Source: Caulobacteraceae bacterium
GTDB lineage: Bacteria > Pseudomonadota > Alphaproteobacteria > Caulobacterales > Aquidulcibacteraceae
Length of the DNA: 64,000 bases
Direction of reading: 5' to 3'
Assembly: GCA_031431115.1 (NCBI GenBank)
Contig: JANPCV010000056.1
Location: forward strand, 26,132 to 90,131
Below the pieces are notes generated by a model. The model made no database searches and was not told where the DNA came from. It saw only the letters and a program-made list of their open reading frames with translations. The number at the start of each line of letters is the position of its first letter. Within the stretch, counting starts at the first letter, position 1. Below, one piece after another: positions 1 to 64,000 of this stretch. The position numbers and the translations under genes were made by a program.

Positions 1-591
1 AGAAATTGTCCGCGTTGCACGATTTTGCACAGCGCGGCGCGCGCGCAGGCTCCACGTTGGTGGGCGATCGCCAGTCGAGCAGATTGGGCAGCTTGTGTAG
101 ATGACGTTGCGAAGTTCGCTTTGGCCTTCGCCGCGGCTCACGGCGGCGCGCGCGGCCAACGTGCCACCATCACCAATGCGCGTGCGCAATTCACGCGCGG
201 CGCCGACATTCATCGCTTCGTCGGCTTCGATTTCTTCGGCGTAGGTGACGGAGCCATCTTCGAGCGCGATCTGCACATCGCCGATGGCGTGGATCTCGCC
301 AGTGTCGAGATTGTAGACGAGGCGGTCGGCCCGCATCGTGCGGCCCTGGTAACGAACTTGAACGTCACCTTGCGCGGTGATCGTGCGGGCTTCTTGATCG
401 TCGATGAGTTCGTCGGCTTCGAGGACGACGCTGTCATTCTGCTCGGCAGGCAGAGGCGGCACCGCGGTTTGAGCCTGCGCGATAGCGGTCGTGCTGACCG
501 TCATGGCCAGCGCTGCAGCTAACGCGGCCCAACCGAACGGCGTCCGTTCGGCCGGCCGGCCGGCCATCTCCCCCGAACGGCTCATTCGCAT
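1..591 (-). CDS. lptD: LPS-assembly outer-membrane protein LptD, N-terminal part (continues beyond window start)
   Basis: Absent from the ORF track because it has no stop in the window. My minus-strand translation from ATG 591/585/567 gives ...MAGRPAERTPFGWAALAAALAMTVSTTAIAQAQ (signal peptide), then VLEADELIDDQEARTITAQGDVQVRYQGRTMRADRLVYNLDTGEIHAIGDVQI...VIYTSCPIC..PPTWSLRARR. This is the OstA/LptD N-terminal domain pattern. The gene lies directly downstream of lptF-lptG. Confidence 0.8.
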   Translation of the reverse strand, partial: MRMSRSGEMAGRPAERTPFGWAALAAALAMTVSTTAIAQAQTAVPPLPAEQNDSVVLEADELIDDQEARTITAQGDVQVRYQGRTMRADRLVYNLDTGEIHAIGDVQIALEDGSVTYAEEIEADEAMNVGAARELRTRIGDGGTLAARAAVSRGEGQSELRNVIYTSCPICSTGDRPPTWSLRARRAVQNRATRTIS

Positions 592-690
592 CCCTTTAGC
601 GACTCCCCAGAATTTACCTAAACGTCTGACACGCAAGGCGTCTAGCGCCCGAAGCCGTACGGGGAATCGTTTCACACGGGCTGTTGCTGC

Positions 691-1791
691 TTAGCCGTCC
701 TCAACGAAGGCGACGAGGGCGAGGGCAATGAACATTCCGGCCAGCGGTGCGCTCCAGGCCGCTACGGCAGCTGGGACCGATTGGGTCATGGCGAAGGCCC
801 CGGCGAGCTGGCTGTAGAAGAACAGAAACAGTCCAATACTGACGCCAGCCGCGCCCCAGCGGGCGAGATTGCCAAGTCGTTGCAACTGCAGGGAGAACGC
901 CGCGCCCAGTCCCGCCATGGTTGCAAGGAGAAGCGGGTACGCCAGGAGGCTCTGCCACTTCATTTCGTAGCGGGTAGGCGCGAACCCCGCCTCACGGGCC
1001 TCACGGATGAACCCCGGCAGAGCCCAGAACGAGAGCGTCGCTGGGTTCACAAATCTGTTGATGAGTTCGGTGGCGTCCAGGGTCGTGGGGATCGCGAGGT
1101 GGGTTTGGCGCGTTGGCCGGCCGCCTGGCGTGGCCTCGACCAAGTCTGTTAGTTGCCAGAAGCCGGGCTTCAATTCGGCCGTCGAGGCCTCAATGCGCCG
1201 GACGAAGCGTAGGGCGTCCTGCTGCACCTCGAAGAACATGAAGGTCGCACCCTGCAATCTCGTGCCGCTTGGGTCGACGCCATCAGCGTGGATGACGACT
1301 TGCCCCTCGTCGTCACCCTGGCGGATCCAGACGCCGTTTTCGCCCGCGGCGGCTAACCGTTCGGAAAGCGCGTCCTGCTTTTCGGTTTCGAACTGCTGGT
1401 AGAAATATGCGCCGAGCGGGTTAAGCGACGTGATGGCGATGACGCCAAGGACGATGCCGACGAACGCTGCGGGCGTGAGGAAGCGCCAGGCGGAGACGCC
1501 AGATGCGCGCATGGCGACAAGTTCGCTGGCGCGGTTCAAGCCGATGATCGCCATCATCGTGCCGGCGAGCACGATGAATGGCAGCGTTTGCTCCACCAGC
1601 ATTGGTGTCTTCAACAGTGTGAGGCGGAGTGCTGCCAGTAGAGAGAGGTCGGTGCGTGAACCCACAGTGCGCATCTGCTCCACCAAGTCGATTAGCAGAA
1701 TACAAGCGAGCACTGCGACGAGTGCGATCAGCACGCCGCCGAACACGCGCGCGATGATGTAACGGCCCATGCGGGAGAGAAGGAAACTCAT
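691..1791 (-). CDS. lptG: LPS export ABC permease LptG
   Basis: 366-aa polytopic protein of the YjgP/YjgQ type (MSFLLSRMGRYIIARVFGG...). It overlaps the upstream lptF stop by 4 nt and lies in lptF-lptG-lptD order. Confidence 0.9.
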   Translation of the reverse strand: MSFLLSRMGRYIIARVFGGVLIALVAVLACILLIDLVEQMRTVGSRTDLSLLAALRLTLLKTPMLVEQTLPFIVLAGTMMAIIGLNRASELVAMRASGVSAWRFLTPAAFVGIVLGVIAITSLNPLGAYFYQQFETEKQDALSERLAAAGENGVWIRQGDDEGQVVIHADGVDPSGTRLQGATFMFFEVQQDALRFVRRIEASTAELKPGFWQLTDLVEATPGGRPTRQTHLAIPTTLDATELINRFVNPATLSFWALPGFIREAREAGFAPTRYEMKWQSLLAYPLLLATMAGLGAAFSLQLQRLGNLARWGAAGVSIGLFLFFYSQLAGAFAMTQSVPAAVAAWSAPLAGMFIALALVAFVEDG

Positions 1792-2918
1792 GCTTCCGCC
1801 CTCGCCAGAACCGAGGGTCCCATTTCGCGCCGCTTCCTTGATGAACCTTTGCCGCCGAGCACCACGCCAGAGATGACAATCACTGCGAGAGGCAGCGCGT
1901 ATTGGAGCGCATTGAGTTGCGGGTCATCGACTGCGGCCGCCTGGGTCACCAACGACGACAGCCTCACGACGAGCGCGATAGCCGAGGCCCACATAATCCG
2001 CCGTCCGTAACCGCGGCGGCTGAAATCGCCCATCAGAACGCCAATTATGGCAATGAGCGCCAGGGCGATGTTTAGGAGCGGCGCCGAGAGCCGGCCGTGT
2101 GCTTCGGAGAGAAATTCATTGATGTTGCGCTGGTCGTAGTGCGCGGTGCGATCTGGGAAGAACAGGTCAAATAGAGTTCGGTCAGACGCTTTCAGGAAGA
2201 AGAGATCAGGCTCGTCGAAGACACCGTCAAACTTTAGCACGTAGCGGTCGAAGTCGAGGACATCGACACCGCCTTGCTCAGTCTGCCTCTGCACTTGGCC
2301 GTCGCGCATGACGATTGCAGGCGCGCCCTCGATGGTGACGATCGCCCCTGCGCGTGCGGTGTACGTAATGCCTGGTGGGGTGCGGCTGTCATTGATCAGA
2401 AGATCGCGAAGCTCGCCGCCGCCGCCGCGCGAGCGCGCGTAGAGCGTCAGCCCGTCGGCCGGGTACGTGAATGAACCTTCCTCGACCAGGCTCGATGCGA
2501 TGTCGGTGCGAAGATCGTAGAAGACGTTTCGTCGTTCTTCGAACGACCACGGCTGGATGATGCAGTTGATCGCCAAGTGGATGATTGCGGCGAGCACAGC
2601 GAGTTGCATAATTGGCCGCGCTAGCCGCTGACGCGAGACGCCGGCGCCGTAGAGCACCGCGATCTCACTTTCGCTTTGCATCCGGTTCAGCGCGTAGACG
2701 ACGGCGATGAACAGCGCCATCGGCAGGATGAGCGAGATGAGCTGCGGCAGAGCGAGGATGGTCACCCACGCGAAGGCAAAGCCGGCGCGCCGGTTGGTGA
2801 CGATGATGTCGAGTTGGTTCAGACCCTGGGTAAGAATGGCGATCGCAGCCAGCGCCCCCAGGATCGCCAGGAGCGGACCCAGCGATTGCCGGAACACATA
2901 GGTAGAAATCGTGTTCAT
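1788..2918 (-). CDS. lptF: LPS export ABC permease LptF
   Basis: 376-aa YjgP/YjgQ-family permease (MNTISTYVFRQSLGPLL...). It is divergent from pepA, which is the conserved alphaproteobacterial arrangement. Confidence 0.9.
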   Translation of the reverse strand: MNTISTYVFRQSLGPLLAILGALAAIAILTQGLNQLDIIVTNRRAGFAFAWVTILALPQLISLILPMALFIAVVYALNRMQSESEIAVLYGAGVSRQRLARPIMQLAVLAAIIHLAINCIIQPWSFEERRNVFYDLRTDIASSLVEEGSFTYPADGLTLYARSRGGGGELRDLLINDSRTPPGITYTARAGAIVTIEGAPAIVMRDGQVQRQTEQGGVDVLDFDRYVLKFDGVFDEPDLFFLKASDRTLFDLFFPDRTAHYDQRNINEFLSEAHGRLSAPLLNIALALIAIIGVLMGDFSRRGYGRRIMWASAIALVVRLSSLVTQAAAVDDPQLNALQYALPLAVIVISGVVLGGKGSSRKRREMGPSVLARAEA

Positions 2919-3082
2919 CGCGTCCCTGGTAGTCCCTTACTTTGGGCGCCGGCGCCCACCCACTGACTAACCGCCGCACTCAGCTTTTCAATTGCTTCGG
3001 GCATGGCTACCACAGCGCCGGACCAAGGTTGAAGCGGGCGTAGGATCCTCTTCCCTTTCCCAACCGAGCACATGGGGAATTT

Positions 3083-4573
3083 ATGGACATCCGTTTTGTG
3101 ACCGCTGGTAGCGGCGACGTTGTGGCGGTGATGGCGACGGACGGGGGCGAACTGCTCGCCGCCGGCAAGGCGCTGGACGCGGCCGCGGGCGGTCGTATCG
3201 CGAAGGCAATGAAAGCTGCGAATTTCAAAGGCGGGGCCGGGCAGGTCGCCGACGTACTGGCGCCGGACGGCGTAGATTTCGGCCGCGTGCTCGTGATTGG
3301 CGTAGGCAGGGCCGATGCTGCTGACGGTATGGCGGTAGAGCGCTGGGCGGGACACGCGGTGAAGCGGGTGCTGACCTCCGGGGCCGAGAAGCTGGTTCTC
3401 CAGCCTGACGCGCTGCCGAGTGTTTCGAAGGCAGAGGCCGGCTCGCATGCCGCAATGGGCGCGCGCCTCGCCGCCTATCGCTTCGACACCTATCGCACCA
3501 AGTTGAAGCCCGAGCAGAAGCCGACGCTCACGGCCGTCGAAATTTCGATGGACGGTCCGGCGGCAGCCAAAGCGCGCGCCGAGAAAGATGCGGCGATCGT
3601 TGAAGGCGTGTTCTTCGCCCGCGATCTCGTCAGCGAGCCGCCAAATGTTCTCTATCCGGAGAGCTTCGCGGAACGGCTACGCGACCTCGAAACCATCGGA
3701 GTCGAGGTCGATATCCTCGAGCCGGCTGCCATGGAACGCTTGGGCATGGGCGCGCTTTTGGGCGTTGCGCAGGGCTCGGCGCGGCCTGCTCGCATGGTCG
3801 CGATGAAATGGAATGGCGGCTCGAAGGGCTCCAAGCCAGTGGCGCTGGTCGGCAAGGGCGTGACGTTCGATACGGGCGGCATTTCGCTAAAGCCCGGCGG
3901 TGGCATGGACGAAATGAAGGGCGACATGGGCGGCGCCGCTGCCGTCGCCGGAGCGATGAAGGCGCTCGCGCTGCGCAAGGCGAAAGCTAATGTCGTTGGG
4001 ATCGTCGCGCTTGTTGAGAACATGCCAGGCGCCAACGCGCAGCGGCCGGGCGATATCGTCAACACGATGTCTGGTCAGACGATCGAAGTCCTGAATACCG
4101 ACGCTGAAGGGCGTCTCATCCTTGCGGACGCGGTTTGGTATGCACAGGACAAGTACGATCCTTCAGTGCTTATCGATCTTGCTACGCTGACTGGCGCCGT
4201 CATCGTGGCGCTTGGCCACGAGAATGCGGGCATGTTCTCGAATGACGAAGACCTGGCGCACGCGATCACGGTCGCCGGTCAAGCCGAGGGCGAGCCAGTG
4301 TGGCGTTTGCCGCTCAGCGCCGCCTACGACAAGCTGATCGACACGCCGAATGCGGACATGAAAAACATCGCCGGCAAGCCGGTGGCAGGCTCGATTGTTG
4401 GCGCGCAATTCATCAAGCGCTTCATCAAAGACGGCACGCCGTGGGCGCACCTTGATATCGCCGGCACAGCTTGGAAGTCGGGACCGTACGAAGACCCGCT
4501 CTCGCCGGCTTGGGCGACTGGTTACGGCGTGCGGTTGCTCAATCGTTTGATCCAGAATCGCTACGAGGATTAG
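3083..4573 (+). CDS. pepA: Leucyl aminopeptidase (M17)
   Basis: 496 aa with the M17 motifs VGKGVTFDTGGISLKP and NTDAEGRLILAD. Confidence 0.95.
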   Translation: MDIRFVTAGSGDVVAVMATDGGELLAAGKALDAAAGGRIAKAMKAANFKGGAGQVADVLAPDGVDFGRVLVIGVGRADAADGMAVERWAGHAVKRVLTSGAEKLVLQPDALPSVSKAEAGSHAAMGARLAAYRFDTYRTKLKPEQKPTLTAVEISMDGPAAAKARAEKDAAIVEGVFFARDLVSEPPNVLYPESFAERLRDLETIGVEVDILEPAAMERLGMGALLGVAQGSARPARMVAMKWNGGSKGSKPVALVGKGVTFDTGGISLKPGGGMDEMKGDMGGAAAVAGAMKALALRKAKANVVGIVALVENMPGANAQRPGDIVNTMSGQTIEVLNTDAEGRLILADAVWYAQDKYDPSVLIDLATLTGAVIVALGHENAGMFSNDEDLAHAITVAGQAEGEPVWRLPLSAAYDKLIDTPNADMKNIAGKPVAGSIVGAQFIKRFIKDGTPWAHLDIAGTAWKSGPYEDPLSPAWATGYGVRLLNRLIQNRYED

Positions 4574-4831
4574 GTGCCGCGAAAGATCATCCTTCGCTGG
4601 GACGATCCGACATTCGAACTGTCTCCTCGCATCAAGGACATGGGCGAAGACCTATGGAGCGAGTTGAGGAACGGCGGTATGGGCTCGGCCGATATCTCAG
4701 AGATCGATGCGGCGAAGGATCACTTCAACGTGCTGGTCACATCCCGGATGCTCGGGCCGGCGACGGAGCTGATCCGGAGCAAGCTTAAACACCACAACCT
4801 TTCTGACGTCGTGAGGATTGAGAGAGGCTGA
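4574..4831 (+). CDS. Hypothetical 85-aa protein inserted between pepA and holC
   Basis: The ORF exactly fills the pepA-holC gap. Its GTG start directly follows the pepA TAG, and its TGA overlaps the holC ATG (TGATG). I recognise no family. Codon usage is less GC3-biased than its neighbours. Confidence 0.5.
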   Translation: MPRKIILRWDDPTFELSPRIKDMGEDLWSELRNGGMGSADISEIDAAKDHFNVLVTSRMLGPATELIRSKLKHHNLSDVVRIERG

Positions 4832-5274
4832 TGGCTGAACTCTGGTTCTACCATCTTGAGCGCAGCGTTCTCGAACGCGCGCTGCCGCCATTGTTGGAGA
4901 AATCCCTCCAACGCGGCTGGCGGGCGTTGGTGCGCGCGCGCTCGAGCGAACGCCTCGAACAACTCGACACTGCGATCTGGACGTTTCGTGATGACAGCTT
5001 CGTGCCACACGGCCGCGAAGGCGATCCGGCAAAGCAACCCGTCTGGCTGACGGTGGAGACCGGCAATCCAAACGGCGCGCAAGCGCTCTTCATAGTAGAT
5101 GACGCAGAACCTGGCGATCTTGCCGGGTTTGAGCGCGCCTGTTTGATCTTTGATGGCCGTGATCCGGCCGCCTTGGAATCGGCCCGATCACGCTGGAAAC
5201 AGGCAAAAGAAGCGGGCATTACCGCGTCATATTGGAAAGAGAGCGCCGCCGGGCGCTGGGAGAAGCAGCAATGA
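4831..5274 (+). CDS. holC: DNA polymerase III subunit chi
   Basis: 147 aa beginning MAELWFYHLERS...LDTAIWTFRDDSFVPHG, typical of HolC, with conserved pepA-holC synteny. Confidence 0.9.
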   Translation: MAELWFYHLERSVLERALPPLLEKSLQRGWRALVRARSSERLEQLDTAIWTFRDDSFVPHGREGDPAKQPVWLTVETGNPNGAQALFIVDDAEPGDLAGFERACLIFDGRDPAALESARSRWKQAKEAGITASYWKESAAGRWEKQQ

Positions 5275-5600
5275 TGCGCTGGGTTTTGGCGGGGATTGTT
5301 GTCATCGGCCTTGCCGCGTGCGGCGGAGGTTATCAGCGCGATCTGACCTACCGCGAGTTAGACGGGATCGCGCGCCGCTCGACTGAAGAACAGATCAACC
5401 GCCCGCCGCCCGATACCTGCCAGATGGCGGCCCATCAGAGCTTGGCTGGAACCGTTGGCGCCGAAATCGATCGTACGGCGTTACCCGCTGGTGCGCGCGT
5501 GATTTGCCATGATTGTTCCGTGACCATGGACTACCGCGCCGACCGCCTGAATATCGATCTCGGCGCGGACGGCAAGGTGACTAGGTTGCACTGCGGTTGA
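5271..5600 (+). CDS. Peptidase inhibitor I78 family lipoprotein (paralog 1)
   Basis: The start is ATG 5271, overlapping the holC stop (ATGA). Lipobox VIGLAAC. I78-like core C-x3-A-x5-G...LPAGARVI..D..VTMDYRADRLNIDL.ADGKVTRLHCG. Confidence 0.75.
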   Translation: MMRWVLAGIVVIGLAACGGGYQRDLTYRELDGIARRSTEEQINRPPPDTCQMAAHQSLAGTVGAEIDRTALPAGARVICHDCSVTMDYRADRLNIDLGADGKVTRLHCG

Positions 5601-5620
5601 GCGCGCGAGGAGTGAAACAC

Positions 5621-5953
5621 ATGCGTAAGTTCTTCCTGATTGCGACCTGCGCCGCCGCGCTCGCGGCTTGCGGCGAGACGACAGTTTCGACCCCCGCCGC
5701 CCCTGAAACGGAGGTTGCCGAGGCGCCGGCCGCGCCGACCAATGCCGCCGAAGCGACTGCGCAAGACACGTGCGGCGCCGCCGCTCACCTGGCGCTTGTC
5801 GGGACGTCAGCGAGTGCGATTGATCTCGCCACGCTTCCGGCCGGCACGCGGATCGTAACGCCTGAGACGATGGTCACGCAGGATTTTGTGCCGGCGCGTC
5901 TCAACATCACCACCAGCACCGACGGCGACGTCGCATCGCTCAACTGTTACTGA
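5621..5953 (+). CDS. Peptidase inhibitor I78 family lipoprotein (paralog 2)
   Basis: ATG 5621 is preceded by GAGGAG with 8-nt spacing. Lipobox ALAAC. Core TCGAAAHLALVG...LPAGTRIVTPETMVTQDFVPARLNI..DGDVASLNCY. Confidence 0.75.
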   Translation: MRKFFLIATCAAALAACGETTVSTPAAPETEVAEAPAAPTNAAEATAQDTCGAAAHLALVGTSASAIDLATLPAGTRIVTPETMVTQDFVPARLNITTSTDGDVASLNCY

Positions 5954-5965
5954 GGAGGTCCAATC

Positions 5966-6274
5966 ATGCGTGCAGTATTGATGGCCTGCGCCGCCTTCGC
6001 GCTCGTTGCCTGCGGCCAAACCACGACGCCAGTCTCGACTGAAGCGCCGGTGACGACTGCGCAAACGCCAGCTGAGGCGGCGGCACAAGATGCGTGCGGC
6101 AGGTCGCAATACAGCGCCCTGGTCGGCACAAATATCGCTGCGGCGACATTCCCTGCCGGCAGCAACATCCGCATCATCCGGCCCGAAACGCCGGTGACGC
6201 AGGACTTTAGCGCTGAACGACTCAACGTCCTCACCGACGCGAACGGCGTGATCACCGCGCTTGAATGCTATTGA
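5966..6274 (+). CDS. Peptidase inhibitor I78 family lipoprotein (paralog 3)
   Basis: GAGGAGG sits upstream of the ATG. Lipobox ALVAC. Core ACGRSQYSALVG...FPAGSNIRIIRPETPVTQDFSAERLNVLTDANGVITALECY. Confidence 0.75.
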   Translation: MRAVLMACAAFALVACGQTTTPVSTEAPVTTAQTPAEAAAQDACGRSQYSALVGTNIAAATFPAGSNIRIIRPETPVTQDFSAERLNVLTDANGVITALECY

Positions 6275-6281
6275 TGACCGG

Positions 6282-6305
6282 TGCGGCGCAGGAAACTGCG
6301 CCGCA
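6282..6305 (+). terminator. Hairpin after the I78 triplet
   Basis: Perfect 10-bp stem TGCGGCGCAG-gaaa-CTGCGCCGCA located 8 nt after the stop. It has only a weak U tract. Confidence 0.5.
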
Positions 6306-6455
6306 AGCGGCTTTGTGAGGGGCTGAGCTCAATAGGCGAACGGCCCACCGTCGCGCGCCAACGAGACATAATCGGGTGCTTCTGACGCACTTGGCGGCTT
6401 GCTGCGGTGCAGCTATAGACCCGGCTCGCAATTTTAATCCGGAGCCCATCGAGCC

Positions 6456-6878
6456 ATGGCCGTCGAACGCACACTGTCCATCATTAAGCCAGACGCGACC
6501 AAGCGTAACCTGACGGGCGCGGTTAACGCGGTCATCGAGAAGGCCGGCCTCCGCGTTATTGCTCAAAAGCGCATTTGGTTGTCCGAAGGCCAAGCCGAAG
6601 GCTTCTACGCGGTCCACAAGGAACGTCCGTTCTTCCGCGATCTCGTGACCTTCATGATTTCAGGTCCGGTCGTCGTTCAGGCGCTTGAAGGCGAAGACGC
6701 CGTCGCGAAGTATCGCGACGTGATGGGCGCCACGAACCCGGCCAATGCCGCTGAAGGCACGATCCGCAAGCAATTCGCGGAATCGATCGAGGCCAACACG
6801 GTTCACGGCTCGGACAGCCTCGAGAACGCCGCGCGCGAGATCGAGTTCTTCTTCGCCGACCAAGAAATCGTCGGCTGA
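6456..6878 (+). CDS. ndk: Nucleoside diphosphate kinase
   Basis: 140 aa with [11 protein letters not shown]...NTVHGSDS, full-length NDK signatures. Confidence 0.97.
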
Positions 6879-6900
6879 GCCAAGCTCGAGGCCCAAAATT

Positions 6901-6937
6901 AAAGCGCGGCGCTTTCGGGCGCCGCGCTTTTGTTTTG
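6901..6937. terminator. Bidirectional rho-independent terminator between ndk and a convergent small ORF
   Basis: AAAGCGCGGCGC-tttcgg-GCGCCGCGCTTT followed by TGTTTTG. The A and T runs on both sides allow it to function for either strand. Confidence 0.8.
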
Positions 6938-6939
6938 CG

Positions 6940-7080
6940 CTATTTCTTGTTTTTGCCGGTGGCGTTCGGGTTGAGCGGGCGACCGGCCTGACCGACTTGC
7001 CCAGGAGGCGCTGCCGTGCCGCCGAGCTTCTTGCCGCCTGCCGCCGGTTTCGCCGGGCCGCTCGTCTTCTTGTCTGCCAT
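6940..7080 (-). CDS. Small 46-aa Lys/Gly/Pro-rich protein (hypothetical)
   Basis: Below the ORF-track size cutoff. My translation is MADKKTSGPAKPAAGGKKLGGTAAPPGQVGQAGRPLNPNATGKNKK. GAGGAG lies 8 nt upstream of the ATG, GC3 is about 78%, and the ORF ends just before the terminator hairpin. Confidence 0.5.
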   Translation of the reverse strand: MADKKTSGPAKPAAGGKKLGGTAAPPGQVGQAGRPLNPNATGKNKK

Positions 7081-7139
7081 CTACGCGCTCCTCTGAGGGT
7101 TGCCTCATAGAGCTAGGACGCCTTGTGAGTGTCCGCTAG

Positions 7140-7949
7140 CTATTTGCGCGCGATAATTTCGAGCACGAGCGGCGTCACCATCAATGTGCCGGGCTGTGCG
7201 CTGACGCGGGCGAACTCGTCTCGCATGTCCTTGGCGATTTGCGGGGTGATGCGTTCGAGTTCGAGCAGGCGGTCGATGTGGATATCGAAGAAGCCGATGG
7301 GCCAGCGCCAGACATTGTCGTCCTTCGAAACCACGTCGACGTAGGGTTTCAGGCTCTCAACCTTCAGTCCCATTTCGGTAAGCAACGCGGGCAAGTGGCG
7401 CGCAATGTCCGGCTCACCGCCGGAAGCGCGCCAGTTGGCTGAGACCTCATCCACGAACTTTTCGAAGTTCGGCGCCGGCGGGGCGAGCTTCCAGGTCTGG
7501 TAGTCCAGGTACTCGTGAAACACGAGCGTGCCGCCCGGCTTCAAGGCGTTGACGAGCTTTTGTAGCGCCGCTTTTGGCTTGGGCAGGAACGCAAAGATCC
7601 AACGGGCCCAGGCGGCGTCGGCGCCTGTCACCGGAATGTCATCTGTGACGACGTCGATCTCGTGTGTCTTCACTTGCGTGAAGCCGCGCGCCTTCGCTTG
7701 TGCTTCCAGCGTGTCGAGAAAGCGCCGCGAGCGTTCGAGTGCGTGCACCTCACCGGTGGGACCCACCATTTCGGCGAGGTCCATCGTCGCGAAGCCGGGG
7801 CCTGCGCCGAAATCAATGACTTTGCAGCCATCGCCGATCTTCGCGCGCGCCCAAGCATCAAGGGCGCGGGGGCGCCATACGCGATGTTGGTAGCCGAGCC
7901 GGTAGATTTCATCGTCGTGCGTGCCAAGCACGTAATCGCGTTCAGCCAT
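7140..7949 (-). CDS. Class I SAM-dependent methyltransferase
   Basis: 269 aa with motif I VIDFGAGPGFAT and post-I/II elements (LKPGGTLVF). Confidence 0.8.
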   Translation of the reverse strand: MAERDYVLGTHDDEIYRLGYQHRVWRPRALDAWARAKIGDGCKVIDFGAGPGFATMDLAEMVGPTGEVHALERSRRFLDTLEAQAKARGFTQVKTHEIDVVTDDIPVTGADAAWARWIFAFLPKPKAALQKLVNALKPGGTLVFHEYLDYQTWKLAPPAPNFEKFVDEVSANWRASGGEPDIARHLPALLTEMGLKVESLKPYVDVVSKDDNVWRWPIGFFDIHIDRLLELERITPQIAKDMRDEFARVSAQPGTLMVTPLVLEIIARK

Positions 7950-8054
7950 TTTAATCGCTCCTTGGAGAGATATAGGCGCGGGCAGGTCGTCCGTCTTGCC
8001 TTGCCGATCACGGCGGCGCGCGCATAATGCCGTGGCGAGCTCAGGAGAGACGCG

Positions 8055-9872
8055 ATGCTGGTGCGCTTCTGGGGAACACGCGGATCGATCGCCACACCAG
8101 GTGGCGCAACGCTTCGATACGGCGGCAACACCTCGTGCGTTGAGGTGACGTCCGATTCAGGTGTGACGATCCTGGTTGACGCTGGCACGGGCGCTCATGC
8201 GCTTGGTAAAGCGCTGATGGCGCAAGGCCGCGGCGCGCGCGGCCATATTCTGATCTCGCATACGCACTGGGACCATATCCAAGGCCTGCCCTTCTTTGAG
8301 CCGCTCTTCGTGGAGGGCAATGAGTGGCACATTTACGGACCTCGGGGCCTCGGCCAATCCTTGCGCGACGTGCTCGCCGCGCAAATGGACTACGCCTATT
8401 TTCCCATCGCGCTGAACGCCTTTGCCGCGAATGTGCATTTTCACGAAGTGGTCGAGGGCGCCTTCAACATCGAAGACGTCCGCATCGCGACTCAGTATTT
8501 GAACCATCCAGCGCTCACCGTCGGCTATCGCATTGAGGCGGATGGCGCGTGCGCGGTCTATGCGTCGGATCACGAACCTCACGATGCGCACGCGGGCGAA
8601 GGCCATCCCGAAGCTGGCGAGGGTGGCGACGCTTCGCATGTCGAGTTTATCCGCGACGCCGACCTCGTGATCCACGACGCGCAATACACGGCTGCGGAGT
8701 ATCCGGAGAAAATCGGTTGGGGTCACAGCACGATCGAATATGCGGTCGATGTGGCTATCGCCGCCAACGTCAAGACACTCGCTCTCTACCATCACGATCC
8801 AAGTCGCGGCGACGACGCCGTGGATCAGTTGCTCGGTGCCGCACGCGCGCGCGTCAGCGCCGCAAACGCTGAGCTTGAAGTGATCGGCGCTGCGGAAGGC
8901 GCCGCCGTCGTGCTACGGGGCGCCGCGAATGCCAACAAAGCGAGCCCGTTCCTGCCGTCGAGTTTAGTTGAACCTGCCACGAGCGTTTCCGATGAATTGG
9001 TGCTGATTGCGGGCGTGCCGGCCAACGATCGCGCTATTCTCATGGCCGCCGCCCGCGCCGACGGCGTGCCAAGTGTTTCCGAGGTCTTGATCGAGCAATT
9101 GAAGGAAGCGGTGCAGGGCGGTCGTCCGTCGCTGGTTTTCCTTGGGCACGCATTGCCCGGCGTTGATCCCGTCGCCCTGTGCGCCGAGTTGCGCGCGCTG
9201 CCTGGCGACGATGCCAATGACACGCCAATCATTATCGTCGCCGATCAGGCACAGATGCCGGCGGACAAAGGCGAAGCGGCGGGTGTCACGGATTGGCTGA
9301 CGCGGCCTTATAGTTTGCAATACGCGCGCTCACGCCTGCGTGCGTGGCTGATGCGGTCGATGCTGCGTTGGCGGAAGGCGCCGTTGCCGATGGATGAGGA
9401 AGAGCGCCTCGCCGCGGTGCAGCGCCTTGGCCTGCTGGACACGGGCGCCGAGGAACGCTTCGACAGGCACGCGCGGATCGCTGCGGCCGCGCTCAATGCA
9501 CCGATTGCGCTGGTTACGCTCGTTGATCGCGATCGGCAGTGGTTCAAATCGCACCAGGGTTTTGAGTTCAGCGAAACGCCGCGCGACATTGGATTTTGCT
9601 CGCACGCAATCTTGGGCAGCGAGCCGCTTATTGTGCCAGACGCGCTGCAGGACGATCGGTTCGCCGAGAACCCGGCAGTGATTGGCGATCCGCATGTGCG
9701 CTTCTACGCTGGCATCCCGCTGCATTCGGCGGATGGCGCCCGTGTTGGCGCGTTCTGCATCGTCGATCGAAAGCCGCGAACGCTCAGCGCGGCTCAACTG
9801 CGCATGTTGAAAGACATCGCGCGCTTGGTTGAGGAAGAGCTTGAGCAGCGCCAAACCGCGCAGACCGGTTAA
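8055..9872 (+). CDS. Three-domain signalling protein: MBL-fold hydrolase, receiver-like domain and GAF
   Basis: The N-terminus has the MBL motif ILISHTHWDHIQG. The middle fold is CheY-like (LVLIAG...SLVFLGHALPGVDP...PIIIVAD...DWLTRPY). The C-terminus is a GAF domain with the typical EERLAAVQRLGLLDT lead-in and ...FCSHAIL...FYAGIPL. Confidence 0.7.
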   Translation: MLVRFWGTRGSIATPGGATLRYGGNTSCVEVTSDSGVTILVDAGTGAHALGKALMAQGRGARGHILISHTHWDHIQGLPFFEPLFVEGNEWHIYGPRGLGQSLRDVLAAQMDYAYFPIALNAFAANVHFHEVVEGAFNIEDVRIATQYLNHPALTVGYRIEADGACAVYASDHEPHDAHAGEGHPEAGEGGDASHVEFIRDADLVIHDAQYTAAEYPEKIGWGHSTIEYAVDVAIAANVKTLALYHHDPSRGDDAVDQLLGAARARVSAANAELEVIGAAEGAAVVLRGAANANKASPFLPSSLVEPATSVSDELVLIAGVPANDRAILMAAARADGVPSVSEVLIEQLKEAVQGGRPSLVFLGHALPGVDPVALCAELRALPGDDANDTPIIIVADQAQMPADKGEAAGVTDWLTRPYSLQYARSRLRAWLMRSMLRWRKAPLPMDEEERLAAVQRLGLLDTGAEERFDRHARIAAAALNAPIALVTLVDRDRQWFKSHQGFEFSETPRDIGFCSHAILGSEPLIVPDALQDDRFAENPAVIGDPHVRFYAGIPLHSADGARVGAFCIVDRKPRTLSAAQLRMLKDIARLVEEELEQRQTAQTG

Positions 9873-9952
9873 ACGATACCGCGGCATCTGCGCTGGCGGC
9901 GTGCAGGCCGCGGCGTTCCGCACTATTTAGGCGGCAGAAGTCGGAGCTAGCC

Positions 9953-10252
9953 ATGACGAACAATTCGCGCGCCTACTCGGAACAAGCCTTCAAGGCGAAG
10001 CTGAGCACAATCGCAGGTGTCGATAAGCTGATCGATGCGGCCAAGCAGGTGCATGCGATGCTGCGCGATCCGCAGACGCCGCTTTGGGTGAAGGGGCTGT
10101 GCATCGCGGTGCTTGGCTATTTGATCGTGCCGACCGATGCGGTGACGGATTTCATCCCGGTGCTCGGTTATGGCGACGATCTTGCCGCGCTCACAGCTGC
10201 CATTGCGGTCATTGCCGCCAACATGCCGAAGCCGAAGAGCGAGGCAGACTAG
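9953..10252 (+). CDS. DUF1232 (YkvA-like) membrane protein
   Basis: 99 aa with the characteristic YLIVPTDAVTDFIPVLGYGDDLA motif. Confidence 0.75.
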   Translation: MTNNSRAYSEQAFKAKLSTIAGVDKLIDAAKQVHAMLRDPQTPLWVKGLCIAVLGYLIVPTDAVTDFIPVLGYGDDLAALTAAIAVIAANMPKPKSEAD

Positions 10253-10818
10253 CCCGGCCGCGACGCCAGCGCCGCGAGGCAGCGCGGGTAGAGTTCGTGT
10301 TCGATGGCGAGTAAGCGCGTCGCCAAGGTCTCTGGGGTGTCACCAGCTACGATCAGCATCGACGCTTGGCCGATAATCTCGCCGGCATCAACTTCCTCAA
10401 CCACGAGATGCACGGTCGCGCCGTGCTCGGTCTCCCCCGCTTCGAGCGCGCGCTCGTGCGTTCTTGTGCCGGGAAATTTGGGTAGCAGAGACGGGTGGAT
10501 GTTCACGAGCCGGCCAGCCCAGGCGTGGACGAAGAAGGGCGTCAGCACGCGCATGAAGCCGGCGAGGGCGACGATCTCGACATTGCGCTGAATGAGCAGC
10601 GCATCGAGGTCACGCTCGAAGGCTTCACGGTTTTTGCCGTAAGGCTTGTGATCAAGTTCGAGCGCTTCAATGCCTGCCCCGCGCGCGCGATCTAAACCGG
10701 TGACGCCAGGGACGTTTGAGACGACGAGCACGATGTCATACGCGTCCTGCTCGGCATCGAGCAGAGCCTGCAGGTTCGAGCCTCTGCCGGAGATGAGCAC
10801 GGCTACACGTTTTTTCAC
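10249..10818 (-). CDS. purN: Phosphoribosylglycinamide formyltransferase
   Basis: VAVLISGRGSNLQAL...NIHPSLLP...HGATVH motifs. I place the start at GTG 10818, which has GGAG 9 nt upstream. The extension to 10875 would translate a palindromic repeat element. Confidence 0.9.
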   Translation of the reverse strand: MKKRVAVLISGRGSNLQALLDAEQDAYDIVLVVSNVPGVTGLDRARGAGIEALELDHKPYGKNREAFERDLDALLIQRNVEIVALAGFMRVLTPFFVHAWAGRLVNIHPSLLPKFPGTRTHERALEAGETEHGATVHLVVEEVDAGEIIGQASMLIVAGDTPETLATRLLAIEHELYPRCLAALASRPG

Positions 10819-10837
10819 TCGCCGACTCCGCACTCGT

Positions 10838-10966
10838 CCTCCCCCGCTAGGGGGAGGTGTCGCGTGCGTGAGCACGTGACGGAGGGGCGGGCGCGGGTGT
10901 TTGAAAACATTCGCGCCGCCCCCTCAGTCAGCGCTCTGCGCTGCCAGCTCCCCCTATCGGGGGAGC
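10838..10966. repeat. Tri-hairpin palindromic element in the purM-purN spacer
   Basis: CCTCCCCC-gcta-GGGGGAGG (10838-10857). Imperfect 14-bp palindrome GAGGGGCGGGCGCG...CGCGCCGCCCCCTC (10882-10925). GCTCCCCC-tatc-GGGGGAGC (10947-10966). Confidence 0.7.
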
Positions 10967-10990
10967 ACGAACGTTGGAAAGTCATGCGCA

Positions 10991-12022
10991 CTAAACGGCC
11001 TTGAGCACGCCGATCTTGAACGCTTGTTCGCCGGCGCCATTGAGTTTTTCGACGACATCGTCAGCCTTCGCGGGATCAACGATCAGCGCCATGCCGATGC
11101 CGAGGTTGAACGTGCGGCGCATGTCTTCTTCAGGCACGCCGCCTGTCGCTTGCAGCCATTCGAACACGGCAGGGCGCGTCCAGGCGGTCCAATCGAAATC
11201 AGCTTCGAGGTGGTCGGGCAACGCGCGCGGGGTGTTCTCGACGAGGCCGCCGCCAGTGATGTGCGCGGCTCCCTTGGCGAGCTTCGCGTCGAAGATTGGC
11301 TTCAGCGCCTTGGCGTAGATGCGCGTCGGCACCAGCAAAGCTTCGGCGAGCGTCTTGCCGCTCGCAAACGGAGCAGGCGCGTCCCAGGCAAGACCGGAGC
11401 GTTCCACGACCTTGCGCACCAGCGAATAGCCGTTCGAATGCGGACCGCTGGAGGCGATGCCGACAATGACGTCGCCTGCCTGCATCTCATCGACGCGCGG
11501 CAGCAGCGTGCCGCGTTCAGCCGCGCCGACAGAGAAGCCGGCGAGGTCGTAATCGCCTTTCGCGTACATTCCCGGCATTTCCGCCGTCTCGCCGCCCGCA
11601 AGGGCCGCGCCCGCTTGGCGGCAGCCTTCGGCGATGCCGAGCACCACTTTGGCGGCTTCCTCGGCGTTCAGTTTGCCAGTGGCGTAATAGTCCAGAAACA
11701 TCAGCGGCTCGGCGCCCTGTGCCGAAAGGTCGTTCACGCACATGGCGACGAGGTCGATACCGACGGTCTCGTGACGGCCGCTTTCGATGGCGATTTTCAG
11801 CTTGGTGCCGACGCCATCGGTCGTTGCGAGGAAGATAGGGTCCTTGAACCCAGCCGCTTTCGGGTCGAAAGCCGCCGCGAATCCGCCCAAAGCGGCCTCG
11901 GCGCCCGGCCGGGCTGTGGATTTCGCGGCAGGCTTGATGAGGTCGACAAGGCGCTCGCCCTCGTCGATGTCGACGCCGGCGTCGCGATAGGTAAGTCCGT
12001 TAGTTCCCGAGGTGTTGGTCAC
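10991..12022 (-). CDS. purM: Phosphoribosylformylglycinamidine cyclo-ligase (AIR synthetase)
   Basis: [17 protein letters not shown]...DGVGTK... run the full PurM length. The likely start is GTG 12022, which gives about 10 aa before [11 protein letters not shown] as in other PurM proteins. The ORF stays open to 12085. Confidence 0.9.
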
Positions 12023-12097
12023 GTGATGAGTCCAGAAGCCGCCACATTGATAGGCGATTCCGCGCCGGGTAGGGTCTCCCGACACCGAGGTTCAATA

Positions 12098-13168
12098 ATG
12101 AAGTCCACGCCTTTTGCAGCGTTTACCGCTGTGTTCCTTGCCGCCTTGTGCGCGTTCGCGCCCAGCGCGGCAAGCGCCCAGGGGCGCGACAATGTCTACG
12201 CTGTTGTTGGCGTTCATGTGGATGAGACAGCGGCGAACGCGGCAGCGGCTCAGCAGGCGGGCCTCGCGGCGGCGCAGCGGGCAGGCTTTGAGCGCCTCGT
12301 CCGCCGGCTCACCATCCCCGACGAACTCTCCGCGCGTGGCATCCCGCAGGTCGAAACCGCCACGCTCGATCGCCTGGTTTCGAGCGTCGATGTCGAGGAG
12401 GAGCGCCGCTCCGGCACGCGATATATCGGCCGCCTCACCGTACGCTTCGATCCGTCAGGGATGCGCACGCTGCTGCGCCAGTTCAATCTGACCGTCGTAG
12501 ACACACGCACCGCGCCTATCCTCGTCGCGCCATTGGTGGTGACAGGCACGTCAGAAGAGACGACCGCGCTGTGGCGCGATGTTTGGACGAATGGCGGATT
12601 CGGCGACGAACTCGTGCCGTTGGCGACTGCACCGGCGGCGCTTCAAGGCGCGCCGGCATGGGCGACTGCTCAGCCGTTTGCGCAGTCCGCTGCAGCGGCG
12701 TCTGCACTCTACGCGACGCTGCGCGTGCAAGGCGGAACGGCGACAGCGACGTTGGTCGAGATTGACGCGAATGCACGCCGCGAGCGCGGTGAGGTCACGG
12801 CACGCGTAAACGGCGATGATCCTGCGGCGCTCCGTGCAGCCTTTGCTTCGCTCGCAGATCAAGCCAGCACGCGCATCCAAAACGATTGGAAGTCACGCAT
12901 TGCTACGGGTGGCGGCCAACGCGGCCGCATCAGCGCGTCCGCACTCTATACGAGCGAGGCGCAGTGGGAGCAGATCAAGGACGCGCACGAAGGCGCGGCC
13001 CAGACGCTGATCTCAGAAATCCGCATTGAGGCTGTCGGCCGGCAGGGTGCGCTCATCTCGTTCTCGTTCGTGGGTGATCGCAGCCAGCTTGCAGCCGAAT
13101 TGCAGCGTCGTGGGATCGCCCTCGCCGACACCGCGCAAGGGCCGACCTTGCGCGTCGCGGCGAGGTAG
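12098..13168 (+). CDS. DUF2066-like secreted protein
   Basis: This is the real gene inside the 755-aa ORF 10901..13168. ATG 12098 gives MKSTPFAAFTAVFLAALCAFAPSAASAQ (signal peptide). Its position between purM and hda matches the conserved DUF2066 neighbourhood. Confidence 0.65.
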   Translation: MKSTPFAAFTAVFLAALCAFAPSAASAQGRDNVYAVVGVHVDETAANAAAAQQAGLAAAQRAGFERLVRRLTIPDELSARGIPQVETATLDRLVSSVDVEEERRSGTRYIGRLTVRFDPSGMRTLLRQFNLTVVDTRTAPILVAPLVVTGTSEETTALWRDVWTNGGFGDELVPLATAPAALQGAPAWATAQPFAQSAAAASALYATLRVQGGTATATLVEIDANARRERGEVTARVNGDDPAALRAAFASLADQASTRIQNDWKSRIATGGGQRGRISASALYTSEAQWEQIKDAHEGAAQTLISEIRIEAVGRQGALISFSFVGDRSQLAAELQRRGIALADTAQGPTLRVAAR

Positions 13169-13179
13169 ACCGCCCGGCG

Positions 13180-13866
13180 ATGGAACAGCCCCGCCTGTTT
13201 GAATTTCGCATGGGCGATCGATCGCCCGACAAACTGGTGGTGGCCGAGGCAAACCGGGATGCAGCCACACTGCTGACCGATTGGCGCGCGTGGCCGAACG
13301 GAGCGCTGGCGCTTTCTGGCCCCTCGGGCTCGGGCAAAACCCATCTCGCTTTGGCTTGGGCGCTGGAGGTCGGCGCACGCCGCATTTCTGCGGAAGCGGC
13401 CGCCGAGGATGCTGCCGCGATTTTTCGAGAATCTGCGGGCCGTCTCCTGATTGACGATGCCGATGGCGATCGGGATGAGGCCATGCTCTGGCATGTCCTC
13501 GATTTGGCCCGGAGCCAGGGCGGCGCGCTTTTGCTGGTTGGGGCCCGGCCGCCCTCCACCTGGGCCGTTCAGACCCCGGACTTGCGGTCCCGGCTCGCGT
13601 CTTTACCGGTCGCTAAGCTTGGCGAGCCCGATGAAGTGCTGATGGACGTCGTTTTGCGGCGCGTTTGTCGCGAACAATTCATCCAATTGAGCGATGATGC
13701 CGCCAAATACCTCGTGCGGCGGCTTCCGAGGACCTTCGCTGCGGCCCAAGCCTGGGCGGCGGCGTTGGACGAGGAACTGGTGCGCGGGGCGAAGCCTGTC
13801 ACGACAGCAATCGCCAAGCGGGCGCTGGAAAAGATGCAGGCGCGCTGGGTTGGTGGAGACGGTTAA
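13180..13866 (+). CDS. hdaA: DnaA regulatory inactivator HdaA
   Basis: 228 aa with Walker A GPSGSGKTHL, a DnaA domain III-like fold and an N-terminal clamp-binding-like QPRLF. Confidence 0.8.
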   Translation: MEQPRLFEFRMGDRSPDKLVVAEANRDAATLLTDWRAWPNGALALSGPSGSGKTHLALAWALEVGARRISAEAAAEDAAAIFRESAGRLLIDDADGDRDEAMLWHVLDLARSQGGALLLVGARPPSTWAVQTPDLRSRLASLPVAKLGEPDEVLMDVVLRRVCREQFIQLSDDAAKYLVRRLPRTFAAAQAWAAALDEELVRGAKPVTTAIAKRALEKMQARWVGGDG

Positions 13867-13869
13867 CAG

Positions 13870-16080
13870 ATGGCGAAGCCGCGCAAGAAGACGCGTGTAA
13901 CGGCGCAGAATCCGCCGTCGTTCAACGATCCCAAACGGTTCATCAACCGCGAGCTGGCCTGGCTCGCGTTCAACACGCGCGTGTTGGAAGAGGCTGAGAA
14001 CACCAACCACCCGCTGCTTGAGCAGTTGCGGTTTCTCTCGATCTCCGCGTCGAACCTCGATGAGTTCTACATGGTGCGCGTCGCCGGCCTTCATGAGCAG
14101 ATGAAGGCGGGCGTCGAGACTCTGAGTCTCGATGGCTTGACGCCAACCGAGCAAATGACGCGAGTTCATGCCGCCGCTTCCAGCCTGATGGAGCGCCAGC
14201 AAAATCGGTGGCGTTCGCTGCGCGTGGATATGCGCGGCGCCGGCATCTCGGTGCTGGAGCCCGGCGAGCTAACCGATGAAGAGCGCCGCTATCTGAAGCC
14301 GCTGTTCATGGCCGAAGTGTTTCCGCTGCTGACGCCGCTCGCGGTCGATCCGGCGCATCCGTTTCCGTTTATTCCGAACTTGGGCTTTGCCATCGCGCTG
14401 AAGCTGACGCGTAAAGCCGACGGACGTGCGCTCAATGCGCTGATCCCAGTGCCGAGCCAAGTCGCGCGCTTCATTGATGTGACGCTCGCCCATCCGCAGA
14501 CGGATTTTGCGCCGGGCGAACGTTTGCAGCGCCGCTTCCTTACGCTGGAAAACACGATCCCGCTGTTCTTGGAAGAACTCTTCCCGGGCTACAAAGTCGA
14601 GGCGCAGGGTGCGTTCCGCGTGGTTCGCGATAGCGATATCGAAATTCAGGAAGAGGCCGAGGACCTCGTTCGCGAGTTCGAGGCGCGTTTGAAAGAGCGC
14701 CGCCTTGGCGATATCGTGCGCCTCAAGGTCGAAGCGACGATGCCGGAAGATCTCCGGACGTTTATCACGCGTGAGATCGAGGCTGATGCGCGCGACGTTG
14801 TGATCGTCGAAGGCATGCTGGGGCTTTCGGCGCTTTCGGCGCTGGTGAACGAAGATCGTCCGGAGCTGAAGTTTCCGCGCTACGAGCCGCGCTTTCCCGA
14901 TCGCATCAAGGATTTCGGCGGCGACACCTTCGCCGCCATCCGCGCCAAGGACATCCTCGTCCACCACCCGTTCGAGTCGTTTGACTCGGTTGTGCAGTTT
15001 GTTCGGCAGGCTGCGGCGGACCCTGCCGTCGTTGCCATCAAGCAAACGCTCTATCGCACATCGCGTGATTCACCGATCGTGGCCGCGTTGGTTGCTGCCG
15101 CGGAGGCGGGCAAGAACGTCACCGCGCTGATCGAATTGAAGGCGCGCTTCGACGAAGAGACCAACCTCCACGTCGCGCGCAAGCTGGAAAGCGCGGGCGC
15201 TTCGGTTGTTTATGGGTTTGTTGATTTCAAGACGCACGCAAAGGTGAGCTTGGTCGTTCGCCGTGAGCCCGAGGGCTTGCGCTCCTACACGCACTTCGGC
15301 ACCGGCAATTATCACCCGATCACCGCGCGCATCTATACCGACCTGTCGCTGTTCACCTGTGATCCCGCGCTTGGGCGCGACGCCAATAGATTGTTCAATT
15401 TCGTCACCGGCTACGCGCGACCCGCTGAGCTTGAGAAGATTGCGATGTCGCCGATCAACTCAAAGGCGACGCTGCTTCGGCTTATCGATGATGAGGTCGA
15501 GCATGCGCGCGCGGGGCGCGGCGGCTACATTTGGGCCAAGCTCAATGCGCTGGTGCATCCCGAGATCATCGACGCGCTTTATCGCGCCTCGAACGAGGGT
15601 GTAAAAATTGAACTCGTGGTGCGTGGCATCTGCTGCCTGCGCCCCGGCGTTCCCGGAATGAGCGAAAACATCCGGGTCAAATCGATCGTCGGCCGGTTCC
15701 TCGAACATGCCCGCATCGTCTGTTTCGGGAACGGTTCGAAACTTCCGAATCCGAGCGCTAAAGTGTTCATTTCGTCGGCTGATTGGATGCCTCGGAACCT
15801 GGACCGCCGGGTTGAGGTCCTTTGTCCGGTTGAAAACCCCACTGTGCATCAGCAAGTTCTCGACCAGATCATGGTCGCGAACCTCAACGACGAGGCGCAA
15901 TCCTGGTACATGGACCAGGATGGGGTATTCAAACGCGTCGATGTCACCAAGCTGCCAGACGAGCCATTCAGCGCGCACAATTACTTTATGCGCAACCCGA
16001 GTCTTTCGGGGCGCGGACGCGCGGGCAAAGGCGACGCGCCTGCTGCCTTCGATCACATCGGCGCGCGCCGTACTTCATAA
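13870..16080 (+). CDS. ppk: Polyphosphate kinase 1
   Basis: 736 aa with FINRELSWLAFN-type N-terminus (here [19 protein letters not shown]), ...[11 protein letters not shown]...GTGNYH... and PPK1 PLD-like C-terminal motifs. Confidence 0.95.
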
Positions 16081-16095
16081 GCTGAGGAACGCACA

Positions 16096-17589
16096 ATGAC
16101 GTCGCGGACGCTTCGCGACGATCAGGAAGCCGCCGTTATCGACGTTGGCTCCAATTCTGTGCGCCTTGTCGTCTATCGCATCGACGGCCGCTCGATGACG
16201 CCGATCTTGAATGAAAAGGTTATGGCCGGGCTTGGGCGCGAAGGCGCGCGCACAGGCGAGCTTTCCAAAGACGGCGTTGAGCACGCACTCCGCGCAATTC
16301 GCCGTTTCGCGACTTTGATAGATGCTCTGCAGATCAAGGATGTTTTCGCGGTGGGCACAGCCGCTGTGCGCGAAGCCAAGGACGGCAAAGAGTTTGCCGC
16401 GCGCATGGAGGCCGAGAGCGGAATCAAGCTCCGCATTCTCAGTGGCGAGGATGAAGCGCGGCTGTCCGCACTCGGCGTTAGCGCCGGGGCGCCCGATGCA
16501 AGGGGCCTTGTTGGTGATCTTGGCGGCGCAAGCCTTGAACTTATTGAAATTGGTCCGAAGGGCGTTGGCCGTGGCGAGACGTTTCCTGTTGGCCCTTTTG
16601 CGCTGATGGATGGCGAGTTCGACTACGCGAAAGTCAGCAAGCTGGTCACCCAATCTCTCGACCGCACGAAGCTGTTGAATAAGCACGGCGGCGACTTCTA
16701 CGCGGTCGGCGGGGCATGGCGCGCGCTCGGCCGTATCGATATCGCGCTGAACAATCATCCGCTCGGTGTCTTGCATCATCACCAAATGAGCCGCGCGGCA
16801 GTGATGAAAGTCGTCGATGCCGTGCGCAAACAAAGCAGACGGTCTCTAGAAAAGTTGGAGGAGGCCGCTGCAAAGCGGGCAGAAACACTGCCGTATGCGG
16901 CGGCGGTGCTTGAGCATGTCATGCAGGTCGGCGAGTTCGATCGTGTCGTGCTCTCGGCGTTTGGCCTGCGCGAGGGCGTGCTTGTGGAGCACTTGAGCGA
17001 GCAGGCGCTGGCCATGCACCCGCTTCTCGCGGCCGCTGAGGCGCTTGCTGGACGTTGGTCGCGCACGCGCGCGTTTGGACGGGCGCTCGAAGAGTGGATT
17101 GCGCCCATGTTCGAGGGGCAGCAAAACGTCTTTTCGAAGAAGCGCGAAGAGGTTCTGCGCGGGGCTGCGGCGCGCCTCGCCGACATTGGTGGCCCGCTCC
17201 ATCCCGATCAGCGCGTTGAGGTCATATTCGATCTTGTCTTGCGCGCGCCGCTCGCCGCCATCAGCCACGAAGAACGAGCCTTTCTCGCCGCTTCTATCCA
17301 CCATCGCTACACCAAGGCGCCGCCCCGGCACGCGGACGCGTACATGCGCCTCCTGAGTGACGAGCGGCAGGCTGCGGCCGCCGCTTTGGGGGCCGTGCTG
17401 CGTCTCGGGGCCGATCTTTCGGGGCGCAGCGAGCCGCTTTTGGCCGCAGTGGAGGTCCAGGCGGTTGACGGCAGGCTCCTGCTTCGGGTCAAGAAGAAGG
17501 CAGCTCACCTCATTACCGAGACGGTGCAACGGCGATTGGAATTCGCTGCTACTGCGCTGGGCCTGACGCCGGAGACGAAAATTCTATGA
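16096..17589 (+). CDS. ppx: Exopolyphosphatase (Ppx/GppA family)
   Basis: 497 aa with AVIDVGSNSVRLVVY...DLGGASLEL Ppx/GppA ATPase-fold motifs. It lies directly after ppk. Confidence 0.9.
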   Translation: MTSRTLRDDQEAAVIDVGSNSVRLVVYRIDGRSMTPILNEKVMAGLGREGARTGELSKDGVEHALRAIRRFATLIDALQIKDVFAVGTAAVREAKDGKEFAARMEAESGIKLRILSGEDEARLSALGVSAGAPDARGLVGDLGGASLELIEIGPKGVGRGETFPVGPFALMDGEFDYAKVSKLVTQSLDRTKLLNKHGGDFYAVGGAWRALGRIDIALNNHPLGVLHHHQMSRAAVMKVVDAVRKQSRRSLEKLEEAAAKRAETLPYAAAVLEHVMQVGEFDRVVLSAFGLREGVLVEHLSEQALAMHPLLAAAEALAGRWSRTRAFGRALEEWIAPMFEGQQNVFSKKREEVLRGAAARLADIGGPLHPDQRVEVIFDLVLRAPLAAISHEERAFLAASIHHRYTKAPPRHADAYMRLLSDERQAAAAALGAVLRLGADLSGRSEPLLAAVEVQAVDGRLLLRVKKKAAHLITETVQRRLEFAATALGLTPETKIL

Positions 17590-17840
17590 GTGATAATACG
17601 CCGCCTGATCGCCTTTCAGTCGATCCCGACAGCCCGTTCTACGATGAAGCCTTGCTCGCGCGCGGCATTGGCATGCGCTTCAACGGCAACGAGAAGAAGA
17701 ATTGCGAGGAATATTGCGTCAGCGAGGGCTGGGTGCGCCTCGCCGTCGGCAAGACGCTGGACCGCAAGGGCAAGCAGCTCACCATCAAATACAGCGGCAA
17801 AGTAGAACCCTATTTCGAGGATATTCCCAAAGAGGAGTGA
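17586..17840 (+). CDS. DUF3297 family protein
   Basis: 84 aa with PPDRLSVDPDSPFYDEALLARGIGMRFNG..K.NCEEYCVSEGWVRLA, which matches my memory of the DUF3297 pattern. ATGA overlap with the ppx stop. Confidence 0.6.
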   Translation: MSDNTPPDRLSVDPDSPFYDEALLARGIGMRFNGNEKKNCEEYCVSEGWVRLAVGKTLDRKGKQLTIKYSGKVEPYFEDIPKEE

Positions 17841-17912
17841 TCCGCGAGCGGCGTAAGTGGACTCAACGCGGTTCGCTTTGTGCTATGACCCGCCAGCCAT
17901 GGCGGAATCCCG

Positions 17913-19946
17913 GTGACTGAGGAACTCGGACCACGGAAGCTCGCGGCGATCATGTCGATCGACGTCGCGGGCTATTCGGCCATGTCCGAAGTGGATGAGG
18001 CCGAAGCTCTCGCCATGGTCGCGCGGGTGCGGGACGTGTTGGACGCAATCGTGCAGGATCACGGTGGGCGCATCTTCAACAGCGCCGGCGACGGTTTCAT
18101 GCTTGAGTTTGCTTCTGCCGCTGGCGCACTTGGTGCGGCGGAGGTGTTGTGGGGCGCCGTTGAGCGCCATCGCGTGCGTGTCGGCGTGCATGTCGGCGAT
18201 GTGATGATGACCAAGACGGGCGATTTGCTCGGGCATAGCGTCAATGTCGCCGCACGCTTGCAGCAGCTCGCACGCCCCGGCGCTGTCGTTGTGTCCTTGG
18301 ATGTGCGCCGCGCGGTGCGTGGCAAGCTCGCACAGCGCCTTCATGCAGCCGGCGCTGTCCACTTGGACAAGATGAGCGAGACGATCGATATTTTCACGCT
18401 CGAAGCGATTGCCGCACAACGCGCACGCGTACGAAAATCAGAGCCGGTTTTGGCGGTATTGCCGTTCGACAATGAGAGCTTTGCGGCGGAGATGAACTAT
18501 TTCTCGGAAGGCGTTGCTGACGAGATTATTTCAACCCTGCTGCGCCAATCGAAGATCAAAGTGATCGGCCGCACGTCGGCCTTTCAGTTTCGCGATGACC
18601 GCAAGAGCGAAGCGGCGGCCGAACTCAAAGCCAGTCACGTTCTGGATGGCTCGGTGCGCTTGAACGGTGATGTGATGCGGGTGTCGGTGCAGTTGATTGA
18701 GGCTGCGAGCGGCGTGGTGCTTTGGAGCGAGCGCTACGAGGGCGACCGCAACGACGCGTTTGCGCTTGAAGATGAGATATCCGCAAAGGTCGCCGGCTCG
18801 CTGCGCCGCTCGCTGGCGCAATCAGATCGCGCCGCCACTCCCGTCGATCCCGCCGCCTACGATCTTTATCTCCGGGCCCGGCAAATCTGGTTGATGATGA
18901 GCGATACCGAAGAGGATCAGGCCGCCGTTCTTCTGGAGCGCTGCGTTTCTATCGCCCCAGATTTCGCCGACGCTTGGGCAGTGCTCGCAAGCGTGCGTGC
19001 ATTGTTGCTGCCGCGAGACCGTGACCTCATCGGAACGCCGGCGCATGACGCCGCGCTCGCTGCCGCGAACCGTGCGCTTGAGCTGAATGCGGATTGTGCT
19101 CACGGCATGGTGGCGCTGTCTCTACTCAAGCCCGCATTTGGCGACCACGCCGAGAAGATCTCACTGGTCAATGAAGCGCTGAAGCGCACGCCAAATGACC
19201 CCTCGTTGCATGTGGCCCGCGCGGCTTGGCTTTATAGCGTCGGCCGCTTGAAAGACGCCGCGCGCGCTCTTGAAATTGCGAGTCTGCTTGATCCTTTGGG
19301 ACCTGCTGTCGAAGGCTTGCGCGCCAGCATGCTGAGTGCGCGCGGCGATGTTGAGACGGCGCGTGAAATCGTGAGCGCAGCATGGGCGCGCTGGCCGGAT
19401 TCGCCGTTCATTTGGTACTTGATGTGGACGACGCTTTGCATTGCGGGCGATCTCGGTGTGGTCGATGCGCTGGCGCTGCCGGAGAATGTGCCGCGCCGCG
19501 GCGCCACGAACCGCGATGTGGAGGTGTTGCTGAACTACGCGGCGCTGCTGCGATTGCCTGCCGTAGAGAGAAAAGCCGCGTGCGAACGCATCCTTGATCA
19601 GATGGCGGCAAGCGAAGAACCGCTCGCGCTTTCAACGTGTATCTTTGCTGCCGGTCATGGTTGCGCAGATAAGGCGTTTGAGACGATCGACACCGCCTTG
19701 GACGCCGGCCGTCAGCTCAAGCCTGACAATCACGAGGCTTTCGGCATGGCGCGGTCGCAAGCCCCGCTGCAATTGTTTGTCGGCGCCACTGGCGAGCCGA
19801 TCTGGAAGCACGCCCGCTTTCCAGCGTTGTGCGCGCGCCTTGGGCTTGCTCAGTATTGGGTAGAAACCAAGAAGTGGCCCGATTGCGCGAGCGAGACGGC
19901 ATACGACTTCAAAGCGGCGTGCGCGGCCGCCGTTGCCGCCGCTTAG
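17913..19946 (+). CDS. Class III adenylate/guanylate cyclase with TolB-like and TPR regions
   Basis: The N-terminus carries IMSIDVAGYS, FNSAGDGFMLEF and GHSVNVAARLQ (metal Asp and transition-state residues). A long TPR-like C-terminus follows. Confidence 0.8.
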   Translation: MTEELGPRKLAAIMSIDVAGYSAMSEVDEAEALAMVARVRDVLDAIVQDHGGRIFNSAGDGFMLEFASAAGALGAAEVLWGAVERHRVRVGVHVGDVMMTKTGDLLGHSVNVAARLQQLARPGAVVVSLDVRRAVRGKLAQRLHAAGAVHLDKMSETIDIFTLEAIAAQRARVRKSEPVLAVLPFDNESFAAEMNYFSEGVADEIISTLLRQSKIKVIGRTSAFQFRDDRKSEAAAELKASHVLDGSVRLNGDVMRVSVQLIEAASGVVLWSERYEGDRNDAFALEDEISAKVAGSLRRSLAQSDRAATPVDPAAYDLYLRARQIWLMMSDTEEDQAAVLLERCVSIAPDFADAWAVLASVRALLLPRDRDLIGTPAHDAALAAANRALELNADCAHGMVALSLLKPAFGDHAEKISLVNEALKRTPNDPSLHVARAAWLYSVGRLKDAARALEIASLLDPLGPAVEGLRASMLSARGDVETAREIVSAAWARWPDSPFIWYLMWTTLCIAGDLGVVDALALPENVPRRGATNRDVEVLLNYAALLRLPAVERKAACERILDQMAASEEPLALSTCIFAAGHGCADKAFETIDTALDAGRQLKPDNHEAFGMARSQAPLQLFVGATGEPIWKHARFPALCARLGLAQYWVETKKWPDCASETAYDFKAACAAAVAAA

Positions 19947-21091
19947 ACCTCATCGACGCTGACTTTTCCGTCTTTGAGTTTCAGCGCCAGCTTGCCGTGC
20001 TTCAGCGCGAGTGCGCGCTCGCCGAAGACTTCGCGTCGCCAGCCTTGCAGAGCTGCGACGTCGGCATTGTCATCGGCTGCAATCGCCTCGACCTCCGGCG
20101 CCGATGCGATGAGACGCGGCGCAACGTTGTGGCGCTCGGCTTCGTAGCGCAGCAGCACTTTTAGCAACTCGACCGTCGGTCCCAGACCAGGCGGCACTGG
20201 CGGTGGGCGTTCGTGCTTGTAGACGGGCCGATCGGGATCGCTGAAGCCGCGGTCCAGGGCTTGAATGAGTTCTTGGGCTGCGCGGGAATTGCCGAAGCCG
20301 CGCGGCACGGCGCGCATGCGCTCGAAATCAGCTGCGTTTTTCGGGCGCTGTTCTGCGATTTCGTAGAGAGCCTCGTCTTTTACGACGCGCCCGCGCGGTA
20401 CGTCGCGCTGCTGCGCTTGGCGTTCGCGCCATGCGGCGGCGACTTGCAGGCCCAACACATAGTCAGCTGTCGTCTTGCGCAGCTTCAGCCGGTTCCAGGA
20501 ATTTTCCGGAGTCGTATCGTAGATGTTCGGATTGAGCAGATAATCATGCTCTTCATCGAGCCAGGAGAGCCGTCCTTCGCTTTCCAGCTTGTCGTGCATC
20601 TTTGGATAAATGTCGCGCAGGTGCGTGACGTCAGCCAGGGCGTACTCAAGCTGGGCGTCCGACAGCGGGCGGCGGCTCCAATCCGTGAAACGCGAGGATT
20701 TATCCAAGCGGCGCTTGAGCACTTGCTGGACGAGCGCGTCGTACGCGACCGTATCGCCATAGCCGCAGGCCATCGCGGCAATTTGCGTGTCGAACACCGG
20801 ATGCGGAAGCTTGCCGCCGATCTTCAGAAAAATCTCCAGATCCTGACGCGCGGCGTGGAAGATCTTCAGCACCTTCTCGTTCGCCATCAGCTCCATGAAC
20901 GGCGCAAGCTCCAAGCCATCGGCGAGTGGATCGATCACGCCCTCGACGCCCGGCGCAGCGGCCTGGATGAGGCACAGCTTTGGCCAGTACGTGGTTTCGC
21001 GCATGAACTCGGTATCGACCGCGACAAACGGTTGCTGCGCCATCTCCTGGCACAGTGCTTCCAAGTCGGCAGTCTTGGTGATGACGCGCAT
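19943..21091 (-). CDS. rnd: Ribonuclease D
   Basis: 382 aa with FVAVDTEF..., the DEDD exonuclease motif, an HRDC-like tail and ...YALADVTHL. Confidence 0.9.
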   Translation of the reverse strand: MRVITKTADLEALCQEMAQQPFVAVDTEFMRETTYWPKLCLIQAAAPGVEGVIDPLADGLELAPFMELMANEKVLKIFHAARQDLEIFLKIGGKLPHPVFDTQIAAMACGYGDTVAYDALVQQVLKRRLDKSSRFTDWSRRPLSDAQLEYALADVTHLRDIYPKMHDKLESEGRLSWLDEEHDYLLNPNIYDTTPENSWNRLKLRKTTADYVLGLQVAAAWRERQAQQRDVPRGRVVKDEALYEIAEQRPKNAADFERMRAVPRGFGNSRAAQELIQALDRGFSDPDRPVYKHERPPPVPPGLGPTVELLKVLLRYEAERHNVAPRLIASAPEVEAIAADDNADVAALQGWRREVFGERALALKHGKLALKLKDGKVSVDEV

Positions 21092-21149
21092 AAGGCTGGT
21101 TGCGGCGCGCCGGGCTTGGGGTCAAGCGCGGACGCCGCCTCAGGCGGTA

Positions 21150-22094
21150 TTATTCCGGCGCCACGGCAGGTTGAGGCGTGATGAAACCTTGGCCCAATGC
21201 TCCGCTGGCGATCAGGTTGCGGAGGTAGGCGTCATCGTGGGCTGGGACGAGCACTAGGTCAGGATTTGCCGCGGCAACATCATGCAGCGCGCGTAGTTGG
21301 CGCAGAACTTCGCCGCGGCCGGGATCAACACCGGGCATGATCCAAGTGATGAAGCGCGGGCGGCCGCGGAGATGTTCGACGCTGCCCATGACCCAGGCGA
21401 TATCGCCGATGAACAGATATTCGCGCGTCGCGGTCTTTGCGTAAATCAGGATGGTGCCGGGTGAGTGGCCGGGCATTGCAACAGCCACCACGCCCGGCGC
21501 GATGCGCTGTGGTTGCGTGAGATCGAGCTGCGTTGCGCCGGCGATTTCAGGCGCGAGTTGCCCGTTGGGTGCGTGTTGCGGAAGGCCCGCGAGCTGCGCG
21601 GCGGTGAGGTCGAGATTGCGCGCAATGTCAGCGGGCTGGGGATGGCGGGCGATCGCCATGACGTGATCGAGATGCTCGTGCGTGATCATCACGGTGGGCG
21701 AGCGTGTCATTGCAGTGAGCACGCGTTCGTATGCTTGTTCGTCGAAGCTGCCTTTGCCTTGTGACATTTGGTCGAGCGTGTCGCGGTCCACTGCGCCATC
21801 GATGATGGTGTCGCCGTTTGGCGCGACGAGTTGAAATGAGTTGTAGGACATCGTCCGTTCGCCGCCGAAGACGCCGGCTTCGGTCGCGAAGCTCGGGGCG
21901 TTGCTTTCGCCGACGAACTCAATGTTTACGCTAGTTGGAAGCGTGGCGGCAGCATCGTTGGCGACGAGTTCGCGATACGCCGCAAGATCGACAACGCCGT
22001 CCGCCTCAGCCGGAGCGGCAGCGTCCAGCACGGCATACCAAAACAGCGCCGCCAGTGCGGCGAGCACGATCGCAATCCCAGCCAGCCATTTCAT
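21150..22094 (-). CDS. Membrane-anchored MBL-fold metallo-hydrolase
   Basis: N-terminal TM helix (MKWLAGIAIVLAALAALFWYAVL) and MBL motif ITHEHLDHV...MPGHSPG. Confidence 0.75.
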   Translation of the reverse strand: MKWLAGIAIVLAALAALFWYAVLDAAAPAEADGVVDLAAYRELVANDAAATLPTSVNIEFVGESNAPSFATEAGVFGGERTMSYNSFQLVAPNGDTIIDGAVDRDTLDQMSQGKGSFDEQAYERVLTAMTRSPTVMITHEHLDHVMAIARHPQPADIARNLDLTAAQLAGLPQHAPNGQLAPEIAGATQLDLTQPQRIAPGVVAVAMPGHSPGTILIYAKTATREYLFIGDIAWVMGSVEHLRGRPRFITWIMPGVDPGRGEVLRQLRALHDVAAANPDLVLVPAHDDAYLRNLIASGALGQGFITPQPAVAPE

Positions 22095-22729
22095 GAGTGT
22101 CCCCCTGCGGTATCTTCGCGTGGTCCTGATAGCACAATCTTCATCTGATCGGCGGGGAATGGTCTAGCCAGGGCGAGCGCGTCTTCTGTGGAGCCGTCCA
22201 GCCACACGTCAACGTCGTCACCTGTGAGCATTACCGGCATGGCTTCGGCGTGGATCGGCCTTGTGAGATCGTTCGCATCGGTCGTGAGGATCGAGAACAG
22301 CAGGTGCGTGGCGTCCTCCTTGCCCCGAATGCCGCTCCAGGGCCGCCAGATCCCTGCGAAACAGAAGAGCGGCCGGTCGTCGCTGAGCCCGAACCAGTGC
22401 GCCACCTTCGGTGTGGTGTCGGTATATTCAACAAAGCTCGTGGCTGGGACGACGCAGCGATAACGGGGTGAATCCAGCGATCCGCGCCAGTAGCTGGATT
22501 TCAGGTTGCGCACATTAGTGACCGGCCGTTTGCCGCCGCCAGCGGGCGGGAAGCCCCAGCGCATCATGACGACCTCGCGCAGGCCGTCCTTTGAGTTGCC
22601 GACCACCGGCGCCATTTGGTCCGGGAAAATGGCGGGTAAGGGCGGCTGATTTCCGGTCCTATCGCGCATAGCGCGGGTGTAGGCCACCAGCGCCTCGCGC
22701 GATTTGGTCATAGAGTAGAGGTTGCACAT
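22091..22729 (-). CDS. SOS-response-associated peptidase (SRAP/YedK family)
   Basis: Starts MCNLYS with the invariant Cys2. Size is about 210 aa. 4-nt overlap with the downstream MBL gene. Confidence 0.85.
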   Translation of the reverse strand: MCNLYSMTKSREALVAYTRAMRDRTGNQPPLPAIFPDQMAPVVGNSKDGLREVVMMRWGFPPAGGGKRPVTNVRNLKSSYWRGSLDSPRYRCVVPATSFVEYTDTTPKVAHWFGLSDDRPLFCFAGIWRPWSGIRGKEDATHLLFSILTTDANDLTRPIHAEAMPVMLTGDDVDVWLDGSTEDALALARPFPADQMKIVLSGPREDTAGGHS

Positions 22730-22841
22730 CTGTGGAGCTGTTCTGCCGGGGCGCCCCGCGCCTTGACAAGGCGGCTAGCCCCATGCGCTTTCCGCGAAAA
22801 TTGTGTCCGGCATTCTGACACGGATACATCTGGAGTTTGCT

Positions 22842-24644
22842 ATGCACGCCTACCGATCCCACACCTGCGGCGCTCTGCGACCGGCTGATGCCGGCAAGGA
22901 TGTCCGCTTGGGCGGCTGGGTGCACCGCAAGCGCGACCTGGGCGGGCTCCTCTTTGTCGATTTGCGCGACCATTATGGGATTACCCAATTGGTGATCAAT
23001 CCAGGCTCGCCTGCGTTCGGCTTGTTCGAGCGTCTGCGTGCGGAGACCGTGGTCCGGATCGACGGCAAGGTCATCGAGCGCGGCAAGGACACTGTGAACG
23101 CCGAGCTTCCCACGGGCGAAATCGAGGTTCGCGTCGAAGATGCTGAAGTGCTCGGCACGGCGGAAGAACTGCCGCTGCCGGTATTCGGCGCGCCGGATTA
23201 TCCGGAAGAGATTCGTTTGAAGTATCGCTTCCTCGATCTGCGCCGCGACAAGCTGCACAAATCGATCTTATTGCGCAGCCAAGTGATCGCTTCGCTGCGA
23301 CGTCGCATGATCGATCAGGGCTTTACCGAGTTCCAAACGCCGATCCTGACGGCGTCGTCGCCAGAAGGCGCGCGCGACTTCTTGGTGCCGTCGCGTCTGC
23401 ATCCGGGCAAGTTCTACGCGCTCCCGCAAGCGCCGCAGCAATTCAAGCAACTGCTGATGGTCGCCGGCTTCGATAAGTACTTTCAAATCGCGCCGTGCTT
23501 CCGCGATGAAGATGCGCGCGCCGACCGGTCGCCGGGTGAGTTCTATCAGCTCGATTTCGAGATGAGCTTCGTCACGCAGGAAGACGTGTTCAACGCCATC
23601 GGCCCGGTTCTGGCTGGCGTGTTCGAGGAATTCGGAAACGGCAAGCGCGTGACGCCGGCCAACGAATTCCCGCGCATCCCCTATGCGGAAGCGATCTCGA
23701 AGTACGGCTCGGACAAGCCGGACTTGCGCAACCCGCTGGTGTTGCAAGATGTGAGCGACCACTTCCGCGGCGGTGGCTTTGGCCTCTTCGCGCGCTTCCT
23801 TGAAAAGCCGAACAACGCCGTATGGGCCGTGCCTGCGCCGAGCGGCGGATCGCGTGCGTTCTGCGATAAGATGAACAGCTGGGCGCAAAGCGAAGGCCAG
23901 CCTGGCCTTGGCTACATTTTCTGGCGTGAAGGCGAAGAAGGCGGCGCTGGCCCGATCGCGAAGAATATCGGTCCCGAGAAGGCGAACGCCATCCGCGAAC
24001 AGCTTGGACTGAAGGTCGGTGACGCCGCGTTCTTCGTCGCGGGTGATCCGAGCGTGTTTTACAAGTTCGCGGGTCAGGCTCGTAACAAGGTCGCGGATGA
24101 GCTGAACCTTGCGGACAAGGACCAGTTCAAGTTCTGCTGGATCGTCGACTTCCCGATGTACGAGTGGAGCGAGGAAGAGAAGAAGATCGACTTCTCGCAC
24201 AACCCGTTCTCGATGCCGAACTTCGACCATGAGAAGTTCTTGAAGCTCGACGTCAGCGACCGCGCGACGATCGAGAAGATCACGGCGTTCCAGTACGATA
24301 TCGTCTGTAACGGCGTGGAATTGAGCTCCGGCGCTATTCGTAACCACAAGCCAGACATCATGATCAAGGCGTTTGAACTCGCGGGTTATCCGCAGAGCGT
24401 GGTCGAAGAAAAATTCGGCGGCATGCTGAATGCGTTCCGCTTCGGCGCGCCGCCGCACGGTGGTTCAGCGCCGGGCGTGGACCGCATCGTCATGCTGCTC
24501 GCCGGCGTCGACAATATCCGCGAAGTCATCGTCTTCCCGTTCAACCAGCAAGCTCAAGACTTGATGATGAACGCGCCGGGCGAAGTGACGCCAAAGCAGC
24601 TGAAAGAGCTGCACATCCGGATTGCGGAAACGCCGAAGAGCTAG
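22842..24644 (+). CDS. aspS: Aspartate--tRNA ligase
   Basis: [13 protein letters not shown]... with class II motifs [17 protein letters not shown] 22842 has an upstream GGAG. The 22803 start in the ORF track is probably too early. Confidence 0.95.
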
Positions 24645-24656
24645 TGAGGGTTACGC

Positions 24657-25088
24657 GTGGGACCAGAATGGATCGCAGCAGCGGCTGGTATCGTAGGCGC
24701 TCTCAGCGCCGTTCTCGTGCAGGGCCTTCTGTCTCACTTCGGCGGCGAAACCGAGCGGAAGCGGGAATTGCTTCTCCAGGCATACCAAGCGCTGATAGAG
24801 TCGATGGCTTCCTTGTCTATCGAGCGTCCCGGCGCGGGAGCAACGCGCGATCTTATCGCCGCCAAACAGCGAATCCTGCAGTTCGCTCCGACGGAAGTCG
24901 TTCACGCGCTAGCCGAATTCTGCCGAACATCGCAAATACTCGCCAACACTGATGCGGTGGCAACGTTCGCGCAGCTTCTAAGAGCGATGCGCGGCTCGTT
25001 AGGGATGCCGCCGGTCACGGATGGAGACATGTTGCGCATTCTGGTCAACGCAGATTCCATCGCCGACTATTCGCAACGAGGGACGTGA
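24657..25088 (+). CDS. Hypothetical protein, N-terminal TM helix plus helical domain
   Basis: 143 aa with no motif I recognise. GC is visibly lower than its neighbours and rare codons (cta, tta, ata, aga) are used. The 3' end overlaps the convergent pentapeptide gene by 22 nt. Confidence 0.45.
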   Translation: MGPEWIAAAAGIVGALSAVLVQGLLSHFGGETERKRELLLQAYQALIESMASLSIERPGAGATRDLIAAKQRILQFAPTEVVHALAEFCRTSQILANTDAVATFAQLLRAMRGSLGMPPVTDGDMLRILVNADSIADYSQRGT

Positions 25089-25540
25089 AGACCGCGGGGC
25101 AGTCGGGTGTCTTCATCGCCGCAAGCGGCTGAAAGCTGTTGCTGAGTGAGACCGGCGGAGAAGCGCAAGTCCGCTCCGGCAAAGTTAGCCCGAACAAGTC
25201 GAGCACCGTGAAACTGCGCCCGCGTGAGCGACGCCCGCACGAACCGCGTACGTTCTAAGTCCGCGTCGGTGAAATTCGCACCTTCGAAGCGCGAACCCGA
25301 AGCGTCAGCGCGTGTGAGCACGGCATTCGAAAAATCGGTGCGGCTGAAGTTCGAGTGCGTCATCCGCGCGCCGGTGAGAATTCGGCCTGAAAGATCGCAA
25401 TCTTCGCAGACGCCGCCATAAGCGGGTGCAAGATCGAGGCGCGCGTCGGCGCCGAACGGCCAGAACGCGGACGCCTGGCTCGCCGATGCCGCTGCGAGGG
25501 CGGCCGCCGCGAAAACGGCGAGGCGGAAATGTGTCAGCAC
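25067..25540 (-). CDS. Secreted pentapeptide-repeat protein (PRP-2)
   Basis: Signal peptide MLTHFRLAVFAAAALAAASASQASA. CEDCDLSG cap. Tandem A(D/N)LxX pentapeptides (ANFTDADLERTRFVRASLTRAQFHGARLVRANFAGADL). C-terminal TQQQLSAACGD..TRLPRGLHVPRC. Confidence 0.85.
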   Translation of the reverse strand: MLTHFRLAVFAAAALAAASASQASAFWPFGADARLDLAPAYGGVCEDCDLSGRILTGARMTHSNFSRTDFSNAVLTRADASGSRFEGANFTDADLERTRFVRASLTRAQFHGARLVRANFAGADLRFSAGLTQQQLSAACGDEDTRLPRGLHVPRCE

Positions 25541-25600
25541 GGCGCCGGGTTAGGCGCGGTCAAGATTCCACGCCAGTGAACATGCAGTAAGCGAGAATTG

Positions 25601-26137
25601 TTACTGGTTGTTACCGCAGGCAGGGATAGTCATTCCGGCGGGGAGCGTGGTCGTTGCATCGCCGCACGCAGTATTCAGCTGGGTTTGCGTCAGCCCAGTG
25701 GAGGTCGCCAGTTCCGCGCCCGAGAGATTGGCGCCGGTCAGGACGGCTCCGGTCAAACGTGCGCCGCCCAAATAAGCGCCGACAAGAGTCGCGCCCTCAA
25801 GGTTGGCGTCGCTCAGATCAGCGCCGGAGAGGCGGGCGCCAAAGAAGTTGGTCAGCGACATGTTCGCGCCGTGAAAGCGGGTGCGATCCGCAGTGGCGAG
25901 CGAGAGATCGGCTTGGCGGATTCGTGCGCCAGAGAAGTTGCGTCCCGCGACTGATTGATAGGCGAGACTGATCTGGAATAGGTCGCAGTTAGCGCACGAA
26001 GCGCCGCCACGAACGCGAGCGGCGATCGCATCACGCTCGGCTTGGTTGGTGATCGGCCCGCCGGTGGCGGACGGCGCCTGCGCGAAAGCAGGCGTCGTTA
26101 ACGTCAAAAGACAAGCAAATAGCGCGGCGCGTTTCAT
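25601..26137 (-). CDS. Secreted pentapeptide-repeat protein (PRP-1)
   Basis: The start is ATG 26137, giving MKRAALFACLLTLTTPAFAQA (signal peptide). CANCDLFQ cap. Pentapeptide run (GANMSLTNFFGARLSGADLSDANLEGATLVGAYLGGARLTGAVLTGANLSGAEL). C-terminal TQTQLNTACGD..TTLPAGMTIPAC. Confidence 0.85.
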   Translation of the reverse strand: MKRAALFACLLTLTTPAFAQAPSATGGPITNQAERDAIAARVRGGASCANCDLFQISLAYQSVAGRNFSGARIRQADLSLATADRTRFHGANMSLTNFFGARLSGADLSDANLEGATLVGAYLGGARLTGAVLTGANLSGAELATSTGLTQTQLNTACGDATTTLPAGMTIPACGNNQ

Positions 26138-26190
26138 AATGGCGCAACTCCAAAAGAGGTTGCGCTCGCCGTCGCAGGACGCGGGCCAGA

Positions 26191-26625
26191 CTAGCGTCCC
26201 GGGCGCGTGCGCGAGTTCGACGGAATGACGATGTCGCGCGGGCTGCCTGCCGCGACTTGCGCCATGCACATGCGGATCGGGACGGGGCGTAAGCCGCTGC
26301 GTGTCTGGATATACGCCGTTGTGGCGCCGTTGCCGTACTGCTCGATAGAGCCACTCAGGCTGCTGCCGTGTTGGTAGAGGCAGGCGGCGTTGTTGTTGCC
26401 GTTCTGCGCGATCGCGCCGGTGTTGTTAGCGCCGGCCTGACCGAGGCCGGCACTGTTGCCCTGGCCAGCTTGGATGACTGCCGCCGCATGACCCGTACCG
26501 CTCTGACTGACGGTGGCGGTGTTGTAGATGTTGCGCGAGCCCATGCCTTGCGCGTGAGCGCCGCCCGCGAGCAAGGCAGTAAACATCAGCGCGACGAGCG
26601 GCATGGTGAGCGATGGATTTTTCAT
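26191..26625 (-). CDS. Curlin-repeat protein, CsgB-like (minor/nucleator-type)
   Basis: Signal peptide ...LLAGGAHAQ followed by three 22-aa curlin repeats: NTATVSQSGTGHAAAVIQAGQG, NSAGLGQAGANNTGAIAQNGNN and NAACLYQHGSSLSGSIEQYGNG. A degenerate fourth repeat and a basic non-repeat tail follow. Confidence 0.75.
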   Translation of the reverse strand: MKNPSLTMPLVALMFTALLAGGAHAQGMGSRNIYNTATVSQSGTGHAAAVIQAGQGNSAGLGQAGANNTGAIAQNGNNNAACLYQHGSSLSGSIEQYGNGATTAYIQTRSGLRPVPIRMCMAQVAAGSPRDIVIPSNSRTRPGR

Positions 26626-26634
26626 AACGTGACC

Positions 26635-27093
26635 TCAAAGCCTGAATGTGCGGCGGCACAGTTCGCCGGTTTCGTCGCTAAGCGTGAGCACTGCGCGCAC
26701 GCGTGATCCGCGCTCGATGCTGATTTCGTTCTCGCCGAGCGTGGCGGCCATACCCGCTTCGAGCATCAGAGGGCCGCCTTGGCTGAGTTCGGCCGAGCCG
26801 CCGCCGCCAGATTTGATGATCTGGAGATCGTATTCACCGTCGATATCGCGATCGGCGAAGGCGCGTGCCTGGATCAACACGCCGTTGGCCGTGCGCCGTG
26901 AGCGCACTTCGCAGGTGACTGCCGCGTCCTCGTAGCTGGCGCTTATGTCAGCCGCAGGAGCGTCCGAAGCCGGCGCTGCACTCAAGAGAGCAGGTTCAGA
27001 AACCTGCTCCACCGAAGCGTAGTTTTGCGCCGATGCGGAGCATGCCGAAAGCAAAGCCGCGAGCGCGATGAGAGAAACTGATTTCTTAGACAT
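26635..27093 (-). CDS. csgH: Curli-like amyloid chaperone CsgH
   Basis: 152 aa with a signal peptide or possible lipobox (LLSAC). The core CEVRSRRTANGVLIQARAFADRDIDGEYDLQIIKSGGGGSAELSQGGPLMLEAG...RVRAVLTLSDETGELC matches the alphaproteobacterial CsgH pattern as I remember it. It is sandwiched between two curlin-repeat genes. Confidence 0.65.
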   Translation of the reverse strand: MSKKSVSLIALAALLSACSASAQNYASVEQVSEPALLSAAPASDAPAADISASYEDAAVTCEVRSRRTANGVLIQARAFADRDIDGEYDLQIIKSGGGGSAELSQGGPLMLEAGMAATLGENEISIERGSRVRAVLTLSDETGELCRRTFRL

Positions 27094-27161
27094 TGTTCTG
27101 CTCCATCAACTGAAGCGGGAGATGCGGGAAGGGCCGAGTGCGCCTTCCCGCACGATCACCG

Positions 27162-27668
27162 TCAGTTGTAGCCGCTTTGGACCACCACCGAGATGTTGCC
27201 TTCGCCGCGTTGGCGGACTTCGACGTCCTGACCGTTGCCGATCTGGATGATGCCTGACGTGTTGTTCACGCCGTCTTGGTCAGTCACTGCGCGGCTGCCG
27301 TTCCCGATCTGCGCGACGCCGGCGACGTTGCCCCGGCCCGTCTGGATCGTATCGGCGCGCAGGTTGCGGCCTTCTTGACCCGTGGCGGAGAAGTTGTCGC
27401 GGCCGACTTGCGTCGTGGTGACGTGGTTGCGCGTCCCGTATTGGTCCATGCGCATGAAGTTGTTGTAGCCCTCTTGGACGCCGCGTGCGTAGTGGCGCCC
27501 GCCGCGTTGATTGACAACCGCGCCATTGCGATCACCAGTTTGAGCTGCGCCCGCAGCATTGGCGTAACCGGATTGGTTCACAACAGTGCGGTTTTGAGCG
27601 TGAGCCGCGCCAACACCCATGCTGGCGAAGAGAGCGGCGGCGGCGACGGCAGTCATAAAGCGTTTCAT
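27162..27668 (-). CDS. Curlin-repeat protein, CsgA-like (major subunit-type)
   Basis: Signal peptide ...GVGAAHAQ followed by 6.5 exact 22-aa repeats of N-x5-Q-x-G-x8-Q-x-G-x2. These are NRTVVNQSGYANAAGAAQTGDR, NGAVVNQRGGRHYARGVQEGYN, NFMRMDQYGTRNHVTTTQVGRD, NFSATGQEGRNLRADTIQTGRG, NVAGVAQIGNGSRAVTDQDGVN, NTSGIIQIGNGQDVEVRQRGEG and NISVVVQSGYN. Confidence 0.8.
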   Translation of the reverse strand: MKRFMTAVAAAALFASMGVGAAHAQNRTVVNQSGYANAAGAAQTGDRNGAVVNQRGGRHYARGVQEGYNNFMRMDQYGTRNHVTTTQVGRDNFSATGQEGRNLRADTIQTGRGNVAGVAQIGNGSRAVTDQDGVNNTSGIIQIGNGQDVEVRQRGEGNISVVVQSGYN

Positions 27669-27669
27669 G

Positions 27670-27760
27670 GTTCAAGCTCCCAAGTTCAAGTGACAGCGCA
27701 CCCTCGCCAGCGCTTGAACGAATGAGACGATGCCGTGAACGACCTGAGCGGCGTTTGAAC
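27670..27760 (-). repeat. GTTCAAG/CTTGAAC heptamer array in the csgA-like leader
   Basis: Plus strand carries GTTCAAG at 27670-76 and 27684-90, CTTGAAC at 27713-19, GTGAAC at 27735-40 and TTTGAAC at 27754-60. In mRNA sense this reads GTTCAAG-N22-CTTGAAC-uuGGGAG-CTTGAAC-c-AUG, so the copies bracket the SD. Confidence 0.6.
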
Positions 27761-27929
27761 AAGAGCTTCAGCGAGCAGTTTTTGTTGATTGATTTCAGCC
27801 GCCTCGCGCGCACGCGCGTGATGCCGATCTCGGGCTGAACCGGCGCTGAATGGTGGAGGCCTTTGCATCCAAGCCGCGCACCACACGCATCTGATCGGCA
27901 AGGCCCGCTCGGAGGGCCGGAGGACGAGG

Positions 27930-28589
27930 ATGGCGTCGCTTGAACTGAGGGGCGTAGGCAAAGCCTACGGCCGCAAACGCGTGCTTCAGGATATTTCCCT
28001 GACGTTCGAGCCAGGATTGGCGCTGCTCGTAGGGCCGAGCGGGGCGGGCAAATCAACGCTGCTGCGTTTGATCGCGTCTGCTGAGCGCCCAAACAGCGGT
28101 GCTATTCTTTGGAACGGACGCGCCGGGAGCGGGGCGTTGCGCAGAGCGCTAGGATATGCGCCGCAGGCTGTCGATCTGCCGGAGGATTTAACTGCGCGCG
28201 AATTTGCGATGCACATAGCGGCGCTCAAAGGACTGAATCTCGCACAGGCGGACAAACAGTTCGGCGCGATTACCGATGCCATCGGCCTGCACGCCGATAT
28301 CAACAATAGGATTGCTAGCTTCTCTGGCGGCATGCGCCGCCGTCTGATTTTTGCGCAAGCGTTGCTCGGCGAACCCGAAGTGCTGGCGCTGGACGAGCCA
28401 ACCGCAGAACTGGACGGTGAGACCGCGAGAAAGCTCAGCGCCTTGATCGTCGAGCGCTCGAAAAACGCCATTGTGGTGGTGACGACCCACCTGGCAGATG
28501 AACTCGCGCCCTCTGCACGCGCTGTGCTGCGGGTGGAGAACGGCAATGTCTTGTCGGCCCCCGGGATGCGGCTGGAGGACGTGGCTTGA
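27930..28589 (+). CDS. ABC transporter ATP-binding protein
   Basis: 219 aa with Walker A GPSGAGKST, signature FSGGMRRR and Walker B VLALDEPTAELD. Divergent from the curlin genes. Confidence 0.9.
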   Translation: MASLELRGVGKAYGRKRVLQDISLTFEPGLALLVGPSGAGKSTLLRLIASAERPNSGAILWNGRAGSGALRRALGYAPQAVDLPEDLTAREFAMHIAALKGLNLAQADKQFGAITDAIGLHADINNRIASFSGGMRRRLIFAQALLGEPEVLALDEPTAELDGETARKLSALIVERSKNAIVVVTTHLADELAPSARAVLRVENGNVLSAPGMRLEDVA

Positions 28590-29980
28590 GCGCTTCGGTG
28601 ATCTCCGCCTCGTCGTTCAGCACGTCGATGCTGCGCTACGGCCGCAGCCGCGCTCTGTGGCTCATGTTGCTCGTTGCGCCGATCGGTGCGCGTTACATGC
28701 TGCCGTTTGAGGATGGTGGCGGCATCAAGATCGCTGTCGGTGACGCGCTGCCGGTGATGACCTCGCCGTTCCTCGGCGTTTCGCTCGGCATCATCGTCTC
28801 GACATTGCTGCTGCCGATCGCGTGGCTTTATTTGCGCTCCAACACAACGCGGCGGCAGCCGTGGCAAGTTGAGGAAGTTACGGCGGGCTCGCGTGTGGCA
28901 ATCGCGCTCGGGCGCTTTGGGGCAGACGTCGGCGTGCTGCTCGGCATCCTCGCGGCGCTCAATCTTGCGGGGCTCTACCTTTCCACGTTCATGCTTCAGG
29001 GCGATGCGCTCAATTTGGCGGAGCTCAGCTTTGCCCTGTGGGTCGTCGCCGCGCCGGCGATGATTGGCTTGGCGGCACTGCGCATTCTTTTTGATACGCG
29101 ACCGCTGTTGCGCTCAGGCTTTGGTGACTTCGCGTACTTTTGCATTTGGATCGGATCAATCACGGCGCCGATCGTGACCGACAAGGCCGAGCCAAGCTTC
29201 GGCGCCAACATGTGGGACTTCGCGGGCTTCGTTACGCCGCTGAAGTATGGCGCGCCCGAGGGCACGGACAGCTTTTCGATTGGCGGCGGGTTTCTTGCCA
29301 CCGGTACGATTGATCTCGACGTCATGGCTGGGCTGCTGTCGCCTGGTTATCTCGAGTCGCGGCTGGCGTGGATCGCGATTGCTGTGGCGCTCGTCGTTGT
29401 CGGCGGCCTGATTTATGTGCCGCACAAAGCCAAGAAGCGAGCTGTGCTGACCGGCCGTCTCGGGGCCTTGCTGAATGCCGGGCGCCCGCCGCGCGCAATT
29501 CCGGACGCGCCAGCAGCGAAGCGTGCGTTCACGAGCGCGCTGAATTTGGTGACTGCCGAGTTTCGGTTGATTGGATCGGGCCGCGCGTTTTTGCTGCTGG
29601 CCACCGCCGTCGGCGTGATCGCGGCAGTGGCGCCAGATTTCCGGCACGCGTCAAGTCCGGCCGCCCTGTTGCTGCTGTTGTTTGCGTTGAGCGCGCACGC
29701 TGGGCGGGCAGAGGCGCATGGCTTAGTGGCGCTGACTAAGGTTGCAGCATTGGCGCCCATGGCTCGGCGCGCAGCATTCGTCGTGTCAGGCGCGTTATGG
29801 TCGACGTTGTTGGCGCTACCAGCTCTATTGCGGCACCCGCCGCTTGAGACGCTGGCGCTCGCGTCGGCTACGGGCGCTGGCGCGGCGTTCGTGGCGATCG
29901 TGCTTTCAACGCTAACGGGATCATCGTTCGCATCGCGCCTGGTGTTGCTCGTGCTCTGGTACGGATACGCGTCAACGTGA
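28586..29980 (+). CDS. Polytopic membrane protein (putative ABC permease partner, unclassified)
   Basis: 464 aa with about 10 or more hydrophobic helices. TTG/GTG start overlaps the ATPase stop (translational coupling). I recognise no family motif. Confidence 0.6.
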   Translation: MSASVISASSFSTSMLRYGRSRALWLMLLVAPIGARYMLPFEDGGGIKIAVGDALPVMTSPFLGVSLGIIVSTLLLPIAWLYLRSNTTRRQPWQVEEVTAGSRVAIALGRFGADVGVLLGILAALNLAGLYLSTFMLQGDALNLAELSFALWVVAAPAMIGLAALRILFDTRPLLRSGFGDFAYFCIWIGSITAPIVTDKAEPSFGANMWDFAGFVTPLKYGAPEGTDSFSIGGGFLATGTIDLDVMAGLLSPGYLESRLAWIAIAVALVVVGGLIYVPHKAKKRAVLTGRLGALLNAGRPPRAIPDAPAAKRAFTSALNLVTAEFRLIGSGRAFLLLATAVGVIAAVAPDFRHASSPAALLLLLFALSAHAGRAEAHGLVALTKVAALAPMARRAAFVVSGALWSTLLALPALLRHPPLETLALASATGAGAAFVAIVLSTLTGSSFASRLVLLVLWYGYAST

Positions 29981-30008
29981 GTTGCAGACGCCGCACTCCG
30001 CGCACCTG

Positions 30009-32810
30009 CTAGCCGCCGCTCGCTTCGCCCTTGGCGCCGCAGGCGGCGCACTTGCCGGTGTGCTCAACCGTGAAGTGGCCACAAGCGCCGCATGGCTCGT
30101 TGCGATAGCCGGCGGCGACCGGTTGAGCTGGCGCTGCGTCCTTGCGATCACGCGTGGCGCTTTCGACGACCGAGCGCGGTCGCAACATCACTAAATTGTC
30201 CGGCGAGGCGCCGCGAGCGAAGCCGCGGGAGATCAAGCGCGCCGCGCTCTCGGCGTCGGTGGCTCGTTTGGAAAGACCATCACCGCGCGCATCGAACGGA
30301 TCCACGTGCGCAAGATCGGTGCGGCCAAGATAGCTCACCGCCAACTCGCGGAAGATATAGTCGAGGATCGACGTGGCGTGACGAATGGTTTCGTTGCCCT
30401 TCACTTCGCCAGCAGGCTCGAAGCGGGTAAAGAGGAACGCATCGCAATACTCTTCGAGCGGCACGCCGTATTGGAGGCCAATCGAGATGGAGATCGCGAA
30501 ATTGTTCATCAGCGAGCGGAAGGCGGCGCCTTCCTTGTGGAGGTCGATGAAGATCTCGCCGAGCTCGCCATCATCGTATTCGCCGGTGTGCAAATAGACT
30601 TTGTGGCCGCCGACAGTGGATTTCTGGATGTAGCCCTTCCGGCGTTCGGGCAACCGGCGGCGTTCGACGTGAGCAGGCGCTTCTTGAACCTGCGTCGTGA
30701 CGGGGGCCGAGGTCGGTGCAGTCGCAGCCGCGGCGCGCTGCGTGTCAGCGTCGTCTTCTGAGGGCGCCAGGCTCAGCGCGATAGGCGGCGCTTCGGCGTA
30801 GATCGAGATCAGCGCTATACCTGCGCCTTGCGCGGCCTGCAGCAATGTTGCGCGTCGTGTTGCGTTGGCGAGGTCGAGCGTGAGATCGAGCGCCGTGTTT
30901 GCAAACGGCGCAATGACGGTCGCCATTGCCAACCGAGCGTCGACGCTCACGTCGCGGGCGAAAATCGCGCTGTGCTCTGCCTTAAGCCCCGGCGCGCCGA
31001 TGAGATCGATAGCGCCCAGGCAATAGGCCTCCGCGGCGGCGATTTCGCTTTCCGTGAAACCGAGCGTCATCAATAGATCGCCGCGCTTGCCGGCAGCGAC
31101 GTCCGGCGGAAGCTTCAGGATATCTTCGCAGACCTCCGGCCCGATCACGAGTGGGTGGACAACCGCGCGGATGTTGAATGCGTCTGCGGCGGCGTCTTCG
31201 ATCGCGTCGAGGGCGGGCTCGGTGAGACCGAGCTTTTCGAGACGATCGAGGCTCACGCCTGGCGCACCGCGCAGGGTGCGTCTGCCTTCGATGTGTTGTG
31301 CAATAACGGCGATCTCTTCGCCGTCGTACCCGAGCGCAGAAAGCGCGCCGCGAACATCGTCGCTGAGCAAACGGCCGAAGCCGCCGTCGTCACGCTGACC
31401 ATAGACCGCGATCGTTTGCGCGGGCGCCAAGCCGGGCGCCGTTGCGCCGATGGCGCGTGCGGTGGAAGCATCGTTGGCGAACGCAATCGAGACAGCGCAA
31501 CGCAGGCCCGCGTTCTTTGTGCCGGGCAAGGCGCGATAGATCGAGAGCGCATGTTCCGCGATTGGTCCTTTGAGCGCTCCGGTGGCCTCGCGCGCAGCCT
31601 TCACTGCCGCTTCTTCCTGCCGCTTTACGCGAGACCATTCGGGGTAGGCGCTCTTAGCGGCGGCCAGCGCCGCACTTTCCGAAATGGCGGCGGCGTGCGC
31701 GAGCGCGGTGACGCCGGCGGCGAGGCCGCGGCCTTCATCGCTGTCGTAGGCGACGCCAGCGCGCATCAGTAGTGCGGCAAGCCCCTCAAGCCGGATGAGG
31801 ATTGAGCGGCGCGGGGCGCCGGCGCCGCCATGGGCCGCGTCAAGCGCACGAACAAGCGTACGGACCGCGGCCTCGAACATTGTGATGTCGAATGAGCGCA
31901 CGCCCATGAAGCGCGGCAGCGCGATGCTTGCGCCGATGACGCTGCATTCGGCCTCCGAGCGCACCGCGCCAGTCGGATCGATAGCGCCATCCGCGAACGC
32001 GGTGAGTGCGTGCGCGCCGGCCTCTGGCGCGGCGATTGAGATGCGGCGATGGGTTGGATCAGCGCCTGCGTCGAGCGCGGCAGTGTAAGCGCCGCGTGCC
32101 ACTGCGCCCGAAAGTGCAGCGATGATGTCGCCATCGGGAGCGCCGGTGAGACGCGCGTTGGCGGCTTTGATTTGAACGCTGCCGTGCTCTGCGTTGAGCC
32201 CGTTGCGCACGGCTTCAATGGCGAGTTCAGCAAGCGCCGCATCAAGTGCACGCGCACCAGCTGCGAGCGCGGCGCCGGCGCGTGCGCGTGCGCCGCTTGC
32301 GGCGATGATCTCGCTGGCCGCATCACCGGTTGGGCGAATGAGGATTGCAGGGCCATCGCGGCCGATGGGATCGGCAATGCGTGCGGCTGCGTCCAGCGCG
32401 TCTAGCGCAGCTGCGGAAGGCGCGCCAGCGATGCCAAGCTTGGCGCCTGCTGCAAGCAGCGTTTGTGCGCGTGCGATGGCTTCAAGTTCGTCGCTACGTT
32501 GCGTTGGCCAATGGAGAAGCGCGGCGGAGATCGCGAGTTCGGCGCCGGCCGAGAGTGATGCGCGCATCAGCGGCGTGTCGAGCGCGACCAGGCCGCGCTC
32601 GAGAAGCTTCAGGATGTCTTTGCCGAGCGCGGGATCGTCCGCCCAGGCGCCAATGCGTTCGGCAGCGCGCTTCAGCGCCTTGCTCACGCTGAGGCCGGTC
32701 GGCGTTTCGAGGGCGATGCCTGACTCGAGGGCGGTTTGGACCATGGCGTCGGTCCATGCTTCTGGGGCTTCCGCAGCTGCGCGGATGTCTTCGTCTTGAT
32801 CTTGAGCCAT
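30009..32810 (-). CDS. Class II ribonucleotide reductase (NrdJ)-like protein with TSCPD-type C-terminal domain; catalytic motifs apparently degenerate
   Basis: The start is ATG 32810, with GGAGG 6 nt upstream. The C-terminus [64 protein letters not shown]...ATSILDYIF is the alphaproteobacterial NrdJ tail, followed by CGAC-x10-CAAC. The upstream 700 aa are Ala-rich with only remnants of barrel motifs. Confidence 0.7.
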
Positions 32811-33018
32811 GGCTGGCCTCCGTGAGTCAGTGGCGACTCTACCTTCGATCCGGGCTCGCAATCAATATGTAGTAGGTCGGACCTCTGGATAACTACCGGA
32901 TATTGTTTCGGGGCTGCACTGGACGGGGAAGGCGACGCTCGTCATATTGCGCGCCGCCGACGGTGCGGGGTCGTAAATCGGCCCACAAAAAGCCCTCTGG
33001 GGAGACAAACAAAAGCCC

Positions 33019-33423
33019 ATGCTCAAACGGATTTTCACCTGGTGGAACGGCGCCACCTTGGGCGCGCTGTTCGATATCGGTCGACGCGGGGCTTTCGTGG
33101 GCGAGGACGAGCAAGGCAACAAGTATTACGAGGAGAAGCGGCCTTCGATTGAAGGCCGTAAGCGCCGCTATGTGATTTATAACGGGCTCGCCGAGGCTTC
33201 GCGCGTGTCGCCCGACTGGCATGGCTGGATGCATCATACTGTGTCGGAGCCTCCGACAATTGCGCCGCTGAAGCGTCAGAGCTGGGAAAAGCCGCACCAA
33301 CCAAATTTGACCGGCACCGTGAAAGCGTATCGCCCAAAGGGCTCGCTGGCGCGCGGCGGCGTTAGGCAAGCGTCAACCGCGGACTACGAGGCTTGGTCTC
33401 CAGATTCGGGGGATCAGCGGTGA
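33019..33423 (+). CDS. NADH:ubiquinone oxidoreductase subunit NDUFA12 family protein
   Basis: 134 aa beginning MLKRIFTWWNGATLGALF...GEDEQGNKYYE...RRYVIYNG...SRVSPDWHGWMHHT, the NDUFA12 signature. Confidence 0.9.
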   Translation: MLKRIFTWWNGATLGALFDIGRRGAFVGEDEQGNKYYEEKRPSIEGRKRRYVIYNGLAEASRVSPDWHGWMHHTVSEPPTIAPLKRQSWEKPHQPNLTGTVKAYRPKGSLARGGVRQASTADYEAWSPDSGDQR

Positions 33424-33902
33424 AGTTCAATTTCGAACGCTGGGGTGAAACAATTCTCGGCGCCGTAGTCGCGGCGGTGGCGGTTGGCTTTTTTGCGTTT
33501 GCAGCGGCGCAAGCCGGACAGAACACCACCGGCGGCGGTTACGACTTGCATGCGAGCTTCCAGCGCGTTGACGGCGTCGGCGTAGGCTCCGACGTGCGCA
33601 TTTCCGGCGTTAAGGTCGGTGTCGTGCGGTCTGTCTCGCTCGATCCCGCCACATACAATGCCGTGCTTACGTTCTCGGTGAACAACGGCATTGAAGTGCT
33701 CGACGAGTCCACCGCGCGGATCGCAACGGACGGCTTGCTTGGCGGTGGTTATGTTTCCATCGAGCCGGCAGGCATGGATGCGCTGCCGGCGGGCGGCGAG
33801 ATACCAAACACGCAAGGTTCGATTGACCTGCTGACATTGTTTGCCAGTTTTGCTCAGGGATCGGGGAATTCCGGGAGCACGACAGAGGAAGCTGCTCCAT
33901 GA
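33420..33902 (+). CDS. mlaD: MlaD-like (MCE domain) outer-membrane lipid asymmetry protein
   Basis: GTG 33420 overlaps the NDUFA12 stop (GTGA). One TM helix followed by an MCE fold (VDGVGVGSDVRISGVKVGVVRSVSLDP...YNAVLTF). Confidence 0.8.
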   Translation: MKFNFERWGETILGAVVAAVAVGFFAFAAAQAGQNTTGGGYDLHASFQRVDGVGVGSDVRISGVKVGVVRSVSLDPATYNAVLTFSVNNGIEVLDESTARIATDGLLGGGYVSIEPAGMDALPAGGEIPNTQGSIDLLTLFASFAQGSGNSGSTTEEAAP

Positions 33903-34267
33903 TGCGCTTTTTGACCGCTGCGGCGGTGATTTTCACGCTGAGCGTCAGCCCAGCTTTTGCCCAGCGCGCCGTTGTGCGTGGGCTCGATAAGATTACCGGT
34001 CATGCGCGCGATTACACGCTGACGCTTGGACGTCCGGCGCGTGTTGGGTCGCTGGAAGTTATCGCGCGTTCCTGCTCGAAGGCGGCGCCGGAAGAGACGC
34101 CGGAAGTGCGCATATTCCTACAAATTTACGATCACCCAGCAGCCCGCGAGGGCGAAGAGAGCGAACGCCGCCAGGTGTTCGAAGGCTGGATGTTTGCGTC
34201 GAGCCCTGGTCTCAATGGGCTCGAGCACCCAACGTACGACATTTGGGCGATCGACTGCCGCTCCTGA
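33899..34267 (+). CDS. DUF2155 domain protein (secreted)
   Basis: 122 aa with a signal peptide and LDKITGHARDYTL..G....GSLEV..RSC...PEETPE...FL.I, the DUF2155 pattern. Conserved partner of the preceding two genes. Confidence 0.7.
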   Translation: MMRFLTAAAVIFTLSVSPAFAQRAVVRGLDKITGHARDYTLTLGRPARVGSLEVIARSCSKAAPEETPEVRIFLQIYDHPAAREGEESERRQVFEGWMFASSPGLNGLEHPTYDIWAIDCRS

Positions 34268-34317
34268 GCGCCAAGCCTTCAGTGACAGCAGTGGCCGTTT
34301 CGCGCTAAGCGAACGCT

Positions 34318-35100
34318 ATGCGTATTCTCTGCACCAATGATGATGGCATCCACGCGACAGGGCTGGCGGTCCTGGAGAAAATCGCGCGTACGTTCAGCGA
34401 TGATGTTTGGGTGATTGCACCGGAGAGTGAGCAATCTGGCGCCTCGCGCGCGCTGACGCTCTCCGCGCCGATACGTGTGCGTAAGGCGGACGAAAAGCGC
34501 TTCGCCGTAACAGGCACGCCCACAGATTGCGTGTTGCTCGGCATAGAGCATTTGATGGATGCGTCGCCGGATCTGGTGCTCTCCGGGGTGAACCGCGGAC
34601 AGAATATTGCCGAGGACGTGACATTCTCCGGCACCATCGCGGGCGCCATGCAGGGCATGCAACTCGGCATCCCTGCGATCGCGCTTTCGCAGGCGCGCGG
34701 TTTTCGCGGCGAGGAAGCAAAAATCCCTTGGGAGACAGCTGAAGCGTTCGGGCCGGGTGTCGTCGGGCAATTGTTGAAACACGGCTGGCCCAAAGATGTT
34801 CTGATGAACGTCAACTTTCCGGACGCGCTTCCTGAGGACGTCAAGGAAGTGGAGGTCACCACACAGGGGCGTCGTGACCATCACATCGTCTACGCAGACA
34901 AACGCACGGATCCACGCGGCGGCACGTATTATTGGCTTGGATTTCGCGGAAAGCTCTCAAACCCGCCGCAGGGCACCGATATTCGCGCCATCTACGACGG
35001 TCGCATTTCGGTGACACCGCTGCACGTCGATCTCACGCACATGGAAACCGTTCACAGACTCAAAGGCGTGCTTGGCGGCGCGCCGCCAAAGGTGGAGTGA
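34318..35100 (+). CDS. surE: 5'/3'-nucleotidase SurE
   Basis: [13 protein letters not shown]...GVNRGQN...SGTIAGAM motifs. Confidence 0.95.
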
Positions 35101-35735
35101 ACGTGGATCCAGCGCGGCTCATGCGGTTCGTGTTGGAAATGCGCCAAGCAGGCGTCACCGATGCGCGCGCGCTTTCGGCGCTCGAACGTACGCCGCGCAC
35201 CCACTATGCGCCCGACCATCTGCAAGGTTTGGCGCTCGACGATGTTGGTCTCCCGCTCGCGCGCGCGCAAACGATGACGAAGCCGTCGCTCGTTGGCCGC
35301 TTCATTACCGCGCTTGCGCCTCAGCCGGACGACGTGGTGCTGGAAATCGGAACGGGCTCAGGTTTTCAGACCGCCGCTATGTCGACGCTCGCGAGCAAGG
35401 TGATCTCTGTCGATCGTTGGAATGAACTTGTGGTTGCGGCGCGCGGCCGCTTCGGCACCGCCCGTTTGATGCGAACGTTTGCGTTTCTTGGCGATGGCTT
35501 CGACGGCTGGGCCGATGATGCCCCTTACGACCGTATTGTGATCAATGGGACGATGGCGGACTTTCCGGCGCCTTTGCTTGAACAATTGAAGCCGGGCGGT
35601 GTGATTGTTGCGCCGTTGGGCGATGCGCAAGCGCAACGTTTGGTCCGGTGCCGCAACGGTGAACGTGAGGATTTGGGGCTGGTTAAGATGCAGCCGTTGG
35701 AGCGCGGACTCGGAGAGGCGCCTCCAGCGGCTTGA
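35097..35735 (+). CDS. pcm: Protein-L-isoaspartate O-methyltransferase
   Basis: The start is GTG at 35097 or 35103, overlapping the surE stop. Motifs are [13 protein letters not shown] and the PCMT fold, in surE-pcm-nlpD order. The upstream part of ORF 34932.. overlaps surE and is not coding. Confidence 0.85.
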
Positions 35736-35767
35736 GGGCCGCGCTGATTCTGGCGGAAGCTCTGGGC

Positions 35768-36820
35768 ATGAGGCGTGTTGCGCTCTTGTTTGCGTTGCTG
35801 ACCGGAGCCTGTGCTTCGGCAGACCCTGCGCCGATTTCTTACGGCAGCGGCGGCGCAGGTGCGCCCGGCGAGGTAGCGCCTCCTCAACGCACTGAGCGCC
35901 GTGCGCCTGCACCCATCGAAAGGCGCCAGCCAGTTCAGGCTGGTGAGGACGAACCGGCCGCGCCGATTGAGCGGCCGCCTGCGCCGCAAGAGCCATCCAA
36001 TTGGGCCGACGGCGAGGGCACGCCGCTTTCGACTTACGCGTTGCAGCCGGGTGATGCACAGCCCTTCGACCCTGCGAACATACCGCGCTCGCATCGCGTC
36101 ACCGGCGATGAATCTCTCTATGACATCGCCACGCGCTACCAAGCGCCGCTGCGGGCGCTGATTGATCAAAATAATCTCGAACCGCCTTATGCGTTGACCC
36201 AGGGCCGGGTGCTCGAACTGCCGCCGCCGCGCCATCATTTGGTCCGGCGCGGCGAAGATCTCGAAGACATTGCGCGGCGCTACAACGTCGATCTGCGTTC
36301 GCTGGCGCTCTTGAATCGCATGCAGGGCAACGACTCTGTGCGTGCAGGGGAGCGGATATATCTTCCAGCGCTGGCGCGTGAAATTGCGACGGAGCCGGTC
36401 TCACTTCCAACGCCCACAATGACTCCATTGCCTTCGGGCTCCGGCCGCTTTGCTTGGCCGCTGCGTGGTGATGTCGTTTCCCGCTTTGGCGCGCAGCCTG
36501 ACGGCACACGACTAGACGGTATTGAGATTGCCGGGCGTGAAGGCGCGGCCGTTGGAGCAGCGGCGGACGGTGACGTGATCTACGCCGGCGATGACATCGA
36601 GGCGCTCGGCGTGCTGGTGCTCGTGCGGCATGCAGAGAACTACGTGACGGCCTATGCCTACAATCGCCGGGCGCTGGTGCGTGAAGGGCAGCGTGTTCGC
36701 GCCGGAGAGGCTATTGCTGAGTTGGATGCGCGTCCCGATGGGCATGCGCGACTGCTGTTTCAGGTCCGTCGGGGCAGCGAGGTGCTAGATCCTGCGCCGT
36801 TAATGGGTGCGCAGCGCTAA
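35768..36820 (+). CDS. LysM-domain M23 peptidase lipoprotein (NlpD-like)
   Basis: ATG 35768 gives MRRVALLFALLTGAC (lipobox). Two LysM repeats (YDIATRYQAPLRALIDQNNL and EDIARRYNVDLRSLALLNRM) and a C-terminal LytM/M23 domain. Confidence 0.85.
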   Translation: MRRVALLFALLTGACASADPAPISYGSGGAGAPGEVAPPQRTERRAPAPIERRQPVQAGEDEPAAPIERPPAPQEPSNWADGEGTPLSTYALQPGDAQPFDPANIPRSHRVTGDESLYDIATRYQAPLRALIDQNNLEPPYALTQGRVLELPPPRHHLVRRGEDLEDIARRYNVDLRSLALLNRMQGNDSVRAGERIYLPALAREIATEPVSLPTPTMTPLPSGSGRFAWPLRGDVVSRFGAQPDGTRLDGIEIAGREGAAVGAAADGDVIYAGDDIEALGVLVLVRHAENYVTAYAYNRRALVREGQRVRAGEAIAELDARPDGHARLLFQVRRGSEVLDPAPLMGAQR

Positions 36821-36965
36821 GGCTGCGGCGATACGGCGCAAAGGTTCGGCTACGGCTGATTGAAATGGCGCCGCCTCCCGATATAGTCCCGGCCGACTTC
36901 CAAGGGGTCTCCCCCCATCTCTCCCAATCGTCCGAATGGCGACAGGCCGTTCCTAGCGAGGCTTA

Positions 36966-37313
36966 ATGTTCATCTCTTCCGCATACGCGCAAACGGCCGC
37001 CGGACCAGACCCGACGACCGGCCTTATCATGCAGATCGCGCCGCTCATTCTGATCTTCGTCGTCTTTTACTTCCTGCTGATCCGTCCCCAACAACAAGCG
37101 CGCAAGCGCCACTTGGAAATGGTCGCGGCGCTGAAGAAGAACGACATCGTCGTCACGTCAGGCGGTTTCATCGGCAAGGTGAAGTCGGTCGCGGACGATG
37201 AAGTGCGCGTCGAACTGGCGCCCAACGTTGATGTGCGCGTATTGCGTCACGCGATTTCGGAAGTTCGCTCCAAAACGGAGCCGGCCCCGGCTAACGATTC
37301 CAAGGCGGACTAA
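36966..37313 (+). CDS. yajC: Preprotein translocase subunit YajC
   Basis: 115 aa with ...IAPLILIFVVFYFLLIRPQQ...GGFIGKV. Confidence 0.9.
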   Translation: MFISSAYAQTAAGPDPTTGLIMQIAPLILIFVVFYFLLIRPQQQARKRHLEMVAALKKNDIVVTSGGFIGKVKSVADDEVRVELAPNVDVRVLRHAISEVRSKTEPAPANDSKAD

Positions 37314-37318
37314 CTCAC

Positions 37319-38923
37319 ATGCTTCAGGTCGCACGTTGGCGGGTCATACTCGTTCTGGTCGTGACGCTGCTTGGCGTCGTCTTTGCTTTGCCAAACGTGT
37401 TGCCGGAAAACGTTCGCAACAGCCTGCCGCCGTTTTTGCCGCGCGGCACCATCAATCTTGGCCTGGACTTGCGTGGAGGTTCTCAGCTCTTGCTGGAAAT
37501 CGACACTGTGACCCTGCGGCGCCAACAGCTCGACAATATCGCTGACCAAATGGCTCGCGCGCTGCGGGATGCGGAGCCGGCCATTCGATATACCGGGCGG
37601 GGTGTTGTGGGCGATGCGGCCCGCGTTCGCCTCGTCGACCCAAGCGACCTGACGCGTGCGAAAGAGGTGCTTCGTCCTCTCGCGAGAGATACCACCAATG
37701 GTCAGGACATTCTGACGTTCGTCGATGGAGCGGACGGGGCCATTGAAGCGCGGATGACCGAACAGCAGATGCGTGCGCTCAGCCGTCAGGCAGCGCAGCA
37801 ATCTATCGAAGTCATTCGTCGCCGGATCGATCCGGACGGCACCGCCGAAGTCTCGATCGCACGCCAGGGCGATGACCGTATCGCGGTGCAGGCCCCGGGC
37901 GTTAGCGATCCAGAGCAATTGCGAGAGCGCATCGGCCAGACCGCGTTGATGACATTTCACATGGTTCGCGAGACGGCGCCGGAAGATGCGGCCGCGGGGC
38001 GTTTGCCGCCCGGCACGATGGTTGTGCAGCCTTACCCGCAAAGCGGCGGAACGCAGGAAATCGTGGAGCGGCGGCCCCGCTTTACCGGCGAACGTTTGAC
38101 GCGTGCGAGCCCCTCTACGGACTCGCAAACCGGAGAGTTCGTGCTGAGCTTCGCGCTTGATAGCGAAGGCACGAGCCTGTTCTGCCGCATCACGCGGGAC
38201 AACACCGGTCAGCGCTTCGCGATCCTGCTCGATAATCAGGTGCTGACAGCGCCGCGGATCAACGAACCGATTTGCGGCGGCTCCGGTCAGATATCGGGGA
38301 ACTTCACCGCAGAAACTGCAAACAATCTGGCGATCATGCTTCGCGCTGGTGCGCTACCGGCGCCGCTCTCCGTAGTCGAACAGCGAAGCGTGACAGCCGA
38401 ACTCGGCCAGGACGCGATCAACGACGGTCAAACGTCGACGTTTATCGCATTCGGTCTCGTGCTCGCGTTCATGGTGCTCGCCTACGGTCTGCTGTTTGGC
38501 GGCATCTCGGTGGTGGCGTTGGTCGTCAACGGTGTGCTGGTTATGGCGATCATGACGGTCACTGGCGCCGCGCTGACGCTGCCCGGCGTCGCGGGCTTGA
38601 TCCTGACGCTCGCGGTGGCGCTCGATGCCAACGTGCTGATCTATGAACGCATGCGTGAAGAGGCGAAGGCAGGCAGGCAGCCGGCCATGGCGATCGACGC
38701 GGGTTTCAGCCGCGCCATGCTGACCATCTTCGACGCGAACATCACGCACTTGGGCGCGGCCTTCATCATGTTGAACTTGGCGCCGCCGGGGCCAGTGAAA
38801 GGCTTCGCCTGGACGCTGCTGATTGGCGTGTTCACGTCAGTGTTCACGGCTGTGCTGATTACGCAGGTGCTGGTTGCGTGGTGGTTTCGCGTCGCCCGCC
38901 CGAGAAAACTTCCAATTAGTTAG
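37319..38923 (+). CDS. secD: Protein translocase subunit SecD
   Basis: 534 aa with LGLDLRGG and the C-terminal 6-TM SecD_SecF domain. Confidence 0.95.
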   Translation: MLQVARWRVILVLVVTLLGVVFALPNVLPENVRNSLPPFLPRGTINLGLDLRGGSQLLLEIDTVTLRRQQLDNIADQMARALRDAEPAIRYTGRGVVGDAARVRLVDPSDLTRAKEVLRPLARDTTNGQDILTFVDGADGAIEARMTEQQMRALSRQAAQQSIEVIRRRIDPDGTAEVSIARQGDDRIAVQAPGVSDPEQLRERIGQTALMTFHMVRETAPEDAAAGRLPPGTMVVQPYPQSGGTQEIVERRPRFTGERLTRASPSTDSQTGEFVLSFALDSEGTSLFCRITRDNTGQRFAILLDNQVLTAPRINEPICGGSGQISGNFTAETANNLAIMLRAGALPAPLSVVEQRSVTAELGQDAINDGQTSTFIAFGLVLAFMVLAYGLLFGGISVVALVVNGVLVMAIMTVTGAALTLPGVAGLILTLAVALDANVLIYERMREEAKAGRQPAMAIDAGFSRAMLTIFDANITHLGAAFIMLNLAPPGPVKGFAWTLLIGVFTSVFTAVLITQVLVAWWFRVARPRKLPIS

Positions 38924-38932
38924 GCAAAGACG

Positions 38933-39919
38933 ATGTGGCCTCTGATTAAGCTTCTGCCCCAAAAGACAAACTTCAAGTACGTAGCCTTCGCGCCGTTTCT
39001 TGGCGTCATATCTCTGCTCGCGTGTCTAGCATCGCTCTACCTTACCGTCGTGCCGTTCACACCGCCTTGCGGTGGCTTGAACTGCGGTGTCGATTTCAAA
39101 GGCGGTTCGATGCTGGAGTTCTCCACGTCGCCGCGAAACGTAGATCTCCCGGCACTGCGCTCGTTAGCCGATATCGGATTCGGCGAAGTACAGGTTCAGG
39201 GCTTCACCGATCCGACGTCAGCGATGGTGCGCTATGAGACGCCGGAAAATATCTCAAGCACGCAAGCGCAAGAAACAATGCGGGCGGCGATCTCGGAGCG
39301 GCTCGGCGAGGGCGTTCATTTCGGCCGCGCAGACGTCGTAGGCGCGAAAGTGTCAGGTGAGCTTTTCCTTTTGGGTGTTGTGGCGCTCGGGGCTGGCATC
39401 ACTTTGATGCTCGTCTACATCTGGTTCCGATTTGGATTCACGTTTGGCGCCGCTGCGGTTACGGCGCTCGCGCACGATGTGATCCTGACGTTTGGTCTTT
39501 TTGCTGTGACGCAGATGGATTTCACACTTACGGCCGTGGGATCGATCCTCACGATCGTGGGCTATTCGATCAACGACAAGATCGTTGTCCTGGACCGTGT
39601 GCGAGAAAACCTGCGTAAGTATAAAAAGATGCCGATGAAGGATCTGATCGATCTTTCGGTGAACGAGACTTTGTCTCGAACAATCATCACCGGCGTGACC
39701 GGCCTTATGGCCCTGGGCGTCATGGCGTATTATGGCGGCGAAGCGCTGTTCTCGTTCGCCGTGTCGATGTTCTTCGGCATCGTGGTCGGTACATATTCTT
39801 CGATCTACATCGCAGCCCCAATGTTGACGGTCCTAGGTGTGGGACGGCGCGACAACTTCCAGTCTGCGGACGATAAAAAGGCGAAGAAGCCGCGTGACGA
39901 GGCGTATTCGGCCTCGTGA
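38933..39919 (+). CDS. secF: Protein translocase subunit SecF
   Basis: 328 aa with GVDFKGG...YSINDKIVVLDRVREN. Confidence 0.95.
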   Translation: MWPLIKLLPQKTNFKYVAFAPFLGVISLLACLASLYLTVVPFTPPCGGLNCGVDFKGGSMLEFSTSPRNVDLPALRSLADIGFGEVQVQGFTDPTSAMVRYETPENISSTQAQETMRAAISERLGEGVHFGRADVVGAKVSGELFLLGVVALGAGITLMLVYIWFRFGFTFGAAAVTALAHDVILTFGLFAVTQMDFTLTAVGSILTIVGYSINDKIVVLDRVRENLRKYKKMPMKDLIDLSVNETLSRTIITGVTGLMALGVMAYYGGEALFSFAVSMFFGIVVGTYSSIYIAAPMLTVLGVGRRDNFQSADDKKAKKPRDEAYSAS

Positions 39920-40012
39920 CCCGGGACTGAAGAGGCACTATCGTTCCCTGCAGCGCTTGAGTCCCGAGAGCGCCTTTGAGGGCGAACGGGTGTTTGCGGT
40001 TGGAGGGAGCTG

Positions 40013-40642
40013 ATGGCCTGGTTTTTGAGCAATTTGCGTTACGTCGCCTGGACCGCACTCGCGGTGGCGGCGCTGTTTTTGATTTACTTCGCCATGGGCG
40101 TTGCCGGTTACGCGTTCGGTGACAGTGCGTTCTGGGAAGCCGCGCTGCGTTGGGGCCACGTGATGGTCGCCATTATGTGGATCGGCCACCTCTACTATTT
40201 CAACTTCACGCAAATGCCGAACATGCCGAAAATTCCGGACGAGCAGAAACCAGCCGTCACGAAGGTGATCGCGCCGGCGGCGCTCTACTGGTTTCGCTGG
40301 GGCGCTATGCTGACGCTGATCACAGGCGTGCTGCTCGCGTGGAACCAAGGCTATCTCTTGCAAGCGTACACGCTCGGCGCCTTGGATGATCCGGGTTTTG
40401 CAGTGCCGAAGCACATCCTGATCGGCATCGGCATGTGGCTGGCGACAATCATGTGGTTCAACGTCTGGTTCATCATCTGGCCGAACCAGCAGAAGGCGCT
40501 GAACATCGACAACAAATATCCAAACCTCGATGCAGCGGCGAAGGCGGCGGCGGGCAAGACGGCGATGCTGTTCTCACGCACGAACACCTTCTTGTCGGCG
40601 CCGATGCTCGTTGCAATGACTGGCGCGAGCACGTTGTTCTAA
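40013..40642 (+). CDS. Membrane protein resembling the transmembrane domain of urate hydroxylase PuuD (no cytochrome c domain)
   Basis: 209 aa with 4-5 TM helices. The motif RWGHVMVAIMWIGHLYYFNFTQ resembles the PuuD-family N-terminal domain as I remember it. Confidence 0.4.
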   Translation: MAWFLSNLRYVAWTALAVAALFLIYFAMGVAGYAFGDSAFWEAALRWGHVMVAIMWIGHLYYFNFTQMPNMPKIPDEQKPAVTKVIAPAALYWFRWGAMLTLITGVLLAWNQGYLLQAYTLGALDDPGFAVPKHILIGIGMWLATIMWFNVWFIIWPNQQKALNIDNKYPNLDAAAKAAAGKTAMLFSRTNTFLSAPMLVAMTGASTLF

Positions 40643-40664
40643 TTTGGCGCTAGGCAAAGTGTTG

Positions 40665-40697
40665 AACGCCCGTGCTGTCAAGGCGCGGGCGTTTTGC
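40665..40697 (+). terminator. Rho-independent terminator
   Basis: AACGCCCG-13 nt loop-CGGGCGTT followed by TTGCGTT, located 23 nt after the stop at 40642. Confidence 0.55.
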
Positions 40698-40711
40698 GTT
40701 AGAAGGCGAGC

Positions 40712-41455
40712 GTGGACGAAGATATCGACACCTTGGTGCGGCGCGTTGATGAGGATCGCTGGTTAGCGAGCCGGTTCGCGCCAGCGCAGGTGCGCGCGCG
40801 GCTCACTGCGATTTACGCGGTGAATTATGAAATCGCACGGACGGCCGAAATCGTTCGCGAGGCGGGCATCGGACATATTCGTTTGGCCTGGTGGCGCGAG
40901 GCGCTCCAAGAAATTGCGCAGGGCGCCGCGCCGCGTGCGCATCCGGTTCTTGAAGCGTATGCGGCGGCAGCGTCGGGAGTTTCGCTGCCAGCCGCTGCCT
41001 GGGATGCGATGATCGAGGCGCGAGAATTGGACCTCGAAGCGGCGCCGTTCGCATCTTGGGCTGACGTCGACGCCTACCTCGACGCCACTGCTGGAAATGT
41101 CATGCGGCTGGCGTTGGCTGCTTGTGGTGCGCCCCGTGAGGAGCGAGGCCTAGTCGAGCCTGCGGCAAGGGCATGGGGCTATGTCGGGCTCTTACGCGCG
41201 CAGCCAGCATGGAAGGCGCGTGGGCGCGAAATCTTGCCGCTTGAGAACGGTTCAGTCGAAAAAATGATGGCGCGGGCCGATCAAGCGCATCTGGCCGCTC
41301 GGGCGATGACGGTGACCAGCGTCGCGTTCCCGGCCTTCGGATATGTCGCACTGGCGCCCGTCTATTTGCGGGGCCTGAGGCGAGGCCAAATATCTGAGCC
41401 GCTGTTTTCACGGCAGCTAAGGCTGGTCGCCGCCGCTGCTACAGGCCGAATTTAG
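40712..41455 (+). CDS. Squalene/phytoene synthase family protein (NDUFAF6-like)
   Basis: 247 aa with DRWLASRFAP...LTAIYAVNYEIARTAEIVRE...IRLAWWREAL, typical of the short alphaproteobacterial SQS_PSY-family proteins. Confidence 0.7.
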   Translation: MDEDIDTLVRRVDEDRWLASRFAPAQVRARLTAIYAVNYEIARTAEIVREAGIGHIRLAWWREALQEIAQGAAPRAHPVLEAYAAAASGVSLPAAAWDAMIEARELDLEAAPFASWADVDAYLDATAGNVMRLALAACGAPREERGLVEPAARAWGYVGLLRAQPAWKARGREILPLENGSVEKMMARADQAHLAARAMTVTSVAFPAFGYVALAPVYLRGLRRGQISEPLFSRQLRLVAAAATGRI

Positions 41456-42210
41456 CGCGTTGTGCTCCGCCGTTCGCGCGCCTCACGAACCGCTTCGCGT
41501 ATGCGTGTTTCCAACAAGGGCTGATTGAAGCCAGGGATCAGCTCGCCATTGATCACAAAGCCCGGCGTTCCGGTGATGTTGTAGTCGATCGCGTGAGCAC
41601 GGTTCTGTTCAAGGATCGCCGTGATTTCGGGATTGTTCATGTCGCGGCGCATCCGCGGCACATCAACGCCCGCCCGGCGCGCGATGGCGTCGATGTCGGC
41701 GGACGTCATGTCACGGTCGAGTGGGTGGCTCATCAGCGCTTGGTGGAATTGCAGGTAACGGCCCTGCGGACGTGCTGCGAGAGCTGCGCGTGCAGCCTCC
41801 ATTGAAGCGTCGCTGAGAATGGGCAGTTCTTTGAACACGAAGCGAATGTCGCGGCGCGTGCGCGACACATCCAGGACCCATTGCAGCGCTGCGTGGCAGT
41901 AGGCGCAGCGATAGTCGTAAAATTCCACGATCGTCACCGGCGCGTCGGCGGGGCCAATTGAAAAGTCCCGCGGGTCTGCTTTGATCTGTTGCCAGCGCTC
42001 GGCGGAGCTACGATCCGCGAGCGCGTCGAGCGCCTCCCGCAGCACATCTGGATTGCGCACAAGATAGTCGCGCACGATCGCGCGGATTTCGGCCTGTTCC
42101 TGGCCGTTGAACGTCTGCGCCGAGGCAACTGGCGCAGCGAATAGGGCAAGGCAGACGAATGCGAACAGGCGCGCGATCACGGCAGACTCCAGTCTAGGTG
42201 AGGCTGACAT
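41452..42210 (-). CDS. DsbA-family thiol:disulfide oxidoreductase
   Basis: ATG 42210 gives a signal-anchored N-terminus (…ARLFAFVCLALFAAPVASAQ). Active site is FYDYRCAYCH. Confidence 0.85.
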   Translation of the reverse strand: MSASPRLESAVIARLFAFVCLALFAAPVASAQTFNGQEQAEIRAIVRDYLVRNPDVLREALDALADRSSAERWQQIKADPRDFSIGPADAPVTIVEFYDYRCAYCHAALQWVLDVSRTRRDIRFVFKELPILSDASMEAARAALAARPQGRYLQFHQALMSHPLDRDMTSADIDAIARRAGVDVPRMRRDMNNPEITAILEQNRAHAIDYNITGTPGFVINGELIPGFNQPLLETRIREAVREARERRSTTR

Positions 42211-42235
42211 GGCCGCTTTTGTCGGACCCGGCAAG

Positions 42236-43633
42236 TTAGCCGCGACGGCCGCCGCCACTGGTGCGCTGCATGCGTTCACGAACCTCGTTGCCGGCGAAGT
42301 TCACGATGTCGTCGGCCCGGCGATAGTCCACCGTATTGCGTGGCAATGCGCGTCTTGCCCGCTCTGCGAAGTTGAGCGCGCTGGAATAATCGCCAACGGT
42401 GAAGCTTGCCTCAGCTGAAGCAAGTTCCGCCAATGGCTCTTCGCCGCGCTCAAAGCGAGCAGACGCCATTTCACGCCAAGCAAAGCCGTTGTCAGGCTCG
42501 CGGCGCACAGCGTCTGAAAGCAAGCGAATGGCTTCCTCGGTCCCGGCGCGGCCGTTCGCCGCCACGAGCGCGCGCGCCAAGTTTACCTGTAGCAGCGGCT
42601 GGTTCGGTGCGAACTCAAGCGAACGGCGGTGATAGGGGATCGATTCGGCCGCGCGGCCATTCTCGAACAAAATCTGACCCATCAGCTCTTGGAAATAGGG
42701 ATTACGTGGGTCTTCTGCGATCAAGATATCGAGTTCGCCGCGCGCCTGGTCGAGCTTGGCCTGCCGATAATAGGCGATAGCGCGCGCGTAGCGCGCCGGT
42801 TGCGATGTGTCGCGCAGCGGATAGCGCGCCAGCACTTGGCCTTCCGAACGCACAAAGCCAATCAGCTTCGCTTGCATAAAGCGGAAGCGGCGCATGTTGT
42901 CTTCGCTATCGACAGCATCGCGATGCGAACCGCGATCAATGCGCTGACGTAAAGATTCGACGCGGTCTGAGGAAAATGGGTGGGTCATCATCCATGGCGG
43001 TGCGCGGCGCGTCTGCCACTCGAACGGACGAATCTGGCTGTCGAAGAAAGAGATGAGCCCGCGGCCGGACTGGCCGGATGCCTCGAGAAAGCTCGCGCCG
43101 GCTTGGTCAGCAGCGCTTTCTTGCACTTGCGTGAAGCGCACGAAGTTCGCCATCGCAAAGCCTTGCGAGCCCGCGATGAGCGCTGCGCCAGCATCCGGCG
43201 CACCAGCGGCAATCGCGAGCACGCCAAGACCGATCGAAATCAGCATCGGGCCCATGGACTGGTTCATGGCTTCACGAGACCGCGAGAGGTGGCCGCCGGA
43301 GATGTGACCGGTTTCGTGCGCCAGCACGCCGATAATCTCATTCGGCGTTTCGGCGCGCATGATGAGACCGGTATTGACGAAGATGTTTTGGCCGCCCGCG
43401 ACGAACGCATTCACGTTGTCTTCGTTGACAATCAGGATGCGGACGTCGTCGCGGCGCAGGCCCGCGGCATCGAGCAATGGGTTGGTGTAGACACGCAGCG
43501 TGTCTTCAATTTCCGCATCGCGGATAAGCGCCTGAGCTGAGGCCGTTTCGGCGGCCATCAACGCGAACGCACTAAGGGCCGCAACGGCGCCAACCGCGGT
43601 GCGGCCAAGCGTAGAAAGAAGAGACGCGGCCAT
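42236..43633 (-). CDS. M48 family metalloprotease with TPR domain (BepA-like)
   Basis: Signal peptide, the zinc motif HETGHISGGH and a C-terminal TPR region. Confidence 0.85.
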   Translation of the reverse strand: MAASLLSTLGRTAVGAVAALSAFALMAAETASAQALIRDAEIEDTLRVYTNPLLDAAGLRRDDVRILIVNEDNVNAFVAGGQNIFVNTGLIMRAETPNEIIGVLAHETGHISGGHLSRSREAMNQSMGPMLISIGLGVLAIAAGAPDAGAALIAGSQGFAMANFVRFTQVQESAADQAGASFLEASGQSGRGLISFFDSQIRPFEWQTRRAPPWMMTHPFSSDRVESLRQRIDRGSHRDAVDSEDNMRRFRFMQAKLIGFVRSEGQVLARYPLRDTSQPARYARAIAYYRQAKLDQARGELDILIAEDPRNPYFQELMGQILFENGRAAESIPYHRRSLEFAPNQPLLQVNLARALVAANGRAGTEEAIRLLSDAVRREPDNGFAWREMASARFERGEEPLAELASAEASFTVGDYSSALNFAERARRALPRNTVDYRRADDIVNFAGNEVRERMQRTSGGGRRG

Positions 43634-43658
43634 GCCCGCTCCTTGAGTCCAGTGCCTG

Positions 43659-43688
43659 CCCCAAACCGGTTGAAGCGCCGGTTTGGGG
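43659..43688 (-). terminator. Stem-loop downstream of rne
   Basis: CCCCAAACCGG-ttgaagcg-CCGGTTTGGGG, an 11-bp perfect stem 32 nt after the rne stop. It has no clear U tract, so it could be a terminator or a processing/stability hairpin. Confidence 0.45.
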
Positions 43689-43719
43689 CGGGAAGAAGGC
43701 CTTACACCCTACTAGTTCG

Positions 43720-46053
43720 TCAGTTCTTTTTGGACCAGCGTGACAGGCGCGAGAAGAACTTGTCACGGCGCTCTTGGTCCGGCTCGTAGGCCGGAGCATC
43801 GGGCGCCGCGGCGATCGGCACGGGCGCGGCTTCCATCACCGCCGTTACCGCTTCGCGATAGGTCTCAACGATTGGTTCTGCGGCCGGATGAACGATGATC
43901 TCGGCGTCCTGCGGAGCGGGCGCCAGCGGCTCGTTCACGTCCTCGGCAACGGCCTCAACGCGTCGCGCGTCGCCATTGCGGGCAGGGCGCTCGGGTCGTG
44001 GCGTCAGGTGCTTTAGGTCGGCGCTGACGAAATCCAGCCATTCGCCGCCATCGACCTCATAGACGCGCCGTCCGCGGCCACGGCCACGACGGCGGCGCCG
44101 GTTACGGCCGCCGCGCTCTTCGCGTGCTGCTGCGGGCTTTGGCGTTTCGCTCTTTTCTTCGGTGCTGGCTCCGACCTCGCCGTCCTCTCCTTCGCGGCGG
44201 CGCTTGCCACCACGACGGCCACGCCGGCGGCGGCGCTTGCGATCTTCGCTATCGGCGTCGCTGCTCGCGGCGATCCGGGGCGCTGCCTCGGTCTCCGCTT
44301 CATCCTCGTCGCCGGTGTCTTCGATTTCCTCGTCGTCGTCCGTTTCCACATCCTCGTGGACGTCAGCCGCCGCTGCAAGCGCATCGGCTTCTTCGGCTTC
44401 AATCTCGACGTCGCGGAGCTGTTGTTTGCGGCCGCGTGCCGGGGTTGCTGCGACCGCGGTTTCTTCCTCGTCTTCAAAGCCACCGTCGACGACGATGATC
44501 TCAAAGTCGCCAGAGTGCATCGCCGTCGACGCGCCGATGCGGACACGGACGTGATTGTTCTCTTCGATCGTTGCGAGGGCGTCGCGCTTTTCGTTGAGCA
44601 GATAGATCGCCGTATCGGAGGCAGTTCGCGCTTCGATCAGGCGGTTCTTTTTCTGGGCGGCGGCCTCGTCCAATGCGCGAAGCAGGGCGAGGGAGGCGCT
44701 CTCGACCGAGCGCACGCGGCCTGAGCCCTGGCAGTGTTCGCACACGTGGCTGGTGCCTTCCAACACACCGGTGCGGCGGCGTTGGCGGGAAAGTTCGAGC
44801 AGGCCGAACCCGCTGATCTTGCCCATTTGCACGCGGGCGCGATCGAAGCGGAGACTATCCTTCATCCGCTTTTCGACGACGCGATCGTTCTTCGACTCCT
44901 CCATGTCGATGAAGTCGATAACGATCAGGCCAGCAAGATCGCGCAGACGCATTTGGCGCGCCGCTTCGTCAGCAGCTTCCAGGTTCGTCTTGAACGCAGT
45001 TTGTTCGATGTTGCGTTCGCGCGTGGCGCGGCCGGAGTTCACGTCGATCGCGACGAGCGCTTCGGCCTGGTTGATGACAATGTAGCCGCCGCTCTTCAGA
45101 TGAACGATCGGCGAGTAGATCGACTCAAGCTGCTTCTCAACGCCGTGCTTGGCGAAGATCGGCGTTGAATCTTTCCACAGATGCACGCGCTTGGCGTGGC
45201 TCGGCATGAGCATGCGGACGAAGTCTTTGGCTTCCTTGTACGCAGCTTCGCCGTCGACATGAATTTCATCGACGTCTTTGTCGTAGAGATCGCGGATTGC
45301 GCGCTTCACAAGCGAGCTTTCCTCATAAATCAGCGAGGGCGCGACGGACTTCATGGTCCCGTCGCGGATGGTTTCCCAAGCGCGGGAGAGATACTCGTAG
45401 TCGCGCTTGATTTCCGTCTTTGTGCGTTTTGCGCCCGCAGTGCGGATGATCAGACCTTGGCCTTGCGGCACTTCGAGATCAGTGGCGATCTTCTTGAGAC
45501 GCTTGCGATCTGTCGCTTGCGTGATCTTCCGCGAGATGCCGCCGCCACGGCCGGTGTTCGGCATGAGCACGCAGTAGCGTCCGGCGAGTGAGAGGTACGT
45601 CGTGAGTGCGGCGCCTTTATTGCCGCGCTCTTCCTTTACCACCTGGATCAGCATGATCTGGCGGCGGCGGATGACTTCTTGAATCTTGTAGCGCCGGGTC
45701 AGGATGCGGCGGCGGCGCTCGTCGCGCGCCTCATCATCCTCTTCCTCGTTCTCGCTCTCTTCATCCGCCTTGGCGAGTTCCGCTTTGATTGATTCCTGAT
45801 CGTCGTGCGGGATCGCGTAATAATCGGGGTGGATTTCCGAGAACGCGAGGAAGCCGTGGCGGTTGCCACCGTACTCCACAAAGGCAGCCTGTAGCGACGG
45901 CTCAACGCGCGTCACCTTGGCGAGATAGATATTGCCTCTGAGTTGTCTTCTGCTGGCTACCTCAAAATCGAAATCTTCAACGCGGCTTCCGTCGAGCACC
46001 GCAACCCGGGTTTCTTCCGGGTGGGCGGCGTCGATCAACATTTTCTTGGCCAT
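43720..46053 (-). CDS. rne: Ribonuclease E
   Basis: MAKKMLIDAAHPEETRVAVL...NIYLAKVTRVEPSLQAAFVEYG (S1 domain), the catalytic core, and an Arg-rich/acidic C-terminal scaffold region. Start is at ATG 46053. Confidence 0.93.
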   Translation of the reverse strand: MAKKMLIDAAHPEETRVAVLDGSRVEDFDFEVASRRQLRGNIYLAKVTRVEPSLQAAFVEYGGNRHGFLAFSEIHPDYYAIPHDDQESIKAELAKADEESENEEEDDEARDERRRRILTRRYKIQEVIRRRQIMLIQVVKEERGNKGAALTTYLSLAGRYCVLMPNTGRGGGISRKITQATDRKRLKKIATDLEVPQGQGLIIRTAGAKRTKTEIKRDYEYLSRAWETIRDGTMKSVAPSLIYEESSLVKRAIRDLYDKDVDEIHVDGEAAYKEAKDFVRMLMPSHAKRVHLWKDSTPIFAKHGVEKQLESIYSPIVHLKSGGYIVINQAEALVAIDVNSGRATRERNIEQTAFKTNLEAADEAARQMRLRDLAGLIVIDFIDMEESKNDRVVEKRMKDSLRFDRARVQMGKISGFGLLELSRQRRRTGVLEGTSHVCEHCQGSGRVRSVESASLALLRALDEAAAQKKNRLIEARTASDTAIYLLNEKRDALATIEENNHVRVRIGASTAMHSGDFEIIVVDGGFEDEEETAVAATPARGRKQQLRDVEIEAEEADALAAAADVHEDVETDDDEEIEDTGDEDEAETEAAPRIAASSDADSEDRKRRRRRGRRGGKRRREGEDGEVGASTEEKSETPKPAAAREERGGRNRRRRRGRGRGRRVYEVDGGEWLDFVSADLKHLTPRPERPARNGDARRVEAVAEDVNEPLAPAPQDAEIIVHPAAEPIVETYREAVTAVMEAAPVPIAAAPDAPAYEPDQERRDKFFSRLSRWSKKN

Positions 46054-46446
46054 TAAGGGCTCCGTAAGCGTCGCGCGCACGGGCCCCCGGTCTTCCGGGA
46101 CGTGCCGGGGCAGGGGCGGCGAGGCGACGCAAAGTCATGGTGGGTGATCCTACGCGATCGCGGCCCGGGCCTTGGCGGCCTCCGGCTCTGAGATCGATCG
46201 CGGTGCGGATCATAAGTGGGCTCCAGTTGACGCCGTCTAAATAGACGGCGGCTCACGCTCCAGCCTGGGTACGGGCTCTCTAGGTCCAAACGTGGGCGCT
46301 AAAACAGCGCGCCACAGGGCCCGATTTCGCCGATCCGCAGGGCGGGAGCGCGCCGGGCGCTCTGGGGATAAATCCCGTCAGCGCACGCGGCGATGGAGTT
46401 ACATATGCATGATTTGTTCGGGAGTGGAAGCGCTGGACGCTAGTGA
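46054..46446 (-). promoter_or_regulatory. Long structured rne 5' leader and promoter region
   Basis: About 390 nt of non-coding sequence upstream of rne with strong hairpins, for example GCCGTCTA-tt-TAGACGGC at 46233-46250. By analogy with the autoregulatory rne leader of E. coli. Confidence 0.5.
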
Positions 46447-47739
46447 TTAGTTGTCTGGGTGACGATCTTCCACTGGCGGTGATGGAATAAGCTCCGGGCG
46501 GACCACTCCGGCGGTGTCGGGCGAGCCCATGCGGTATCCAGATGCCAGCGAGAGACTCCAGCCAGGTCCGGACAGTCCCCCGTGATTTGGCTGCGATGCG
46601 GTGAGGAGCGAAAAATCCGGTGAGATCAGCGCGCCGCCGCTGGATCGAAACTCGCCCCACAAATCTCGGAGCGTGAGGGCCTGATACACCGTGCCGAGGC
46701 CCTCAACGGGCGTTACCGCCTCTGGGTTGAACTCGAACTGCATGCGTCCGAGAGGCAATTCGAGGCGAGGACCGCCAAAACGAGCACGAGCGCTGGTGAT
46801 AAGCTGCCGCTGCGTTTCTGCGCGATTGCGCTCCTCCGCCAGAATTTGCGGCCCGCCATAACGTTCGGCTCGGCGTAGAAGGTTGCGGCCGTTCATTTCG
46901 CGCGCACGTAGGGGGCTAACGAGCAAATCCGCCGGCGCCCACTCTGCCAGCCCTGAGCGCCAAGTCGGTGCGTATTCATCAAGCAACAGGCCGTAGGCCG
47001 GCCCGCTCGCATAGGCGTAGGAGCGCGCGAGACTTTGGTGCTGGTCGTAGGAGTTGAGCGTTCTGGCGGTGAAGAGGTGACCTTGGTCGCCCGCGCCGAG
47101 GCGAACGCCGGTGTAGGAAGCGAGGCCTTCATTGCGGTCCAGGCTCGCTTCAGCCGATGGCGCATCGGGAAATGAAGCTAAGCGCGCCATCCTGAAACCC
47201 AATGCGTCTTTGGTTGCTGCGCGCCGGGCGCGGCCATTGGAGAGCATGGCCGTCGCCAACGCCCGTAGTTCGAGGCGCATGAGATAACGGCCGCGCTCGG
47301 TTTCCAAATGGACCGCGTTGGCGTTCTGCATCGGAAAGCCGCTGGACGACTGCGCTCGATGCCAAGCCTCGTGCGCAACGAGCACGCGCCGCGCAGTGGC
47401 GTCTTCCGGTAACGGCCCGGCAACCATGATCCAACGTACGCCCGCCCAATCCACGGTGGTGTTTGCGATCGGCACGCCCTGCGGCAGCGGCCCAACCCAG
47501 CCGCCTCCCGGCGTTAGGTTGAACACGCCTAGGCCGTCGCGTTGCGTGGCCCAGGCCTGACGCGACTGCGGATCCACGACGATGAGCGGGCCGCACAGGC
47601 TGGTGTTCCAAAGCTCGCCGGCGTCCGCGGCGCACATTGTCTGCAGTTCGGAAGCTGCGGCAGCCTCCAGGCGATAGTCCTGCGCGAGCGACGGAGAGGC
47701 GCAAAGGGCGAAGCAGATCGCAAAGATGAATGTGCGCAT
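46447..47739 (-). CDS. Secreted hypothetical protein with gluzincin-like HExxH...NEGxAxY motifs
   Basis: ATG 47739 gives MRTFIFAICFALCASPSLAQ (signal peptide). LVAHEAWHRAQ is followed about 77 aa later by RNEGLASYTG. Confidence 0.5.
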   Translation of the reverse strand: MRTFIFAICFALCASPSLAQDYRLEAAAASELQTMCAADAGELWNTSLCGPLIVVDPQSRQAWATQRDGLGVFNLTPGGGWVGPLPQGVPIANTTVDWAGVRWIMVAGPLPEDATARRVLVAHEAWHRAQSSSGFPMQNANAVHLETERGRYLMRLELRALATAMLSNGRARRAATKDALGFRMARLASFPDAPSAEASLDRNEGLASYTGVRLGAGDQGHLFTARTLNSYDQHQSLARSYAYASGPAYGLLLDEYAPTWRSGLAEWAPADLLVSPLRAREMNGRNLLRRAERYGGPQILAEERNRAETQRQLITSARARFGGPRLELPLGRMQFEFNPEAVTPVEGLGTVYQALTLRDLWGEFRSSGGALISPDFSLLTASQPNHGGLSGPGWSLSLASGYRMGSPDTAGVVRPELIPSPPVEDRHPDN

Positions 47740-47888
47740 GCCGTCGAGTGAACACGGCGTTGAACTTCGCTCAAGCCCGCCGCGACAGTCGGAGGCTGGG
47801 GCGCGCTGCAATTCGACTGTGGTTAGTGCCGTATTCACCTAAGTTTTCAACTTGATAGCAAGCCCCTTCAGGTACTTTCCCAATCTTC

Positions 47889-49034
47889 ATGGACGTTACT
47901 CGTCGAGCCTTCGCCTTCTTTGGCGCGACTGCCGTGGGCAGTGTTGCGATGGGCGGCCGCGCTTTCGCGGACGTCCCGTCGTCGATCCGTGGCGTCTTGA
48001 TCCAAGAAGCGGGCGGCGCCTGCCGCGTCACACTGGCGCTCGATCGCCCGGCGCAAGCGCGGACCTTCTTTCTCAGTGATCCGTCGCGGTTCGTCATCGA
48101 TATCGCCAACGCCCAGCTCGTCATGCCCGGCGGCGCGACCGGCCAGGGTGCAGGCGCAGGCGTCGTGCGCCGCTATCGCTACGCTCAGCAGCCCAATGGC
48201 AGCTCACGTGTAGTGCTCGATCTCGAAGCGCCGGCGAGTGTTGTGCGCCAAGAACTAGGTGGCCGGCGCAACGCGGCGATCAGTTTCGATATTGCCGCCG
48301 ACGCCCCTTTCACACCGGCGCCGCAGCCGATTCAGCGCGCAGGCCGTGATCAACGCCGCCGCACCATTGTGATCGACGCAGGCCACGGCGGCCGCGATCC
48401 AGGGGCGATCGGCGTCAACGGTACGCGGGAAAAAGACGTCGTCCTCCATTGCGCGCTGATGGCGCGGGATGCTTTGGAGCAACGCGGCTATCGCGTGGCG
48501 CTGACCCGTGACGCCGACAATTTCGTGGAGCTCGAAGATCGCGTGCACTTCGCGCGCGGCCAACACGCAGATCTCTTCATCTCAATCCACGCAGATTCGA
48601 GCCCGAATGCGGCCACGACGGGCGCCTCCGTTTATACTCTGTCTGACCGCGGCGCGACGCGCGCGCAGGGGATGATTACGTCTCAGAACTGGGATCTTGA
48701 GCTTGGCAGCACGCGCGCGAGCGCCACGCGGGACATTCTAGTGGATCTGACTCAACGCGAAACGACCAACCGTTCGGCTCAATTTGCGCAGGTGGTGATC
48801 CCGAAGCTGGGCGAGGTCGCACCTCTGGTGCGCAATACCCACCGCAATGCTGGGCTGTTCGTTCTGCTCGCGCCGGACGTGCCGGCCGTATTGATTGAAA
48901 CCGGTTTTTTGAGCAACGCCACGGACGAGCGTCGCTTGGGCGATCCCCGCGCCCGCGAACGGATGGCCAACGCGATGGCCGAGGCCGTCGACGCCTATTT
49001 TGCGCCGGCTGCACTCTACGCTGCCGCCGACTAA
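47889..49034 (+). CDS. amiC: N-acetylmuramoyl-L-alanine amidase (AmiC-like, AMIN domain plus Amidase_3)
   Basis: Tat-like TRRAFAFFGATAV N-terminus, AMIN-type N-domain, and IVIDAGHGGRDPGA...SIHADS...ETGFLSN motifs. Confidence 0.88.
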   Translation: MDVTRRAFAFFGATAVGSVAMGGRAFADVPSSIRGVLIQEAGGACRVTLALDRPAQARTFFLSDPSRFVIDIANAQLVMPGGATGQGAGAGVVRRYRYAQQPNGSSRVVLDLEAPASVVRQELGGRRNAAISFDIAADAPFTPAPQPIQRAGRDQRRRTIVIDAGHGGRDPGAIGVNGTREKDVVLHCALMARDALEQRGYRVALTRDADNFVELEDRVHFARGQHADLFISIHADSSPNAATTGASVYTLSDRGATRAQGMITSQNWDLELGSTRASATRDILVDLTQRETTNRSAQFAQVVIPKLGEVAPLVRNTHRNAGLFVLLAPDVPAVLIETGFLSNATDERRLGDPRARERMANAMAEAVDAYFAPAALYAAAD

Positions 49035-49153
49035 CTTTGGCGCGAATCTTAAGCTAATTCCGCTACCTTACGAACGCTGTTCTAGCCTTAATCGCGCCTC
49101 ATTGCGGGGCGAGGCCGGGCGGCTCATTCACAGGCGCGCAGAAGCGGGGCGCA

Positions 49154-51745
49154 ATGTCGCGAACAAGTTCTTACGACCGTGGTTGGGAAGACGAAGAGTA
49201 CGACGACGATTATGATCGTCGCGACTATCGTGAGCCTCGCGGCGGCGGTGGCGGTGGCGGCGGCATCCCGTGGCGCAAGATTTTGATCGGCTTCGGCATT
49301 GCCGTGGCCGCAGGCGTGCTCGCGGTCATCATCTTCTTGATCGCAGCGCTGCAAGGCCTGCCGAGCCTCGAAGATCTCCAAGACTATCAGCCGCCAGTCA
49401 CGAGCCGCGTTCACGCCGGCGATGGTGCGCTAGTTGCAGAGTTCGCGCGCGAGCAGCGCGTGTTCGTGCCGATCGAGCAAATTCCCGACCACGTGAAGAA
49501 CGCTTTCGTCGCGGTTGAAGATGCGCGGTTCTTCGAGCACTCGGGTATCGACTATCAAGGTCTGGCGCGCGCTGTGCTGCGCATTCCGCTCGACGTTGTC
49601 CAAGGCCGACGCATCCAAGGCGCTTCCACGATCACGCAGCAGGTGGCGGGCAATATGCTCACCGGCCGTGCAGCGTCTTGTTCCGGTGGCGTCGGCGGCA
49701 TGTTCTGCGCGATTTGGACAAAGTTGCGCGAAGGCCTTGTGGCGCAACGTATCGAGCGCGTGCTCGATAAGGACCGTGTCCTCGAACTCTATTTGAATCA
49801 AATTTATCTCGGCAATCGCGCCTACGGTGTCGCGGCTGCCGCGCTCAATAATTTCGACAAGCCGCTGAGCGAGCTGACAGTTTCAGAGGCGGCGTATTTG
49901 TCGATCCTGCCGAAGGGGCCAGCGAACTATCAGCTGCCGCGCAACCGTGAACGCGCCATTGATCGCCGCAACTACGCCATCGGGCGGATGCTTGAGCGTG
50001 GCTACATCACCGAAGCTCAAGCGACCGAAGCGCGCGCCGCCGATCTTGAAGTGCACAACCGCTTGGCGGGCGATCAATACATCGCCGCTTCGCATTTCGT
50101 CGAAGAAGTGCGCCGCCAAGTGCAAGAGCAATACGGCGAGGATGCCCTCTATGACGGTGGCCTCTCAATCCGTTCGACGATCGACACGCGTCTGCAACTT
50201 ATAGCCGCTCAATCGCTGCGTCGTGGCCTTGAGGAGTATGATCGCCGCCATGAATGGCGCGGCCCAACTGCGACCGGTGACGCCGGCGGCGACGTGCAAG
50301 CGCAGTTGCGCGAATCCGCTGCCGCGCCGCAGCTTTCTGGCTGGCTCCGCGCCATGGTCACGACGACTGGCAACGGTGCGGTGACGCTCACCGACGAAAA
50401 CGGGCAATCCGGCCGTGTTGGCGACAACGATGCCCAGTGGGCCGCGCAAGGTGCGCGCCGCGAAGGCGCACGTGCGCTGCGCCGTGGCGCAATCGTTTAC
50501 GCAACGCGTGCATCGAACGGCCGCTACAATCTGAAGCAAGTTCCAGAGGTTCAAGGCGCTCTCGTCGCTATGGATCCGCACACCGGCCGCGTTCTGGCAA
50601 TGGTGGGCGGTTACTCCTTCAACGATGCGAACGGCCTCAACCGCGCAACGCAAGCACAACGACAGCCCGGCTCGTCGTTCAAGCCGATCGTGTACGCAGC
50701 GGCTTTGGATTACGGGTTGACGCCGGCGACGCTCGTCGATGACGCGCCGCTTGCAATCGAGGCAGGCGATGGTTCGAACTGGTCGCCGGAAAACTATACG
50801 CGTGAATTCTATGGCCCAACGACATTGCGCCGCGGCTTGGAAATGTCGCGGAACGCAATGACGGCGCGGGTGGCCTACGAAATGGGGCCGGAACGCATTC
50901 TCGACTATGGCCGGCGTTTGGGCGTCTATGGCGATCGCACGCAAGCTGTGTTCGCGCTGGCGCTTGGCGCAGGTGAAACAACGCTGCTGCGTATGACGAC
51001 GGCCTACGGCATGTTCGTGAACGGCGGGCGTCAAATTTCGCCGATCTTCGTCGATCGTATTCAAGATCGAACGGGAGCCTCAGTGTTCCGCCGCGATCAA
51101 CGCGAATGCGCGCAGTGCAATGCTGAATGGTCAGGTCAGCGTGCGCCAAACTTGGCGGATGGGCGCGCGCAAGTGCTTGATGCCGTGACCGCCTACCAGA
51201 TCGTCTCAATGGCCGAGGGTGTCGTGCAACGCGGCACTGCGACGACGGTGAACTCGCTTGGCTTCCCGCTGGGCGGCAAAACCGGCACCACGAACGACTA
51301 CAAGGATGCCTGGTTCATCGGCTTCTCCCCCGATCTCGTGGTCGGCGTGTGGGCGGGCTTCGATACGCCTCGTGACATGGGCGAAGGCGAGACCGGCGGC
51401 CGCATCTCGGCGCCGATCTTCCGGGACTTCATGCGCGACGCGTTGCGCAACTCGTCGCCAACGCCGTTCCGTATCCCGGCCGGTGCGCGTCTCGTCCGTG
51501 TCGATTATCTGACGGGTGGGCTCCCGAATGCCTCGACCACGCAGACGATTCTCGAGGCGTTTCGCCCGGGTACGGAGCCGACGCGTGATGTGACCTCCTC
51601 GCCGTTCATCTTTGGCGGTAGCGAACCGATCGATCCGCGCCTGCTTTCGGGGCTTTCGGGTACCGACACGCCAAATGAGGGCCGGCCGGCGCAGCAACAA
51701 CAACCGCAACAGCAGCAGGATGAAGATTTGGGCGGACTCTACTAG
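49154..51745 (+). CDS. mrcA: Penicillin-binding protein 1A (bifunctional GT51/transpeptidase)
   Basis: GT51 motifs AVEDARFFEH.GID and GASTITQQ. Transpeptidase motifs SSFKP and KTGTTND. It has an unusual acidic/Gly8 N-terminus and a poly-Q C-terminus. Confidence 0.93.
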   Translation: MSRTSSYDRGWEDEEYDDDYDRRDYREPRGGGGGGGGIPWRKILIGFGIAVAAGVLAVIIFLIAALQGLPSLEDLQDYQPPVTSRVHAGDGALVAEFAREQRVFVPIEQIPDHVKNAFVAVEDARFFEHSGIDYQGLARAVLRIPLDVVQGRRIQGASTITQQVAGNMLTGRAASCSGGVGGMFCAIWTKLREGLVAQRIERVLDKDRVLELYLNQIYLGNRAYGVAAAALNNFDKPLSELTVSEAAYLSILPKGPANYQLPRNRERAIDRRNYAIGRMLERGYITEAQATEARAADLEVHNRLAGDQYIAASHFVEEVRRQVQEQYGEDALYDGGLSIRSTIDTRLQLIAAQSLRRGLEEYDRRHEWRGPTATGDAGGDVQAQLRESAAAPQLSGWLRAMVTTTGNGAVTLTDENGQSGRVGDNDAQWAAQGARREGARALRRGAIVYATRASNGRYNLKQVPEVQGALVAMDPHTGRVLAMVGGYSFNDANGLNRATQAQRQPGSSFKPIVYAAALDYGLTPATLVDDAPLAIEAGDGSNWSPENYTREFYGPTTLRRGLEMSRNAMTARVAYEMGPERILDYGRRLGVYGDRTQAVFALALGAGETTLLRMTTAYGMFVNGGRQISPIFVDRIQDRTGASVFRRDQRECAQCNAEWSGQRAPNLADGRAQVLDAVTAYQIVSMAEGVVQRGTATTVNSLGFPLGGKTGTTNDYKDAWFIGFSPDLVVGVWAGFDTPRDMGEGETGGRISAPIFRDFMRDALRNSSPTPFRIPAGARLVRVDYLTGGLPNASTTQTILEAFRPGTEPTRDVTSSPFIFGGSEPIDPRLLSGLSGTDTPNEGRPAQQQQPQQQQDEDLGGLY

Positions 51746-51815
51746 TCCGCCCACTTCTATCAGCCCGCGCGTTCGCTTATCTAAGTCCTTCAGATTCTTG
51801 CAGGACTTGAGAACA

Positions 51816-52947
51816 ATGCGCGCCGAAATCGCCACGCTGGCCGAACAAATCGAATCCGCTGTCGCTTTGCTGCGGAGGCGTCTTTGACTGGGATCATGCC
51901 CAAGTCCGATTTGACGAACTAACCGCGCTTTCCGAACGCCAGGATTTCTGGAACGATCCGGGAAAAGCTCAGAAGCTAATGCGCGAGCGCACTAAGCTTG
52001 AGAGCGGCATGAACGCCATTCTTTCGCTTGAGCGCGATCTTCGCGATGGTGTTGAACTCGCCGAACTCGCAGAAGCGGAAGGCGATGAGAGTCTGATCAG
52101 CGAGGCGCAGGATGGCTTGAAGGCTGCGCAAGCGCGCGCTTCTAAAGCCGAGCTTGAAGCGCTGCTCTCCGGTGAAGCTGACAGCAACGATGCGTACATT
52201 GAATTCAACTCCGGCGCAGGCGGCACCGAGAGTCAGGATTGGACCGAGATGCTTATGCGCATGTATTTGCGCTGGGCCGGAGCGCGCGGGTTTAAGGCCG
52301 ACCTGCTTGAAGAGCAGGGCGGTGATACAGCTGGGATCAAGTCAGCAACCGTTCTGGTGACTGGCGAAAACGCCTATGGCTGGCTGAAGACAGAAGCCGG
52401 CGTGCATCGTTTGGTTCGCATCAGCCCGTACGATTCAAACGCGCGCCGCCACACCTCGTTCGCAAGCGTGTGGGTCTATCCCAAGATCGACGACACGATC
52501 GAAGTCGAAATCCTGGACAAGGATGTACGTACGGATACGTACCGCGCCTCCGGCGCTGGCGGTCAGCACATCAACAAAACCGATTCCGCAGTCCGGCTCA
52601 CCCACGCGCCGACCGGCATCGTGGTTGCGTGCCAAGCTGAGCGTTCTCAGCACAAGAACCGCGCCGCGGCGTGGGATATGCTGCGCGCTCGCATTTATGA
52701 GGCAGAACTTCAAAAACGCGAGGCGGCCGCTCAGAAGCTCGAGGACAGCAAGACGGAGATTGGCTGGGGTAGGCAGATCCGCTCGTACGTCTTGCAGCCG
52801 TATCAGATGGTCAAAGACCTAAGGACGGGTGTTGAAACCTCTGATACGCAAGGCGTGCTCAACGGCGACCTCGATCAGTTCATGGCGGCGTCCTTGGCGG
52901 CGCGCGTGAGCGGAGCGAGCGACACACAGGTCGAAGACATCGACTAG
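51816..52947 (+). CDS. prfB: Peptide chain release factor 2, expressed through a programmed +1 frameshift: join(51816..51884, 51886..52947)
   Basis: Frame 0 reads [23 protein letters not shown] and ends at CTT TGA C (51882-51888), preceded by the SD-like GGAGG at 51874-78 with 3-nt spacing. Shifting +1 continues [39 protein letters not shown]..., and GGQ is present ([16 protein letters not shown]). Confidence 0.92.
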
Positions 52948-52965
52948 AGTTTTGGGCGGGGGCCC

Positions 52966-53970
52966 ATGAGTTTCGAGACAGCAGACATACCAGCGGCAGC
53001 GATCGAGCAGGCGGTCCCATGGATCGTGCAGTACCAGCGCGCCCAGTGTTTGGGCGGCTCGCCGCTGAACACGTTTCAAGGCGTGGTGTGTGACGAGATC
53101 ATCCTGCCACAGAGCGCGGCCGAGAGCGGCGATCCTGCGCAACTGGTGGCTGCCGCGGACGCATGGGTCGAAGCGCTGACCAATCAGGCGCAATACTTGC
53201 CGGGTGAGTTCGCTCAGGAGGCGCTCTGGAGCTTGTACGCGCGCGACTACGTCGCGCAGGTAAGCGTCGGCGGCCACGACCAGTATTTCGCGAACCGTGG
53301 AAGCGACGAGATTGCGCTGCGCTGCGCAAGCGCGGGCTTGAAAAGCATGCTCGCTGATCCGCACTTGGAATTGCTGACGCTGCTTATCCGGTTGAAGCGC
53401 GCGAAGCCGCCCGCGGCACGCAAGATCGCCGCCGATCACGGCTACGGCTCCGCGAACGCCGCGTTCAAAGATTTGGACAAGCGGTTTGCGGATATTGAGG
53501 CAAAGGAGCCACTCGCACCCCGCCACAAAACGTGGCTGAAGAGCCTACGCAAAGTGAAGATATCGCCCGATGCGGAGATGACGGCGCATCTGCAGCGTGT
53601 AGCGCAGTCCAACCCGCTTTTCTCGCGGCGCGTTATGGAAATGGATCGTGTGCGCGCCGAGACGCTGAGAGCATCGGCGCCATTTCGTGCATCGAAAGCG
53701 CTCTGCGACATGGCGGGGCTGGCGATTAGCAACTTCCGCGTCTTGGGTTTCGCGCCGATGCGCACCGCCTGGCCGGATGGGCCGGATGTACGCGCCTATA
53801 TTTGTCGGATTGAGACTGACAAAGGCGTGCGCGGGGCGTTATTTTATCGTGAAGGCGCGGTGTTCAAGCGCTACCTGAGCGTCCTTGTCGATCAAAGCGG
53901 TGGCCTTCCGGTTGGCTCACTGCCGCTCACAGACGAGCAATATACCGAAATCGTGCCGGGCGAACGCTGA
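52966..53970 (+). CDS. Hypothetical two-domain protein (N-terminal DUF4375/DMP19-like)
   Basis: 334 aa. The string ALWSLYARDYVAQVSVGGHDQYFANRG resembles the DUF4375 signature (...NGGF.QYF.N). The C-terminal half is unrecognised. Confidence 0.45.
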   Translation: MSFETADIPAAAIEQAVPWIVQYQRAQCLGGSPLNTFQGVVCDEIILPQSAAESGDPAQLVAAADAWVEALTNQAQYLPGEFAQEALWSLYARDYVAQVSVGGHDQYFANRGSDEIALRCASAGLKSMLADPHLELLTLLIRLKRAKPPAARKIAADHGYGSANAAFKDLDKRFADIEAKEPLAPRHKTWLKSLRKVKISPDAEMTAHLQRVAQSNPLFSRRVMEMDRVRAETLRASAPFRASKALCDMAGLAISNFRVLGFAPMRTAWPDGPDVRAYICRIETDKGVRGALFYREGAVFKRYLSVLVDQSGGLPVGSLPLTDEQYTEIVPGER

Positions 53971-53997
53971 CCGCTGGAACTGCGCCGCAAACAAAAA

Positions 53998-54017
53998 GGC
54001 CCGGCGTGAGCCGGGCC
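53998..54017. terminator. Bidirectional terminator (strong for the minus-strand bactofilin gene)
   Basis: GGCCCGGC-gtga-GCCGGGCC flanked by ACAAAAA on the left. In minus-strand sense this gives a hairpin followed by TTTTTGTTTG. Confidence 0.8.
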
Positions 54018-54042
54018 TTGAAGTCGTTTGCAACGAAGAACT

Positions 54043-54603
54043 TTAGTTCGAACCGGTGACGATCACGCCCGAGACCATACGGTCATCGTTCGAGGGCTCG
54101 CCGAACACTGAGTTGCCGCCGCCGAACGCGTTCGAGCGGTCTTGCGGCGAAAGCACTTGCGGCTGTGCCGGTGCGCCAGGGCCGGACTGCGAGAGCGGGT
54201 CCTGCAGATAGCGGCACTGACCTTCGAACACGGCGCCCATCTCAACAGAGAGTGACTGGTGAACGATGTCGCCGAGAACGTGCGCATTGCGGGCCAGCAT
54301 GACTTTGCGCGCGCGGACCGAACCCTCGACGCGGCCATGAACAGTCACGCTTTCCGAGACGACGTCGCCTTTGACCATGCCCGTGTCGCCGACGGTCAGT
54401 GAACCGCCGCGCACATTGCCTTCGATCTCACCGTCGACCTGGAGTTCTGCGCCGTCAGCATCAATCGTGCCCGTGATCTTTACGCCATTGGCGATGATCG
54501 AGGCGATGCCAGTGCGAGTCGGAGAGGTGCGACGCTGTTGGGTAGGTTCAGGAAGAGCAGGCAAATTCGAATCCGTGCGAGAGTTACCCTTGTTCGTGAA
54601 CAT
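54043..54603 (-). CDS. bacA: Bactofilin (polymer-forming cytoskeletal protein)
   Basis: 186 aa with the DUF583 beta-helix repeat pattern (KITGTIDADGAELQVDGEIEGNVRGGSLTVGDTGMVKGDVVSESVTVHGRVEGSV) and disordered termini. Confidence 0.88.
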   Translation of the reverse strand: MFTNKGNSRTDSNLPALPEPTQQRRTSPTRTGIASIIANGVKITGTIDADGAELQVDGEIEGNVRGGSLTVGDTGMVKGDVVSESVTVHGRVEGSVRARKVMLARNAHVLGDIVHQSLSVEMGAVFEGQCRYLQDPLSQSGPGAPAQPQVLSPQDRSNAFGGGNSVFGEPSNDDRMVSGVIVTGSN

Positions 54604-55819
54604 GCCGTCCTGCCCTCAAGAAATTTATCGGATCAACCGCCCGACCGCGGAACCACACCTCATAATGGAGATGGGTGCCAGTGCTGCGACCAGTGGAGCC
54701 CATTGAGCCGATGCGCTGGCCGATTGCGACTTGTGCGCCGCGTTCGATTTGGATGTCGCGCAAGTGGGCGTAACGGGTCTTGAATCCGTGACCGTGATCA
54801 ATCTCGACGGTGTACCCATATCCGGAGCGAGTGCCAGCATAAACCACAGTGCCTGGCGAGGTCGCGACCACTGGCGCACGATCGAATGCAGCCATGTCGA
54901 GGCCGGAATGGAACGTGGCGCGGCCTGTGAACGGGTCGATGCGTTGGCCAAAGCCTGAGGTTTCGCGGAAATCGACGGCGACAGGCGTCGCGAGCGGCGT
55001 CGAGTTCGCAATGCCATCGAGACGACGCGATTCGGTAACGCGCGCGGCGACTTGCGCAACACGCTCTGCAAACGCCGGGTTCAGGCCGCTATCGCGCAGG
55101 TAAGCGACGAAGTCCTGAGGCACGAGCGGGCCGCCAACTTGCGGCTCAGCTTCCGGTCCGGTGAGCGAGGCCATCGAGACGCCGGTGAGGCGCAGCACAC
55201 CGCGAACTTGTTCGCTACGCTCGACAACGCTGTCCTCGAGTTCCGAGAGCGTTTGTTCTTGATCGCCTTCGAGCGCTTCGGTCCGGGCACGGAAGCCAAC
55301 GGTCGTAACTTGATACGGCTCGGAAGCGACAGCGCGCGATTGGCGCGGCTCGGCCTCATCAATCGACGCGGCCATGATGATACGGGCGCCATCGCGTTCG
55401 ATCGGACGGTTGGCGGCGACTTGAAGCGTCGCACCGCCGGCATATTCCAGCAGCGAGCGAAGAACTTCGTGGCGGCTTTCGAAATCGGCGGTCGCACGGT
55501 CGAACTGGCGCGTCCGCTCTTCGAGCAGGGCCTGCGAGGCTGCAGCTTGCGCGCGGCTTTCGTTCAGCCAACGGTCGTACTTCGCGCGTTCGCGTTCAAC
55601 TTCAGCGTTGGACGCCGTCGCCTGCGGGCCCTCGAGAATAGTGTTGGTCGTCGCGTAGACGCACCATCCTGCCAAGCCCACGGCGGTCATCGCCAGGAGG
55701 GCTTGCTTGCCAGGTGATAGAGAAACGTAACGGACGGTACCGCCGCTACGATGATAAATTTGCCGCTCTGGGAACATGCGATCGAATAACGATCGTGCCC
55801 GTGATCCGAACTGGCTCAT
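54584..55819 (-). CDS. Bitopic M23 metallopeptidase with cytoplasmic tail, TM helix and coiled coil (LmdC-like)
   Basis: 411 aa with TM helix ALLAMTAVGLAGWCVYA, a coiled-coil region, and M23 motifs HSGLDMAA and THLHYEV. It overlaps the bactofilin start by 20 nt. Confidence 0.8.
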   Translation of the reverse strand: MSQFGSRARSLFDRMFPERQIYHRSGGTVRYVSLSPGKQALLAMTAVGLAGWCVYATTNTILEGPQATASNAEVERERAKYDRWLNESRAQAAASQALLEERTRQFDRATADFESRHEVLRSLLEYAGGATLQVAANRPIERDGARIIMAASIDEAEPRQSRAVASEPYQVTTVGFRARTEALEGDQEQTLSELEDSVVERSEQVRGVLRLTGVSMASLTGPEAEPQVGGPLVPQDFVAYLRDSGLNPAFAERVAQVAARVTESRRLDGIANSTPLATPVAVDFRETSGFGQRIDPFTGRATFHSGLDMAAFDRAPVVATSPGTVVYAGTRSGYGYTVEIDHGHGFKTRYAHLRDIQIERGAQVAIGQRIGSMGSTGRSTGTHLHYEVWFRGRAVDPINFLRAGRHVHEQG

Positions 55820-56001
55820 GGTCCGCCACCGCCCACTAACCTAAATGCAAAACTGTCGTCTTGCCCCACCAGAGTTCATCTCAACCTGAAACCCTCCCGA
55901 AATGCAACAGAGACCCACTGTCGTTTACGGAAATTTCAGCTTGTTTAACGCTCTTCTGCCAGAACCACGCCAAAACTGAGCAATTACAGTAAAAGCGACG
56001 C

Positions 56002-56481
56002 CTATTTCGCGTCTTGCACGTTAACCACTTTCAATACGTCTTCCACATGTCCTGGCACGCGCACCTTTCTCCAGCTGTGCACGAGCTTTCCCTTCGTATC
56101 GATGAGAAAAGTGGCGCGTTCTATCCCCATAAAAGTGCGGCCGTAGAGCGTCTTCTCACCCCACACGCCGTAGGCCTCTGTGACCTCACCGGTTTCGTCG
56201 GCGCCTAATTGCACCTTGAGCCCATGTTTAGCCGCGAATTTATCGTGCTTAGCGACGCTATCGCGCGAGACGCCGAGCACCACTGTGTTCGCGGCTCCAA
56301 AACTCTTCGCCTTTTCAGTGAAGTTTAGGGCTTCCAGGGTACAACCGGGTGTGTCGTCCTTTGGGTAGAAGTAAAGGACGACGCGCTTGCCCTTAAGGCT
56401 TGCCAAGCTGACGCGTCCGCCCCCGGCCGTTGGAAGATCAAAGGGGGGTGCGGGGTCGCCAAGTTTGAGCACTTTAGCCAT
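56002..56481 (-). CDS. bcp: Peroxiredoxin (Bcp/PrxQ type)
   Basis: ATG 56481 gives MAKVLKLGDPAPPFDLP...VVLYFYPKDDTPGCTLEA. The ORF-track start at 56577 is probably too early. Confidence 0.9.
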   Translation of the reverse strand: MAKVLKLGDPAPPFDLPTAGGGRVSLASLKGKRVVLYFYPKDDTPGCTLEALNFTEKAKSFGAANTVVLGVSRDSVAKHDKFAAKHGLKVQLGADETGEVTEAYGVWGEKTLYGRTFMGIERATFLIDTKGKLVHSWRKVRVPGHVEDVLKVVNVQDAK

Positions 56482-56625
56482 CGGGAGCCACCTCCAGGCT
56501 CGCGGCCGCCAGGACATTGGGTGGGCCGTTCTGTCCGGCGCCAACTGCGGCCGGGCTGGGGCATTGCTTTGCTTCAAAAACCTAAACCGCGCTAGATACT
56601 TGCGAGGGGCGCTGGAGCAGGCCCG

Positions 56626-59600
56626 ATGATACGCCGCTCGACGCTGATTGCAGTCGAGATACTACTCGGACTGGTTGCGGCCCTCGCAATCGGTGTCGGA
56701 GTCGCTTGGTGGCGGTTCAGCCAGGGCCCAATCGAACTCAATTCAATGCGCGACCAGATCCAGACCGAACTGAGCGAGGCTCGTTCTGGCCGGCCGGTGG
56801 GGATCGAGCGGGTTGAGCTGACTTGGAGCACGCGAGGTCTGGAGCTCCGCGCCGTTGGCGTGACCGTGGAAGATGGGCGCGGCGGCGTGCTGTCGCGTTC
56901 TGAAGAGGCGCGGATATCTCTCGACGTCCTTCCGCTCTTCATCGGACGCATTTCCGTATCGCGCGCCGAGTTCATCGGCGGCGCCATTACGTTTACACGC
57001 CGGCTAGACGGCGCGATGCATATCGCGTTCGGCCCCGAGGGTGCGCCGGCAGACATCATCATTCCTGCCGCGACGACCAACGAGACGCTCGAAGAACGCG
57101 TCGCGCGTGTGCTCGACAGCATGGAAGATGCGTTCAAGCCAGTCGGAGCAGGCGGAAGCTTGCGCGAGATCTCGCTGCGCGGCGCAGCTCTTACGCTGAT
57201 CGATGAGGCGGGCGGTGGACGCTGGACCGCGGACGCCGCCAGCATCGAACTTGCACGGCGCGGGCGTTCGCTTGCGCTTTCAGCGAGCGCTGAACTGGAG
57301 GGCGCCGAGGGCATTGCGCCCGCGACGCTTCGCATCACCACGGACACAAGCTTCCAAAGCGCGCTGATTGAGTTCGGCGCCGAGAATGCGCGGCCACGCG
57401 CCTTGTTCTCACAAGCAGCGCTCGGACCATTCGCAGCTCTCGATGCGCCGGTGACTATGAACATCTCCGTCGGCATGGATCGCCAGGCTGGCGTCAATCT
57501 CTTTGAAGGCGACGTCATCGTAGGCGAGGGCTCTGCCGACGTTGCTGGTGATCGTCTCAGCCTAAGTGGCGGGCGCCTTCACGGGCGCTACGACGTTGAG
57601 AGCGACGAACTGATTATTGATCAGATTTCGCTCGCCGGTGACCGCACGCGCATTGGCGGCGATATCCGAGTTCGTGACGTGTCAGCAATCATGCGCGCAG
57701 CGCCGAATGAGCCGGCAGCTTTCAACGTTTCGCTGCCGTCGATGCGCGTCGATATTCCGGGGACCTTTTCCGAGCCCCTAGCAATCACCAACGTGGAAAT
57801 TGCCGGTTCGATCGTGTCGGCCGAGCGTTCCGTGAGCTTTACGCGGATCACGGCCCGCGCGGGCGAAGGCACGTTCAACGGCACGGGTCGGCTTTACTGG
57901 GCCGACGTCGGCGAGCGTTCACATGTTGGCTTGCAACTCGATGGCGCCCTCGATGGCGCGGTCGAGGCGCGTGATGTGATGCACATGTGGCCGGTTGGTC
58001 TTGGCGAAAGCGCACGCGAGTACCTGGCGCGTACGCTTACGGGTGGACGCGTGACTGACGCGACCGTGCACATCAACATCACGCCCGGAGATCTCGCCGA
58101 CGGCGCGCTCGTCGATGATGCGCTGGATATACGCTTCAACGTCGACAATGGCTCGATGACATTCATTTCGACGATGTCGCCGATCACGAACGCGCGCGGG
58201 TCTGGCGTACTTCGCGGCAACAGCTTCACCATGACGGTGCCGGAAGCGCGTTTCCATGGAATGCCGGTGACCAACGGGCGCATTGAGGCGCCGCAATTCA
58301 AGCCGAATGGCTCGATGATGACGATCTCGGCGCGCGTAGATGGTGAGGCGCGCGCCCTACTCGAAGTGCTAGCCATGGAGCCGATCGCACTGGGCGACCG
58401 TCTGCCGATCGAGGCGACGACCGCGACCGGTCGCGGCAGTGTGAACGTGCGCATCCAACGCCCGATGGTGCGCGACGCGCCATTCGAGGCTTGGCGCTTC
58501 AACATCGACGGGTCGATCCGTGACTTCGCGGGCAATATGTCGACGCGGCGTGTGGCGTTGAGCAACGGCCAGTTGACGGTGCGCGGCGATCAGCGGGCGG
58601 TGACCGTGAGCGGCCCAATTCGCGCAGGCGACTCCGCAATCCAAAATGTCCGTTGGACCGAGCATATCGGGCGGGAGGAGGATGCAGCTTCATCCGAGTA
58701 TCAAATCTCGGGCGATTTTGATGCGAACGATCTTGAACGGCTTGGATACCCGGTGGCGCAATACGCGCAGGGGCGCATTGGCGTCACGGTTACGGGGCAG
58801 GGGCGCGGCTTTGATGTCGACAACGCCCGCATCGATCTCGACCTCCGCAACGCCGCCGTGCAATTGCCGCGTGACTTTTGGACGAAGCGTGCGGGCCAAG
58901 CGGCGTCGGCGCGCTTCGTTGTCCAGCGTCAGGGCGACGGCGGCTTGGCGTTCAACGACATTGACGCGCGCGGCGCCGGATTGCTCGCGCAGGGCCGCGC
59001 GAGGTTGGCGCGTGACAACACTCTGCTTGAAGTCGATCTGTCGCGTTTAGTTGTCGAAGGCAGCGCCGATGCTCGCCTGACCGCGGCGCGTGCTCAAGAT
59101 GGTGCGCTGGAAGTGAACATTCGCGGCGCAATGTTTGACGCCGCGCCTTTCATGGGATCAGATTCACCGCCGGAAGCGGCGGCTGCGACCGCGCCGCCAA
59201 CTGCCGCGCAGAGCGCGCCACGCAATTCCGGTGCGATGCGCGCAAGCGTGATCGTGGATCGTCTGAAGATGCGCGGTGGCGCCACGTTGGCTGACGCGAA
59301 CGTTCATGTCGCGACGGTGCGTGATGGATTGATGACGCTATCCGCAGAGGGCCGCTCCCCCGGAGGCGAGGCGTTCTCTCTAACGCTGGGTCAGCGCGCT
59401 GGCGATGCGCGGAGCCGCGTCCATTTCCGAGCCGGCGATGCAGGCTTTGCCGTGCGCGCGTTGACTGGCGCAGAAAACGTCATTGGCGGCACGGCTTCCG
59501 CCGATGGAGATTGGCGCGGCGGCGCGCAGAGCCAAGCCCGTTTCTCGGTTGGGATGCGAGACTTTCAAGTCGTGCGCCTGCCTGCAATGGCGCGCTTGTT

Positions 59601-60141
59601 GTCCTCGGCAGGCTCGCTGACCGGCTTGACTGAGATGCTGAACGGCGACGGCATTGGCTTTCAGGCGTTCGACGCCGAGATGACGTACGCCACCAACCGC
59701 CTTCATTTCGCGGAAGGCCGCATGGCCGGCCCATCGCTCGGGCTCACAGGCGCCGGCAGCTATGACATCACGCGCGACAATCTCGATATCGACGGCGTTG
59801 TTGCGCCGTCGCCGATGCTTAATCTCTCGATGCTCGGCAGCATTCCGGTGATTGGTGACCTGCTCGTTTCGCGCCGGGGCGAGGGCGTGTTCGGCATGAC
59901 CTATTCGATCAACGGCCATGCCGCCGAACCACGCGTCGGTGTGAACCCGGTTTCGGCGCTAACACCCGGTATTTTGCGACGCATCTTCGAGCCTGTGCCG
60001 CAGCGCGAGGCGGAGGCGCCCGCTCGTAATCCAGGCGGTGCGCACATGTTCAACCCGTCTGGCTCGACGCCAATCGCGCCGGATCCAACAACGCCTGCCG
60101 AGAATGCGGTGGGCGCGGCCGTCGCGGACGCTTTACCCTAA
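56626..60141 (+). CDS. AsmA-family / YhdP-like large envelope protein (DUF3971)
   Basis: 1171 aa with an N-terminal TM anchor, a long beta-rich body and an AsmA-like C-terminus ([59 protein letters not shown]). Confidence 0.75.
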
Positions 60142-61391
60142 CTCACCCGCAGCAGCGCGTGCTTCTTCTTGCCCAGCGAGAGCTTGATTGCGCCATCGAC
60201 GAGATCGGCGGCGCTCAGCGACGCAGAATCGTCGGCCACCGGATTGTCGTTCACACGTAACGCGCCAGCCGCAATGTGGCGCTTCGCTTCCCCATTTGAC
60301 GCAACGAGTTCGGCGCGGGTGAACGCGGCGGTTACCCGAAATCCCTGTGAGAGTTCTTCGTTCGTCACGGAGAAGGTCGGCAGATTGTCGCTTCGCGCAC
60401 CTTGCTCAAATGTCGCGCGCGCGGCTTCCTCGGCTTTGTTGGCTTCGTCGCGGCCGTGTAGCAGCGCTGTCGCTTCAGTTGCCAGCACTTTCTTGGCGTC
60501 GTTGATTTCGGCGCCTTCCAGCGCTTCCAGGCGGGCGATTTCCGCGAGCGGCAGATCGGTGAATATTTTCAGGAAGCGGCCAACATCTGCGTCTTCGCTG
60601 TTGCGCCAGTATTGCCAATATTCGTAGGGGCTCACCATGTCGGCGTTGAGCCACACTGCGCCTTGGGCGGTCTTGCCCATCTTGGCGCCGCTTGCGGTGG
60701 TGATGAGCGGCTGCGTTAGGCCGAAGAGTTCAAAGCTCTCCATGCGGCGGCCGAGTTCAACACCATTGATGATATTGCCCCACTGATCGGAGCCGCCCAT
60801 TTGTAGCGCACAATTGTAGCGGCGCTTTAGCTCTACGAAATCGTAGGCCTGCAGGATCATGTAGTTGAACTCGATGAAGCTCATCGGCTGCTCGCGCTCG
60901 AGGCGGAGTTTCACACTATCCATCGAAAGCATGCGATTGACGCTCATGTGGCGCCCGACCGTGCGCAAGAAGTCGAGATAGTTGAGCTTCAGCAGCCACT
61001 CGGAATTGTCGACGAGAATGGCGTCGCTTTTGCCGTCTCCAAAGGTCAGGAATTTCTCAAACGTACCGCGGATCGAGTTGGTGTTTTTGACGATCTGCTC
61101 TTCGCTCAAGAGCTGACGCATCTCCTCCTTGCCGGAAGGGTCGCCCACACGCGTTGTGCCGCCGCCGAGCAGCACGATTGGCTTGCCGCCAGCCTGTTGT
61201 AGCCGGCGCAGATACATAATCTGGGTGAGGTTGCCGACATGCAGCGACGGCGCCGTCATGTCGAAGCCGATATAGCCGGTGACGCCCGCGACCGCGGCTT
61301 TGTCTAAGCCTTCCAAGTCGGTGCACTGATGGAACTGCCCGCGCGCGACGGCGTCGCGGAGGAATTGGGATTGGAGATTGTCGGTCGTCAT
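60138..61391 (-). CDS. tyrS: Tyrosine--tRNA ligase
   Basis: 417 aa with a HIGH-type motif (SLHVGN), KMGKT and a C-terminal S4-like domain. Confidence 0.95.
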
Positions 61392-61538
61392 GATGGGCGC
61401 GCGCTTAGCATGGGGGCGCCCCTAAGTCGAAGCTTGAACCCGCCGCGGGCGCCGGTACAGCGCAGTGCGTTCCCCTGCCTGGGTCTTGTTTGCATCATTC
61501 TCCCCTGGATACTCGCGCCACTGACTCGAGGGGGCCGC

Positions 61539-62345
61539 ATGCCGTGGGGAAGAGTGATTTTGGCGTTGTTGGCGACGCTGTTCGTCGTCGGTGGCATGGC
61601 AAGCATAGTCGCGCTGGGATCGGGCGCATGGCGGCCTGACTTCTCCAATACGCCGGGCCTGAACCAGCAGGACATGGCGACGCTTGCGGCTCCTTTCGAT
61701 GACATCCGCCTCGAGCGTGATGGGGCAGTGATCGCGCGCCTTGGCGGGCAAAGCGTCAGCGCGCAGGCAGAGATCGACCGCATTCAAACATTGCTGCCGC
61801 CTGGCGAGCCACTTTCATCGCGGCTGACGACTATGCGTGCGCAGGTCGGCACGAGCGGCAATCGTCTGTGGGGCGTACGTGAGTACGAGTATCCTGAGCA
61901 TGTGGTGCGCGCGGAGACGACGCTTTACCGCGACAACGCCGAGCAACCATGGAGCATCGAGGGCTTCAACGTAAATGTGCTGTCGCGCGAGGCGCTGGCG
62001 TCCCGCGGGCTGAACTTTGCTGCGGAGCCGCCGAGCGTGCAGGCAGTGATCGTCGCCGCAGTGGCTCTGCCGCTGTTCATGCTGGCAACGTTTCTGGTCG
62101 CGCTGTTTCAGCCCGGTCTAAAGCCACGCTGGGTCTGGTTGCTTCTCGTCCCGCTCGGGTTCGGCACGATCTCGGCCAATACCGCCACCGACGCGCTGAC
62201 GTTCCTGCCCGTTTCCATTCAGCTGTTCGGCGCCGGCGCCACCTGGAGCGGGTCGGTGTTTGACGGTTGGGTGTTCAGCGCGGCGATCCCGTTCGGCGCG
62301 CTGTTCTATTGGCTGGCGCGAATGTTCAGTAAGCGGCCGGCCTGA
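61539..62345 (+). CDS. Hypothetical membrane protein
   Basis: ATG 61539 gives MPWGRVILALLATLFVVGGMASIVAL (TM helix). A periplasmic-looking segment follows, then 3-4 C-terminal TM helices. I recognise no family. Confidence 0.5.
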   Translation: MPWGRVILALLATLFVVGGMASIVALGSGAWRPDFSNTPGLNQQDMATLAAPFDDIRLERDGAVIARLGGQSVSAQAEIDRIQTLLPPGEPLSSRLTTMRAQVGTSGNRLWGVREYEYPEHVVRAETTLYRDNAEQPWSIEGFNVNVLSREALASRGLNFAAEPPSVQAVIVAAVALPLFMLATFLVALFQPGLKPRWVWLLLVPLGFGTISANTATDALTFLPVSIQLFGAGATWSGSVFDGWVFSAAIPFGALFYWLARMFSKRPA

Positions 62346-62418
62346 AGTTCATCTCGGCGCCGATATTTGCGGGCCGCGTTACTGCGTTCTTAAGTGCTTC
62401 CTGTGCTAGGTCACCGCC

Positions 62419-62940
62419 GTGGTCCACGAACTGATTTGCCACCCGGACACGCCAAGCGCGGCCGTCGATCAGATCGGCGTCGCGGCAGTGCGTCCGCTGC
62501 CCGGCGTTCTGGCGTTACGCTTTACTGTTGCCGGGCGGATCGCGGAGGTTCGTCTTGCGCCGCCATCGGATCCGCTGCGCACCGATGAACTCTGGCAAAC
62601 GACGTGTTTCGAAGCTTTCGTCGAGACTATGCCGGGCGCTGGCTATTTCGAATTCAACCTTTCGCCGTCGACGAAGTGGGCGGCGTATCATTTCAGCGAC
62701 TATCGCACCGGCATGGCGCTCGCGGAGTTGTCGCCGCCCGCGATCATCACTGGCGCGAACGCCACGCATGTCGATATTGACGCGCTGATCTATCTGCCAG
62801 CCAGTGACGAGCCGTGGCAGGTCGCGCTGACGGCAGTGATTGAAGAGACGGGCGGTAGGAAGTCGTACTGGTCGCTAAAGCACGCGCCCGGCAAGCCGGA
62901 CTTCCATCATTCCGATGGCTTTATTTTGGAGCTTCCATGA
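62419..62940 (+). CDS. DOMON-like domain protein
   Basis: 173 aa with LWQTTCFEAFV....GYFEFNLSPS.KWAAYHF..YR, resembling the DOMON-like/CBM9-like proteins that commonly precede DUF1343 genes. ATGA overlap with the next gene. Confidence 0.55.
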   Translation: MVHELICHPDTPSAAVDQIGVAAVRPLPGVLALRFTVAGRIAEVRLAPPSDPLRTDELWQTTCFEAFVETMPGAGYFEFNLSPSTKWAAYHFSDYRTGMALAELSPPAIITGANATHVDIDALIYLPASDEPWQVALTAVIEETGGRKSYWSLKHAPGKPDFHHSDGFILELP

Positions 62941-64000
62941 AGTTTGGCATCGATCGTTTGTTGGAGGATGCCTCGCTGCGTGCGCCGCTTCGCGGCAAAC
63001 GCGTAGCGCTGGTGGCGCACCCGGCTTCGGTAACGCGTGATCTGACGCATTCGCTCGATGCCCTGATGGCGCTCGATGACGTGCGCATCACGGCCGCGTT
63101 CGGACCGCAGCACGGCATGCGCGGCGATAAGCAGGACAACATGGTGGAGTCGCGAGACTACACCGATCCTATGCACGGCGTGCCGGTGTTCAGTCTCTAT
63201 GGAGATCAGCGTCGGCCGACCGGCCAGATGATGTCGACGTTCGATGTCGTGCTTATCGATCTGCAGGACCTTGGTTGCCGCATCTACACGTTCATCACCA
63301 CGCTGCTCTACATAATCGAAGCGTGCGCGGCCGATGGCAAAGAAGTTTGGGTGCTGGATCGCCCCAATCCGGCGGGCCGGCCGGTCGAGGGGCTGACGTT
63401 ACGCCGGGGCTGGGAGAGCTTTGTCGGCGCGGGGCCAATGCCGATGCGTCACGGTATGACGCTTGGCGAACTCGGTCACTGGTTCATCGATCATTACAAG
63501 CTCAACGTCGCCTACCGCGTGATCGAGATGGAAGGCTATCGGCCTGACGAGGCGCCGGGTTACGGCTGGCCAGTCGCGTCGCGCACATGGGTTAATCCAT
63601 CGCCGAATGCGCCCAATCTATGGATGGCGCGCGCCTATGCCGGCACGGTGATGGTGGAGGGCGCGACGCTATCTGAAGGGCGTGGCACGACACGGCCGCT
63701 CGAACTCTTCGGCGCCGCCGACATTAATGCGCGCGACGTGATGACCGAGATGGAGCGCTTTGCGCCGCAATGGCTGAAGGGCTGCAAACTACGCGAAATC
63801 TGGTTCGAGCCGACGTTCCACAAATGGGAAGGTCAGCTCTGCCATGGCGTGCAGATTCACTGCGAGGATCCAGCCTACTACGATCACCAAGCGTTCAAGC
63901 CGTGGCGTTTGCAGGCGCTTGCGTTCAAGGCGATCCGCCGTCTCTATCCAGACTACGAATTGTGGCGCGAGTTTTCCTACGAGTACGTGTTCGACAAGCT
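62937..64000 (+). CDS. DUF1343 / exo-beta-N-acetylmuramidase NamZ-like (partial, runs off window end)
   Basis: Not in the ORF track because it has no stop in the window. My translation is MKFGIDRLLED...LRGKRVALVAHPASV...FGPQHGMRGDKQDNM...VVLIDLQDLGCRIYTFITTL...VLDRPNP...MPMRHGMTLGEL, the DUF1343 signature. Confidence 0.8.
   Translation, partial: MKFGIDRLLEDASLRAPLRGKRVALVAHPASVTRDLTHSLDALMALDDVRITAAFGPQHGMRGDKQDNMVESRDYTDPMHGVPVFSLYGDQRRPTGQMMSTFDVVLIDLQDLGCRIYTFITTLLYIIEACAADGKEVWVLDRPNPAGRPVEGLTLRRGWESFVGAGPMPMRHGMTLGELGHWFIDHYKLNVAYRVIEMEGYRPDEAPGYGWPVASRTWVNPSPNAPNLWMARAYAGTVMVEGATLSEGRGTTRPLELFGAADINARDVMTEMERFAPQWLKGCKLREIWFEPTFHKWEGQLCHGVQIHCEDPAYYDHQAFKPWRLQALAFKAIRRLYPDYELWREFSYEYVFDK

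Follow-up and report, generated by a model that had tools for sequence, protein, structure and literature searches.

The window (by which we mean the whole 64-kb stretch of DNA analysed here, from a member of the Caulobacterales) carries on its minus strand a compact trio of genes in the order CurA-CsgH-CurB, the names CurA and CurB being labels coined here for the two curlins. The trio, its regulatory flanks and its immediate neighbours are laid out as follows:

27162..27668, minus strand: CurA, a 168-aa curlin with a Sec signal and 6.5 repeats, matched by Pfam Curlin_rpt
26635..27093, minus strand: CsgH-family (CsgC-like) predicted anti-amyloid chaperone of 152 aa, matched by Pfam PF21112 and NCBIfam NF041112
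26191..26625, minus strand: CurB, a 144-aa curlin with a Sec signal, 3.5 repeats and a 38-residue basic tail
27669..27778, minus strand: leader of about 110 nt, 5' of CurA, conserved with the trio in every genomic context
26142..26165, minus strand: GC-rich hairpin GCGCAACCTC-TTTT-GGAGTTGCGC (from sequence and folding) within the 53 nt that separate the CurB stop from the PRP1 start
25601-26137, minus strand: PRP1, predicted secreted pentapeptide-repeat protein with a signal peptide
25067-25540, minus strand: PRP2, second pentapeptide-repeat protein, with a signal peptide and predicted to be secreted
27930-29980, divergent: ABC ATPase-permease pair (219-aa ATPase and 464-aa permease without a Pfam family)

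Both curlins were recognised by the Pfam repeat model (PF07012, Curlin_rpt; cut-off 20.7 bits), CurA with 71.8 bits (E 4e-20, 6 stretches) and CurB with 54.8 bits (E 9e-15). The 13 QxG motifs of CurA lie at an exact 11-residue spacing and make up 6.5 perfectly phased repeats of 22 residues, to which the pattern N-x5-Q-x-G-x8-Q-x-G fits throughout; in CurB, 6 such motifs (with the same exact spacing) form 3 repeats, followed by a degenerate half repeat and by a tail in which 7 K/R residues stand against 1 D/E. The autocorrelation of the curlin repeats peaks accordingly at lags 11, 22 and 33. Read by eye, both signal peptides are predicted to be of the Sec type with an AHA-Q junction (cleavage after AHA, residue 24, in CurA), and the CurA repeats begin right after it, without a non-repeat N-terminal segment. 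The AF2 model of CurA (pLDDT 80.5) consists of 13 short strands of about 9 residues each, for which a Foldseek search of the PDB returned nothing significant, only weak beta-helix matches among which the CsgA fibril (8enq) ranked 7th (E 0.08). On the NCBIfam models for CsgA and CsgB (equivalog cut-offs 160 and 165), CurA scored 47.9 and 73.5 and CurB 25.8 and 39.4, respectively; as both proteins fall far short of the cut-offs, each with the CsgB model as its better match, homology does not tell which of CurA and CurB is the major and which the minor subunit. A distinction between CsgA and CsgB is reported to be feasible in the Gammaproteobacteria only (Dueholm et al. 2012, PMC3521004).

The trio was compared with 46 fetched loci (474 kb in total, some of them redundant), 23 of which span at least 10 kb. 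Throughout the Viadribacter/Terricaulis/Vitreimonas clade the CurA orthologues share 84-96% identity, are always 168 aa long and are nearly invariant over their last ~58 residues, and CurA identity still amounts to 71% where that of CsgH is down to 41%. The CurB orthologues, on the other hand, are only 38-76% identical, yet they keep both conserved cysteines (Cys82 of repeat 3 and Cys120 of the tail, in the precursor numbering of the window CurB) together with the motif QTR-G...P...C, and the same pair and motif are also kept in a distant locus (L030); we consider that the two cysteines probably form a disulfide. These curlin orthologues came from the fetched DNA loci and not from a protein collection: a CurA homologue search in a word-indexed collection of 5.8 billion proteins yielded 9 fragmentary or chimeric ORFs, with the query itself missing. 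Moreover, CurA-type curlins carry no precomputed Pfam match in the large protein collection, and automated surveys are therefore likely to under-count them.

The gene between the curlins encodes a CsgH-family protein that exceeds the cut-offs of both available models (Pfam PF21112, 35.7 bits against 27; NCBIfam NF041112, chap_CsgH_alph, 76 bits against 35), and a profile of its homologues matches the structure of Rhodopseudomonas palustris CsgH (PDB 2n59, E 2e-6). It is laid out as a lipobox (LSAC, with Cys18; by eye), an Ala/Pro-rich linker of ~40 residues with predicted disorder, and a beta-sandwich domain (residues ~59-151). In the AF2 model the seven-strand domain has a pLDDT >90 and the linker one <50, and the only PDB folds matched with E <1e-3 (Foldseek) are the CsgH of 2n59 (TM 0.73) and the CsgC of 2xsk (TM 0.82). 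Cys18, Cys61 and Cys146 are invariant in 20 homologues, and as a lipobox is present in 124 of the best 150 CsgH representatives, membrane tethering is predicted to be widespread in the family. A tblastn search of CsgH against plasmids gave no match (CurA did find rhizobial trios). As for activity, R. palustris CsgH inhibits amyloid formation by CsgA and FapC in vitro, and it is for this protein only, and in vitro, that sub-stoichiometric inhibition of curlin amyloid nucleation has been shown (PMC4838910).

A previous sequence-only reading had proposed here a curli-type module of two curlins (one with 6.5 exact 22-residue repeats, the other with 3-4 repeats and a basic tail) and an intervening CsgH-type chaperone gene, arranged as one operon and unaccompanied by CsgE, CsgF or CsgG in the 64 kb. 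At the gene level its description was borne out in every detail, including the spacers of 68 and 9 nt, which we recovered with the same values from the ORF coordinates. Wherever enough sequence is available, the order CurA-CsgH-CurB is identical and the CsgH gene is flanked by curlins on both sides; in all relatives examined, gene order and spacing are fixed. Transcription of the trio as a single unit is very probable. Loci from unrelated contexts start to resemble it ~110-140 nt 5' of the CurA ATG and not earlier, which delimits a leader that probably comprises, judging from its sequence, the promoter and 5' UTR. An alignment of 14 leader sequences contains 46 invariant columns, and directly 5' of the Shine-Dalgarno sequence (GGGAG, 27677-27681) lies an imperfect hairpin (27684-27719), which was also predicted by RNAalifold, although with a single compensatory pair (i.e. 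almost no covariation). An Rfam search with the leader found no match, and a consensus promoter scan of the trio region found no sigma-70 match. At the other end, the GC-rich hairpin is probably where transcription of the trio ends, or else a read-through attenuator, its 3' arm holding the Shine-Dalgarno sequence of the next gene (the first pentapeptide-repeat gene). The same hairpin recurs in two loci that share the CurB-PRP1 junction (L002, L008), and three loci in which other DNA follows CurB (L005, L014, L015) have different strong hairpins at the same place. A consensus terminator scan of the trio region made no call, and it missed this hairpin because it lacks a T run.

The genomic surroundings of the trio vary considerably. 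In the window and in several relatives it is situated in an RNR...AspS context, in L020 it lies between a histidine kinase gene and a PAD_porph gene, in L022 between rplA and rplJ, and in L030 it adjoins a Peptidase_S41 gene; further contexts were encountered among the metagenome loci. From this distribution the trio appears to relocate as a block, that is, as a mobile unit, and since it brings along its own conserved leader of ~110 nt it behaves as a self-contained cassette.

Searches of the six-frame translation of the window for CsgG, CsgF and CsgE (phmmer and small HMMs, based on E. coli and Indioceanicola) gave best E values of about 0.06-1. For CsgG the best E was >1 (E. coli and Indioceanicola queries, two-sequence HMM), and for CsgF and CsgE the best values were 0.06 and 3, all in short non-coding frames. 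The same queries detected an alphaproteobacterial csgG at 4e-63 and csgF at 9e-12, and in a second control (metagenome locus L054) they found csgG at 2e-72 and csgF at 3e-11. The previously noted absence of CsgE, CsgF and CsgG from the 64 kb was hereby upheld; furthermore, neither the related genome loci nor the 23 metagenome loci (flanks up to 10 kb) contained any of the three, so that the term CsgG-less refers in this text to the window and to up to 10 kb of flanking sequence at related copies. No other outer-membrane channel was present among the ten window proteins scanned against Pfam (the ~40 other ORFs were covered by the CsgG/F/E searches only); these ten are envelope housekeeping proteins, with a BepA-like M48/TPR protease, DsbA/ScsC-like, AmiC, PBP1A and YhdP-like proteins among the types. 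The ABC pair was also considered as a type I exporter and dismissed, given its separate small ATPase of 219 aa, its permease without a Pfam family, the lack of a membrane-fusion or TolC gene, and its absence from L010 and from all non-RNR contexts.

Trios of this kind have been on record in Alphaproteobacteria since 2012. In many members of the class only curlins and csgH were found (Dueholm et al. 2012, PMC3521004), and Table S1 of that survey leaves CsgE, CsgF and CsgG blank for the trios of A. tumefaciens C58, Agrobacterium H13-3, R. etli CFN42, Chelativorans BNC1 and Jannaschia CCS1, among others (the accession numbers for Agrobacterium, Chelativorans and Jannaschia running consecutively in the order curlin, csgH, curlin). 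The premise of the sequence-only reading that alphaproteobacterial loci usually combine csgH and csgA/B with csgF and csgG is at odds with this survey, in which trios without csgE/F/G are nothing unusual. More broadly, CsgG was missing from 1,033 of 43,279 CsgA-containing genomes (Sleutel et al. 2023, PMC10192328). The R. etli copy, which we retrieved from p42e, shows the same curlin-csgH-curlin order as the window, with 36% identity between CurA and its first curlin (E 3e-22) and 40% identity between the two CsgH proteins (E 3e-13). The Rhizobiales trios (A. tumefaciens atu4766-4768, R. etli RHE_RS24875-24865 and Chelativorans BNC1) agree with that of the window in order and strand, in layout (a curlin of about 5.5-6.5 repeats, CsgH, and a shorter curlin with a non-repeat extension) and in having no csgE/F/G nearby. 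They differ in several respects: the CsgH of the window is a lipoprotein with a ~40-residue Ala/Pro linker, whereas that of R. etli has an ordinary signal peptide and no lipobox; the extension of the second curlin is C-terminal, basic and part of a Cys pair in CurB, but N-terminal in R. etli; the first curlin has two cysteines near the C-terminus in R. etli and none in CurA; and the CsgH-curlin gap of 9 nt corresponds to 192 nt in R. etli.

We consider it likely, on these grounds, that the locus is a self-contained curlin-CsgH-curlin cassette of the CsgG-less alphaproteobacterial type already catalogued, here in a member of the Viadribacter/Terricaulis/Vitreimonas clade (Caulobacterales), and that the window copy is a further example and not a new system. 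Its three genes are best read as a curli-like amyloid set, with two fibre subunits and an anti-aggregation chaperone but without the usual export channel genes, the fibres themselves being predicted. It thereby serves as a well-defined representative of those curli-like operons, on record for more than a decade yet unexplained, that encode amyloid subunits and a safety chaperone with no known exit. What appears to be new, from the sequences compared, is the extreme conservation and constant length (168 aa) of CurA, the fast evolution of CurB with its Cys pair retained, and the nature of CsgH as a lipoprotein with a flexible linker.

Of the earlier interpretation, then, the curli-type module without linked csgE/F/G stood, and the csgF/csgG premise did not; nor did the proposal that the immediate neighbours are candidate partners. 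According to the latter, the pentapeptide-repeat proteins and/or the ABC pair would be the missing machinery and act with the trio in export or templating. Its appeal lies in the arrangement itself: the genes are adjacent, the pentapeptide-repeat genes share the strand of the trio and PRP1 starts only 53 nt from CurB, several relatives show the same arrangement, the conservation of PRP1 is similar to that of CurA, and both pentapeptide-repeat proteins have signal peptides and are beta-helical like curlin. Synteny among the relatives nevertheless showed that trio and neighbours occur apart in both directions. On the one side, the trio occurs without pentapeptide-repeat or ABC genes in L020, L022, L030, L033, L036, L038, L044, L048 and in R. 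etli (L024); on the other, four relatives (L026-L029) have PRP1 between RNR and AspS with neither curlin nor CsgH, and in some of these trio-less loci PRP1 is joined by PRP2, the ABC pair or both. Furthermore, the RNR...AspS context is retained without the ABC pair in L010, a Crp-family regulator gene in the opposite orientation splits CurB from PRP1 in L005 and L011, a 3.5-kb insert separates the two in L014 and L015, and the ABC pair does not belong to the type I secretion exporters. We rejected the neighbours as partners because they and the trio separate both ways; the proposal is already largely refuted by the comparative data, and we regard it as very improbable. By sequence comparison, both the pentapeptide-repeat genes and the ABC pair belong to the insertion site and not to the trio, and with these tempting neighbours set aside, the functional unit narrows to exactly three genes and a leader of ~110 nt that relocate as a block.

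As to how CurA and CurB would reach their destination, one explanation holds that the canonical system is split, i.e. that a CsgG-family channel encoded elsewhere in the genome (a csgFG pair or HfaB, the CsgG-like holdfast anchor protein that typifies the Caulobacterales) exports the two curlins, and that the trio is the subunit half of an ordinary type VIII system. We find this conceivable, though short of probable. The sequence at hand represents 64 kb of the genome only, CsgG is present in 98% of CsgA-containing genomes (PMC10192328), and holdfast genes are reported to be broadly present across the Caulobacterales (PMC12700997), in which surface display of the curlin-like HfaA requires HfaB, a protein resembling CsgG (PMC6707917); by analogy, HfaB might therefore, speculatively, serve as an unlinked channel for CurA and CurB. 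Speaking against a split system, neither the window nor the flanks (up to 10 kb) of related trio copies contain CsgG or CsgF, and the complete genomes of A. tumefaciens C58 and R. etli CFN42 carry trios, although the HMM survey of Dueholm et al. (2012) lists neither CsgG nor CsgF for these genomes, which implies that the trio persists without them in at least some lineages. The other explanation dispenses with CsgG: the curlins would stay in the envelope (in the periplasm or at the inner face of the outer membrane) or exit by a route unrelated to CsgG, with the place and time of their polymerisation under the control of lipid-anchored CsgH. This, too, we put forward tentatively, as no candidate route or component was identified, and as amyloid within the periplasm is generally toxic (the reason for which CsgC and CsgH exist). 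In its favour, the trio is complete, mobile and strongly conserved and never travels with a channel gene, the lipobox of CsgH recurs in most of the 150 best representatives mentioned above, and in A. tumefaciens the trio (atu4766-4768) is expressed and forms part of the FeuPQ regulon, an envelope-stress regulon. Homologous trios are moreover present in complete genomes without CsgG or CsgF in the published survey, whose authors inferred 'different pathways to amyloid biogenesis' (Dueholm et al. 2012, PMC3521004). That survey, however, counted CsgG only beside csg genes, so that unlinked paralogues may have been set aside (PMC3521004), and our own searches covered the 64-kb window and the flanks of related copies.

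The mode of action of the trio can be pictured by extrapolation from what is established for the curli of E. coli and for the CsgH of R. palustris. Sec would export CurA and CurB as unfolded chains, and CsgH, fixed to a membrane through its lipid and reaching into the periplasm by means of its flexible linker, would block premature amyloid nucleation there. CurA, with its invariant C-terminal repeats, would be the polymerising beta-solenoid subunit, and CurB (short, fast-evolving and basic-tailed) a specialised minor subunit acting as nucleator, anchor or cap, its tail probably pinned by the disulfide suggested by the Cys pair. We also offer, with considerable reservation, the picture of a distinct curli-like pathway without any CsgG-family channel, in which membrane-tethered CsgH would gate the polymerisation of hyper-conserved CurA, disulfide-stapled, basic-tailed CurB would serve as nucleator or anchor of the fibre, either within the envelope or on it, and export, if any, would follow an undescribed route. 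The conservation of CurA, the Cys pair of CurB and the lipid anchor of CsgH provide handles on CsgG-independent amyloid handling, and the Viadribacter/Terricaulis/Vitreimonas clade, with its unusually clean, compact and mobile form of the cassette, lends itself to testing the idea of Dueholm et al. (2012).

Set beside the better-known systems, the trio shares with E. coli csgBAC/csgDEFG two curlin-repeat subunits with Sec signals, a chaperone gene beside the subunit genes, and the fold of that chaperone, a small periplasmic beta-sandwich (CsgC in 2xsk; the window protein as a model). It differs in that CsgG, CsgF, CsgE and CsgD are found in E. coli and not in the window, in that CsgH lies between the subunit genes and CsgC after them, in that CurA and CurB stay under the E. 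coli-type equivalog cut-offs (NF007470 / NF007506), and in that CurA has no Gly-rich N22 segment. The missing N22 was considered as a sign of CsgG independence and dropped; it is uninformative, since curlins of the alphaproteobacterium Indioceanicola encoded beside csgF-csgG also start their repeats directly after the signal peptide. The Hfa system of Caulobacter, which belongs to the same order as the window organism, includes in HfaA a curlin-like protein forming SDS-resistant multimers (PMC6707917); the Hfa locus has no CsgH and the trio no HfaB or HfaD, and no hfa gene was seen in the 64-kb window. The csgH operons of R. palustris, Rhodomicrobium and Hyphomicrobium MC1 encode the same CsgH family and the same type of curlin repeat, but their subunit genes, unlike those of the window, are adjoined by csgF and csgG (PMC3521004, Table S1). 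With regard to the chaperone, the CsgH of the window is a predicted lipoprotein, and the R. palustris construct of which the structure was solved starts at residue 10 (PMC4838910).

Three open reading frames of the minus strand are arranged head to tail, separated by 68 nt (CurA to CsgH) and 9 nt (CsgH to CurB); CurA and CurB are our own labels for the two curlins that flank the chaperone CsgH.

27162-27668, minus strand: CurA, curlin, 168 aa
26635-27093, minus strand: CsgH, chaperone, 152 aa
26191-26625, minus strand: CurB, curlin, 144 aa

Both curlins match the Pfam family Curlin_rpt (CurA 71.8 bits, CurB 54.8 bits; cut-off 20.7) and begin with an ordinary signal peptide (read by eye) that terminates in AHA-Q. 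In CurA, 13 QxG motifs recur at an exact 11-residue spacing (i.e. 6.5 repeats of 22 residues, free of insertions and deletions), and its AF2 model (pLDDT 80.5) comprises 13 strands; a Foldseek search with this model returned no significant match. CurB consists of three 22-residue repeats and a degenerate half repeat, succeeded by a 38-residue tail with 7 basic residues versus 1 acidic. Homology gives no assignment of CurA and CurB to CsgA and CsgB, which was likewise found impossible for all non-gammaproteobacterial curlins (Dueholm et al., PMC3521004).

The protein encoded between the curlins is recognised as CsgH by Pfam (35.7 bits, cut-off 27) and by the NCBIfam model chap_CsgH_alph (76 bits, cut-off 35). 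A profile built from 20 CsgH homologues matches the R. palustris CsgH structure 2n59 (E 2e-6), and the AlphaFold model (seven strands, domain pLDDT >90) has only two significant PDB fold matches, namely 2n59 and E. coli CsgC (2xsk). On the strength of these frame, repeat, family and fold results, we consider the description offered by the sequence-only reading to be correct throughout. Furthermore, CsgH is a predicted lipoprotein: the cysteine of its lipobox (LSAC) is invariant in the 20 homologues, and is followed by an Ala/Pro linker of about 40 residues that is disordered in the model (N-terminal part, residues 1-58). An exhaustive search of 1.84 billion representative proteins yielded 657 family members at E <=1e-3, and a lipobox was present in 124 of the best 150 (in a ranking biased towards lipobox types, as the query profile took in the signal region), which suggests that the common form of CsgH in this part of the family is the membrane-tethered one. 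The curli and CsgH literature that we examined makes no mention of this.

The absence of CsgE, CsgF and CsgG from the window, as already proposed, was borne out by sensitive searches. When E. coli CsgG, CsgF, CsgE and CsgD were compared by phmmer with the open reading frames in all six frames of the window, no match was better than E ~1, and the addition of alphaproteobacterial CsgG/CsgF and two-sequence HMMs gave a best E of 0.06, on short non-coding frames. The search was sensitive enough, since the E. coli queries recovered csgG (4e-63) and csgF (9e-12) on an Indioceanicola (Azospirillaceae) replicon, and both genes were likewise recovered in the metagenome locus L054. A Pfam scan of ten envelope-type window proteins pointed to housekeeping functions and no channel. 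Among the fetched loci no CsgG or CsgF was found, with the single exception of L054, an unrelated canonical curlin-curlin-csgF-csgG locus that was drawn in at 36% identity and serves as a control.

The locus belongs to an already known channel-less curlin-CsgH-curlin type. In many Alphaproteobacteria only the curlin subunits are identifiable (Dueholm et al. 2012, PMC3521004), and Table S1 of that study lists CsgH between two curlins, with accession numbers that run consecutively and nothing entered for CsgE, CsgF or CsgG, for A. tumefaciens C58, Agrobacterium H13-3, Chelativorans BNC1, R. etli CFN42, Jannaschia CCS1 and others. The R. etli p42e copy (curlin, csgH and a 'hypothetical' protein that is a curlin) has the order and strand of the window trio, and has no csgF or csgG nearby; its first curlin is matched by CurA (E 3e-22), and its chaperone by the window CsgH (E 3e-13). 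The R. etli CsgH is not a lipoprotein. Loci with csgF and csgG, which the window trio lacks, occur for instance in Rhodopseudomonas, Rhodomicrobium and Hyphomicrobium. Judged by the Table S1 trios and the R. etli copy, the premise that csgF and csgG are the norm in alphaproteobacterial loci holds for some lineages only. Sleutel et al. 2023 (PMC10192328) reported CsgH in 1,839 genomes, and CsgG missing in 1,033 of 43,279 CsgA-containing ones; according to a 2026 preprint, the genes under the strongest control in the FeuPQ envelope regulon include the Agrobacterium trio atu4766-4768. The closest named CsgH (81% identity) is that of Candidatus Viadribacter manganicus, the remaining matches stemming from Terricaulis, Vitreimonas and Hyphomonadaceae or Caulobacteraceae MAGs, a clade for which a family of its own, Aquidulcibacteraceae, has recently been proposed within Caulobacterales (PMC12700997).

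By analogy with E. coli curli and with the activity that R. palustris CsgH shows in vitro (PMC4838910), the curlins would pass unfolded via Sec into the periplasm, where tethered CsgH would stop premature nucleation; CurA would be the polymerising beta-solenoid subunit and CurB a specialised minor one. For the outer-membrane step we regard an unlinked CsgG-family channel (for which HfaB is a candidate in Caulobacterales) and a CsgG-independent route as about equally likely. Curlin export without CsgG is a real question that the locus illustrates, one posed already in 2012.

CurA has a constant length of 168 aa and shows 84-96% identity within the clade, a level comparable to that of AspS; the corresponding values are 53-81% for CsgH and 38-76% for CurB; in one locus CurA is 71% identical although CsgH is down to 41%. 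The last ~58 residues of CurA are almost invariant. The fast-evolving CurB retains throughout the motif QTR-G...P...C and two cysteines, one in the third repeat and one in the tail; the conserved pair suggests a disulfide that would pin the tail to the last repeat. The conservation of CurA, the CurB cysteine pair, the lipoprotein form of CsgH and the missing Pfam annotation of CurA-type curlins appear to be new or little noted details, and are incremental. CurA-type curlins (fetched loci L002, L005, L020, L022 and L030) have no precomputed Pfam hit in a large protein collection, despite the 71.8 bits obtained with hmmscan, and a word-indexed homologue search with CurA gave 9 matches only, so surveys may under-count them, and automated ones are likely to miss them. 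Several of the 9 are chimeric or fragmentary frames in which only the invariant C-terminal block is shared, and are probably metagenome assembly or gene-calling artefacts.

The trio is a self-contained unit whose family membership, architecture and boundaries are shown. We fetched 46 related loci (together 474 kb, some redundant), of which 23 span at least 10 kb; in them the CurA-CsgH-CurB order and near-identical spacings recur wherever the sequence suffices, in the following contexts and in further ones on metagenome contigs.

Genomic contexts of the trio
Window: between the class II ribonucleotide reductase gene and aspS
L020: between a histidine kinase gene and a PAD_porph gene
L022 (JAUIJZ010000038.1, 2917-4399): ribosomal protein cluster, between rplA and rplJ
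L030: adjoining a Peptidase_S41 gene

In L022 (one MAG), the trio lies between the rplK-rplA and rplJ-rplL-rpoB-rpoC sides of a conserved ribosomal protein/RNA polymerase cluster, an unusual site for accessory genes, and is accompanied by hydrolase and glutathione peroxidase genes. One MAG, Terricaulis sp. ATF_18, holds two copies (L009 and L012, JBEBHI01 contigs 48 and 83); both contigs stop soon after CurB, and the probable cause is an assembly break at the repeated sequence. A leader accompanies the trio into every context: loci from different contexts become similar only from ~110 nt ahead of the CurA start codon onwards.

27669-27778, minus strand: conserved leader

It carries a repeated GTTCAA(G/A)C motif and, just 5' of the Shine-Dalgarno site, an imperfect hairpin (27684-27719), whose support comes for the most part from pairs that are invariant or wobble; only one change is compensatory. 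The leader has no Rfam and no sigma-70 consensus match, and might serve as a promoter with an operator, or as a 5' UTR with a regulatory role. After the CurB stop codon the window has a GC-rich hairpin, and other contexts have different strong hairpins at that place.

The neighbouring genes had been put forward as candidates for the missing machinery.

25601-26137, minus strand: PRP1, pentapeptide-repeat protein with signal peptide, 178 aa
25067-25540, minus strand: PRP2, pentapeptide-repeat protein with signal peptide, 157 aa
27930-28589, plus strand: ABC ATPase, 219 aa
28586-29980, plus strand: membrane protein of the ABC pair, 464 aa, matching no Pfam family

PRP1 is as conserved as CurA, and the ABC pair is translationally coupled and divergent from the trio. 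Across relatives, however, the gene sets part in both directions. The trio occurs without PRP1/PRP2 and without the ABC pair in all non-window contexts and in R. etli; conversely, four more distant relatives (alpha proteobacterium U9-1i, a Vitreimonas MAG, a Terricaulis genome and VFQR01) have PRP1 in the reductase-aspS interval but lack curlin and CsgH genes at that site, with PRP2 also present in three of them and the ABC pair in one. Even when together, the trio and the pentapeptide genes can be split by an opposite-strand Crp-family regulator gene or a 3.5-kb insert. The trio is thus independent of its neighbours, and we reject PRP1, PRP2 and the ABC pair as its partners. The comparison of synteny found the trio order constant and the adjoining genes not; of the earlier interpretation, the curli-type trio without a linked channel stands, while the csgF/csgG premise and the role of the neighbours do not.

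PRP1 is a fixed resident of the reductase-aspS interval across the clade, with or without the trio, and its identity is no lower than 71% over >120 clusters, each drawn at 90% identity; a cysteine-containing end segment (ACGD...P.C) is present in both PRP1 and PRP2. The ABC pair is kept in many relatives, including the trio-less L028, and is missing from L010. The reductase-PRP1 interval is a variable region, which holds the trio in the window's lineage and whose contents differ by lineage (L026-L029, L002, L005).

Variants of the reductase-PRP1 interval
ABC pair and trio
ABC pair and a 356-aa gene
347-aa gene and a ParA/Sel1 protein
TIR-domain protein and ParA/Sel1
Empty, no genes

A further frame lies between aspS and PRP2.

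24657-25088, plus strand: 143-aa open reading frame, no Pfam match

Its 3' end overlaps that of PRP2 by 22 nt, and it is found in the close relatives L001 and L031; in Viadribacter and several Terricaulis genomes it is replaced by an unannotated opposite-strand gene of 242 aa.
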